From Cyanophora paradoxa CCMP329 (lineage: Eukaryota; Plantae; Glaucophyta), in the NCBI GenBank assembly GCA_004431415.1, contig QPMI01000408.1:496001-560000 (forward strand): a DNA stretch of 64,000 nucleotides, in the 5' to 3' direction. Shown one piece after another: positions 1-64,000 of this stretch. Numbering within the stretch: position 1 is the first letter of the stretch; each line of letters opens with the position of its first letter. A program made the position numbers and the translations under genes. The notes beneath the pieces were generated by a model. That model did no database searches and was not told the DNA's origin. It was given only the letters and a program-made list of their open reading frames with translations.

Positions 1-299
1 CCCCGTCCCCCGCGATGTCCCTGGGGTGCCGGCACGGCCCGCAGAAAGCTGCGAGAGTCAGCGCTCCCGCGCGCGGGGCGCGCGGCTGCCGCTCACCTTT
101 GCTGCAGCGCGTGCAGACGGCCGGGAGGAAATCAGTCGAAGCGCACTGGGCGCACACCCTTCCGATCTCCAGCTCCATCGCTATGAGGTGAGCAGCTTGA
201 AGTTCAAGACTTCAAGTGGCGGTCCGGGTACGAAAACCAACAGGCGTCGGCTTGGCAAACGCGTAGGGCAGCTTGCGGCGCGCAGGACAGCGCAGCACG

Positions 300-1184
300 A
301 TGTCGGCGCAGCCCAGCGGTAACATGGCTCCGGCCGCGGCCGCGCAGCCGGCGGCGCCGTCGAAGTACAAGTACACGGGCAGCCACCCCATCGCGGCGAC
401 ATTCCACGTGCTCTTCAAGGCCTCTGCGCTGTTCATGTACATGTTCTCCTCCCTCTTCACCGACAGCTTTGTAACCAACTTTGTTATCATCACCCTTCTT
501 CTCGCGTTCGACTTCTGGACAGTAAAGGTTCGCGCACCACCGTGCATTGTCGGAGAAGCGCTTAGCTTGCCCCTACGGACCGAAGCCATATGAAGCGCTC
601 GCGCCGTCTGACCGCCCGCCCCGCGCTCGCCCGCCGGCGCCGCCACCGCGCGGCCTGGCTGCAGGCGGGTGAATGCACAAGCGCTCTGACCGTTCGACCG
701 CGCAGAACGTCACGGGCCGCTTGTTAGTCGGCCTGAGGTGGTGGAACGAGGTCAAGGAAGACGGCAGCAACGAGTGGATCTTCGAGTCGGCAGGGGTGCG
801 CTCGGCGCCAGCTAGCATCCGTTTCCATCTTATAGCTCTCCGATGCCCACAGGAAACGAAGACGATCAGCTCGTCGGACAAGACCATCTTCTGGGGCGCC
901 CTCCTCATCGCCCCCGGCCTCTGGGGCCTGTTCGCCTTCACGTGCCTGTTTACATTCAAGTTCCAATGGCTCACTGTGGTCATCCTGGCGCTCGTCCTGA
1001 ACTGCGCCAATGTCGTCGGCTATGTGAAGTGCAACAAAGGTCCGTTCTCCTTTTCTTCTCTTTCCCGAAACGAGTCCTCTGTTACGTTGACTGACTACTC
1101 TCTGCAGACGCGAAGAAGAAGGTCCAGCAAGGTCTGGCGACCGCGTCTCTCACAGCGCTAACAGGATGGTTCTCGCGTTCGTAG
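300..1184 (+). CDS. TVP23: Golgi membrane protein TVP23/FAM18 family (4 exons)
   Basis: Spliced translation HPIAATFHVLFK...DFWTVK|NVTGRLLVGLRWWNEVKEDGSNEWIFES...LNCANVVGYVKC matches the TVP23 signature; GT-AG introns. Confidence 0.93.
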
Positions 1185-1591
1185 CTGTAGGTAGAAACCG
1201 CCCCTCCATTCGCGTTCCTCTTCCTTCCTTTCCTCCTGCACTATATTTTTGTCGATCAGCAGCCCTTTGAATATTCTCGTCGATCCGAATTCGAAGCCCT
1301 TCGCACGCCGTGCCGCCCACACATCGGCCTTAAGCTTACAGCATCTAGCGCAGCCAGCATGGACGGGAATTGTCAGTGCGCGGCCTGGCCGTGCGCGCTG
1401 AACTGGAGAACGCCGAGTCGTGCTGCACTGTGCGGCTGCTATCTGGTTGACATAGAACTCCCGTGCCACAGAGCGCCACGGCGTGCGAGGCCGGCACATG
1501 CATGCTCCCCGTGGACAGTTCAAGGACCGCACACTGGTACGCACGAAGACCCTAGTTACTAGTTTATTGCTACAAAGGACATTCAAGCTTT

Positions 1592-1842
1592 TCACTTGAA
1601 CTTGCTCGAGAAGCCCGAGCCAGCGCTGCCCATCTGAGCGGTTGAAAATAAGTGACGCACGGCGGATGCGCGGAACGAGAGCAGAAGAGCGAACCTTCTG
1701 GGCCTGGCCGGCGGTCTGGGCGGCCTTCTCCTTCGCCTTGGCGAGGACGATCTCGCGGATGCAGTCGATGTCAAGGAGGAACGCGAAGCAGCCCATCTGG
1801 GACTTCGCCGCCTTGATGAGCGCCTCCTCGGCCGCCTTCTCT
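1592..1842 (-). CDS. small hypothetical protein (5' exon not located)
   Basis: Two exons with clean splice sites and biased codons: EKAAEEALIKAAKSQMGCFAFLLDIDCIREIVLAKAKEKAAQTAGQAQK|MGSAGSGFSSKFK*. Confidence 0.5.
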
Positions 1843-2527
1843 GTAAACCGAAGACGTCAGACCGCGAGCGCGAAAGCTGGGTTGAGCTGGCGACACCCAT
1901 CCCTTCACTACTTCGTTTAGCGTCGAACCACACGGGGCACGCCTCGAGGCGATCATAGATAGCTTTCTAGATCGACGATTCCATCGAAGCTAGGCGTCAC
2001 AAGCATGACGCTGCCGGACAAGCATGCGGGGTGGTCGGGCCGTTGGGCCGTTAGAGTGCAATGCGGTCCGGAGGACGGAACTCACAGCCACGCATCTTAG
2101 GTGATTATTCTCTTTCGAAGTAGCGCAGCTCGCGGAGAATCCGGAAATGTCGAAAAGCCTCGAAAGCCCGGTTTTAGGTTCGGGGAAATGCTATCGGCCG
2201 GCCCGGGTCCCACGATGGAGAAAACGCACCAGCCGCGGACTGGATCTTGCCCTGGGCCGCGCCCATGGCCGCACCGCCCGCCGCGCCGCCGATGTTGGGA
2301 CGGTTGAACATGGCTGTGAACTGGGCGGGCCGGAATCGCGTCAGCGCGAGTGACAAAGTGTCCGAGAGGGTCGAGCGAACGTCAGAACGCACGTTCTCGG
2401 AAAAGTACGAGTCTGCGAAGGGGTACAAACGCTCGTCGCCGGAAAGCGACGTACCCGCTCGAGCCGTTGTCGATCCGAGAGAGCCAGCAGCGGCAGCCTC
2501 AGAGGCTCCACCGGCCACTTCTGGATC

Positions 2528-3841
2528 ATGCCCGGGCTTCCAATTATCGAGCTTGGTGACCCGATTCCCAAGTTGGTCGCGCACAAGGAGTTCGAGCCAG
2601 ATTCCGTGGAGGATGGCCAGCTGACACCTAGAGAGAGGCACGGACTACACGGGCAGCTCCAGGTGCGCCGCGCAGCACTCGCTCGGAGCTCGGAGGCGCC
2701 AGGGGTCCGATTCGGCGACCTGACGAGCGCGCGCGCACGCCAGATTCAGCTCTTTTCCGGAAAGGGCTTCGAGGGCACGAACAGTGAGCACCCCCCCGCG
2801 CGCATGAGACGCGAATCGGCCACGCGGCGCTAGTAGTCCCTCGTGCCCGGTACCGGGCCTGCCGGCTCTCGCGCGCATGCGTACGCTCCCTCCCTCCCAC
2901 ACATTCGGCTTCCGCAGATGCAGTCGTGCTGTTCAGCGTCGGAGAGGAGCAGGCGGAGACGCCTTACACGCGGCGGGACCCTCACACCGGGCTCTTCTCC
3001 TTCAACCAGGAGCACGCGTTTGAGATTGAGCCTTTCTCGTACCCGAAGATATTTATCAAGGTTTACGACAGTGACAGGAGGAAACGCATCGGTTCGCTGC
3101 CGCGCCGCCTCGCTGATTCTCGAAATTGATCCGCTGATCACATCGCACACATTGCAGGAGCGATCAAGATGGGATACGTGCGGATGGCGGCGCGAAGCCC
3201 GCCGGAATCGGAGCTGTGGGTGAGCGTCGCCACGCCGGCTTCGCGGCGCCGCGAGGCGGGCGACTCGGCGGGCCCCGTCTCCGGAGATCTCCACGTCCGC
3301 GTCCGCTTCCTCCACTCCCGTGCGCGCGCGTACCCCGCCGAGATCCGATTCGCGTACCCCGTCGCCCTCCGACCCGGCCCTGCAGCGGACTCGGAGGGGT
3401 TCGTCGCCTCTTCGCCCCAGTTCGCCACGCCGCCCCGGGGTCCCCGGCGCTCTCGCAGCTGCGGTCGCGGCGGCCGGCGGGAGGGCGACCCCCGGACGCG
3501 GGCCCCTCCTCTCGACCCCCTCAAAGGAATGGGGCTCCCCGGCGGCCCCGACCACGCGATCCTTCACCGACCGGCGCGCCTCCGCCTCCGCCTCCAACGG
3601 CGGCGGCTGGCTGGCGCGCATCGGGCTGAAGTGCATACCCGACTCCTGGAGCTGCTGGGAGGATCAGTGCGTCTTCTGGGAGAAGCGGCGGGCGGGCGGG
3701 GAGTACGCGAATCCGACGCCGCTCCCCGCCATCACCGTCTCCCCGACGGGTACCCCCCGCTCCGTCTCCCTCGGCTCGGCGCCCTCCTTCTCCTCGTCCG
3801 CCCCCCTCGTCACCCGCACCGGAAACCGGATCGTCCTCTGA
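2528..3841 (+). CDS. C2-domain-like protein, paralogue 1 (apparent frameshift near 3430)
   Basis: Spliced GQLQ|IQLFSGKGFEG..|DAVVLFSVGEEQAET...FNQEHAFEI...IFIKVYDSD..|GAIKM...GDLHVRVRF has the C2 beta-sandwich pattern; collinear with the copy at 4607. Confidence 0.65.
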
Positions 3842-4606
3842 CCGCGCGCCCCCGAACTCCAGCTTGCCCAGATAGCGCGCTCAAGCGCGCCGCGCAGCGA
3901 ACCTCGACTCATGCCCAGGGCTCAATCCAGCACTGGTGTACGATCGATATGCTAGCTATAGCTATTCGATAGAGATTTCATTATACTTCTGTTCGCAGAT
4001 ATTGCATTATTCCATCGGCGCCACGGCCGCGGGCCGCGCCCGATGCATATGCTTTGTTAGTTTGTAATATTTATTGTGCAGACGTCGACTTTGCGCACGC
4101 GCATGCAGTTGAGATGTGTCGACGTCCGGCATGCGCATGCCATGATGTCGACGCGGAAACGCGCGCGCGCGTACGCAGCGCTTGGCCGCGCCGGGCGCCT
4201 GCAGCTGCAGCTGTGCGCACGTGCACCATGATTATGATTGGATCAGCGCTAGCGCTAGCTAGATCTGCGCATATGCATGCGCATGCGCATGCCGCGGCCG
4301 CGGCCGGCCGCGGGCGCCTGCGCACGCAGCAGCTGCCGCAGTGCGCCTCAGGGCCTCGCGCGCGCTCCGGCGCGGACCGCGCCGGCGCCTTCAAGGCTTA
4401 AGCTTGCGCATGCATGCATATGCAATTGACGGCGAGGGAGTGGCGGCCCCGGCCCGGCGGCGGACTCGGGAGCGTTGGAACGTTGGGGGTACGTCCACTC
4501 TAGCAAGTTGATAGCTAGAGACGTTATCGATCGGTGACGCAGCAGACACACCAGCGAGCACATATAAACAGAACCAGCGCGCGGAACAGCGTGGCTGCTA
4601 GGGCGC

Positions 4607-6506
4607 ATGCCGGCGCATGCCGGCGCCGGCTACGAACACATCCAGCACAAGGAGTTCGCGCTCGATTTCTCGCAGGATGGTCAGCTGACGCCCAGAGAGA
4701 GGCACGGGCTTCACGGGCAGCTCCAGGTGCGCCCTGCGGGCTCGGCGGTCGGGTCCGCGACGAGTCTCGAGAGTTCACTGCAGCTCGGCGCTTGGCAGGT
4801 CGAGCTTTTCTCGGGCAAGGGATTCGAAGGCACGAAACGTGAGCACATGCCTCGCAGAATCACTAGCAGCCGCGCTGCGCCCAGCCGCTCAGCTGTAGCT
4901 AACTTAGTATACGTAGTAACTAGTACTCAAGCTAACGCCGGGCCCGCAACCTGCCTTGCAACCCTTCCATGCACAGCCAACCCTTTCTCCGAGGCACTCA
5001 TTCGGCTTCCGCAGATGCAGTCGTGCTGTTCAGCGTCGGGGAAGACCTGGCGGAGACTCCCGTCGCGCGGCGGGACCCTCGCACCGGGCTCTTCGAATTC
5101 TCCTTCAACCAGGAGCACGCTTTCGAGATTGAGCCCTTCTCGTACCCGAAAATACTGCTCAAGGTGTACGACTGCGACAACAGCAAGCGAGTCGGTGCGC
5201 CGCCGCGCCGCGGCTTTGGATTATGGAATTTGATCCGCTCGCGGCGCCGCGTCGCAGGGGCGATTAAGATGAGCTATAACGGGATGGCGGTGCGAAGCCC
5301 GCCGGAATCGGAGGTGTGGGTGAGCGTCGCTACGCCGGCTGCGCGGCGCCACGAGGTGGGCCCCGTCTCCGGAGAGCTCCACGTCCGCGTCCGCTTCGCC
5401 CACCACCGTGCGTGTACCCCCGCTCGAGCCTCGCGTACCCCCGCCGCCATCCGACCCGGCCGTGCAGCGGACTCGAGCGGATTCGTACCCTATGCGCCCC
5501 AGTTCAGCATGCGCACGCCGGCCCCCGCGCCCCGCGGGCCGGCCCCCGCGTCCCTGCGGTGGCGGCGCTCGAGCTCGGGAGGCCCAGGGGCACGGGAGCC
5601 CCTCCTCACGAGCCCCACCCGCGGCCGGGATCCCTTTCCCGCGAGTCCTTCGCCCGGCCGCGATCCCTTTCCTTCGAGCTCGAGCACTCCGACCGTTCGC
5701 GGTCTCTTCCCTTCAAGCCCCCCACCCGGCCGCGACCCCTTCCCCTCGAGCCCCACGCCCAGCCGCGAGCCCCTTCTCGCGAGCCCCACGCCCAGCCGCG
5801 AGCCCCTTCTCGCGAGCCCCACGCCCAGCCGCGGCCGCGACCGCGAGGCCCTCTCCACAAGCCCACCGGTACCTTCGCCCGGCCATGGCCACGAGGGCCC
5901 CCCCATGGCCACGAGCCCCGCGCCCGATCCCCGTCCCCAAGGGCCTCTCTTTGCGGGCCCCGCGCCGGCGCCGCCCTTCGCGATATCGATCCCCGCGAAG
6001 GAGCGGGGCGCCCCGGCGCCGGCGCCCGCGGCACCGGCTCCGGAGCAGTGGGGCCCCCGGAGCCTCCCTGTAGCTATAGCGCCGGAGCAGGGCCCTCCAC
6101 TCGCGAAGCAGTGGGGCCCCCCGGAGGCCGCGGCCCCGGGTGCACGATCCGTCGCCGCCCGCCGCGCCGCCGCCGCCGCCTCCAGGGGCGGCGGCGGGTT
6201 GGCGGCGTGCTTCACGCTCAGCTGCAAGGTGCCCGACTCCTGGACCTGCTGGCACTACTTCTGGCAGACGGGGCAGGCGGCCCCGGGCGGCCCCGGCCCG
6301 TCCGCCGAGCCCGCTGGCTCCGAGCCCACGCCCCTACCCCCCTCCGGACCCCCCACGGGCTCCCCTACCCCGCGCTCGGACTCCGGCTCCCTCGGCTCTG
6401 TCCCCTCCTTCTCCTCGTGCGCGTACCCCGCCATCGAGCCCCCCACCCTCGCCCTTTCCTTTGTTTTCGTGACCGTCCTCGCAGCGGGGCGCATCTGGTC
6501 AGGTGA
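4607..6506 (+). CDS. C2-domain-like protein, paralogue 2 with Pro/Ser-rich expansion
   Basis: Same intron positions and closely similar peptide to 2528-3841; predicted last exon SSGAHLVR*. Confidence 0.65.
5747..5832 (+). repeat. 33-bp coding minisatellite (~2.5 copies; SPTPSREPLLA)
   Basis: cgagccccacgcccagccgcgagccccttctcg repeated in tandem. Confidence 0.8.
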
Positions 6507-6977
6507 TCGGCGTCCGAGGCTCCGGATCCCAATGATCTATAGCTATACTAGTTTATTCGTGTTGATTGAAGTCGTCCATGATCACAGTCCTCATGCCTTG
6601 CATATGCATGTAGTGCAACATTGTAGCCTAGTAGTACTAGTGCAAAACGCAGTGCAAACGTTGACCGCTTTTCACTACTAGCCCAGTAGTCTAGTCACTG
6701 AGTGTTGCAGTACGGAAGTGTTTGAATTTCCTGTGACCTTTACGCAAATTAGTGCAAATTTTCCTTGCAACTGAAAACTGTACATGCATGATGTATTGTA
6801 GTACATGCATGATGTATTGTAGTACAGTATACGTATGTACCGTAGTAGGCGTGTTTCAAATCACAATATTTTGATCATGATCGAGCCTCGTGGCGTGCCT
6901 GTTTGTATCAGGGACTAACGTGTGCAACCCCCCCCCCCGGTATACGTCAATTCAAACTCGGCGGCAAATTTTTGAAC

Positions 6978-7510
6978 ATGGCGGCACCGGCGGCACCCGC
7001 GGCGGGCTCCGTGCCCGCGGGAGAAATCGAACGTGTCGTGATCCACAGGAAGGGCAGCCCGGATGCGCCGCCTGTGCATTTCAAGCCGGACATGCTCAAC
7101 GCCCGCCCCGTTGACGTTGTCCTGCGGCTGCTCAAGACGACTGTGTTTCAGAATCTGGACGCCGAGAACATGGAATTCGTGCTCGAGAAGCGCCACGACG
7201 GCACGTCGGAGGAGCTCGAAGACATCAGCCTCCTGTGCTCCACCTCGGGCTGGAAGACGGGCAAGCAGGGCGTCTACTACACGGCAATGGGTGCGCGTGC
7301 TCACGCTAACCGCCGCCCGCGCTAACCGCTCGGCGCGCAGACGACCAGCCCGAGGTCGCCGCGCCGGCCGAGCCCGCCCAACGGGCGGCCACCTTCGGGG
7401 TCCGGTTTAGCGGCCGCTCCAGTCAGGGCCTTGCGGACGCGGTCGCGAGCTCGGGGCGCGGTGCGCTCGCAATCGCCGCCATGTCGATTCAAATTTTGGC
7501 GCCCAACTGA
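6978..7510 (+). CDS. transposon-borne hypothetical protein (possible beta-grasp/ubiquitin-like fold)
   Basis: MAAPAAP...IERVVIHRKGSPDAPPVHFKPDMLNARPVDVVLRLLKTTVFQNLDAENMEFVLEKR...VYYTAM, one GT-AG intron near 7291-7340; the fold is a guess from the secondary-structure pattern. Confidence 0.55.
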
Positions 7511-8941
7511 CATTCAAATTTTCAAATTTTGGCGCCCAATTTTGGCGATAAGTCCATCGCCGTCCAGGCTGCCTGCGGTAGTCTGGAGGGGGGAGAGGGG
7601 GTGCTTGAGACTGAGAACCTGCGCCCGCATCTACTGCCTCCGCAATGATTAAAGCCTCCGTTGCCTGAAGGCCGACGTCATCGTGGAAGTGCTGGTTGCA
7701 CTCCTTGAACTCAGCCTCGGAGATGGTCTTCACTCTCTCACCGCTGAGCCTTGCCACAGTGCGGATATCCATGCGACTGTAAAGAGATCAGAAAGGGTAC
7801 TGTCACAGGGGGTGGGTGGGGGGGGGGGCGGGATTAGTATGTACCACTCAGGACAGGACGGCCTCCCGTGCTTCAGCAGGTCCATGATGCAGGATTCATG
7901 GAACTTGTGGGAACAGATCTTCCCCTCGCTGTCGGCCACCGTCACAGGGAGCCCTCTCTCAGGATCCTGGACTGAGCTCAAACAGACTGAGCAGGTTGCA
8001 TTGATCCCGATCAGAAGATCAACAGCCTCCTTGTCCTCCTTCGAAATTGATGCACGTGCTCTGCACGTTCACGACTGTCAGCAAAAACATCTGCTATGCA
8101 GCAGCATCTGCAGACCTCAGCTCCTGTATAGCGCCCTCGGACAAGTCCATAGCCGCCATCTCGGCTAACTCCTCCTCCGTGGGGGGCAGAGAACTTCTTC
8201 AGCAGGAGCGGGCGTGGGCGGCACAGGATCGACCCTAGGGGCGCCGCACGACTGTAAGAGATTGGTACAACTGTTGTGCAGCAGCAGAGCACGCACTCGA
8301 CTGGAACGAAGAACAGGAACACGGGCACACGGCCAGGCACATCCGGCGACGCAGCCGGCGCGGGTGGCGCCGCCTCCTCAGCCTTGTTTTCAGTTAGCTC
8401 TGATTCATTCCTGTACAGGTATCATCAGCGCGGATGGCGACGGATCGCGGGCAACGCACGTCGCAGTGACCGTTGCACTAAGGGCGATCGGCTCCGGCGA
8501 CGGGGCGAGGGGGGAGTGCGGAGCGCAATCGTGCACGTCAACGGTCGCTTTCTGAGGCGGGCTGCAGCTGATGGCGGTGGCTGGCGCTGGCTGCTGGCTG
8601 GCGTCGACGTCTTGGTCGGCGGGCTGCGCAGCGAACAGCTGTCTGCAGGTGCTGTCCTCAACAGCTGTCTTAGCTATGAGGTCCTCGGGTGGCGCCGGCG
8701 GCTGCGGCTTCGGCGCCGGCGGCTGCGGCAGGTGGCGTCCCGCTGCGGCTTCGGCGCGCGCTCCGGCAAGCCTGGCGGGAGCATTACGATCGCCGGAGTC
8801 GCGGAAGGGCCCACGGCTGCGTGGCGAAAGCGCGCACGCAAGCGCGTCTGCATCGGCCGCGCTTCCCCCTCTTCTTGAGCCCCGTGCGCCCCATCGAGTC
8901 CTTGCGCTCGTCCCCGCACCTGCAGGCATTTGGAAACTCAC
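7407..8941 (-). CDS. transposon-borne RING-H2 zinc-finger protein (putative E3 ligase; start uncertain)
   Basis: Splicing intron 7844-7777 gives CSVC...CSHKFHESC...CPEC (C3H2C3), preceded by a low-complexity Pro/Ala region. Confidence 0.72.
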
Positions 8942-9172
8942 TCGAGCTGCAGGTATTGTCGGGGAGCTGCTCGCATCTAGGCTGGCTGCAGCCGAGGTGA
9001 AGCTTGAAGGTAGTTCTGTCTCTGGATGTTCATCCCGAGCTCTAGGCCTAGGTCAATGTCACTTTGCTGTATGTGGATGTTTCCATTTCCTTTCCCGCCC
9101 AGTGCGAGCAGGAGAGAGCGTTTCATTAGACATAGCCAGAGCTAGCTATATCAAGCTAGGGCTAGAGGGCCG

Positions 9173-11379
9173 CTAGAGGGCTAGCCTAGCGGGCCCGGGG
9201 GCCGCGCACGAGGGGATCGAAATTGTGCACATAATAAAAGAAAGCTGCACGCATTTCCTGGGCTCCAGCAGGTACTCGTCCGGTGGGAAGAAGCCCATCC
9301 CCTGCATTGACCGGGCACGGGGCGCGTCGTTGTTGGCGGGTGCGTCGTGCACCCACTGCATCCAGCCGGGGATGGACACATCGTACAGGTGCAGGTCGGA
9401 AAGCTGCTCGTTCAGCTGCAGCATGAACAAGAAGAGCCGGGGAGCCCTCCAAGGGGGTTGCTGGAGTACTGCTCCGCAATGCGTCCACGTACCCCGGAGC
9501 TTCCTCATCATACTCCCGCCCGAAGTTGACCACATGCTTCCAGATCTCCTTCAAGTCCTCATTGCATTCCTTGAACATCTCGTCCCGCAGCATCCTGAGC
9601 GTGAGGAAGCTTGATAAACAATGAAGGGAGTGCCCGGGCAGGTAATTTCACACCGGAGAGTCGTGCGGGGTTCGTCAAAGACGACGAAGTCGGGCTCAAC
9701 GGGGTCCTTCATGCGGCTGTCAAGGACCGAGCCGTTGACAGAGCCGCCCTCTGGTTGTGGATATCCTTCATTTCCGTCCACTCTGGCAGGTTGAACATCA
9801 GAGGCCGCATGTAGTTCATGTTCTCGCGCCTGCACCCGGGCCCAGTGAGCTGGGACCAGCACAATTTAAAGAACAGGGAACAGGTGCCGCAGTGCATACC
9901 ACCAGTCTGGCCTGCCGTTCTGCCCCCCGTCTCCTTGGAGCCTGAATTCACGTGGTGGTTCCAGCTGTTCTTCGCGATGGCGAGGCCGTACTCCATCACG
10001 TACATGGTCGCCTTCGCCATGGCAAACAGCTGTTGAGGGTCGAGTCTGAATGCAAGCGGAGAATAATAAGCATGCATGCCAAGTGAATTCGAATGCACGC
10101 ATGCAAATTAAGAGCTCTTAATTTGGCAAGTCTCAGCCAGAAGTAACTGATTGTAGCCTTCCAACATGTACATAGGGATGGCCATCATGGTCTGTAGCTG
10201 TCATCGACTGGCGGGTCGCACGAAGGGCACCTGTTGTACCACTCGAGCATCTCCAGCATCACAGCCGCATCCACGATGGGCTTCGTGACCTTGACATTCA
10301 CCCACCTGCCCATGGAGTGTTACCGGAGAGAGCAAATACAGAAGGAATGCGTGGGGGAGAGGGCGTGTCCATCACCTCCAATTCTTCTCGACCTTCGGGT
10401 TCCGGTAGGATGGGCCCACCATGACGGCGTCGCGCAGGTCGTTGGGATCTTCGAAGTTGAGCCTCCGCCAGGGAAGGCCGGTGGTGGGGTCCGTGATGTT
10501 GCCCTTCGCAATTTCCTCGTCGATCAGCCGCTCGGTTTCCTCCAGCACGAGCGCCTTTCGGTGGCCGCGCCCCGGGGGTCAGGTGCGGCGCAGGTGAGCA
10601 AGAGGAGTGGGAGGGAGCACACGTGGGCTGTCCAGGTCAGCCGGTTCTCTGCGCCGCAGTCCGAGGAGACCGTGTCGAAGACCCCGAACTCCTCCACGAC
10701 CGACCTGCAGCTCTGGGGTCACGGAGCACGCAGCTGCGAGGCGTGTGCCCCTCGCGCGCACTTGTACAGTTTGTAGCCTTGTATAGTGGAGCGAGCAAGC
10801 CCGCAATGCAAGTCCAGGATGAATGTGGACGTATTCTCCACGGCCGCGAAGATGTAGACGTTCGTGTACGGCACCGCCTTCTCGTTCTGGTCGAAACCGA
10901 CACTCCAGCCGAAGAACTTCCTGCGCACAAGGCGTGCGTCAGCGCGGCGCGGCGGTGCGGCACGGGCGGCGTGGCGGCGCGGACCCGTAGAAGGTCGAGC
11001 GGTGGATGGACCTGCGCTTTTTCGCGAACTCGCCCAGGCGAACGTTGCGTCCCGTCGGATCCAGCTCCGCGAGGGCGTGCTGAATCCTAGACTTCGCCAC
11101 AGTGATGCCCGCGGCCCTGAGCGCCCCGCGGATCGCGTCGTAGCCGTATCCGTCGCCGCACAAAGTCGCCGCTTCTTCTACGACATCGTAAACTGCCTCC
11201 TTTGAGAGAGAGTAGTCCGTCGAGAGGTCGAGGTCGCTGAGCTTGTAGCGCAGGGCGCGCATCGAAATCTGGATTTGGTGCTCCTCGTGCAGCAGAGCCA
11301 CGATCTCCCTCGCCTTTCTCTTCTGAGCCACATACTCCTCCAGAATCTCCGGGTCGATGTAAATCTCGAAGCCGCTCAT
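9173..11379 (-). CDS. IS3EU-type transposase (N-terminal HTH region + integrase-core DDE domain), multi-exon
   Basis: ISMRALRYKL...GYGYDAIRGALRAAGITV...LAELDP; then GFDQNEK (D1), TVSSDCGAEN (D2), SYRNPKVEKNWR (E), then SWNHH; 3' exons uncertain. Confidence 0.85.
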
Positions 11380-12443
11380 TGCGAGGCGAACCGCAATGAG
11401 CGCCCGCAGCTCCGTGCACTAGGCTATCGCTGTTTTGGCCGGCTGGGGCGGCTCTCCGGCGGTCTGCCGCCGGCTGTTCCCGCGGTCGAAAAATTCACTG
11501 CACCCCCCCTCCCTTGACGCTGTCGTCAAAACCGAGTGCTGGGCCGCGTCGGGCGCGCGCAGCATCTTCAGCGACCTAGCATCGCATCCGTGGTAGGTTT
11601 GAGCGCTGCCGGCATGCATCTGAGTGCCCGAGCTGGCGCCCGCACGCTCGACGGGCGCGCGTCCAGGGCAGCGCGCGCGCAGCCCGCCCGGCCACACGAA
11701 CCACTTGTATGTATGATACAAAGACCTCTTACGCTACTAGCTCGCCGGCGCCGCGCCCCGGGCTCCTGTTCACTATGCCAGGATCGGCTGCCAGGGACTG
11801 CCTGCCTGGCCGCTGCCATGCCCGGTGCATGTGCCTACGTATTTGTTCCACCAAGGAGCGCCCCGCTCGCCGCCCCCTGCCTTGCACCATGACCATATAC
11901 AACAATCCCTCCGGGAATTGAAGCAAATGCTCCTGGGGGGGGTGCACACCAAGGGCCCTGACATGTTTGCCAACTTGCAATTGCAATTGGCTAGTTGAAT
12001 TCGAATTCGAAATCACAATACGTATATATACTATGATAATTCTGCAGCTGATCATGATCGAGCCTCAGGGAACAGCCACAGGAGCCACAGGAACAGCATA
12101 TGCATGCAGCCGCGTGTGCCGCGGAGTAGGCGAGCGCTGCGGCCGCTGCGGCGCCGGGCGCGGGCCGGCCCGCGGGACTGAACCCAGCTTGGCAGCTGAT
12201 CATGACAGCCGCCCATCTCAGTGACGCTAAGACGCGTACGGCGTCTCGCGCGCGCGTGCGCCGCGGTGAACGAATGCAGCGCTTGAGCAAGCGCGCCGCG
12301 GCGCGCTGGCTAGCGCCGGCGCCAGCGCTAGCCCTACCGGTAGCCGCCGAATTCGAAGTCCAGCGGGGAACAGAAGACGGCTACGTCAATTCTTTGGGGA
12401 CACAGCCAGCGCCGTCTGAGCGGCCGCGGAGGCCCGTGAGGCG

Positions 12444-14659
12444 ATGGAGCAGCTGCCGTGGCACGTGCTGGACCTCGTGCTGGCGCGTCTGCCTCTGCGC
12501 GACATCGCGCGGCTGCAGCGCGTCTGCCGCCGGCTCGCCGACGCCGTCCGCTCTTACGTAGCGTCTGCGGAGGATCTGGAGGTACCGTGCGTGCCGGGGG
12601 CCGCCGCCGCCGGTGCCGCCGGCGACGAGGAGCGGCGTGAGGCGCGCGTGGCGGGCCTGGCGTCCTTCCTGGGCGACGCCTCGCGCCTGCAGCGGCTGTG
12701 GGTCGACTGCTGGGTCGCCCGCCCGTCCCTCGACGCGCCCCAGCCCGCCGCCCACGGCCACGGGGCCCTCTCGGCCGTGCCGGCCCTCGACGCGGCCCTC
12801 CGTGCGGCCCGCGCGGGCGCCCTCGCCGCGCTCCGCGCCCTCGAGCTGGCCGAAGTGCATCCCGGCATGCTCCTCGGCGTCGGCGCGAGCGCGCGGGCGG
12901 CGCGCGGCTGGCTCCCGGCCCTCGAGACCGTTGACCTGCGGGCCGCCCGGGGCGACGGCGATCTCAGCGGCGTCCCTCTGCTGCGCGCAGACGTCCTCGC
13001 GCTCCTCCGCCCGCCCTCCGCCGCCCGCCGCCTCCGCATCGGCGCGCCCTGGCTCGGCGGCGCCCCCGCCGAGCCCGGCGGCGAGCCGCCCGAGGAGGAG
13101 GAGGGCGGGTTCGACTCCCCGCTGGAGGAGTACTGGGGGCCGCCCCTGGGGGGGCCCCGCGGGGGCGCCCTACCCCCCGCCGCCCGCTTCTCCTCCCTCC
13201 GCGTCCTCGCCCTCGACTCCGACCCCTACCGGCGCGCCCGTACCCCCCCCCCCGCCTTGCCGCGTACCCCTGAGGCCGCCCCGCTGCCTCCCCGCAGGCT
13301 CCGGGGCCCGAAGCGCGACCGGCAGCTCAAGCTCATCGCCGTCTCCGCCACTTTCTTCAAGGAGGCTCGTACCCCCTCCCCCCCCAAAAAAATAGCCGAC
13401 GTTGACGTACCCCCCGCAGGTTGCGGAGGCGGCCCCACTGCTGGAGGAGCTCGGCGTGCGGGGGGTGTGCTCCGCCGACGACGGCGCGGCCGTCGACGAC
13501 GCCGCCCTCGCACCGTACCCCCCCCGCCCGCCCCCGACCCCGACCCCGCGTACCCCCCGACCGACCGAGGCGCAGGCTGGCGTGCCTGCCGCGGCTGAGG
13601 CGGCTGCGGCTGGCGCTGGCGGTGAGCGCCGGCTGGGTGGCCTTTCGCCTGCCCGAGGGCCACCGGGCGGCCCGCACCGCCGCCCTCGCCATGGGCCCCC
13701 GCCTCGAGGAGCTCGTCCTCGCCGGCTTCGGCGGCCTCCGCTGGGCCAGCCTCCTGCCCGCCCTCCGCGCCCACGGCGGGCCCCTCCGCGGCCTCGCCCT
13801 CCTCGACTGCCCCCGCCTCGTGCCCCACGACTCTTGGGCCGAGGCCGACCCGGCGAGCGGCGCCGCCCTCGACCCCGCCGTCCTCGCCCGCGCCGAGACC
13901 CTGGCGCTGGACCTGCGGCCCCTCCCGCCCGCCGCCGCCGCCGCCGCCGCCTCGGCCCTCGCCGCCGCCCTCCGCCTCCCCGGGTGCCGCACGCGCGCCC
14001 TCTCGCTCGCCGCGGCCAACATCCCCGATGCGCTGCTCGCCTCCGCCCCGCTCCCGCACCTCCGCTCCCTCTGCCTCCAGCTCCCTGAGGACGGATCCGT
14101 CGGCCCCCGCCGCGCCGAGGCGCTCTTCCGCGCAGTACCCCTCGTCGAGAGCCTCGCCCTCGTGTGCGACGCGTGCCTGGGGTACCCCGCGGTGGACGAC
14201 CAGGCGGCGGCCGCGCTCGCCGCCTCCTGCCCCCGCCTCCGCACGCTCCGGCTCGACGCCGCCGCGATCTCGAGCGAGGGCTTCGCGGCTCTTGGGGCCG
14301 CCCCCGCGCCCCTGGAGGCCCTCAGGCTCGGCCCCGGCCTCGAGCACTGCGACGCCGAGTGCGTCGCGGCGCTGGGGCGCGGCGCCAACGGCGGCGGCCC
14401 GCCGGCCACGCTCCGCGAGCTCGTGATCAAGGGCCCGTGCGCCCTGCGGGCGAAGGACCTGCGGGGCGGCTCCGCGCGCGCGCTCTGGGCCCCCTTCGCC
14501 TCCCTGCGGCGCGTCACGCTGCAGCTCCCGCCCGCCGCCGCGGCCGCCCTCTCCGCCCCGTACTACGGGTTCGGGGCCGACGATTTCTGGGTACCCCCCT
14601 TCGACCTGCGGCTCCGGCACGCGGCCCCCGGCCCCGACGGCGACAGCCACCTCTTCTAG
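12444..14659 (+). CDS. F-box/LRR (RNI-like) protein
   Basis: N-terminal LPWHVLDLVLARLPLRDIARLQRVCRRL F-box; repeated LxxLxL leucine-rich segments (CPRLRTLRL). Confidence 0.8.
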
Positions 14660-14734
14660 CTCTTAGCCAGCTCTTCGCTAGTTCTAGTTCCATTCGTGAA
14701 TCGCAATTGCGAGCGCGATTGAATTCAACATTCG

Positions 14735-16099
14735 CTAGACGTCGAGGTCCTCGTCGGGGTCTACCCCCTCCTCGCCCTCGCCCCCCTCCTCGTCGAGGGC
14801 GCCCGAGAAGAGGGGCGGCGTGGCGTCGGCGGCGGTGCCGCCCGTGAGGCCGCGGGCGACGACCCTGTCCCGTGCCGCCCGCTGCTGCTCCGTCACCGTC
14901 GTGCTGAACGGCAGCGCGATCGAAATCGCCGCCGGGCCGGCCGCGGGGCGAACGTTCGCCCCCGACGCCCGCGCCGCGCTCTTCGGCTCGGGGTCCTGAG
15001 GGGGGGTCGGCGGGGGACGCGGGGAGGGGGGGGGGGGGCGCACGTGCCGGGTACAGGAGAGGCCGCCGGAGGGCTCGTGCGTGCAGATCTCCGTCTGCAG
15101 ATTCGCGTGAGGCCAAAGATCGAAACGCGGACACGGAGGGCAACGGTGGATCCGCGTACCCCCCTCGCGACGCGGCCGCTGCGGCGCTTCTGGAGCCAGT
15201 GGCAGAGGAATGAGCCGGGGGCGCCGCCCGGGTTGGGAGCGACGAGGGCGAGCCCCGCGGCGGAGTGCTCCAGGGCCGCGGAGGCCGCCGCCGCGTGGAG
15301 GTCTCGGTGCAGGCCCGCCAGCGCGATGCACGCCCCGGCGCCGCCCTCTGGTCGGTCGGCGTGAGGGAGGCAGGCGGCTGGGGGGCCGGGGCGGGGCGGA
15401 CCGGAGCGGGGGTAGAAGAGGGAGGCGAGGAAGCGGACGAGGGTGGGAGCGGTGGAGCGTAGGAGGAGGCGGCTCAGCGAGTCGATCGCGACGCCGACGC
15501 CGAGCCGCGGCGCCCCGGGGGGCGGCGCTGCGCCGTTGGCCACGGGTCAGCAGGCGGCGCGGCGCGGCGCGCACGGAGGGCGCGGGGCGCACCAGTGGAC
15601 GCTGCGGCGTCCGAGATGGCGCGCTGGAGCGCTGGGAGGTCATTGAGCGACCGGAAGCAGCTCGCCGCGACGTGATCGACGGGGAGGCCCGCCGGGGGCG
15701 GCGCCGGCGGCGCGTCGCCCGCCCAGCCGAGCGGGTCCGTGTACGCATCGACCACCGCCACGCGTATCTGCCGCCTGCGCTCGCTTAGCCGCGGCCGCGG
15801 GGCGCGGCGCGCGCGCGAGGGCCCGCGCACCGCCGGACCTGCTCAAGCAGGCGGTAGTACGCCGCGGGGGGCCTCTCCAGCGCCACAAGCACGAAGCAGT
15901 CCCTACAAATGGGCGTCAGCACCGCTGCGCTCCGGGGCGACCGGGGCGGGGCGCACGTCGACTTCGAGGCGTTCAGGAGGCGGCGGACGAGGAAGGAGAA
16001 GACGGCCTCGCCGTCCGCCGAGTCGATGCCATCTCGCTGGTCGTCCAGGACGAGCACCGGGCCCGCAGCCTCTGCGCCCGCCGAGAGCTGGTCCAGCAT
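14735..16099 (-). CDS. ELP5: Elongator complex protein 5 (start uncertain)
   Basis: VVDAYTDPLGW, VAIDSLSRLL, LHRDLH, KRRSGRV, LPFSTTVTEQQRAARDRV and C-terminal DPDEDLDV*. Confidence 0.82.
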
Positions 16100-16258
16100 C
16101 GCCGAGATTGAGTACCCCGCTCACGCGAACATTGCCGATCCGAGCGCCGCACGCGCGCGCTTTCATTCCGTGTAGCTAATCTATCTGTTCCGCCTGGACG
16201 GCTTTCGGGCATCGAGCGCATGCGGGCGGCGTAACCGCCCGCGCGCACCACAACCAGA

Positions 16259-18399
16259 ATGCCGTGGAGGCTCCAAGCGGCGCAGGCGCCGGCGCCGTCA
16301 CATTCGCTAGAGCATGGAGAACTCCATGAGCATTCGCGCCCGCACGCGTCGCGCTGGCGGCATGGCGCGGCCCGCGCCGCGCTGTTGCGCTTCACCCTCG
16401 TTCTCGTCGGCCACGTCGCGCTGCGCGTCCGCGCCCAGCTCGCCGCCGCGCATCGCCAGGTACGAACGGCCTGCCTCCGCTTGAAATGTGCGCATGGGCA
16501 GCCCACCCCGCGCGGCCCGCCAGCCTGCAGCAGCGCAGCTGACCGCCTAGCCTTCGAAACTCGGCCGCGGCCGCAGCTGGCGAGGCGATCGGGGGGCGCC
16601 GCCTCGGCGGCCTCCTCTGGCGCCTCACGGGCCTCTCCGTCTACATTCCCGTCCCCCGCTTCACTCTCCTCCGGTGCGCCGCCGCGCGCCGTAGCTCCGA
16701 TGGACCTTAGATCCGGCCGCCGCGCCGGCGCGCGCGCGCGCGCCCTGACTCCGCCGCGCGCGCGCGCTCTCGCGCAGCGTGCACTGGACGACGCCCGTGA
16801 CCCTGTACGCCTTCATCTACCTCGCCCGCGCACACCGCGAGGCCGCCGAGACGTGCGCGCCTGCGAACGAAGTGGGGGGCGCGCGCCGGCCCCGAGGCTA
16901 GCTAGCTAGCTAGCTAGCCCGTCTGGCGGCTGCCCGAGAACCGCGCAGGGCGGCGATGGAAAGGGGCCAGCACGTCCGCTTCCTGGTGGGCCTCCTCCGT
17001 ACCCCCTCCTCGCCCTCGAATCCCTTCCCCGCCTCCCCGCGCTTCACCGCTCGCGCGCCGGCGCGCCCGCCCCGCAGTTCGGGGACCGGGAGATCCTCTT
17101 GGGAGGCCTCCTCATCCTCTGCTCCGTCTTTGTGCACGGTACCACTCCGATCAGATCAGATCAGATCGGAGCAGCCGCTCGGCGGCGAGCGCGAACGAAG
17201 TGGGGGGCGGGCCCGGGGCGCAGAGGCGGCGCACGGCATCGCGTTCCGCTTCTACGGCCACAAGGTGCCGACGAGGCCGCCCGCCCCACGTGTACCTCCA
17301 AATCAGGCTAGCCTGGGATCGAGCGGGGCCGGCCCGGCAGGTCGACGAGATCTGCGTGCACGTCATCGGGGGGTACGCCAAGGGCGCGCGCTCCAATGTC
17401 ATCACCGAGCCCCAGAACGCCGTTATCGCGGTGCGTACCCCTCCCGAACTCGAAGCCACGGGGCTGCAGTACCCCCGCCCACGCCCGGCGGACAGGCCGC
17501 CGGCCCCGCCGCGAGCGTCGCGTTCGGCTGCCTGTGCGTTGTGCCGGCGCCGTACCCCCCTCCCGCTTCCCCTCCCTCCCCCTCACCGCGCGGCGGGCAG
17601 CCTGCAGCGCCTGGCGCCGCATATCGCCGTGGACCCCCGCACCGCCGCCCTCCTCGCAGGGGCAGCCTGGGGCAACGTCACCACAGTGCGCATTTTTGTA
17701 CCCCCTCACCCTGCGCCGCGTAACATATTCCGTACCCCACGATGACGCCCGACGGCTGCTTCGGGGCCGCAGGGTGCCCTCAACATGCTGCCGATGTACC
17801 CCCTGTGCGACCGGGCGCCTGTACCCCGCCTTCCCCTGGACTTCTTTCCGTGATTACTGTACCCTGCAGGGACGGCGGCCGCGTGACTCGCGCCCTTCTC
17901 CGCCTTACGATGTCTGACGAGGGCGCCGCCGACGGCGTGCGCACGCGTACCCCTCCGCTTCCTCTTCCGGAACCCTCGTTGAGCTGTACCCCTCCTGCAG
18001 GCCACGGCGCTGGTATCCCTGTTCGTGGCGGGCGGCTTCACGACGGCCGCCCTCCGCTTCGGCGATTTCTCGGCACCCCTCACCGTCCTCTTCGTCCTCG
18101 CGGTACCCCCCCTTCCCCCATTTCCTCCCTCGCCCGCCTGCTCTAAATATAGCGCAGGAGGCGTTCGGGGAGCTGCTGCTCGACCGCACGCGGGCCGCAG
18201 CCGAGGCGACCCACCAGGAGCTGTGGTACCCCCATGTTTTTCCCCGCCCCCCCCCCCTAAAGAAATCAATTTTCGGCGCAGGGAGTTCGGGGCCGAGTAC
18301 GCGTCCGCGGGACGGGACGGGGACGCCGAATCCTGGGCGGAGGCCCTCGAGGAGGCCTCGGTACCCCCCAGCTCGTCTCGTACCCCCCTCCAACTCTAA
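16259..18399 (+). CDS. site-2 protease (peptidase M50) family membrane metalloprotease
   Basis: Spliced VH|EAAHG (HExxH), AAGPAAS and NMLPMYPL|DGGR (NxxPxxxLDG) motifs with hydrophobic helices. Confidence 0.82.
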
Positions 18400-18933
18400 C
18401 CCCCATGTTCTTCGAATTCGCAGCGGGCTGGCCATGGGGGGCCGAGCCCCCCGGAGCCCCCCGAGTGCGGGCACGAGCTGGGGGGGCCCTTCGACGCCGA
18501 CGCCCCCCTCCGCTTCCCCCTCTGCGCCTGCGCCTGCAGCCACCGTACCCCCGACGTCGACCTAGAGGCGGGTCCCCCCTCCTCGCCCCTCCCGCCCCCC
18601 TCGCCGGCCAAGGCGAAGGCGGCCGCGGCCGGCGGGGCGGGCGCGGGTGGGCGGGGCCTGGCGGCGCTGCGGGCCTTGGGCCGCCTTTTCGCGGCGGGCG
18701 GGGGTGGGGCCCGCGGGGCCGCCCCCAACGACCTCCGCTCCCGCCACCCCCGCAGGGGCCTGTAACCAGCTGGTTTCGGGGCCTACAGCCGGCCCCGAGC
18801 CGTAGCCTGCAGCCTGTAGATACAACCTGTGGCTCGAGCCCGAGAGGCACTGTTGCATATAAATAATAATAATAATTTTAAGCTAGTTCATGTCAATTAC
18901 ACCCCCACTAGGCTTCGGCTACGCGCGCAGCAC

Positions 18934-19934
18934 TTAGCCGGCCCCCAAGACGGACCCGACGGAGCGGCGGGCGGCGAGGAGGTAGAGGCCGCAGACGGCG
19001 AGGACGCCCAGAAGCGCCGCGAGGACCGACGCCAGCGCGTACCGCCACGCCGGCCCCGCCTCCAGAGACTGCCGGGGGGGGGGATGAGCGGGGAGGCGGA
19101 GGGGGGGAAGAAGCCGCAGGGGGGTACCTTGACCTCGCCGACGAAGGAGGAGAAGGTGGAGAGGCAGCCGCAGAAGCCGTCGGGAATGACCGCCATCCAA
19201 AGCGCTGCGCCCCGCCAGTCCTGCGGGAAGCCTCGCAAAACGCTTGCCAAGTTCGAAAACGGTGTACCCCCACGGACCGCGAAGTCGCGGGGCCGGCCGG
19301 AGGAGTCGCCCCCCGCCTCCCCGAGGACCACGAAGCAGGCGGCGACGATGAGGGAGCCCGCCACGTTCGCCGCGAAGGTCATCAGCTGGGGGTACGCGGT
19401 TCGTGGACGGGGGTACGTGGTGCTGGGATCGGAGGGGGGGAGGGCACGGGGAAGGTGGGGGTGCGGTTGTTGCGGCGGGAGAGCTCATAGCGCACGGCGC
19501 AGCCGAAGGGGCCGCAGAGGGCCGCGAGCCAGCGGCGGCGCCTGGGGTACAGTGAGGCCAGAAGGGGCGAGGCCGGGGGTACAGGGGGCGCCTGGGGGGG
19601 TCGAAGAAGGCGAGCGCGAGGAGGAGGGCCGAGAGGCCCGCGGCGGCGGCGGCGGAGAGGGGGGCCTGGGGTACAGGGATTAACGGGGGTGGGCGGGGCA
19701 CGGAAGAGGGATACGCACGAGGGGGAAGGAGCCAGAGAGGGTAGAGGGCTCGTTGGAGGGCGGGGGACGGGACAGTGTCCCCTGCTGGGGAGGGGGCGGC
19801 GGGGGGTCGAGGCGGGGGGCGGGGGGGTACAGCCAGCGGCCGATCTGCTCCCCGGCTAGGAGGGAGGAGTAGCACACGGAGAGGCCCACGACGAGCGTGA
19901 CCGCCGCCGGGCCGACCTGGGGATACGCGGCTCA

Positions 19935-19975
<41 letters not shown>

Positions 19976-20807
19976 GGGCGCGCCGCGCCGCGAAGGATCT
20001 TGAGGTTAACGTCCTGCAGCAGGGGGCGAAGCGAAGCGTCAGAGAGCAGAGCAGGGCGCGTGCGTGGCGCGCGATCGCGCGGGTCCCACCTGGATCCAGT
20101 TGGAGAAGGAGGTGAGGGAGCCGCAAAACCAGGAGCGGAGGAGGACGAGCGCGAGGCCGCTCCAGCCCGAGAACGCTTGGCTTCGCGCGCGTGGGCGGAT
20201 CGAACCCGATCGGCCGACAGGAGAGCGCGGATGGCGAAGCTTAAGATGGCGCTTTCACCTCATGCCGAAGATGGCGCAGCCGACGATGTTCGCGAGGAGG
20301 GCGGAGTGCACGACGCCCGACGCCCCAAGGCTCACGCCCATCGCCGCGAGCGCTTCTCCGAGGAAGACGCGCGCCAGCGTTCCGACCTGGGCTGCGCATG
20401 CTCGGCGGGCCGTGGGCGGCGGCGGGCGGGACGGAGCAGCGGCGCGCGCGCCGACCTGCGAGGACGAGAAGCGGCAGGCATACGTGGGGCTCCGCCGGCA
20501 GGCGCGTCGGCGGCGGCTGGGCCGGCGACGCCGGCTTTGAATTCCTGGGCCCGCCGCCGAACACGCCGAAGAACCTCGGCGTCGACGGGCGTTCTGAACG
20601 ATCCCCGCCGTCGCTTGCAACGACACGGAAGCTGCGCTGGGGCTGTATCGAGGCGCGCTCGCGCCGGACGGTGCAGAGTTTCAGGGGCCCGCGGCCGCCG
20701 ACGTTGAAGGACAAGGTGCGCCGGATCGGGACCGCGACGGCCCCGGCAAAGCATGTTCGGTTCTGTAAATGCGCGCGCGGAGATGCCGGCCGCGGCGCCG
20801 ACGCCAT
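18934..20807 (-). CDS. FEX: fluoride exporter FEX (tandem CrcB/Fluc domains)
   Basis: GTLAR...LLANIVGCAIFG, TFAANVAGS and GFCGCLSTFSSFVGE CrcB motifs; start uncertain. Confidence 0.82.
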
Positions 20808-21331
20808 GCTGGCGCTACGCTATGCTGGCGCTATAGGCCCTCCTTGCGGTATACGTACCCCCTCCGGACTGTTGCGTCTCGTACCCCTGATACTAAAAGT
20901 CTTGTACCCCCTGATACTAAAGTCTTGTACCCCTATATATATCTCTGTAGCCATAGCTGGCGCCATATATCCCGAGCCTGGAGCTCGAGTCGCCCCCCCG
21001 TCGACGTCCCTCCCCTCCTCTACAGCTAGGCCTCCCCTCCTTCCCCCGGCCAGGGCCCTCGCCAGGGTTCTGCACTCGGGAGCCTGCGGGTGTCACTGTG
21101 ATCTGTGCGCATGCCCTCATTTGTACACCGCGTCCTCGGCGCCGGCGCCGGCGCGGCCCTACATCCTACCCTACAATATCTTACTAATTATAAGCGTACG
21201 CAAAGCAACCTCTTGAAACAACGGCCTGCCTACTAACCTGCGCTAATGGGACACGGATCCCGCGCCGCCTCACCTCCGCGGGTCTTGGCCTGCGCGAATC
21301 CAAAGCACGGGCCCGCGGCGTAAGAGTAGAT

Positions 21332-22946
21332 CTAGAAGAGCAGAAGAGGAGAAGACGTAGGCGCGCCCTGCATCCAGACGTAGACGGACTGGTCCCAGCC
21401 GGCGGTGGCGATCATGCCCTCGGTGAAGAGGCCGAAGTCGAGGCCGACGCAGAACTCCGTGTGGTGGTTGTACCTGCCGCCCCGTCGGCGTTCAGCGGTG
21501 CCGGGCGCGAGGCGCGAGGCGCGAGGCCCGATCAGCGCCGGCCCGGTAGAGGATAGCCACTCTATCAGCGCCCCTGGTCCTCCCGCCGCCACGCCCCACC
21601 CCGCCCCGCCCCGCTCGGCCCGCCCCCCTCGCGGCAGGGCCCGGTGGGGGGCGCGCGGACCGCTGGAGGAGGGGGTCGGGCTGCGAGACGTCCCACACCG
21701 CCATCGTCATGTCGCTGCGCCCCGCGCGAGCGGGGCCACCGTTAGTCAGCACGGCCGGGCGCCTTTAAGATTAAGATTTAGGGGAGCGCACTGGGAGGCG
21801 GTGCCGAGGATGGTCTCCGAGTGGGGCGAGAACTCGACCCGGCGGACCGCGTTGCCGTGGCCGGACAGCACCCGCACCGGCTGCTGCACCTTCCGAATGT
21901 CCTGGGGGGGGAGGAGTCAGGGGTAGGGGATGGACGGGGAGGAGCGCTGCAGCTGGCTAGAGGGGGTACCCAGATCTTGCAGGTCTTGTCGACGGAGGCG
22001 GTGGCGAGGACGAACTGGTTGTACTTGTTCCAGTCGCAGCTCAGGATCTCGAACTGGTGCGCCGGTATGCTCCCGATCGACCGCGGCACTGCGGCGCGCC
22101 CCGGCGCGCGCGCGTCAGCGCCGGAGGCACTCGTTGCTATGCGAGGGCGAGGGCGCGCCGCGCACTGTTCGTGTCCCATATCTTCGCCGTGAGGTCGCCC
22201 GACACGCTCGCGAAGATGCGCGGCGACTGCGGCGACCAGACGGCGCTGTACACGCAGTACTGGTGCTCCTGCGCGGGCCGGTTGGCCGAGAGGCCGCGCG
22301 CGGGGCGGGGCGGGGCGAGGCGGGACGAAGCGACGGGACTGCGCTCGCCTTGAAGGTCGCTACGGCTCGGGGCGACTCCGGCTTCCACAGCTTGATCGAG
22401 TCGTCCCAGGAAGCGGAGAGGAAGCAGTCCTTGCTGCGGAGCGGTCAGCGGCGCGCGGCCGGGAGCCTCGGGCTGCGCCGCACGTCTGCAGGTTCCAGTC
22501 GACGCCGTACACCTCGTGCGTGTGCTCCTGGAAGCTGCGGATGGGCACGCCGGGCTGCTGCACGTTGAACATCTTTACGCTGCCGTCTCCGCACGCGCTG
22601 ATCAGGATGTTCTCGTTCTGCGCGCCGCGCCTCGTGAATCCGCGTGCGCCGCCCGCGCCGGGCGCGCGGCGGCGGACCTGTTCGCTCCACGCGCAGTCGT
22701 AGAGCCCGTCCTTCGTTTCGAACACCGCGACGGGCATGATCCCGTTTGGCTGGATTGCGAGCACATACTGTCGCCCGTTCCCGACGATGCCGAAGTACTG
22801 CGACGCCGCGACGGCGAGCTTCCCGTCCTCGAACGGGCTGAACTTGCACTGCGGTCCTCCGGGCGCTCAGCGGGCGTTCCGACTCGCTGCGCACAAAGAG
22901 AACAGCGCACCGCGTAGCCCTGCACTCCGGGCGTGCGGAAGAGCAT
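21332..22946 (-). CDS. PEX7: peroxisomal PTS2 receptor (WD40)
   Basis: GYA|VQFSPFEDGKLAVAASQYFGIVGNG, DGLYDCAWSE, EILSCDWNKYN, HHTEFCVGLDF. Confidence 0.95.
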
Positions 22947-23014
22947 CGCTCCAGGCGGTCCTGAGGCGGAACGGACCAGGGTACCGATTGAAATCGAGGT
23001 CGGGTTCGGCAGCC

Positions 23015-25026
23015 ATGAGCTCGGCGTTCGCGCTGCCGTGCGCGTTGGCTGCAGCCAGGGATCCGATCGCTCGTCACACCGACGCCGGCTGCTCGGCTGC
23101 AGCGCGCCCCAACCGGCCACGCGCTCCAGTGCGCCCGCGAGAGGCATCCCGACTGCGCTCCACTTTCGTCGGCACGTCCGAATCGACCGTCGGATGGGCC
23201 CCCGCTCGCTCCCTGTCCGCCCGTCGCGCACTTGGTGGCGTGCAAGTGCGTGCGGACCGCGTGGAGCGTTAGCTGCAGAGCCCGGGGCCGCGCCCTGGGG
23301 CGCTCTTCGAGCATACATGCCGATCTTCGTTTCGCACGCGCGCAGGATCTTTCACAGCCCCTGCCGATCATCCGCGCGATGGTCCCCGAGTACACGAGCG
23401 AGTGCAACGTGGCCGAGCGCCTCGCGAAAGCGGTAATCGCGCCCTGCACGCCGCGCGCTTGCCTGCCTTGACGCTGGGATGCGCCCAGGCGGGCGAGGCG
23501 ATCCTCAAGGCACGCTCCGCGTTATCCGGATCCCTTCCGCCCGCTGACGGCCGCGCAGGTACAGGAGGCCGCACGCGCAGGCGCGTGGAACAAGGACGAC
23601 AGCTCTCCTGTGCGGCCCGCTCTGAGCTCCTGCGCATGCCCGCGTCGCTCGCCGCGCGCCCGAGCCGGGCCGGCCGCAGGTGACCGAAGCGGACTACGCA
23701 GCGGATAAGATCATCCGCGAGGGACTGCGCGAGGCGTACCCCGACGACACGGCGCGCTTTTATGTACCCTTTTCCACAGGCCGCGCTGACCCGCTCGCTC
23801 GCCCCGGCAGATCCTGACTGAGGAGACCTGGGACGAATCGCAGCCTCTACCCCCCAAGGGCCGCCTCTGGATCGTCGTGCGTTGTACCCCCATCCCGTCT
23901 TTCCCCGGTACGCTGCAGGCCTCCGACCGTCCACGTACCCCCAGGATCCCCTCGACGGCACGAAGGAGTTCGTCAAGGGCCGCGACGTGCGCCGTACCCC
24001 TGCCGGGCTCCCCCCCACTCACTAATCGTGTACCCCAGGACTGGGTCGTTATGATCGTGCGCGGTAGCGTCGGGAGAGTCGCCTTCTTTCCTGAGATCCC
24101 GCCAGGGTCTGGTGATCGACGGGGTACCCCGGCTGGGCGTGATCTACCACCCCCCTACGGGGGTCCTCTGGAGGGGGGCGAACCCAGTCAAGGAGCCCGG
24201 ACGCGCCGAGCGCGTGGGTGCGCCGTACCCCCCACCCGGACCCAAAACGGAACGCTCCCTGAGATTGTACCCCCCAGAGGCCGACGGGAAGATTCGTAAG
24301 CTTCCCGCCTTCAATCCCGCCACTGACCGCGAGGGCATCCGCCTTGGCGTCTCCGGCGGTGCCTTACCCCCGCCTCGTAATCGCGTACCCCGCTCTAAAA
24401 ATAGATCACGCAGCGCGGGGCCCGACCTCGATCCAGTCGTTCCTCCTCGAGTCCCTACCCCCCATCAACCCCGTCGCCCAGGAGACCATGAGCATGAAGG
24501 TACCCGTACCCTCCCATCCGGCGTACCCCCTCCCCACCCCCTCCCGCAGGTCGTCCTCGTCGCCGAGGGCCGCCTGGGTGCGCCCCGTACCCCCCCCTCC
24601 CCACCCCCCTGTACCTAGCGGGGCCGGGGCGCAGACCTGTACTTCTCCCCGGCGAACCTGGGCGTGTGGGACACGATGCCGGCCTTCGCCATCCTGCAGG
24701 CCGTGCGTACACGTACCCCCCTTCCCCCTCAGATCAGATCTGATCTGATCGGATCCCAGTCCAGGGGCGTGGCGGTGGACTACCACGGGGAGCCCCTGGC
24801 CCCCTTCGCCTCCGTGCCCGCGCGCCACGCCGTCGGCTTCCGCGTCGCCTCGGCCGGCTTCCACCGCATCCACGGGCCCCGCCTCACCCAGGTCCGGATC
24901 CCCTCCCCAGAACTCGTCCCCGCCGCCGGGCCGCCGGGCCGCCGGGCTGACTGGAGGCGGCAGCGCATGCTGGAGTGGGAGGCCGCGGCGGCGAAGGCGG
25001 CGGCGCCCCCGGCCCCCGCGTCGTAG
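23015..25026 (+). CDS. 3'(2'),5'-bisphosphate nucleotidase CysQ / inositol monophosphatase family, with transit-peptide-like N-terminus
   Basis: SP|VTEADYAAD, ILTEE, WIV|DPLDGTKEF, WDTMPAFAIL; Ser/Ala/Arg-rich leader MSSAFALP. Confidence 0.85.
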
Positions 25027-25359
25027 CGTTGGCCCTTGCCAGCAGCTGGGGCCCGCGGCCCGCGTCCGGCCCTGTCTGGCGGTTTAATTGGGCCCCCCCC
25101 ATAATTTTTTCCCAGGTCGCCGCACGAATTACTCCAGGCGGCACTCCACTACGACTGCTCCCCTCAACTTCCGCCCCCACCGTCCCAGCACCGTGCCCTA
25201 TCGGTGCCCGCTCGGTGATTGGTCTGTGCCGTTTCTTCCCCCTCTAGTATATCATATGTTATATTCTTCGACCACTATCAGCCCTCGAAATCCACCTTCG
25301 ATTCTATCGGTGACCAATCGGTGCCCTGTCCGTGCCCTGTGCGTGCCCTTAGGAGGGAA

Positions 25360-25431
25360 TCGTCCCAGCCGGATTCGAACCCGGGTCTTCGCCCCCAGAA
25401 CCGAGAATCCTAACCGATAGGCTAAAACCGC
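25360..25431 (-). pseudogene. degenerate tRNA-derived sequence (pseudo-tRNA or SINE head)
   Basis: Minus strand GCGGTTTTAGCCTATCGGTTAGGATTCTCGGTTCTGGGGGCGAAGACCCGGGTTCGAATCCGG: A-box and B-box/T-arm present, acceptor and anticodon stems do not pair. Confidence 0.6.
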
Positions 25432-26540
25432 AACCGAAATCGGAAGTTTTCAGGCGGGTATTTGAACCGCACCCCACCCACGACTGACAAGGAAGGTGGG
25501 ACGCCGGAAAAAATTCCATCCGCCCCGCGACGCAATGCGGCGCCGCAGCGAGCACTGCGAGACACGCAGCGCATGCTCAAAAACGCTACTCTAGCGCTGG
25601 AAAGGTCGAATTCAAGCTCGCAGTCACCCCGAAATTTCGGAATCGATCCGAGTCACTCGAAAATTTGATCCACAGGCATGGGCCAGCCGATTCCTGTCTG
25701 CCAACACCCGAGAGCAATGCACACAGATGCGCATTGACTAAACAAATCCTGCGCCGCCCCGAAATCCGCCTTCGAGCGCCGGCGCAGCTCGAGAAAGTAA
25801 ACTGCAGAAAAATGCGATTGTGCACTCTCCCATCGACCTTTCCGTGCGCCCACGTCGCGGCGCGCGCGCGCATCGATACAGTATGCATGTTTGATGTAAA
25901 TTAAGCGTTTCGCATGCTCCAGGCACACGCCGGACCCCGGCAACCCGGACTGCAGTCAAATTCGATCCTGGGCACACCCTTGAACCTTTTCGCACACCCG
26001 TGCCTCCACGCGCGCGAGCATCAACACGCTATGTTCGTTGGATGCTTATCTAAAATTGAGCATCCAATACGCGCGCGAGAAGCCTCCGACATCCAGTCTG
26101 AACCAGAAAATCGATCCTACACATGCCTTTCTAATTCTCGATCCGCCTGCACTGCTCCAGCTCTCAGGAATATTTCTGCATGCTCTTGTGATGTTTCAAG
26201 TTTATCTAGCGATGCATGCTTTGAATTTGAAGACGCCCGGCCTCAGCAGCTCTCACTACTACTAGGCTCACGAAAATTGCGAAACAGATGTAGATCTACT
26301 TAGATCTACCTTGATTTTTAATTGAGCTCGTGTACTGATTGAAATCAATTTCCTTCCGCTTAGATATCGCTCTGGATAACTCGAAGGACCGATGGGTGGG
26401 AAGGGATGGGGGGAGGGGGGGGGGGCCTTCCCCGCGTGAGCGGGTGTCTTGTTTTTGGAATTTGTTTCTTTGAATGAAATATATGTACATACACATGTTA
26501 AAGAGAATCGTGTACAGGGCATGCGCGCGCGCATGGGGCA

Positions 26541-27018
26541 CTAGGCGTGCGGGTGCGTCGCGGCTGCAGCCGGCGCCGGCTGCCGCGCGGCGAACATCTT
26601 CGCGATGGTGTTCGCCGCCTCGTCGATCGCGACGTCGTCGTCGTCCGGGAATTCGAAGCACTTCAAGTTGACGCTCGCGGCCACCTGCGGGCGCAGGCCC
26701 TCCAAGAGAATCTGGCGAGCGGAACGGTTTGAAGAAGATCTAGAGGCCTGGCGCCGCCCGGCGCACAGCGGACGGGTCGGCGTACGGGTACGGACCTCGA
26801 AAGGACGGATCGAGAGTGTGTAGTCGCCGAGATAAAAGCCCAGAGAGACTCTCTGGAGGGCCGGCAGGGCCAGGATCGCCTCTGCCTCCGCCTCCTCCAG
26901 CGGCCCGTTTAAAACAAGGTCCAGCCCGGCGAGGGTGCGCTTCACGCCGGCGCTCCCCAGAAACGCAGCGACGTCCTCGGGCCCTATGTCGAATGCTGTA
27001 CGCGCAAGGTGAGCGGGA

Positions 27019-27067
<49 letters not shown>

Positions 27068-28728
27068 GCGGATCCAGATCGAGGGCGGGGCGGCGCACGC
27101 CATAGATGTGCCCATAGCCTCTCGAGGCGGGGGAGCCTGGAGAGGGCCTCCGCCACAGCGCGCAGCGCCAGCGCGCCGTGGTCGGGGTCGTGGCGAAACC
27201 CGCCAAAGTCCAGAGAGAGCTCCCGCAGGCTCGCGATGTCACCGAGGGCCGGGATGGATGCGAGGGGCGTGCTGTCGCAGCGCACCTGCGCGAAGATCAG
27301 CACGGGCCGCGCCCAAGCGAGCGTGGAGGCCCGCGGCCCGGTGCACATGAATCTCACCTCGAGCGCGGCGAAAGATTCGAGGCGTCGCATGCGCCTCAGC
27401 GCGAGCGCGAGGCCTTCCGAGAAACGAACGCTGGCGAAGAAGGCGTCTGCAGATCGGCTCGGGAACGCGCCGGCCCTGCCATTGGGGTTGGGGTTGGGGT
27501 TGGGGTTGGGGTTGGGGGGGGGGGGGGGGGGGGGGGGGCGGGGGGGAAAGGGCGCGAATGAGAAACGCGCGACATCGAAAGCTGCACTGTGAGACGCACT
27601 GGTACGCGCAGCGGGAGGTGACAGTGATGGTGCGAAGAGTCCGAGACGCGGCGCCGTAGGATAACGCATCCAAGCCGTCACTCATGCTGTCTGCTTCCGT
27701 TCTGCCCAAGTCCACCAGCGCCAAGCTCTCGAGGCGAGCCAAGGGCGCAAGCTCCGCCAGGGTTGCTCGATCGGACGCGCCACCGCTCGGGCCGAGAGCG
27801 ACGGTGCGCAGGAGGGGGCAGGAGGCGGCGATGACCGCGGCGTGCCCCGGGCCCACGCCGACGTCGAGGTGGTCGAAGTAGAGGTCGAGGGAGCGCAGGG
27901 CGCCCAAAGGGGCGAGGGCCGCCCCCAGCTCTTCGGGCTGGGGCCAGGGCATCGGGGCCCAGCCCGGCAGCGGCCACCTCACGGGCTCCTTGCTGACCAG
28001 ACCGACGCTGAGGCTCTCGAGGCCGCTGCCGCTGCCGCTGGCGGCGCCCTCCGGCGGCCGCAGCGCCCGCAGCACTCCGAGAAGGTACACGCAGACGAAG
28101 TCCTCGGACATGGGGAAATAACCTTTCACGAGTTCGATGATCACCCTGCGCGGCTGCGCCGGACCAGCATGGCTGCGTGTGATGGCTGCGAGGAGCCCGC
28201 ACGTGGCCTCCGCCGCGCGCCGGTGGCTCTGCCTCGCCGCAGCTGCAGCTGCCGCTGAGACCGTTTCCCGGGCATCGTCCTCGGCATCGTCCTCGGCATC
28301 GTCGGTAGTACATACAATCGGCTCCAGCTCCGACCTGAGCGAGACGCTCGCGCCCGGGCTGAGCCGCAGCTTCCGCCGCTCGAAGATGGCCGACAGGCTG
28401 TCCTGCACGGCCGCACCGCTCTGATCGACCCGCAGCTCGAAGCTCCCCCACTGCATGTCTTGTATGACCTTTCGCCACCGTCTGCGATCCAATGCATTCT
28501 TAGCTGCGAGGGAGGACAGCGGATTCTCGAAGCGAGCGCGAGGCGCGCGGCGGCGGACCTGCACACGGCGCGCAGGGGCCAGCTTTCACGCAGCCCGAGA
28601 AGATTGAACACGTCGCTCATCAACGCGTCCGGCAGCTGTAGCGCGTGCACCACTTGCGCTGCAGCTGGCTCGGCACGGGCACGCTTCTCCGCGCGTTCAC
28701 CCGACGCGGGATCCGCGGGTCTCGGCAT
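26541..28728 (-). CDS. F-box/LRR protein
   Basis: LPDALMSDVFNLLGLRESWPLRAVCR|RWRKVI F-box; LRR segments LRSLDL, LESLAL, LRELSL. Confidence 0.8.
27027..27065. repeat. (GA)n microsatellite in an intron
   Basis: gagagaga... run. Confidence 0.9.
27482..27538. repeat. (TTGGGG)6 plus poly-G tract in an intron
   Basis: direct reading. Confidence 0.85.
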
Positions 28729-29049
28729 CGCAAACGTTGCCTAGGCTTGCGGCGATCTGCGATCCCTGGATCAGCGGCGTTGACGCGCGCGCGCGCGTGG
28801 AAGCCTGGCGCCGGTCGTCGCGCGCATCGTGCTGCGACTCACCTGCGCTGATAGCGGGTCGTGCGCGCCTCCGAGCCTGCCCGAGGCCGCCGGTGCTCGA
28901 GCTCCGCAGGCGACGAAGCTCTCGCGTTTGATTGCGGCCAATTTGCAACGAAATAACTGCAAGCAGCTTACCCGGCGGCTAGCGGCACCTTTTTGAAGCG
29001 GCCCGCGAAAAGTGGTCCACTCCTTCCCCAGCAGCACAAACAAAAAGCG

Positions 29050-29768
29050 ATGTCGCCCGCTCGGGGCCTGGCCTTGATAGGTTTTCAGGCAGTCCAGCGG
29101 AGCGCGTCCGCGCTTGCGACGCTCGAGCGCGTCATGGCGCGTCCCTCGCAAGGTATTCAGTTCAACCGTGCGTGCGATCTGTTGCTGGAGTGCCGTGGGA
29201 AGGCCGTCTGTACCGGCATCGGCAAGTCGGGGCACCTCGCCCAGAACCTGGGCGCGACGCTCTCCTCGCTGGGCACGCCCGCCTTTTTCCTGCACGCCGG
29301 CGAAGGTGCGGCTGCGCGGCGGCGCCTCCTGCCGCCGCCTGCGCCTTACGGCGGCGGCTCGACGCAGCGGCGCACGGCGACATGGGCACGCTCGCGGTGG
29401 GCGACGTGCTGCTGGCGCTGTCGAAGAGCGGCACGACGGATGAACTTCTGACGCTCCTGCCTGTCGCGCGGGAGCGCGGCGTCCCCGTCATCGCCATCAC
29501 GGGCGAGCCTGAGTCGCCGCTGGCGCGGCAGTCGACTGTCGTCCTCGACATCGGGCGTCACGACGCGTCCGACGAGCAGCCGTTCGGCGCCTCGCCGATG
29601 GCCAGCGCCGTGGCGACTATGGCCCTGGGGCACGCCCTCGCCGCCGCCGTCGCCGCCGCCCGCAACTACTCGCGGGCCGACTTCCTGCGCAACCACCCCG
29701 GCGGCACCATCGGCCGGAAGCTGAGCCAGCGCCACCATGACCACGAGCAGGAGCGGGCCGCCGCGTGA
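29050..29768 (+). CDS. kdsD: arabinose-5-phosphate isomerase, KdsD/KpsF/GutQ family, SIS domain only
   Basis: TGIGKSGHLA..LSSLGTPAFFLHAGE|AAHGDMG..LSKSGTTDE..FLRNHPGGTIGRKL; one intron; stops before the CBS domains. Confidence 0.88.
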
Positions 29769-30854
29769 AGCAGGTGCGCCCCCCGCCCCCCGCCGAGCGG
29801 CCGCGCCGGGTCGCCCCGATCGGTGCTGACCGATCCTCCCTCTCCGCAGACCGTTCCTCTCGGCAATTTATCGCTGAAGAAACTGTGTGCGCGCCCGTGC
29901 GCTCCGCCCTCCGGCTGGGGCGGCCTGGCGGGCGCCGGATGTAGAGGAGCGGCCCCAGGCCCTTGAACAGCGCCCAGCGACCCGGCAGCTGCCCAGCCGC
30001 CGACCGCCCCACGTCCGCTGCCGGATCGTCGCCCGTTGACGTCCTAATTATAATCGGAGGCAAATCCCACGCCCCCGGACCTCTTCTTCTTGATGGATGT
30101 GACCAGCCTCCCCCCCCCGTGCTCGTGTCGTCTTCGAGCGCAGTGGTTGCGTCGTATTGGTATTGATTTGAATTTTGGCCTCTTTCTCGACTTTTACTGC
30201 GCGCCATTGGCCCAGGCCCCGGGCCCGCGGGCCCTTGATCATGAGGCGTGTGCGTGGCCATGGGCAGCCTGTTGGGGGCCCGGCCCGCGGCCGGCCGCAG
30301 GCGGCCGCGGTCTGCAACTGCGGGGGGTGCCGGCCCGCGGCGCGCCGCCGCGCGCGGCCGACCTGTCCTGGCGCCTCCGATCATTAGCTCGTCGGGTAGG
30401 GGGAATTGCACTAGTTCCGCACCCTAGAACTAGCGCTAGAACTGGCCAAGTGGCCAAATCGGCTGCCCCGCATGATACGTACAATTTCTAGCACACGTCG
30501 ACGTGCGCGAGGCCCAGTCGTCGACGAAAGCTAGAAATCTCGTCCGACTAGAAAGGCACTGCGGTTTGCAACCTCAGAGCTCGAGAGCGCCGATCGCGAG
30601 CTCGAGCATATGCATGCCGGATCCGGATGAAAAAAAGAGCTCGAGGGGGGGGTCATGATCAAGGACTATGAGGGGGAACGAAGGCAAGCGGGGTACAGAA
30701 AAGAAATGGAACGCATGCGGTCCGCGCTCTAGAGTGGCGGCCGCTTGCAGCGCAGTACGGCTTTCACTTAGCTAGACCGCCGTACCGCGAGAGCAAGCCA
30801 AACGCCCGAAGGCCGGAATAGCTAGGAGTGACCAGCTCGTTTGCGCCCGGCGCT

Positions 30855-33800
30855 ATGGTGAGCCGAGGCTTGCGTCTGCATGGCGCTGTGAATGGATAGC
30901 GAGCGTGCTGACCGCCTGCCCCCAGGAGGACGGGGATAGCCGGGTGGAGGTCCTCGTTCGGGTCAGGCCTGTCCTGAAGCGCGAGGAGGGGACGCTGACG
31001 CCGGTCGAGTGCATCGATGTGAGCCGCGCTTCTTCGCCGGCGGGGCCTGCCCGCCGCCGAATCGCACCCCTCAACCCGGGGCGCCGCAGGAGCAAACTAT
31101 ACGGGTCAACCGGAGCGGAGGGCGCACGATCGAGTGTCAGTTCGACTGGATCTTCTCCCCGCACGCCTCTCAGAGCGATGTCTACGAGCGGGTCCGAGGT
31201 GCACCGGCCCGCGGCAGCGGGCCGATGAGCGTTAGCCGACGCGCCCGGCACGCAGGCGTCGTGGACAGCGTTCTCGCTGGCTACAACGGCACCATCTTCA
31301 CCTAGTGCGCCGCTGCGCCCGACTGGCGGGCCCCAGCGCGCGTAGCTAAGGCGGGTGGCCCCGCAGCGGCCAGACCGGGACGGGCAAGACGCACACGATG
31401 TCGGGGAGCCTGTTCGCGGACGGCGAGACGCGCGGCAAGAGCTTCCGGGTGCGCTCCGCGGCCGGCACTCCGCGGAGCACGCGTCCGCCGACCCGCGCCC
31501 CCGCAGAACTACGCGTACGAGGACGCCGAGGCGCGGCCCACGCACGGGCTCATCCCGCGCGCCATGGATCAAATCTTCGGCTACATCTCCGCCACGAACA
31601 AGAGCACCGACTACGTGGCCCGCGCCTCCTACATCCAGGCGCGCCCGCGCCGCCCGCTCCTCTGGCCGGCCGCGCCGTGACCGCCCCGCAGATCTACAAC
31701 GATCAAATCTACGACCTCCTGACGGGCGTTCCCGGGGCGCTTCCGCCCCCGACGCCCCGCACCGCGAACTTCGGCTCCAGCGGGCCCCTCCGCGCCTCGG
31801 GCAGCATGAACGGGGTACCCCTACCCCCGAAGCCCCCCCTGCGGTCCGCCCCCCCCTCTCCCCTCTCCCACTCCTTCCCCCTCCGTTCGCCTCACGGCTT
31901 CCCGCAGCGGGGGCAAGGGCTCGCTCCTCGAGATTAAGGAGGACGGGTTCGGGGGCGTGTACGTCTCGGGGGCGACGCAGGTGCCGGTCTCCTCGGCCGG
32001 CGACGTGATGTCCCTGTTGGCGTACGGCGCCGGCACGCGCGCCGTGCGGCACACGGAGCTCAACGCGAACAGCAGCCGGAGCCACACGATCCTGCAGCTG
32101 AGCCTCGAGCAGTCGCACCGGGGCCAGGGCGGCACGCCGGGCCCGCGCGTCCGCTCCAAGCTGAACCTGGTGGACCTCGCCGGCTCGGAGAAGTGGCGGG
32201 ACCCCGCCGCGCCCACGCAGGCGGCGCTGAAGGACCGCCTGGCGGAGATGACGGCCATCAACTCCTCCCTCTCCGCCCTCGCCAACTGCATCTACGCCCT
32301 CGCCGAGCGAGGCCCGCCGCTTCCTTCCCCCTTCCCTTCTCTTCCCTCCGCTCCCCCTCGTCTTACCGCGCGGCAGGCCGCACGCACATCCCGTACCGAG
32401 ACTCGAAGCTCACGCGGCTGCTCCAGGCCCGCCCCGCCCCCCTCCCCGCGCCTCCCGCATCGCGTCCCCTTCCCTTCTCTCCTGACTTCGTTCGCGCAGG
32501 ACTCGCTGGGCGGCAACTCGCGGACCGTCTTCATCGCGACGGTCTCCCCCTCCGAGCTCTCCGTCGACGAGGTCCGCGTACCCCCCCCCCCCTCCTCCCC
32601 CGCTTTCAAGAGAGGAGCTGACGCGCGTGCTCTTCCGCTCTGCGCAGACGGTGGCGACGCTCAAGTTCGCAGACGTGGCGCGGCGCGTGCGGGTGCGGCC
32701 CGAGCTCAACGCCGACGGGCCCCAGGGCGCCGACCCCGCCGCCGGTGCCCCCGGCCCCGCCCGGCGCCCCCCTTCCCTTCGACCTGACGCGCGCCGGTGC
32801 GCAGTGCGGGAGCTGGCTGCGCGGCTCATGGCGCAGCAGCGGCGCGTCTACGAGGAGAAGATCTCCATGCTCACCGTGCGCCCAAAACATCTCTGCACTT
32901 TAGGCTAAATTACTCTTGAGAGATTACACTCCAGCGCCGCCCGCGCCGCCTTCCTGACCGACACGGGCCCCCGCTCGGCAGAGGGTCCTGGAGGCCGCGG
33001 AGCGGCGGGCGGCGACGGAGACGGAGCTGACCGAGTCGCTGGAGCTGGAGAACGGTCTCCTGCGGGAGCAGCTGGCGGAGGCGGCGCGGGAGGCGGCGCA
33101 GCGGCGGGACGAGGCGGAGAGCCTCCAGACGAGCCTCGAGGAGGAGCGGGCCGCCAAGGCCCGCCTCACCCGCGCCCTCCACGAGGCCCTCGCCCTCCAG
33201 GAGCAGCTCCACACGGACTTCGCGCAGGGCGCCGCCGCCGCCGCCGTCGCCGCCGCCCACGCCCGGGCGCACCCACGCACGCCCTCCGCCGCCGCCACCG
33301 CCTCCACGGCCAGCCGGGCCAGCCTGGGCGGCTACGGCGCCGACGACTCCCTCGCGGAGAGCGAGGGGCCCCTCTCGCCCGGCTCGGCCCTTCCGTCGGT
33401 GCCCTCGCGCGCCTCGGGCCTCTCGCTCTCCCTCCGGACCGAGGCCCTGCCCTCCCCGCACCCGCCCCCGACCGCCTTCTCCGCCTCGGCGTCCCTGTCC
33501 TCGGCCGCCTCCTCCTCGCTCGCCCCGCCCCGCACCTCCTCTACCGTCGCATCCGACCCGCTGCCCCTTCCCTCCCCCTCCCCGCGCACCGCCCCGGGCC
33601 CCCGCGGGCCCCGCTCCCGAGGCGCGTACGACTACGACGCCGCTATCGCCCAGTGGCGCGCCTCCCTCGCGCGCGGCGACGCGGCCGCGGGGGCGCCGGC
33701 GGGCCCTCCGGGGGCACAGGCTGCCCCCTTCGAGGCTCCCCGGGGGAGCTACGACCCCGTGCCGCCCCCGCAGCCCCGCGTCTCGGTCCGGCGGCCCTCG

Positions 33801-35063
33801 GGCGGGGCCCCGCCCACCCCGCGCTGCCCGCCCTCCCGGACACGCCTCCCTCCCCCGCTCCTCCCGCCCGCCCCCGCCCTCGCCCCGCCCCGGGCCCGCC
33901 GCCCCTCCCGCGTACCACGCCCGCCGCGCGCTGGCGTACCCCCCCGCGGGGCTGCCATCGCTGGAGGAGGAGGAGCCGCCTCCGCCTCCGCCGCAGCCGC
34001 CGCGGCAGGGCCCGGGCGCGGGCTCGGGCAAGCCCCCCGCGGGCCCGCTGCGGGCGTCGGCGGGGACGCTGGCGGAGCTGAAGGAGAAAGAGGCGGAGCT
34101 GCGCAAGGCCGTGGCCCACCTGCAGCAGGCCGCCGCCAACGCCCGCCGCTCCCGCGGCCTGGGCGGCGCATCGGGGGCCGGCGTCTCCAGCTCGGGCGAC
34201 CTGCAGAAGCTGCTGGCGCGAACGCAGGCGGCCATGGCGCAGCTCGCCGCCGTCACGGGCTCCCCGGTCGCCGAGTACCCCGCCTCGCCCCGCTCCCGCT
34301 CCGCCTCCCCGCGCGCCTCCCGGGAGGCCGGGCTGCCCCCCGGCCCCCGCCCCTCCGCTCCTCCGGGGACGGCCTCGGGAGCGCCCGGCGGCTCTCCCCG
34401 CGGGCCTCGGAGCCGGCGTGGCCGCCGGCCTCCCCGCCGCCCGCGGGAGGCCCTCCAGCGCCCGCGCCTCCCACTCGGCCTCGCCCCGCCGCCCCACGCC
34501 GCCCCGCACGCCCTCGCCCCGCGCCCCGGGCGCCCCTCCCCTCCGCGCCCCGCACCGCCGGCCGCCGCGGCGCGCGGCGCGCCGGCGGCGGCGGGCGCGT
34601 GGCGGGGGCGGCGGCGGCGCCCTCGGCCGCCGCCGCGAGCTCGAAGGCGCCCGTGGGCTCCATGATCTACGTGATGGGCACCAGCCGCTCCTCCCTCGCT
34701 GCCCGCAAGGCCGCCACCTCCCCGCGGGCCCCCGCGGGCGCCCAGCCTGCCCCCGGCGCCGCCCCGTCCCCCCGCCCTATCTCCATCGCGCCCATCGCGC
34801 CCATCGCAGACGCCGCCCGACTGTACCAGCAGGCAGCGGCCGCGGCCGCGGCCGCCGCCTCCCCGCAGTACTACCCCCCGTTCCCGCCCGCGCAGCCCGC
34901 GTACCCCTCCTACCCCCCCGCGGCCACGTACCCCTACCCGTCCGCGCCCGTCGCGTACCCCCCTCCCCCGCCGGAGTCGTGGGGGTCGCAGTCGGGCGGC
35001 TTCTGGCCCCCGATCGCGGCCTCCCCGCGGGCCCCTCCCCGGCCTCCCGTTCAGGGCTGGTAG
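30855..35063 (+). CDS. N-terminal-motor kinesin with coiled coil and Pro/Ala-rich tail
   Basis: VRVRP, GYNGTIFTY|GQTGTGKTHTM, NANSSRSH, LNLVDLAGSE, HIPYRDSKLTRLLQ|DSLGGN; reading frame of the tail uncertain. Confidence 0.92.
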
Positions 35064-35243
35064 CAGCGAAAGCCTTGTTTCATTGCAAGACAAAGGAAAT
35101 GATGAATATCTCGACTACAAGCTTGAGCGTCAGAGGTGGCGCGAAGCAACTTGGCAAGCTTGAGCCTAAATGTACTAGAATAACAGGGCGAAAATGCAGG
35201 CAGAAGGTCTATCGCCGAACACTGCTATGGCGCTTCGGCGCCA

Positions 35244-38200
35244 TCAGGATTGCGGAGCCCGACGGAGTTTCTTGGTAGGGTTGGAGGGGCCCGCGTCGCC
35301 GTCGTCCGAGGTCGTAGGTTGCCGCTTGTGACTGTGGTCTTCCAAACTTAAACCGGCATCTGAGTCTGCGGAACGAGTAAGCGGGAGGAGGACTGAGTCT
35401 ACAGAGAGTGGGCGAGAGGAGCAGGGCAAAACCGCACAAGCGCTGCGGTTGCTCCGAGTGCGTGTCGAGAGCCCTTCTGCAGTGGGATCAGCAAGCGGGA
35501 AAGCGAGGTACAGCGAGATGAGGCCCTTGCCTGTCATTTCATTCTCGATAAGCTGCTCTCTCGTCAGGCGCTGTAGCAGACATGTCAGATATTGTGGGAT
35601 GAGGGTGGATGGGGCGCGGGACGCACGGGACGGGGCGCAACAGCGGCAGCGGGGGCGGCCACCACAGGAACGGCAGGGGCAGCCACTACAGGAGCGGCGG
35701 CAGGGCCCGAGGCGGTCGCGCTGGGTGCAGGGGCGAGAGGCGCAGGGATGCTGGTGCCGGGCGCGGGCTCGGACTCGTCGTCATCGTCGATCCAGACCCC
35801 CTCATCGGACCCCTCGTCGCTCTCGACGGGGGCCACCTCGTCGCCGGCCATGACGGGCGTGATGCCCAGCGCCTCGTGGCACTCCTTCCGCACCTCGCGG
35901 ATCTTCTCATCGCCTGCCGCTTCGCCCCCCAGGCTGCGGGCACGAGGACGCTAAGCGGCACCCTTCGCAGCGGGGCGTAGCGCGGCACGGACTTTGCGAT
36001 GATGCCCGTGGCGAAGTTGAAGAGGCCGAGGCCCACATAGTAGGCCCGGCAGAAGCGTGCAAGCCCAGCGCTCCCAAAGCGGGCCTCAGCGGCTTCGCGG
36101 CTCCTGGAGGGGTTTCAGGCGGGCGGCGGGGAGCGCGAGGAGGCAGCATGTCGCACGAAGAGAGCTCATCGGCGTGCTTGCGAAAGAGGTCCACGGCAGG
36201 CCTGCGGTAGGCCTGGAATACCTTCTGCCCCTGCTCGATAATCTGCCGCGCTATCAGCCGAGGCCGCTGCGACCGGGGCCGATACACAGCGCACGGAGGT
36301 TCGCATCTCATCGAAGACGTGGCCCCGAACGCCTTTGATTGCGAGCTTGTTCGCCTGTGAAGAGGCTGTCGTCTGCCGGGTGCGCGTACTGGCGCCCGCG
36401 TTCTGGGCACGCGGGTCTGCATCTTTTCCCTGCACAACCTAGTCGGTAACAAAACGAGCTGGGCGGAAAGGGATTGGAACCTGGATCTTGGCCCCGCCCA
36501 AGAGGACTCGGCGAAACCCCGCCTGCAAATCCTTCTCCTGCGCAGCACCTTGGCCCATCAGCTACCAGAGTACAATGCTGCCATACACAGGGACGCACGG
36601 TATACGGCTTGAATTTGGCGGAGCCGGGCTTGTCCACAGGGACGGGGTCGAGCTGTAGATGAGGAGCTCAGGGGCGCGCAGAGGAAGCAGCGGTCGCCTT
36701 ACCAGGGGGATGTGCTTGAGGGTTTCCATTAACTTCAAAGAGACTCCTGTTGCTGCATCGGGCATCCTGATGACTGGGCTCAGCTGCCAGTTTCAATCCG
36801 GCACCCCAAGGAGTTCGCACTTCGAATGCAGGGCCCCGGCGCGCTTGAACAGGTCCACTTTAGCCTGCCTGCGCCACGCCAGACCTGTCATGCAAGAGAA
36901 CGGCGCGGCGGTAGCAGCAGCTGATTCACGCACGTGTGGTAGTACCAGCGGAGGAATTTGCCGGAGAAGCGATCCCAGAGCTTGGAATACGCATCGTCAT
37001 CCTGGGCGAATTGAGGGATCGCCACGTTCTGAAAATCAAATGAGCAATCCAGCAGGCAGCAGCTAGGACTCGCGGGGCGGGCGAGACCTCGAAGGCAGTG
37101 TCGAGCCGTGTAAGGAGGGTCTTGGTGTCGTCCCGGACCCAGCTGAGGATGCCACGCCCGACCTCCCCGTCCCGACTGAAGAGCCGCTCGGTGATGACAT
37201 CCAGGGTCCCGAGCACCAGGTACGCCGCCTGCACGCGCACTCAGGCGGGGCTGGGGCAGCATGTGAGTGCAGGGACGCACGGGATCGTAAATGTATAGAT
37301 TCACGGTGTCCCAGCAATCGCGCAGCTTGCTCGAGCTCATGAGCGCCGAGACCCCCTGCACGGCGAAAAGCGTGAGCTGGACGTTGCCTCCCCCCCCTCC
37401 CCCCCCTTCCCCCCCCTTCCCCCCCTCCCCCCCCTCCCCCCTCCCCCCCCCTCCCCCCCCTCTCCCCCCCTCCCCCTCCCCCCCTCCCCTTCCCCCCCTC
37501 CCCCGCCCCGTTGCCCCCGGGGGGTACATGTCCACGACTCACGTCACCGTCGGTGTCCCAGCGCTGGGTGAAGGCCTCGTCGGAGAGGGTGCTTGCGACA
37601 TCAGCCGCAGCCTTCTCAAAGAGGTCTTGCAGCTCGCCAGGAAGCATCTTTGACTCCTCCTCGAGATCTTTCGCTAACTCCTCCAGGCGCGGGCCAGTGA
37701 GCTCGCGCGCTGCCGCCCAGCAGGAGTCCTGCACGTCCTCCGGAAAGCACTTGAGCTCGAAAAGGGTGACGGCCTGCAGGACGCGACTTCAAAATGAAAC
37801 GAGACAGATTCAAAAGGCCTTCAAACCAACGCACCGGGCCAACGGCCTCCGTCAGCGGGGTGACAACTTCGCTCTGGAGGGTCCTGAGGGCAGCCTGAGC
37901 GCGCGTGGCGCGCGGGGCGACTCCCAGCCTGAGCGCCGCCTCCCAGAGGCGGTCCAGCCTGCAAGATTGCTCAGTGATGGGCCTGGGGCGCAGGCAGGAC
38001 GGCTCGGCACCAGGTGTCGTCGCTCCAGGAGCCGCCGGTGACAGTGAGGTGCTTCATGATCATGTTCACGTGGCCTTCCGACGCCGCCAGGTGGCCGTCT
38101 GTCAAGCTACAACGCACCCACTGCCGGAACCCTTTTGGATTGTAGATGAGCTTCTGGAGCTGCGCGTGGCGTGTGTAAGATCTCGCGCAGCAGTGAAAGA

Positions 38201-41200
38201 GAGAAGCAAAAGCACCGAATTCCTGATGTGCCCAATGTTGTGCTCATTGCCACCGCCGTGCACAGGATTGAAGACGACGACGAGCGGGGTCTTGAGGGCA
38301 ATAAAGTCGAGCCAGACCTTGGAGGGGGGCAGTCCCTGGACGTTGTCTCCAACCAGCAGTGACCGCACCTGCGAGGCGTTGTAACTGTATGCGTTCGAGG
38401 CGTTGGTGGGACAGGGGAAGGCAGCAACGAACATCGTCACCGCAGCCACTCTTTGCCTGAATTACGATGAAGCCTACATCAGCTTCGCGCCGTGCGGCCC
38501 TCGCAACGAGAGACCGCTGGAAGGGCGTCAGGTCTTTGTGGATGCCCTGTGCGGACAGCGTGAGGAGCACGAAAGGACGTCAGAATGAAGACTGGTGGGC
38601 GTACTGGCGCGCTCAGGAAGACAAGCTCAGGAAGGTTCGGCGGGAGGCAGAGTGGCACTTCAAAAACGACAGGGTCTTCGTCCGGATTCTCAGGGTCGTT
38701 GAGAAGTCCTGGCTGCTCCATCGTGGCCCTGCAACAGGATAAGAACACGGACGACAGGAGCAGGCACCACTGCGCTACCGCACAGGATGGCAGTGTTGCG
38801 GAGCCCGAAGAAGGCCAGGGTCGCGCTAGGCGCGTAGATGTTGAAGCGCTGAACCGACCCAAGGACTTTCTGGACGCTTTCCGTGATCACAAGTTTCTCT
38901 GACATCGACCTGAATTCAGTGCATGCTGGGGACATTGACCAAATCAAAGTAAGATGCTCACTGGGGTTGAGGTTGAAGGCGAGGGCGTTGTTCGTCTCGG
39001 CCTGCGTCAGGCCGAAGGTCGGCCCGACCTGCGCGGAACGTGAGGGTGGAAAGGGGGTGGGAAGGGGTGTGGGACCTCGCTCGCGACGAGGTCAGATTCT
39101 GGTAGGGCGTCCTCCGGCTCCTGCTCGTCCCCCTCAGCAGCCCGGAGCTGCTCCTGCTGCTTCTTTCGCTCGTCCAGCTCAGTGAACTTCTCTCTCAGCC
39201 GCAGCGCTCCCTGCGCGGAGCGCCGCCGGATCTGCAGTGCCGCCGTGCCAACCGTGCTCCGCACGACCTGCCCCATCGAGTAAGGCAAGAGGGCAGATCT
39301 CGGAAAGAAGGCAGCTCTCAGAGGCAGGCAGAAGACACCTCGTGAAGCCAGGTAGTGTTATCCGCCGTGCTGCAAGGGAGCATGCCTTGTGTGAGCTTGA
39401 ATTGCCCCCAGTCTTCGGGTTCCATCTCGGGGAGGGGCTGGCTGATCCAGTCCTTTGCCGCGTTCTTGAGGGCGCTGAGGCCGCTTTCGCCCTTGGTCTT
39501 CCGCGCCATCAACTTCGCCTTCTGCGATGCCTTGCCCTCGCCCTTGGCCTTGGCCTTCGGTGGCGACAGTTTCTTGCACGCCGCCTCCCGCGTCTTCGCG
39601 TCCTCCCAGTAACGCAGCGTCTCGACCTGAAGCGAAGGTAAGTGAGGCGGGCAAAGTTTTCGGGGGCTTCAATGCGCGCGTACCTTGATAATCGGCTGAA
39701 AGCGAGTGGGGTCTGCGGTCGGCGAAACCACAAGGCGGCGTTCACCAGCGTCATCCTCAGGCCCCACTACGATGGCGGGCCCCTCAGGACTATCCCGGCG
39801 GAGCTCAATGTACACAGGAGTGTCTCCGGGACCCGTCACCAGCACAGCAACGAGGCAGAGACCCGCAGCCTAAGCGTGCACGGTCAGAGAAAGAATGGCC
39901 TTTATAACATAAGAAGATCGGGTCCCTCACCAAGGGAACAGGGCAGACCAAAGGCCGCGCGCCGTCGGAGCTGGAGGTCTCGCTGACGCCGATAAGAGAG
40001 GGTGTTTCTTGGTCGGGGGCATGGAAACGACCCTCCGGCATCGCGGTCGCCTGCATGTAGAAGCCAAATTGCGCCACTGAAGCATCGGCAGGGTGAATGC
40101 GCCAGTTTGATGTGCCCCTGGAAAGGAGCCGGTGCGACGATGGGTCCTGGACTGGCTTGGAGAGGTCGGTGTGCGCAAGGTGTACCTTTATAATCGTCAG
40201 AAACACAATTCATAAAAGGTGACAGAGAAGCAAGAGCACGCACGTAACCCGTGCCGTCCGGCTCGACGAGGCTGAGGCTGGTCAGCGTTTGCGGTTTGCG
40301 ACCTTCTGACTTGTCCGAGCCTGTCACCGACCCTTCCTTGGTCGCACTGTCTAGGATTGCGAGCTGCGAGCAGAGAGTCAGCATAGCTCTGGCGACGAGG
40401 AGAAAGCAAGGGCCTAGACCTGGAGGAAGATCTGCATGTCCGGCATGTAATCAGGGACGAAGTTTAATTTATATCTCTTCACGCCGTCAACCTCCTGTTC
40501 AAACATCATATCTCAGAAAAAGAAAAAGAAAAAGAAAGGAAGGGGGCGCACCGAGTGCAGTTCGCCAAAGCGTGTGATAAGACAATCGACGAAGTGGCTG
40601 TCGGGACAGGCCTTGTGCTCCAGGATGGCTCCCGCGATGGTTGACTTGCCTGCACAGGTGCACCTTTAATGGCGTGAACGCACTGTAAAGGCGATGGATC
40701 AATTACCTGTGCCGTTCAGGCCAAGGAAGGACACACACAAGCGGCGGGCCTCGGTAAGGGCTTTGTTGGCGACGTCCAGGTCGATCTCCTGCAACAGTGC
40801 TAGCTGTTTGGCTTGGGCTGCTGTCAGGGACCCGCGACGGAGTTCGTTGATGAGTCGTTCGGCAAAGTTGTGGGCAAGTTCCACAGTGTCGTCGTTTGGC
40901 TGGTTCTGAAGCGCGCGCGTCACCGCCTCAATGAGTTCCGTCCTCATCGCTTGTCCCGAAGGAACAGGCCCATCCAAAGGAGATTTGAACATCATGCTCT
41001 CGTCGAGCATTTCGCCATGTTCGTTTTCTTGATCGCCGCCTGAGCCTGCTGTAGCTGGAGCTGCACTTGAAGAGCTAGCTGGCACAATATTGACTTCCCC
41101 GTTGGTGGCTGGAGCCATGGCCGGGAAGTTCAACCCCAGCATACTGCCCCCTGCAATCGGTTGGTGGTAAGAATGCGAAGAAGGAAGGAAGAAGGAAGGC

Positions 41201-41609
41201 GAACTGCAGGGCGCACCAGAGCGGGCGCCGCAGCGCTCGCATGGGCAAACAGGATAACCATCTGGAAGTTTTGTACATCCGGCAACTATGCAAAGGCGAG
41301 GTTGCGTTGGAACCAGCTCCCCAAGCTTCTTCGCGTCCTTGATGCCCGCGGTGCTGAGATCCTTGACAAACTCGGGTCCGTGGTGCTTGCGCACGCATGG
41401 CGTACAGAAGAAGTGCGCGTGTTTACGCCGCGAGCATTGAAAAGCATGCTGGCCGTTGACGACCTGCCCGCTGCGCATGCGGTTTGTTCCTTAGCGCTCA
41501 GGACGAACTCCGGCATGCGATCGCACCAGGCGTGACACTTCTTAACTCGAATGCCATTCTTCGATAGCTTGGCGGAGACAAGCGTGCTCTGCTTGGCTTT
41601 TCGGGCCAT
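35244..41609 (-). CDS. large multi-exon protein: zf-4CXXC_R1-like zinc finger + divergent dynamin-like P-loop GTPase + helical C-terminus
   Basis: Spliced CHAC..C..HAHFFCTPC..CPCERC; VSFLGLNGTG|KST (intron 40706-40650); MLPCSTADNTTWLHE; LVFLSAP|G; LVVVFNPVH; C-terminal PTKKLRR; may start further upstream. Confidence 0.68.
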
Positions 41610-41794
41610 CGAAACCTGCTGGTCAGTCTGCTCAGAAGACTGCTCAGTCGGAGGTCTAGCTGCGTTTGGCGAATGAAGTAAGATTAGCTTACCGCACTGC
41701 CGCTTGCGTCCCGCTTCTGGCTGTGCCGCTACGTTTGGGATCGCCGGGTTGACCGAGTTCCCATCGCCGAGTTGACTTCTGGTGAACGCAGCAC

Positions 41795-41841
41795 CTAGAT
41801 CTCCGAGTAATAACGCATCTAGATCTCCGAGTAATAACGCA
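41795..41841. repeat. 24-bp tandem duplication
   Basis: ctagatctccgagtaataacgca twice at 24-bp period. Confidence 0.85.
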
Positions 41842-42248
41842 GCGTTCGATCCCGCCAAGTGCGGTTAAAACGTGCGTGTTTGCCCGTGCGCCTACGTGCA
41901 GCGACTGCGGGTGCCAGGGTTAGTCCGCACAGAGAGTGTCTGTGCAGAGAAGTACGCACACGAAGCGAAGCACGCAAACGTTCGACCTAGTATACGGTAG
42001 TGGCCACACCTGCTGGAGACTGCCGCCATTACCGGGGTACAGGTGTTGGGCTCGGGCGCTGCCCCGGAACTGGCCGCCCCGTCCCCGTCCGCGCCCTCTC
42101 TGCACGGCGCGCCTCGGCGGGGCGCCTCGGCGCGCCGCGCGCACGCCGTGCCGGGCCGATCAATTGCAAGCCTCACGTCCACACTGTACCCCACCAAGCA
42201 ACGGCTGCAGGTCGCTCAGGCGCTGCAGCTGCGCATGCACGCTGCGAG

Positions 42249-45120
42249 ATGTCGGAGGGAACCTTACCACCGGCACCGCTCGCGGCGGCGCTCTTCGCCG
42301 GCGCGTACCGACAACTCGTTGAGCAGGCGGTCCAGCGCAGCGGGGAAGCGCTGATCGAAGCGCTTAGCAGCGGCGTGGATGCGCTTGCGCTCAGGTCCGT
42401 TCTCGCGCTCGCTGCTTCCGGGTGCGTGCACGAGCGTCGAACCTCTTTGTTTTCCAACCCGCCTCCTGACCGCGGCGCAGGTGCTGCGGCCGGTGCGGGG
42501 ACTCCTCTGCCAGCGAGCGGCCCGCGCGCGTGGATGCTGCCGTGCAGACCGACACCGAGGAGCTGGCCCCTGGCCGCAGAACAAGCGCGGCGTCCGGCCG
42601 CAGCACTGCGCAGCAGTCGTCAAGGAACCTGCTCGCGGCGGGCACACAGACGCCCGTTTCGCAGCGACTCAGCCGCGCATCGGTCGGCCCCTCGCCCTTT
42701 GTGCAGCCGCGGAGTTCGAAATCCGCGTCCCCAGCAGCCGTCTCCAGGCCGTCGCCCTCCCAGCCGCGGCACTCTGCAGCATCGACGAGCAAGGAGCGGA
42801 GGGCGTCGGGAGGCAGCTCGCGCTCGCCGCCCCTAGCCTCGCAGCGCCCCTCGTCCCAGTCGCGCGCGGGGAGCGCCGGGGGAAGGCCCCCGCGCTTCAG
42901 CGACGAGGTCCATGCGTCGCTGTGGCCCTGCGAGGTCGAACCGGACGCCTCTCGCCCCTCCCTCACCCGCGGGTCCGTTCACTCTCCTGTGAGCCCGCCG
43001 CGCCTCCCTGACCCGCTGGCAGAAGCGGATCGGACGGGACGGGCGCGGAAGCCGAGGGGGCCGCCCGCGGAGCAGAGGGAGCAGAGGGGGAGGTGGAGGA
43101 CGACGAAGACGGCGGGGCGCTGGGGCCCGTTGCCTTACGCCTCGCGTCCCTCAGCCTGCGACCCGAAGCCGAGCCGGAGGCGGGGGGCGAGGAGGAGGGT
43201 GAAGAGGAGGAGGAGACGCAGGGCCAAGAAGAGTGCGGGGAGGAGGAGGAGGAGGAGGGGGGGGAGGAGGGGGACGACGGGGACTCGCAGGGGCCCTACA
43301 GCCCCTCACAGGACCTCTGCGGCTCCCAGGCGCGTAGGGTACGGGCCGTGCGCGAAGCAGCGGGGTACAAGGCGGCTGGGGGTGACCCTCCCGCGCAGCT
43401 GCCGCTCGCGGGCCGCGGGGAGTTCGAGGAGGATGATGAGGAAGAGGAGGAAGAGGAAGAGGAGTGGGAGCCGTCCCAGGACCTGGGGGGCAGCGGGCCC
43501 TGCCTCCCGCTCCGCCCCCGCGGGGCCCCCGCGCGGGCGGGCCGCCTGCGGTGCCCTCCGCGCCGCCCGCTCCGCTCACGCCCGCTCACGACCTCGCGCA
43601 GATCGCTGCCCGAGGAAGAAGAGGAGCCGCTCACACTTGCGCCTCCGCGCGCGTCGGCGGAGGAGGCGGCGGCGGCCTCGCCGAACTCGTCCTCGGCGCC
43701 GCCCTCCGTGCCACCCTCGGGCTCTTCCGCGGCCCACGACGAACCCGCCGCGCCGCCTCCCGCCACTCCCTCGCCCGTCCGGTCCGCCTCCGCCCCCGCC
43801 CTGGCCTCGGGCTCCTCCGTGGCCTACGAATCTTCCACGCTGCCGGCCGCCACTCCCTCCCCCGTCCGGGCCGCCCCCGGCCCCGCCCTCGCCTCGGAGC
43901 CCACCGCCGCGTCTCCCGCCGCCACGCCCCCTCGCGATCCTCCCGCCTCCTCCTCCTCCTCCTCCTCCTCGACCCCCGCGCCCCCGCCCGCCTCCTTCTC
44001 CCACTCCCCGGCGTCCTCGGTCGGCTCCTCCTGCGCCGGGATCCGCCCCAAGACCTTCCCGCCGGCCGCCGGGCGCGGGGGGCGCGCCCGGGCGGCCCCG
44101 GCCTCGGCGCCCCAGCAGGCCGCGAGGCCGCGGCCCCGAGAGACGGTGGAGGCACGGCTGGCGCCGCTGCACGCGGGGAGCCACACGGGCACGAGCGCGA
44201 CGGCTCCAGCCGCCCCTGCTTCCGGCCCCGCCGCGCCGCCTCCTCCTCCTCTTCCCCTGCTCCTCCACCACCGCCGCGGCCGCGGAGCGACCGGCCGCCG
44301 CGCCTGCGCCGGCGCCTGCGCCGGCCGCCTCCTCGTCCCGCCCCTTCGGGTCGTTCCTCAAGAGCGCGTTCGGGGCGCTCCCGCGCGCGCAGCCCGCTGC
44401 GGCCGGTGAACGGGAACGCGCCCGCGGCGCCCCCCGCGACCCGGCCCAAGGCCATCACGGCCGCGTGGGCCCGACCCGCTCCGCACTCGCCGCCGCCGCC
44501 GCCGCCCCTCCTTCCGCCCCTTCCCCGATCCGCAAGGCGCCTCTGCCGGCGGCGCGCCCGGCCGCCGTGCCCGCCCCCCGCTCGCGGGCCGCCCCGGCTG
44601 CATCCGACTTCTCCCTCCCTTCCAGCGCCGGCGGGAGCTCGAGCCGGCCCCCGCCCACGCCCTCTTCCACCTCGGCAACGGGTGCGCCGCCCTCGCGCGC
44701 GCCCTTCCCGCCCCTCGGCTCACCTAAAGCAGAGGACGAGGCGGAGGCGTGGACGCCCCTGCAGATCCACCACCCCGCCGGCGACTCGGACGGAGCCCGC
44801 TCCTCCCTCGCCGACGGCCCCGCCGCCGCCCCGGCGCCCGAGCTCACCGCCCGCGGCAAGCGCCGGCGGCGGGGCCCCTCCGAGGCCGCGTCGGGCCCGC
44901 CCTCCGCCGCCGCCCGCCCGCCCTGCTGTCCTTCGCCACCCCGGCCGCCGCCGCCGCCGCAAACCCGACTTCGAGCCTGGGCGGCGCCTCGGCCTCATCC
45001 TGGCGCTCCGGCTCGGGCTCGGGCTCCGCCGGCGGTTCGGACGCCGCGAGCCAGCCGGAGTCCCCCATCCTGTTCGTGCGGCCCGCGACCCGCGCGTCGA
45101 CCCGCGCGGCCGCCCGGTAG
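42249..45120 (+). CDS. hypothetical low-complexity (Ser/Pro/Glu-rich) protein, frame switches unresolved
   Basis: MSEGTLPPAPLAAALFAGAYRQLVEQ.. followed by long biased-codon segments with acidic tracts and SQ motifs; no recognisable domain. Confidence 0.5.
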
Positions 45121-45273
45121 CCGGCAGTAGGTAGCGGGAGACTCGAGGACACCCCACTGGGCTAGCCGCAGTACAAAAATACATACGAACGCACATATCT
45201 GTTTCCTTACGCTAATGAAACTAACTTGGCCGACGCCTGCATGCAGCTCAGCGGCTCGCGCCGGCTGCTCCCC

Positions 45274-46787
45274 CTAGGGCTTGAACAGGTCGTCGATGAA
45301 CTTGCGGGCGCGGCCGGCGGCGGCCCCCAGCGCGCGCTGCCGCGCCTCTTCAGCGCGCCGGCGCCGCAGCTCCCGGAGGGCGTTCCAGCCGAACGCGTAG
45401 ACGAGCCCGCCCGCCAGGCCGCCCACGTGCGCCGTGTTGTCCTGCGCGCAGCGAGGCGCCGTCAGCGAGGGCCGCGGGGGGGTCTCGAGGGCGCCGAGCG
45501 CGGCGGACCACGCTTATCGAAGAGAACCCGAAGAGGAGGTTCATGCCGATCGAGCTGAGAGGGGTTCAGCTTACTTCGAATTCGAAAGTCGACGAGGAGC
45601 AGAGGGCGGGGGCACCGGAGGAGCGAGTCCGTGAGGCCGCGCGTCCATATGCCGATGCGCCGCTCGTTCAGCTTCACGGCGAGGAACACCGAGCCTGGGA
45701 GGATAGCGGACAAGGGACGAGTGAGGCGCGGGGCCGGGTGCGAGGGCGGCGCCCCGCGCCCAGACGCACCGATGCAGCCGAAGATGGCGCCCGAGGCACC
45801 GATGGACGGGTGCACGTTGAAGCGGAAGCTCGCCACGTTGCCGGCGACGCCTGCGGGGCGGCGGCGACGGTCGACGTCAGCCGGACGCGCGGCGCCGGGC
45901 TCGCAGCGCCGAGCGACCGCACCGGAGAGAAGGTACATCCAGAGGAAGTTGCCGTGCCCCAGGATGCCCTCGGCGACCGGCCCGATGTTGAGGAGCGACA
46001 TCGAGTTGACGAACAGGTGCGAGATGCTCCCGTGGAAGAAGACGGGCGAGATGAGGCGCCACCACTCGCCGCGCGCGATGGCGAGGTTGTCCTTCTTGTA
46101 GAGGTCGAGCAGCCGGGGGCCCGCGCGCTTCGCCATCACCGTGTACGTGTAGACCGCGATGTTGAGCACGACGAGCGCCTGCGTCACGTAGGGCGTCCGG
46201 TGCAGCCCGCTGAAGTCGAAGCCGTCCTGCATGCTCGGGAAGCGCAGGCTCCTGCTGCGGGACCGGAAGCTGGGGAGACCCCGCAGGCGGAAGCCCAGTC
46301 GGGGAATGCGCTTCGTCGAGAGCAAAGCCGTGAGCTGGGACCAGAGCGGTGGCTGCGATCCGGGCTGCTCATCCTCGGAGTTGTCGTCGTCCCTCCGGCG
46401 CCGGCGGCCGGGCGGGAGGCGCGGCGGCGGCGGCGGCGCGATGCCGGCATTCTCCTCCTTGATCGATCTCTTGACGTTCTGCCGCAGCTCCTTGAAGGCC
46501 GGGTTGGGCTGAAGGAGCTTAGACAGCACGCGGTCAACCGCGCCCTCGCCAGACGGCACGTCGCGGCTCCTGCCGCGCCGCTTGTTGGGCTGCGTCCGCT
46601 TATTCCTGGGCGCACCATCACCGCCCGCAAGCCACAGGATCGGCGCACGGCAGGCTGGCCGACAGCGCTGCTCGGCCGGTCGGTGCTGGGGGCATACGCG
46701 TCCGCGCTGAATAAGTGGATGCGGCGATGATAGCAAGGCGGCCCCCGGGGGCGCCGCGGCGAAGCAGACGAAGAGCGCGGGTGCCAT
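45274..46787 (-). CDS. rhomboid intramembrane serine protease with transit-peptide-like leader
   Basis: GEWWRLISPVFFHGSISHLFVNS, GASGAIFG (catalytic Ser), DNTAHVGG (catalytic His). Confidence 0.92.
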
Positions 46788-46926
46788 GTTTGAGGGGTAC
46801 GCAACTTCAGCGAACGGCTTCTGCGGCCGAACAGCCCAACAGCCGCGCGGAGCCTCGGAAAACAGCTTTCAGGGGAAAGTGAACGTCCCAAAACGCAATA
46901 CGCGGCCGCACGCCGCCCTTCACAGT

Positions 46927-49585
46927 ATGCCGTCCCAGTCCGCCGCCGAGAACGAGATCGAGCGGATCCTGCAAGCCAGGAATCATCACGAGGTTTTAGA
47001 TGTGCAGTCAGATGTTACTGACGACGAGCTGCGAGAGCGCTACCTCCAGGCGCGCGCTGTGGTGGGCCGCGGTTACGCGCGGATACAGCTGACGCATCCT
47101 GCAGCTCGCGCGCATCGTGCATCCGGACAAGAACAGCCACTCTAGGTCGTGCGAGGCCTTCAAGCGTGCGTGCACGAGCGGCGCGGCGCGCCCCGTCCTG
47201 TCAAAGGCCGCCGACCCTCTTTGCCTCTGCAGTCCTCGAGGAGGCCAAGCGCGCCTTGGATCGCTCGCAAGCCAAGTTTGCAGCCCTCGGCGCGGGTGAG
47301 CCGGCCTTCGCGCGGCTGGGGAAGGTCGCTCACGCTAGTTGGCTGCCGGCAGGCCTGCCGAGCGTGCCAGCGAGGGTCTGGCTCAACGCGTCCCGCTCGA
47401 GCGTGACGGTCTTCTGGAGCCCCTCGGAGTCCGACGGGGGCGACCCGATCACGCACTACGAGCTCAGCGTGGACGGCGACGAGGGGTCCCTCCTCGAGGC
47501 GCGCCCGCTACCCGCTCCCCCCCCTCCCCGCCCCTCGCGCCGCTGATCTTTGCCAATGCGCAGGTGCCCCGCGGGCAGTACAACGAGACGCTCCAAGGGC
47601 TCGAGGTCCACGCGGAGCACCGAATCCGTGTGCGGGCCGTCAACTCGATGTGGGCCGGCCCCTGGAGCCCCGACCACTTCTTCGCCGTGGGCGGTGCGTC
47701 TCTCGCCCTCAAGGCCGCGGTGCCGGGCGGGAGGGACTGAGATGCGTGCAGCCCCTCCGCCGGCGCCCGGGAGCCCCTCGGTGGAGCACGCGGCTCCGCG
47801 GGAGCTGACGCTGACGTGGGAGGCGTCCGCGCGGCCGGCCTCCTCCTCGTCCTCGGGCCGCGCCTCCCTCCCGAAGCGCGAGCCCGACTTGTTCGAGCTC
47901 CGCGTCGACGGCGGCGAGGTCGCGTACCGCGGGCCCGAGCGGCGCGCCGTGCTGAGGTGCGCCCCGGCCGCGCCGCGCCGCGCAGAGGACCGGAGGCGAC
48001 CGCCGGGCAGGGATCTGGAGCCCGGGACGCGTTACAAGATCGACGTCTGCGCCCTCTTCCAAATCAGCGAGCGGGTGGAGATGCGCGGGTCCTACAGCCG
48101 GCCCCTCGCCGCCTGCACCCCCGAGAGGGAGGAGGAGGAGCAGGATGAAGTGGAGCAGGGGCGGAGCGAGGCGGCGGCCGAGCCGCGGCCCTCGGCGGTG
48201 GCGGCCGCGGCGGCCGCGGCGACCGTCGAGGAGATCTTCGATGCCGTCGAGGCGCTGGCGGGGGTACAGGAAGCGGAGGAGGCGGGGGAGGCCGCCGTGC
48301 AGCCGACCGCAGAAGAGATGTCAGAGGCCCCAGCAGCGGCGGATCGAGAGGAGGAAGAGGAGAAGGAGGAAGAGGCAGACGAGGCTGCGGCGGCCCCGCG
48401 GCCCACGCTGGCGGCGGCGGAGGCGGCGGCGGAGGCCGTCGAGGCGCTGGCGAGCGCCGTTGAGGACGCGTTCCTAGGGGAGGCCGGTCCCGCCGACCCC
48501 AAGGACGGGGAGGGGGAGGGGGAGGAGGAGGCGGCCGGCCCCGTGGACCCGGCGTGCTTCGAGGAGGAGGGGGCGGTGGCGGGTGCAGCGGCGGCGGGAG
48601 AGGAGGAGGAGGAGGGGGCGGCGGCCTGGGAGGGCGCCTCGGAGGAGGGCTCGGAGGTCTCGGTGCTCTCCGCGCCGGCCGGCCCCGAGGAGCGCGACGC
48701 GGAGCTCGAGGCGCAGATCCGGGCCGAGGAGGCCGAGGCGCGCCGCGAGGAGGACGAGGAGGCGGCGCGGGGCAGCCAGGAGTGGCTCGCCATGATGGAG
48801 GACGACGGGCGCGCCCCCGCGTCCCGGGCGCCTCGGCCCTCCGAGGCGCTCGAGGAGGTCGAGCCGGCGTGGCCCTCCCCACGGAGCTCTCCGGGGGCGG
48901 GGCACCCGCCGGAGGCCGCCGCCACCCCGCGGCAAGCCCCGCGGACCCCGCGGCCCGACGCCGAGCCGTCCCCGGCGCCCTCCGCCGCCCTCCGCACGCC
49001 GTCGCATCGCGCGGCGCCCTGCACCCGAGCATGGCGGTGCGCCAGGGGCCGAGCCGGCCCGCCCGCGGATCGGGCTCTGACGGGAGCCGCCGCAGGCCGG
49101 CGTGGAGGCGGCGCTCCGCTACGGGCGGCCCGACGCGCTTCTCTTCGATGCGAGCCCGGCGCCCTCGGCCTGCGCGAGCACGCCCCGGCCCAGCCGGCCA
49201 ACCGTGCGCCCGTCCCCGTCGGGCCCGCGGCGCCTGCTCACGCGCTCCCTTACAGCAGGAGCGGAGCCCGGTACCCGCGATGGCGGCGCCTGCAGTTGCG
49301 CCGCTGGAGTCCTCCTCGGCGCGCGCCCCGAGCGCCCTCCGCCCCCTCTCGGCGGGCGAGGCGCAGTGGGGAGTGCAGCCAGCCGAGCGGGGGCGCCCCG
49401 CGGACGTTATCTCAGCAGCGGACGCGTTCCTGCAGCGCTGTGCCGCGCGCTTCGGGAAACGCTTCCTCCCGGCCCCCAGCGCCGACCCCGAGAACGCCGG
49501 CGCCGGGTCCCCTGCCCGATCCCCCGCAGCCAAGCGCGCGAAGCCCTGCCTGGGGGCTGCCGCCCCCGTCGCAGTGTTTGAATAA
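46927..49585 (+). CDS. J-domain (DnaJ) protein with two fibronectin-III domains and an acidic tail
   Basis: HEVLDV...RYLQ|LARIVHPDKN; SVTVFWSPSESDGGDPITHYEL..IRVRAVN..GPWS; LTLTWE..LEPGTRYKIDVCA. Confidence 0.82.
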
Positions 49586-49840
49586 GCTAAATTGCACTCT
49601 CGGTGCTTGTTGCTTCGTGTGCGATTCCGTGTGCGCCCACGGCCTCGGAAGAAGCTGAAGTCGGGCAGCGGGGGTACCCCAGCACAGACAACGCTACCGT
49701 TGCAAAAGACTCGTCCCACGGTACTCGACGCATTGCTTGTTGCAGACGAGCAATCTAGACATCGCAGAGGACAGCAGCAGCGCGTCACACGAAGAACCCG
49801 AAGTGGCCGTTAGTCCAGCGGCTGGTAGGCTAAGTTAAGA

Positions 49841-50496
49841 ATGAGTTTCTTCGGCCGCCTTTGCACCGCGTGCTTCCCCACGCGTCCGCCTTCGAGCGAC
49901 GTCAAGCGCGACCTGGATCTCCCTGCCAGCCTTCCAAAGGACCTGCCGAATGTCGCCTCCGAGCCGCGCGCCATGCCGGCGTCCGCTGAGGTGCGCGAGT
50001 GCGATCGCGACGCACGCGCAGTCTAGCCATGACTTATTCGCTGCTTTGCGCAGCCGGCGACCGCTGCGGCGCAGCAATCGACGACCCCGCGGAAGTCGCA
50101 CACCGTAGTCCCCTCTCCGCGCAAGGAGACGCCGGTCGAGACTGCGGCGCCGTCTTCACCTGCGGCGGAGGCGAAGACATCGTCCGCTCCTCCACCGGCA
50201 CCTGCGCCGGCTGCGTCACCTGCGAAGCCCGCGCCTCAGGCCGCCGCCGCTCAGCCTGCTGCGCCCGCCCAGCCGGAGTCTGCACCAGCTCCTCCAGCAG
50301 CGAACGAGAGCGCAGAATCGACGCCGCGCGACGGTGAGCTTGCTTTGTTTCCATCCTTTCCTTCGTCCCGAAAGCTCAACACACCAATGCAGATGCGCCG
50401 GAAGACGCGAGCAAGCCGCAGCCCCAGTCGGCCCAGCAGAAGAAAAAACAGAACAACTCGAAGGGCAAGAAGAAGGGCAAGCAGCTCCGATGGTGA
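49841..50496 (+). CDS. small Pro/Ala-rich hypothetical protein with a basic C-terminus
   Basis: Three exons, MSFFGRLCTACF... to KKKQNNSKGKKKGKQLRW*. Confidence 0.55.
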
Positions 50497-50865
50497 TCAT
50501 CGGATGGCAGCGCTGCGTCAAGAGTAGGCAGACGTAGATCTCCAGTAGCTAGAGATTGCTTGTGAGGGCCCAATGAACTCATTCCTATGGGTGAAGACAT
50601 CTCAGAGTCTAGTCGAGGGGTGATGCGCCTAGGCACGGCCACTGCTAAGGTGTTGATGAAGAAGGACCAGAACCGCGGAGAACATGCAAGGAGGCCACCG
50701 GCCGTTCCGCGGCACTGTGTAATTGTGCAAAAACGAATTGTGTAATTGATGAGAACAAGCATTATGAACAGTGAGAAGTAAGAACGGCTGTGCAGTGGCT
50801 ACCGGAAAGGCGACGCCCGTCGGCGTCTTAGGATTACATCCTCCGAGAAGCGGGACACAACACGT

Positions 50866-51482
50866 TTAGTGGTGGCCGTGGCCGCTCTTGCCGTTCCAGC
50901 AGGCGCGGTCGAACAGGTCGCAGTCGCCCCACGGGAAGGCCTGCGGACGCAGTTACGACCGAACGCTGACGACAGGCGACCATCAACGCTGGCGCGGTAC
51001 GGACCTTCGAGCGGATGCGGAGGTACTCCGCCTGCGGCTTCTCAACGTGGTCGTGGTGGCCCGAGAAGGCTGCGGCGAGAAACTCGGTCACGGCGTAACA
51101 GTGACGCGGGCCGAGGGCCGCGCAGAACTGACCATAGAAGCTCCAGCCGATCACGACAGGAAGACCAACGATGGAGAGCTTCTTCCACATCTCCATCGCC
51201 TGGCCCTCGAACGCCCTGTGCGGAGACAGGTACTTAGTGGCGTGACGCGGCATCACTGGGGCGGTGGACTCAACGCTTCCTCCGCCTTGCCCTTGACGTA
51301 ACTGCGGTTCGGGCGTGTTAAAGAGAGCATGCCGGCGGGGCGCTGCGACGGGGCGCGGACTTGTTGAGGACATCGCCCGCCAGATTCACCTCCGTGCGGG
51401 AGTGGGGCGTGCCCACAAAGCCGCCCGAGTGGCGAACACCGGCGCGGGAAAGGATGGAGGCAATCCGTGCGTAGGCGGCCAT
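50866..51482 (-). CDS. COX6A: cytochrome c oxidase subunit 6A
   Basis: MAAYARIASILSR presequence; MWKKLSIVGLP..YLRIRSK|AFPWGDCDLFD. Confidence 0.88.
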
Positions 51483-51597
51483 CCTTGAGCAGGGTACAGA
51501 GAACCAGAGAACGAAGTGGGGGGTATACAGACCGAAGGAGTTGGCCGACCGCGAGATCCGCCCGATCTGTCGATGGTGTATCTCAGCTCAGCTCAAG

Positions 51598-53986
51598 ATG
51601 GATCGATATGTCAGACTAACCGCGGCCCTGCTCCTCTGCGCGCTGCTTGGTGCAGCAGCGGCGTACGCGCACGCAGAAGGCAGCTCGCAGCTACAGTCGA
51701 TAAGATCGTGCAAGCCCGCTCCGTTGGCCTTCACCGACGAGCAGCCCATGCGCGCGGACCCCGCCCACATGCTGCGCGGCGCTAAGCCATTGCCGCCCGA
51801 CCCGTCGCTCCCAGCACTGGTATCTCCTTATTTTGCGCTCGTGCTCCGCGTTTTCCCACGTGCACGGCGCGCGCTGAGGCTCTCCCAGATTATTTTTCCA
51901 GGCACGCCGGCGCAGGCCCCGCGAGGCTGCGCTGGCGCCTGTAACCGCTCAGTATATTCGCAGGCCACTCTGGCAGTGCTTTGAACGTGTCTTTGGCCAA
52001 CGCCGACCTCCCGACGTACTGTAAGCGCGATTCTAACTGGGAGCGTTTGTGGCTTAACCTGCGATTCCTTGGTGCGTGCATAATTAATAAGAGCTAGAGT
52101 TGCGTTCGGTTTTAGATTTTAGCGTGACCGTCCCGTAAGCAGATCCCTTCAAGAGCAAGAACGAGGAGGACTGCTGGTACCGTATGATGACGCAGACTTA
52201 CGACCCGGAGAGCAATTCTTTCCTGAGCGCACGCGGTGCGCCCTCCGCTAGCGCTCCGCACCCTAACGTCATCGCCTCCTTAGGGCCTCCGGGCTGCACG
52301 CGCAGGCGTCAAAGTTTTCCCGGTGGCGGAGGCGGGTCAGTCAGAGCAGGGCGGGGTGGATGGAGTTGAATACTTGGTTGAACTCTTGTACGTCCGAATC
52401 CGAACTCCCCCAAGCCCGCTTTCTTCTCTGATCAGACCGCGCTCAGGTACGGACAGCGAGTGGGCGCGTACCTCCACACTCTCGTGGAGCAGCTGGCGGC
52501 CATCGGTTACGCTCGCGGCGTCAACCTCTTCGCAGTCCCCGTACGTCCACGCCCCAACTGCTTCGCATCATCCTTTCTAACCTGTGAGGCAGTACGACGC
52601 GCGCCCGTGACCTCCACCGCCCCATAGCTACTGACCGCGTGCGCCAAGCCGCCCGCCGCCGACGTGCACCTCTCGGCAGTGGCGTGTCACGCCGGACTCG
52701 ATGGACCAGCACAGCCCGTGGTTCGAGGACGTCTCGCGCCTCCTGGAGCGCCTCCGGGAGCAGACGGGCCGCCCCGCCCTCGCCATCGCCCACAGTATGG
52801 GCGAGCGCCCCTCCGCCGCTCGATTAAACCGGCGGCCACCCCTGACGCTTAACGGGGCGCCGCGCAGGGAACCTGCAGCTTCTTTACCTCCTCAGGCGCA
52901 ACGGGGACGAGTGGACAAAGAGGCACGTCGGTACCCTCTTCTCCATCGCGGGGCCCTGGGCCGGGGCGAGCAAGGCCCTCCGCACCCTCGTGCGCCTCGC
53001 CCGCCTTCTCGCCGACGCGAATGCGTCTTCCGATCCCTGTCCTCAGCTCTCGGGCGACCTCCTTTTTTACTCGTGTGCGCTCTGGACCCTTGTACCCCCT
53101 GGCTCTCCATGCCAAGTCCGCGGCTCTCTCACCTTTTCACAGGGATCGCCCGCCTGCCCCACTTCGCCATATTCAACCCGCGCCGCGTGAGGGACCTCTC
53201 CCAAGGGATGGGCAGCGTACAGTGGCTCTCCCCGTCCCCCGCCCTCTGGGGCAATGAAGCTGTGGTGCGCCCTAGGCCTCCCCCCGGATTGCTCACCATT
53301 CAGCGCCGCGATCCTAGGTCCGGCTTGCAGACACGGGGGAGCAGATCTACGCATCAACCTGGCCCGACCTCTTCCAGCGCCTTAACCGAACGGTGAACTG
53401 GCCGCGGTTCGCGCCGTGTTCCCTGCTTACCAGCAGAATGGTAGACAGCCGCGTCAATATGGGCACGGGTGAGGGGCTTGGAGCCGGCGTCGGGAATCAC
53501 CCCTGTCCCCGTGGAGCTCTTCTGTTTCGCCGGGGTGGGCAGCCGTACCGAGATTTCCTACGAGTACCCCTCCCTTGACAAGGTACCCCTGCCCCCACCG
53601 GGTTGACCGATGGATCCAGGGAACCAGAGCTGATCACGATTTCCTCGTTTTCGAGCAGATCAGCGACACAGAGCCAGTGGCCTTCTGCGGAGATGGCGAC
53701 GATACGGTACCCATCCACTCGCTACGCGTACGTGATGGCGACTCCGCTGACCCTGAGCTGCTGAGCCTGACGGAATGCTTTACATGTACAGGCGTGCCAG
53801 GGCGTGTCCAGCTTGGGGCCCCCTGTTCTCAATAGAGAGTATTCGGGCATTTCTCACACCTCGATTCTCACATCGAAGGTTAGGAACTTGCACTGCACAG
53901 ACCATCGAAATACGCTCAAACTCACACTGCGTCAGGCTCTCTTCGCCGATTTGATCCCAGCAATTCTGGCTAAGCGGCAGCCGTAA
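51598..53986 (+). CDS. LCAT / group XV phospholipase A2-like acyltransferase with signal peptide
   Basis: IIFP|GHSGSAL, RLWLN, GYARGVNLFAVP, AHSMG nucleophile elbow, GPWAGA, GDGDDTVP, HTSIL. Confidence 0.87.
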
Positions 53987-54581
53987 TGCCTCGCGGCTGG
54001 CATGGTGTCCGTTGAACTCAGTGTATTTCTGATGACTCAAGCTCAAGTATATACGTACGAAAATGAAAAAAGTACTCGAAAAAGTGAATTGCCGCGTACC
54101 CTTATAGGTGTATGCTCAGTGCCTCTGTGGGCTGAGCGCTAGCACACAGTGCTCTTCAGCTTTTAGCTTTTTGGAGAGCCTTCTTTTCCAAAAGAATCCA
54201 TTGCATATACATTGCATATGCGCCTGTCACACAGTGTCACATAAATCCATTAATATTGCATTCCATATGCATATAAATGCATCCCATATGCATATAAATG
54301 CACATGTACAAAATTAATTTCAAGGCAAGGCCCTGAGGACTCGAGCTCCAGACTTTCCAGTCGTGGCCCTGGCCTAGCTCACGATCAAAGGGTTCAGGAG
54401 GCGACATATATATGCCATGATGGTAGCTGGAGCTCGTGCCTCGCATCGCTGCCCCTCCCCCCCCCCCCCCCCCCCTCCCCCTTCCCCTTCCCCTCCCCCC
54501 CTTCCCCTCCCCCTCCCCCCTCCCCCGACCTCAAGATGCTCTGCAGGGTGTTCCAATGAAGGAATGCATACATGTAGAAAA

Positions 54582-55823
54582 TCATGCGGCATTGGTGTCA
54601 TAAACAACGAGTACCCCATCTGCCCCAGCTGAAACAAGCTCCTTGCCAGATGGCGCAAAGGCGCAACCCCAAACCTGCAGGGGCTGATGCGATAGAAAAG
54701 ACCCGAGGTCGCGAGAAATACCTGGTCAGTGTGGCTGGAGGCAAACTGATGCAACATGGTCCTCGTCTGTAGGCTCCAGAGCTTGACGGTCCGGTCAGCT
54801 GATGCTGATGCAAGGATGCCGTTTGCGGAAAGGGCTATGCTGTAGACGGGGCCAGTATGACCGCTAAATGTATTCACGATGCTGCAGGATAGTCAGGAGA
54901 TGATCGCTGTAAGCGAACTCTATCAAGCCAGCTGCAGCGCACCTTCCTGACTGAACATCAAACACAGATATGACACCATCATCACCACATGAGTATAGCT
55001 TCTCGCCATCTGCCGAAAAGCAGACTCCACGGATTGGCTTTGCATGGCCATGGATTCGGTTGTTGAGCTTCAGTGTGGCGGTGTCAAAGATTCCCACATA
55101 GCCGTCGCCTGCTCCTGCTGCAAGACACCTATTCGAGTACGCGACACTGTAGATCATTTTCGTACTTGAGCCCGAGAGCTCTGCAGGGCTCAGGTGATCA
55201 GATCAGCAGGAAATGAAAATGCTTGACTGACCGTGCTCCTGGACGCATCCTGCCGTGGAGAAAACCTTTATCATGCCCTGTTGACCTCCAGTTGCAATGA
55301 ACTGCGTTCGCCACAGTGGGTAACATGGAGGATGGCTGAATTCGACGTGTCCGTCATGTACCTTGCCATCCGGGCTGTGGCAGACCTGCCAGCACTGACC
55401 AGGGCCGACATCGATCACTTTCTTTGCGTCTTCGCTGCTCGAGGCCTCCGTGTCGCCCGCGTCAACGTGGATCACAATCTTGCCTTCCATCGTCGACGCT
55501 GCGACTTGCGCGCCGAAGCAGTCAACGCTGACCACTCCCAGAGCTGCGGCGCCGGTCAGTGCGGCCCCGAACCCTCGGCGATGCGCATGCAGGCGCACTG
55601 TGATCTCCGATGGAGCGCTGCACGCCCAGCGCCTTGCCGTCCCACGAGAAGATGCGAACGTGCTCGTCGATCGAGCCCGCGGCGATGTAGTTGGCGTGCC
55701 ACGACGCGCACCACAATTCCGCATCGCCCTCCCATCGCGCGATCTGCGCCGCACGCGCGTCGTAAAGTTCACCACCGCCTCGAATGTCGCCTAGGCGCCG
55801 CGCCGCACCTCGGCGGAGGCCAT
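54582..55823 (-). CDS. WDR61: WD40 protein WDR61/SKI8
   Basis: GSIDEHVRIF, H|TLGVVSVD, IDVGPGQCW, GHAKPIRGVCFS, SADRTVKLW, HTDQ|VWGCAF. Confidence 0.75.
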
Positions 55824-56118
55824 TGCGTATCACGGAGTGTACGCTATCTGTACCGCAGTACTGGCCGGCACTGGCTGCTCGCGCGAACGCTCGGGAGGAC
55901 CTGCGCTTGTGATGGAGCACACCCGGGCGTGTGCGCGCTCGTCGACACGGTCAAGCTAGCTGCAAAGCTGTGAAACTCTACTTCGAAGCGATTGGCGAGG
56001 TCGGCAGACGAAGGCGGCGGCGCCAGTGAAAAGGGGTACTGCGCTCAAAGAAGCTTGCCCGTCGTTGAAAGCGCGTCTCGGCGTCCCTGCCTCATTTTTG
56101 GCATCTCACACGCCGCAG

Positions 56119-58097
<1,979 letters not shown>

Positions 58098-58729
58098 GCC
58101 CTGCTGGCCGGAGAGCGGGCAAAGTTGTGAGCGGGAGATGCCCCATTTTTGAACGTTGGCTACTGGGGCGTAGCTGCTACGATTCTGTCGATTTTGTATC
58201 ATAGCTTTGCTCTTTCTAGGCTACGGGCGCGCCGGACCTCCTACCCCAGCGCTTTAACTGTACCCGTGCTGTTAGGGATAGAGTGTAACCCGCAGGGACT
58301 GGTGCCCTGATGGAAAAGAGGATCGGAGCCTAGCTATAGCCAGCTGACTGCTCATAGCTTTGCTCGCTTTTCTTGCTTAGCGCTCAGGTTAACAACTGAT
58401 GTCCAGTACAGTGAAAGCAGTTCATGCATTTTGAAGCGTGGCTTGGCCGCGGGGGGCTAGGGGCATGCATACGACGTGATTCTCATTCAAGCTTGAGAAC
58501 CGAGAACCAGGACCCGAGATGCTCTCGGCGGGGGCTGTTTGGAGGCAAGTTAAAGGGGTATAAGGGGGGGATCAACCCGGAGTCAGGTGGCGCGCCGAAC
58601 TTTCCCGGAGTCAGGCATGGGGAGCAGTAATAGTGGTGTGAGCCTCGAAGGCAGTGGGCATCTCATAATATAATGCATCGCAGAATGTACATATATAGCA
58701 GAAAGTACGTGCAAATTGGACTTGAAAAT

Positions 58730-59965
58730 TGGACGCCCTGCCCTGCGGACTGCGGGCGCGCGCTACGGAGGCCATCTGCGGACGTATACCTCAGAGACCG
58801 TTGCGAGAGCCTTCCGGCCGCGCCGCCGGCTCACCTAGCCCAAAGAGCGAGGCCCGCCGGACGTCGACGGGCCTCGAGCAATTGATGCGCTTGGGCGCCC
58901 TGCGGACTGCGGGCGCGCGCTACGGAGGCCATCTGCGGGCGGATAGCTCAGAGACCGTTGCGAGAGCCTTCCGGCCGCGCCGCTGGCTCATGATCACCTG
59001 GCCCAAAGAGCGAGGCCCGCCGGACGGGCCTCGAGCAATTGATGCGCTTGGGCGCCCTGCGGACTGCGGGCGCCGCGCGCGCGACGGAGGACATCTGCGG
59101 GCGGATAGCTCAGAGATCGTTGCGAGAGCCTTCCGGCCGCGCCGCCAGCTCACCTGGCCCAAAGAGCGAGGTTCGCCGGACGGGCCTCGAGCAATTGATG
59201 CGCTTGGGCGCCCTGCGGACTGCGGGCGCGCGCGACGGAGGACATCTGCGGGCGGATAGCTCAGAGACCGTTGCGAGAGCCTTCCGGCCGCGCCGCCAGC
59301 TCACCTGGCCCAAAGAGCGAGGCCCGCCGGACGGGCCTCGAGCAATTGATGCGCTTGGGCGCCCTGCGGACTGCGGGCGCGCGCGACGGAGGACATCTGC
59401 GGGTGGATAGCTCAGAGACCGTTGCGAGAGCCTTCCGGCGGCGCCGCTGGCTCATGATCACCTGGCCCAAAGAGCGAGGCCCGCCGGACGGCCCCCGAGC
59501 AATCGATGCGCTTGGGCGCCCTGCGGACTGCGGGCGTGCGCGACGGAGGACATCTGCGGGCGGATAGCTCAGAGAACGTTGCGAGAGCCTTCCGGCCGCG
59601 CCGCCAGCTCACCTGGCCCAAAGAGCGAGGCCCGCCGGACGGCCCCCGAGCAATCGATGCGCTTGGGCGCCCTGCGGACTGCGGGCGTGCGCGACGGAGG
59701 ACATCTGCGGGCGGATAGCTCAGAGACCGTTGCGAGAGCCTTCCGGCCGCGCCGCCAGCTCACCTGGCCCAAAGAGCGAGGCCCGCCGGACGGGCCTCGA
59801 GCAATTGATGCGCTTGGGCGCCCTGCGGACTGCGGGCGCGCGCGACGGAGGACATCTGCGGGTGGATAGCTCAGAGACCGTTGCGAGAGCCTTCCGGCGG
59901 CGCCGCCAGCTCACCTGGCCCAAAGAGCGAGGCCCGCCGGACGGGCCCCAAGCATTCGATACGTT
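58730..59965. repeat. tandem array of ~151-157-bp units, ~8 copies
   Basis: gggcgccctgcggact anchor at 58893, 59050, 59206, 59357, 59514, 59665, 59816 plus a degenerate first copy. Confidence 0.95.
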
Positions 59966-60621
59966 TGGGGCGTTCGATTGCGCGCCTCGACGTGCGCGCG
60001 CGCGACGCTGCTGTCTGGAAAGCTGTTTTGGCCCTTGAGGGGGGTACGCTTGGGTCTTTTCGGCCTTTTTTTGGCCGTGCAAACGGGCGAGGGCGATCTC
60101 AGCTGCTGCAGCAGATTAAGGGCTGCCGCTCGAGAATTCACTTCGCATAGTGCTCATTGTCATTTTCGGCGCCCAGGCTGCGCTCCGCGACCGCCCGGAA
60201 GCGAGTGTATGTCGATATGCAATCCCGAGGTCGCTTAGGACGCGTCTTTCAGCGGCGCTGGTCGGGGCTATGAGGTCCTTAGACTTGGGACTATCCGGGA
60301 ACTGGTTCCGTTACGCGGGCGTTGAAGTCTCCGTCTCAGGAAGTTGGGTTCCGTTAGAAAAAAAAACCGAGAACCCAGCGAAAACTAGAAAAAGTTATCG
60401 GATCCGAGACTATTACTATGTATTCAAGCCAAACAAAAGAGGGCTGTTATACCCCCGCAGGAGAGGGGGCAGAATGGAGCACTAGGCTGGTGCTGTGGTC
60501 GAGGGGGCGGAAAGGATGAAGACGTGTACGATGGGTGGAGGGAGGCGGAGGAAGGAGGGCAGTGATGGGACAGAGGGCGAGGAAGGAATGCGAAGGAAGA
60601 GTGCGGAGCCATGGAAGCAAG

Positions 60622-61798
60622 TTACGCGGCAGTCGCCTCCTCTGTGGGCACGGGGCGTCAGACGCCGCGGCGACAGGGGACTCGAAGGGAAGCCCGCACC
60701 GTCGATCTTGGGCGCGAGGTAGTAGCGGATGTAGCCGCCATTGTCCTCCGAGTCGGCGTCGGCCGCGGGGACGACGTACTCGATGCAGATGGGCACGTCG
60801 GGCGAGATGCTGATCTTGACCATGTCGGAGATGCTCGAGGCGCGCGCAAACATGTTCAGGTAGCGCAGCGCGAAGGAGAGCTCCACAGGGTCGTTGCACT
60901 CGATCGTGATCTTGTTCGCCTCCGTCTGCGCGCCAAATGAGCAGGCAGCGCATGGGAGGGGCGTTCCGGAAGCGCCCTGGGGCGGCGCACCACGTCCGAG
61001 CTTTCGACCGTCTTCTTGCAGATGATCGAGCCCGACCCCATATCGCCTGCCACACGAAATTCGCACGCGTCCTTGTTCGCCTTAATTGTAACTGAGCGAG
61101 GCCCTCGATCAATTGGGGGACGGCTTGGGACGCCAGGGCAGGCTCAAGGGCACCGGAGTCGCCGAAGGTTGCCAGATCCTTGCAAATGCGCTGGAATTGA
61201 GAAGACGGCATCACGACCGTCACTTGATAATCAGTGTTTGGCACGCCCAGCGTCTCCGAGTCGATGTCCATCAGCTTCATGTCGAAGTGCTTGATGGTGT
61301 CGTTCTCTGCGCCCGTGCGCGGTCAGCGGAGGGAGGCATTCCGCGTGCGCGCGTTGCTGCGCTCACTCTTCTCCTCGAAAAGGAACTCCATGGAATCATT
61401 GCCATCCTTGCACTTCAACGTGCAGGCGTCATCGTTCGACGCGCACTTCACGATGGCGTTCACGTTCTTCAGGCTCATTCCCAACTGGATCTCACGATCG
61501 CAGCGATACGTCTCGAACGCGCCGGCGCTGCGTCGCGGAGTTTGTCCTGTTAGCCGCGGCGCGCCAAAGATCCGGACCCGCGCACTTGAGGAGGACGCAG
61601 ACTAGCGAGACGTGGCTATTATCCATCGCCTACACGCAAATGTCAGCAGGGGCGGCAGCGGGGCGGCGGCGAGGGCGCCGGCACCTGCATGGAGATGCCC
61701 GTGGCGCTGGCATCGAAATTTGCGTCCTGGATGATCTCCCTAATCGACTCAAGGAGCTTCTTGAGCGTGGACGCCTCCTTAAAGCGGGCTTCGAGCAT
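60622..61798 (-). CDS. PCNA: proliferating cell nuclear antigen
   Basis: [19 protein letters not shown]|[41 protein letters not shown]. Confidence 0.96.
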
Positions 61799-61875
61799 TT
61801 TTTCGCTGGAGTGTCTGGTCCGCGGGAAAAGTTTGAATGCTGGCTGGGTACGAGTTGCAAGCCGGAAGGGTACAG

Positions 61876-64000
61876 ATGGCCGGCTTCGTTGGGCTCGCGC
61901 TGGGCCCGGCGCCCGGTCGGGAGCTCCTTGCTTCCCGATCGGCGACGTGCGCGATTGCGCCTGCTCCGACCCAGCGCGTGCTTCTCAAGCGGCGGTCCCT
62001 TCTCGGCTCCCCCGTCCCCGCTCGCCTCGCGCCGGCCAGCACGACCTACTGGAACTTCTTCCAGAGGATCCTCGTCACACCATCATTCGCCAGCGCGTCC
62101 CCGGGACCTAGCGAGGCCGCCGCTGATCACGACCTGGTGCGCTGCGAGATCTTTGTGCCAGCCCTTCATGCGCGGCGTTACTCGATCGTGACGCGCGGTT
62201 CCCAGCCAGATTTTACAACCGTGGATGACGGTGATCAGGGCCCTGGCCTACCCGCAACCGGGCACGCGCCCTTGTACACGAGCGAGGGCGAGGTGCGAAA
62301 CCGAAGCCACGCGGTCGTGTGTCGCGCTCCCGCGGCGCGCTGACGCAACCGCACAGCTCCTAGTATCGATTCCCATCTCTGGCGTCTGGCCCGATGCAGA
62401 TCAGACTGCCCTACTCGAGGAGCTCTTTTGGACGAACAAGCACCCGTCGGTGCGTGGAGTTCGCGCGCGCGAGAGGCTTCCCCTTTTCCGCTCGAGTAGT
62501 TTCCTGCAATCTCGTGTTGCAATTGGGTATCGTTTGACATGACCCAGCTGCTTTCAAAAGATTGCAACAATAACGCTTCCTGAAGATATTGGGTGGCCTC
62601 TTATGCCTCCCCGATATAATACGAAGCCACACGCACATTTATTCGCTTACTTTAAAGTTCTTGTCACCCTTTTTTTTTCTATGCGGCCTTGCATCATTTG
62701 AATGGGTCCGCGCGGCAGGACGGGGACGTCACCCTGGTGTCGTATCAAACGAGGCTTACAGGCCCACAAGTCATCCAGTGGTCCGCGAGCGATATTCGGA
62801 TGCACTGTCTTCGAATCTCAACGCACCGACGCGCGCGCTCAGGCTGAAGAAGAGGCGCCTGGTCGCGAAGATGGGCCTGACGGCCGACGTCGCCAACGCG
62901 CTTTTCGAGGCCTTCGACGCGGACACGAAGCCCTCCGTGCGTCGCCCTCGCCTCTTTACTACCGGCGCGGCACGCTCAGACGCGCACTCGCGCAGGACGC
63001 GGCGGTCGAAGAGCTCTCGTCGGCGTCAGGCTTGACCGTTGGGGACGTTATCTCCTTCTTCTCGAAGATGCGCACGCTCTCCATCGGATCGGCGATCTCT
63101 CCGGGCAGCATCCGCACCGCCCGCGGCCGGAAATTGGTCCGCTCTTTGTGCCGCATTTACATTAAATTGTCGCCCACGAGCTCTCTCCCTCGCAGGAGGA
63201 TTTCTTCGCGAAGCAGCAGACGCCAACGGTGCGCTCGAATTTTTTCTAGCGAGGATGCTGTCCGGGGGGCGCGCCGCTGACGCCTGCGGCAGAACGAGGA
63301 AGTGAAGTATATCGCCAAGGCTGTCGGCATCAGCAAGTTCGAGGCCATCAACTGGTTCCGGCAGGTGCGCACGGGCTGCCGGGGTCGTCTTCTCCCCCTC
63401 CCTTGCGCCCCCGCTGAGTGCCCCTCCCAGAGGCGCAAGCTGCCGCACATCGCCCCGGGAAAGCTGGCGGAAGCCGACGAGGCGACGTTGGAGACGTTCA
63501 TCTCGGTAGCCGCCTCCGGCGCGGGGGGAAAGGTGCGAGGGTACCCGTCCGTCAGCGCCCCCTCCGCCTGATTTGCGAAACAGGTCCCGACGACATTCAA
63601 GCCCTTCAAGTACGGGAACAAGCTCGCGCCTATCGAGTCCAAGGCGTCGGACGCTGAGGGCGAGGGCGAGGGCGAGGAGGCGGATGAGGTGGACGACGAG
63701 AACAGGCCGTGGACCCGGGAGGAGAAGCAGCAGGCGATGCGACAGTATATGCGGGAGGAGGACGACGACGACTTCCTCGGCCCCAGGAGCGCCCGCGCGC
63801 GGAGGCCACGGGCGGGTGCGGACAGCGAGTCGAGTGCCGGTCGGCGGCCGGGAAGCTTCCGCGTGCGGGACGACGCCCAGCCCGCAGCTTCGACCGCAGC
63901 GAGTGGCGCGGCCCCGCAAGAGAGGACGGCGGCGCGAGGCGGTTCGGGCGTAGCGGGCCTCAGCGGTTCTCTGGAGGAAGGAGCAGGGACACCCAGAGCT
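61876..64000 (+). CDS. protein with three tandem homeodomain-like repeats and a plastid-type presequence (probably continues beyond the window)
   Basis: MAGFVG leader; spliced [16 protein letters not shown]|[21 protein letters not shown]|LKKRR; [13 protein letters not shown]|[26 protein letters not shown]; L|[11 protein letters not shown]|[24 protein letters not shown]|RR. Confidence 0.72.

Follow-up and report, generated by a model that had tools for sequence, protein, structure and literature searches.

The window analysed here is a 64,000-nucleotide stretch of contig QPMI01000408.1 (positions 496,001 to 560,000) of the glaucophyte Cyanophora paradoxa CCMP329, and its reverse strand carries a real, intron-rich gene. 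The locus runs from a start ATG at 41609 to a stop codon at 35246..35244, as checked by translation (Table 1). These termini, which an earlier note had drawn from the letters alone, coincide exactly with the start codon of g10621 and the stop codon of g10620, two adjacent published gene models encoding a zinc finger protein of 101 aa and a protein of 1301 aa, respectively. The corresponding EukProt models are P0002 (g10621) and P0001 (g10620). When mapped to the locus, P0001 resolved into 30 exons separated by 29 introns, 28 with GT-AG borders and one with GC-AG borders; 27 of the GT-AG introns were 47-72 nt long and one was 187 nt. The exons carry a coding signature by codon position (GC 0.66/0.47/0.76), and the manual splicing behind the earlier note gave nearly the same exons as g10620, with the same 57-nt intron within the P-loop. 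We trust the gene model because this splicing is matched by the EukProt model, which is independent of it, and because the exons carry the coding GC signature. As had been remarked, the locus is less GC-rich than its neighbours, with a GC content of 0.56-0.64 at 36-42 kb versus 0.74-0.77 on either flank. To call the gene hidden by introns does justice to its structure but is overstated, since it was already in the 2019 annotation, where g10620 had received no domain call. It should be noted that the published models came from a BRAKER1 run guided by RNA-seq hints, and that the genome paper cautions that its own gene models require manual curation (PMC6704402). No paralogue of P0001 was found by tblastn in the remainder of the window, and no internal repeats were found in P0001.

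Table 1 Features of the g10621/g10620 locus, in positions of the window.
Feature	Position	Strand	Remark
Whole locus	35244..41609	-	Spans the g10621 start codon through the g10620 stop codon
Exon 0: basic N-terminus and first Cys of the finger	41527..41609	-	P0002 residues 1-27 map here; translation checked
56-nt GT-AG intron	41471..41526	-	Donor PWM score 8.7, acceptor 5.4
Cys/His finger C-x2-C-x12-C-x4-H-x-H-x2-C-x2-C-x3-HH	41377..41537	-	Candidate PHD/RING-like cross-brace
52-nt intron of g10621	41262..41313	-	Weaker sites (donor 3.7, acceptor 3.2); shifts the frame
Putative second Cys cluster C-x4-C-x9-C-x-C-x2-C	41230..41292	-	Read only with the weak 52-nt intron retained
Linker from finger to annotated g10620 start	40948..41313	-	Open in the same frame; GC3 0.48 vs 0.76 in other exons
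Likely real 66-nt intron in linker	41151..41216	-	Donor 8.0, acceptor 7.3
G1 / Walker A GLNGTGKST	40639..40722	-	Split by the 57-nt GT-AG intron 40706..40650
Thr106 of P0001, candidate G2 (switch I)	40573..40575	-	24 residues past the P-loop Lys
Insert between G2 and G3 regions	38783..40363	-	~400 residues; no Pfam match
G3 position LSAP/G	38544..38616	-	LSAP 38616..38605, G 38546..38544; split by intron 38604..38547
G4 position NPVH	38258..38269	-	Closes a hydrophobic strand
Post-G-domain region, candidate stalk	35995..38159	-	~455 residues; AF2 helices up to residue 780, low confidence
Tail: acidic block, Ala/Pro-rich block, KKLRR, stop codon	35244..35932	-	

The N-terminal Cys/His finger claimed for this locus is present. 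Its first CxxC arises only on splicing of the 56-nt intron, whose splice scores lie among those of the other introns of this gene. Its eight Cys/His ligands, including an H-x2-C pair, recall the cross-brace fingers of the PHD, ADD and RING types; however, their spacing deviates from the C4HC3 PHD consensus and every score was sub-threshold. The Pfam family PHD_NSD matched the finger with an E-value of 0.006 and 17.3 bits, versus a cut-off of 23.9. For an AF2 model of the finger (pLDDT 61), the best structural matches were the PHD finger of VIM1 (Z 3.6) and the ADD domain of ATRX (Z 2.9), and weak matches were also found with the DNMT3 ADD domain and PHF7.

In the published annotation, the finger and the NTPase are encoded by separate genes: g10621 for a finger protein of 101 residues and g10620, starting at Met 40947, for a dynamin-like protein of 1301 residues that has no finger. 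This arrangement, to which we assign a lesser though still appreciable likelihood, has in its favour the separate EukProt models and the BRAKER1 run with RNA-seq hints. Furthermore, the linker between the two parts is without the GC3 signature of the other exons, and the splice sites of the frame-shifting 52-nt intron, although weak, are usable; its splicing terminates the g10621 model after 101 aa. However, unless this intron is spliced, the finger frame continues directly into the P-loop exon, and one open frame of 263 codons is common to the finger exon and the NTPase exon. The 66-nt intron in the linker has a length divisible by three, so that finger and NTPase remain in one frame. The last two exons of g10621 are very short, encoding 15 and 6 residues, and lie in a different frame, and a second Cys cluster lies in the finger frame immediately beyond the proposed 52-nt intron donor. 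Only 186 nt separate the g10621 stop from the g10620 ATG, whereas neighbouring genes in this genome are on average 770 bp apart (PMC6704402). The description of the protein as zinc-finger-fused, which draws on the single open frame and the strong in-frame 66-nt intron, is at odds with the two published genes. We consider it plausible from the reading frames that the finger is fused to the NTPase in one protein; g10621 and g10620 would most likely be a single transcription unit split by the gene predictor.

The NTPase part opens with an intact Walker A motif that fits GxxxxGK[ST], with Lys82 of P0001 as the P-loop Lys. Its pieces GLNGT (40722..40708) and KST (40647..40639) flank a split Gly codon, and the 57-nt intron between them, reported from manual splicing, is also in the published model. 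For G2, the motif LPCSTADNTT had been put forward. It is present at 39380..39351, but it lies ~325 residues past the P-loop, within the insert, and we rejected it as G2, a role that is probably wrong. Thr106 appears to be a better G2 candidate: its spacing resembles that of bacterial dynamins, in which an invariant Thr103 follows Lys82, and no alignment covers Thr106. The insert also contains a hydrophobic 19-mer, a strongly basic Lys-rich patch (39575..39492) and a predicted long helix. Its length had been put at 250-300 aa, which is too short, the distance from G1 to G3 being ~500 residues.

A hydrophobic strand with xxPG follows ~500 residues past Walker A, and a second strand ending in Asn ~74 residues further. 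At the first of these, the G3 position, the proposed LVFLSAPG was recovered, but SAPG does not conform to DxxG: Pro and Gly are kept, and Ser replaces the invariant Asp. ADVGFIV was likewise found after G3, from 38483 onward, although the published model retains 11 further residues after it. At the G4 position, the proposed VVVFNPVH was located, but NPVH keeps Asn alone of [NT]KxD, with Lys and Asp absent; N, K and D of G4 are all invariant in bacterial dynamins in the profile alignment. Because G3 reads SAPG for DxxG and G4 reads NPVH for NKxD, GTPase activity is doubtful. The long helical region described after the G domain corresponds to helices predicted by AF2 with low confidence, but these are shown up to residue 780 only (single-sequence model of P0001 residues 1-780, pLDDT 34, too low for the model to be of use). 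The C-terminal KKLRR is where it had been reported, at 35273..35259.

The product appears to be a large nucleotide-binding orphan, closest to dynamin-like GTPases but lacking two of their key catalytic residues, a family assignment that is partly supported. A search of the whole protein by ESM-atlas features gave scores of 0.94-0.96 with 177-197 shared features, and among the matches listed, all named neighbours were Dynamin_N, MMR_HSR1 or DUF7605 clusters, including SLIP-GC-like ones. Residues 540-1135, a region without the P-loop, likewise gave dynamin-family and SLIP-GC-like clusters in the language-model search. By these features, the clusters nearest to both the protein and its P-loop-free part are SLIP-GC/NUGGC and fungal proteins with Dynamin_N and DUF7605. 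The SLIP-GC/NUGGC and fungal DUF7605 proteins are similarly large and combine a G domain of the dynamin type with an extended C-terminal part. However, the Cyanophora protein differs from them in its non-canonical G3 and G4, its ~400-residue insert, its possible N-terminal finger and the absence of HMM-level similarity. No match to the Pfam family DUF7605 was found after the G domain, and the SLIP-GC-like likeness is one of language-model proximity only. The Pfam family Dynamin_N gave no match to the whole protein or its sub-regions even at E-values up to 10. Exon-by-exon searches of Pfam and NCBIfam and a PDB sequence search returned nothing significant, PADLOC gave nothing significant beyond the P-loop, and a BLASTP comparison of P0001 with E. 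coli RdcA gave noise only. Single exons and the models P0001 and P0002 served as input to the searches and structure predictions.

Dynamin profiles were built from E. coli RdcA plus genome and plasmid relatives; a metagenome scan for the dynamin profile contributed close relatives only. When the protein was compared with two bacterial dynamin alignments by hmmsearch and by hhalign, G1 fell on G1, and LSAPG with the next strand fell on DTPG with its strand, in an identical register each time. These alignments are weak, with hhalign E-values of 0.004-0.007 for G1 and 0.13-0.16 for G3, and they are not significant in a shuffle test, in which 32/500 and 78/500 shuffles reached the real score. Weak PADLOC matches to LeoA and LeoBC cover the N-terminal helices besides the P-loop. 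Several features are shared with bacterial dynamins (RdcA/CrfC, LeoA/LeoBC of Eleos and plasmid 'dynamin family' proteins): RdcA and P0001 both have the P-loop Lys as residue 82, preceded in P0001 by ~70 helical residues as in RdcA/CrfC (AF2, low confidence); a Thr, in P0001 the G2 candidate Thr106, follows 21-24 residues past it; and the xxPG strand, the following strand and the strand ending in Asn occur in the same order. In contrast to bacterial dynamins, the gene is eukaryotic, with at least 29 introns and no evident partner gene, its G3 Asp and G4 Lys/Asp are replaced, and its G2-G3 insert is several times longer. The dynamin-like assignment of the earlier note is supported in part, by the language-model neighbours, the domain order and the in-register weak alignments, but neither by a significant HMM or profile test nor by the G3 and G4 residues.

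The Walker A motif has the flavour GxNGxGKST that is usual for ABC ATPases, and hhalign aligned residues 1-180 with an ABC profile (E 1.4e-4, probability 52%) better than with the dynamin profiles. An alternative is an ABC/SMC-type nucleotide-binding domain like that of Septu PtuA or of Rad50-like proteins, in which Walker A would stand at the front, a long insert containing a coiled coil would come next, and LVFLSAPG..D would be a degenerate Walker B/D-loop. PtuA also gave the top PADLOC matches (E about 1e-3), Pfam ABC_tran matched at E 0.027 (15.5 bits versus a cut-off of 25), and the likeness to PtuA and ABC_tran includes the residues just upstream of Walker A and the long insert after it. 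In our reading, the 32-residue distance between the LSAPG Ser and the Gln that closes the next strand resembles a Walker B-H-loop spacing. However, the match is confined to the Walker A region, the second half being out of register with the ABC profile, and there is no LSGGQ-type signature, catalytic Asp-Glu or His-loop histidine. Furthermore, helices rather than strands are predicted upstream of the P-loop, which is unfit for this class, and a long C-terminal region of ~640 residues lies beyond the presumed H-loop. Among the language-model neighbours listed for the whole protein or its P-loop-free part, none is named as an ABC or SMC family. We consider an ABC/SMC-type ATPase unlikely.

In an HMMER search of exon 1 against 1.84 billion representatives, only the two self models were recovered, and word searches with exon 1, the whole of P0001 and residues 540-1135 returned self only. 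Searches of viral contigs and an exact-protein look-up among contigs gave nothing useful. The lack of detected relatives, the degenerate G3 and G4 and a GC content below that of the flanks would each fit a decaying or never-functional lineage-specific gene, in which the NTPase motifs are relics and no nucleotide-dependent mechanism operates. However, the sensitivity of these searches was confined to the first 80 residues of P0001; elsewhere, relatives below roughly 40-50% identity would be missed. In addition, Walker A is intact, the 30 exons are in frame across 1301 codons with intact splice sites, and the GC signature by codon position is clear. A decaying or never-functional gene seems improbable to us.

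Our preferred explanation, which we hold to have a little better than an even chance, is a single lineage-specific, intron-rich gene of C. paradoxa whose product belongs, as a highly diverged protein, to the dynamin-like class of large P-loop NTPases. The protein would bind nucleotide through its intact P-loop and Thr106. Because G3 is without Asp and G4 is without Lys and Asp, it would probably act as a slow or non-guanine-specific switch and not as a fast GTPase. As in dynamin-like proteins, the nucleotide state may control self-association through the post-G-domain region. Targeting of the protein to a partner, possibly nuclear or a nucleic acid, might come from the PHD-like finger together with the Lys-rich patch of the insert and KKLRR at the C terminus.

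Dynamin-like proteins are membrane remodellers for which immune roles, in both bacteria and animals, are increasingly recognised, and NUGGC has been described as nuclear. The suggestion that the Cyanophora protein is nuclear and chromatin-targeted is a conjecture based solely on the weak PHD-like signal and the basic patches. A bolder scenario, which we think has a small chance of being right, is a glaucophyte-specific dynamin-like scaffold that lost canonical GTP catalysis, gained a histone- or nucleic-acid-reading finger and a large basic insert, and assembles in a nucleotide-gated manner on chromatin or foreign nucleic acid, an independent 'nuclear dynamin' like vertebrate SLIP-GC.

For the annotation of C. 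paradoxa, the published models g10620 and g10621 should probably be merged, with a tentative family assignment for g10620. If confirmed, the product of this gene of an early-branching alga would be a dynamin-like protein that combines a chromatin-type finger with a giant G-domain insert and altered nucleotide motifs, and it would widen the range of uses known for the dynamin-like fold.

The exons of this minus-strand locus were rebuilt by hand, with introns all GT-AG and ~50-70 nt long. An HMMER search with exon 1 against 1.84 billion representatives, which was sensitive to relatives of exon 1 only, returned two proteins: P0001 (1301 aa) and P0002 (101 aa), which are the EukProt Cyanophora paradoxa models tig00020553_g10620.t1 and g10621.t1, both singletons. 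P0001, which carries the P-loop, mapped as 30 exons from 40947 to 35247 (minus strand). Among its 29 introns, one is GC-AG and 28 are GT-AG; of the latter, 27 measure 47-72 nt and the last 187 nt. This splicing agreed with the earlier note and with the manual splicing except at two junctions, where the published choice was adopted. The upper limit set by the earlier note, 41609, is an ATG. GC content by codon position in the exons was 0.66/0.47/0.76, a coding signature, and within the GC-rich window the locus is less GC-rich than its flanks (0.56-0.64 vs 0.74-0.77), as that note had observed. The Cyanophora genome is 67.6% GC, with numerous short introns (86 bp on average), and was annotated using BRAKER1 with RNA-seq, yielding models said to need manual curation (PMC6704402). 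The gene is real and already annotated, but without any domain call.

Its only long intron (37356-37542, minus) consists largely of a microsatellite that is rich in G on the coding strand (66% G; runs of 5-10 G split by A), and the pre-mRNA might fold into a G-quadruplex there. In the neighbouring DNA, at 32910-35093 (74-77% GC), a long open frame of 727 aa on the minus strand overlaps one of 554 aa on the plus strand. They showed no Pfam match and are probably a composition effect; bidirectional ORFs of this kind are discussed in the genome paper (PMC6704402). The sole recognisable neighbour is an open frame at 45465-46787 (minus) that clearly encodes a Rhomboid domain (Pfam E 9e-17).

Coordinates of features of the probable dynamin-like locus and of the bacterial control loci
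Feature	Position	Strand	Remark
56-nt intron	41526..41471	minus	removal makes first CxxC of finger
P-loop GLNGT/G/KST	split by 57-nt intron 40706..40650	minus	from translation
Thr106 of P0001	40575..40573	minus	24 residues after P-loop Lys
Insert between G2 and G3 regions	40363..38783	minus	~400 residues
Sole GC-AG intron of P0001	35530..35477	minus	54 nt, published model
Stop codon	35246..35244	minus	
Control loci	L101:98-4390 and L102:547-5801; L103:2360-6062 and L104:2306-6092		bacterial

The published models treat the Cys/His finger (P0002) and the NTPase (P0001) as two genes. P0002 leaves the long frame after the finger via a 52-nt intron (41313..41262) and ends in a pair of exons coding for 15 and 6 residues, with a stop at 41133, 186 nt before the P0001 ATG. 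The low GC3 of the linker 41313..40948 (0.48 vs 0.76) agrees with such a separation. However, the finger exon and the first P0001 exon share one open frame of 263 codons. Splice sites were scored with a matrix derived from the 28 GT-AG introns of the gene itself. The exon 0 intron (41526..41471; donor 8.7, acceptor 5.4) and a 66-nt intron at 41216..41151 (8.0, 7.3) were strong, and the latter, being divisible by three in length, keeps the frame. The frame-shifting 52-nt intron was weaker (3.7/3.2 vs real-site medians of 5.2/6.2), and directly past its donor the long frame holds a second Cys cluster (41292..41230). We consider it moderately probable that finger and NTPase form one fused gene. 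The finger scored under threshold against Pfam PHD_NSD, and its predicted fold (pLDDT 61) gave as best weak structural matches the VIM1 PHD finger (Z 3.6), the ATRX and DNMT3 ADD domains, and PHF7. The PHD/ADD theme among these predicted-fold matches is consistent, though short of proof.

All motifs listed in the earlier note were found in translation where it had placed them, including LPCSTADNTT, LSAP/G, ADVGFIV, and NPVH, which closes a hydrophobic strand. The alternative AAG acceptor at 40664, which it had named as a possible refutation, does exist in the P-loop intron; splicing there would retain 14 extra nt, throw the reading frame off and abolish GKST, but it scored 2.0, below the acceptor used. 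In a 14-sequence dynamin alignment the invariant residues were G-K-S (G1), Thr103 (G2), D-x-P-G (G3), and N-K-x-D (G4). P0001 retains G1, has Ser for Asp in G3, and keeps only the Asn of G4. The assignment of LPCSTADNTT to G2 is probably wrong, as it lies ~325 residues downstream of the P-loop; Thr106 is a far better candidate. In Ras-like GTPases, the G3 Asp takes part in magnesium binding and the G4 Asp recognises guanine. Since both are absent, the P0001 protein may bind nucleotide yet hydrolyse it neither fast nor with specificity for guanine.

Neither single exons nor P0001 or its parts matched Pfam, NCBIfam, or PDB sequences; word searches found only the protein itself, and the viral contigs searched gave no match. 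PADLOC gave weak P-loop-centred matches only (PtuA, PbeC, LeoA, LeoBC; E 0.001-0.04), and single-sequence AF2 of residues 1-780 gave no usable model (pLDDT 34). By language-model features, all named whole-protein neighbours (0.94-0.96; 177-197 features in common) were Dynamin_N, MMR_HSR1, or DUF7605 clusters, SLIP-GC-like ones included. A query with residues 540-1135, a part without the P-loop, likewise retrieved dynamin-family and SLIP-GC-like clusters (0.93-0.94).

Bacterial dynamin profiles were built from E. coli RdcA/CrfC and relatives, widened with Klebsiella, Nostoc, Bacillus, and Lactococcus plasmid dynamins. Every hmmsearch and hhalign run placed the P-loop on G1, and LSAPG with its next strand on DTPG and its strand. 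Significance was not reached: 32/500 and 78/500 shuffles scored as high, and hhalign gave E 0.004-0.16. An ABC control profile (PhnC, PhnK, PhnL) gave the better fit around the P-loop, with E 1.4e-4 and a probability of 52%, but did not align the second half of the protein in register. The layout favours a dynamin-like protein over the ABC/SMC type: ~70 helical residues come ahead of the P-loop, whose Lys is residue 82 just as in RdcA, strands and helices alternate around G3 and G4, and ~640 more residues follow. This preference for the dynamin-like label of the earlier note stands on one kind of evidence, the language-model neighbours, and on architecture. In the control plasmids, a WYL gene precedes two dynamin-family genes (Bacillus, Lactococcus), or a dynamin gene is followed by YjcZ-like and patatin-like phospholipase genes (Nostoc); both arrangements look like defence cassettes.

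The insert matched no family. It contains a predicted long helix and a basic patch (39575..39492; net charge +10). The tail runs from an acidic block (net charge -13) through an Ala/Pro block to KKLRR, which sits four residues ahead of the stop codon. A 19-residue hydrophobic stretch also lies in the G-domain insert (39834-39951, minus, across intron 39930..39870; Kyte-Doolittle 2.43). This stretch may insert into a membrane, and that would point to association with membranes instead of chromatin.

Among known proteins, P0001 comes closest to SLIP-GC-like and fungal Dynamin_N+DUF7605 proteins and to bacterial dynamins, a group with some members active in phage defence (Eleos; bioRxiv 10.1101/2022.12.12.520048). 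A nuclear or chromatin action is conjecture; most likely, the protein would act as a nucleotide-gated, self-associating dynamin-like scaffold that bears targeting modules.
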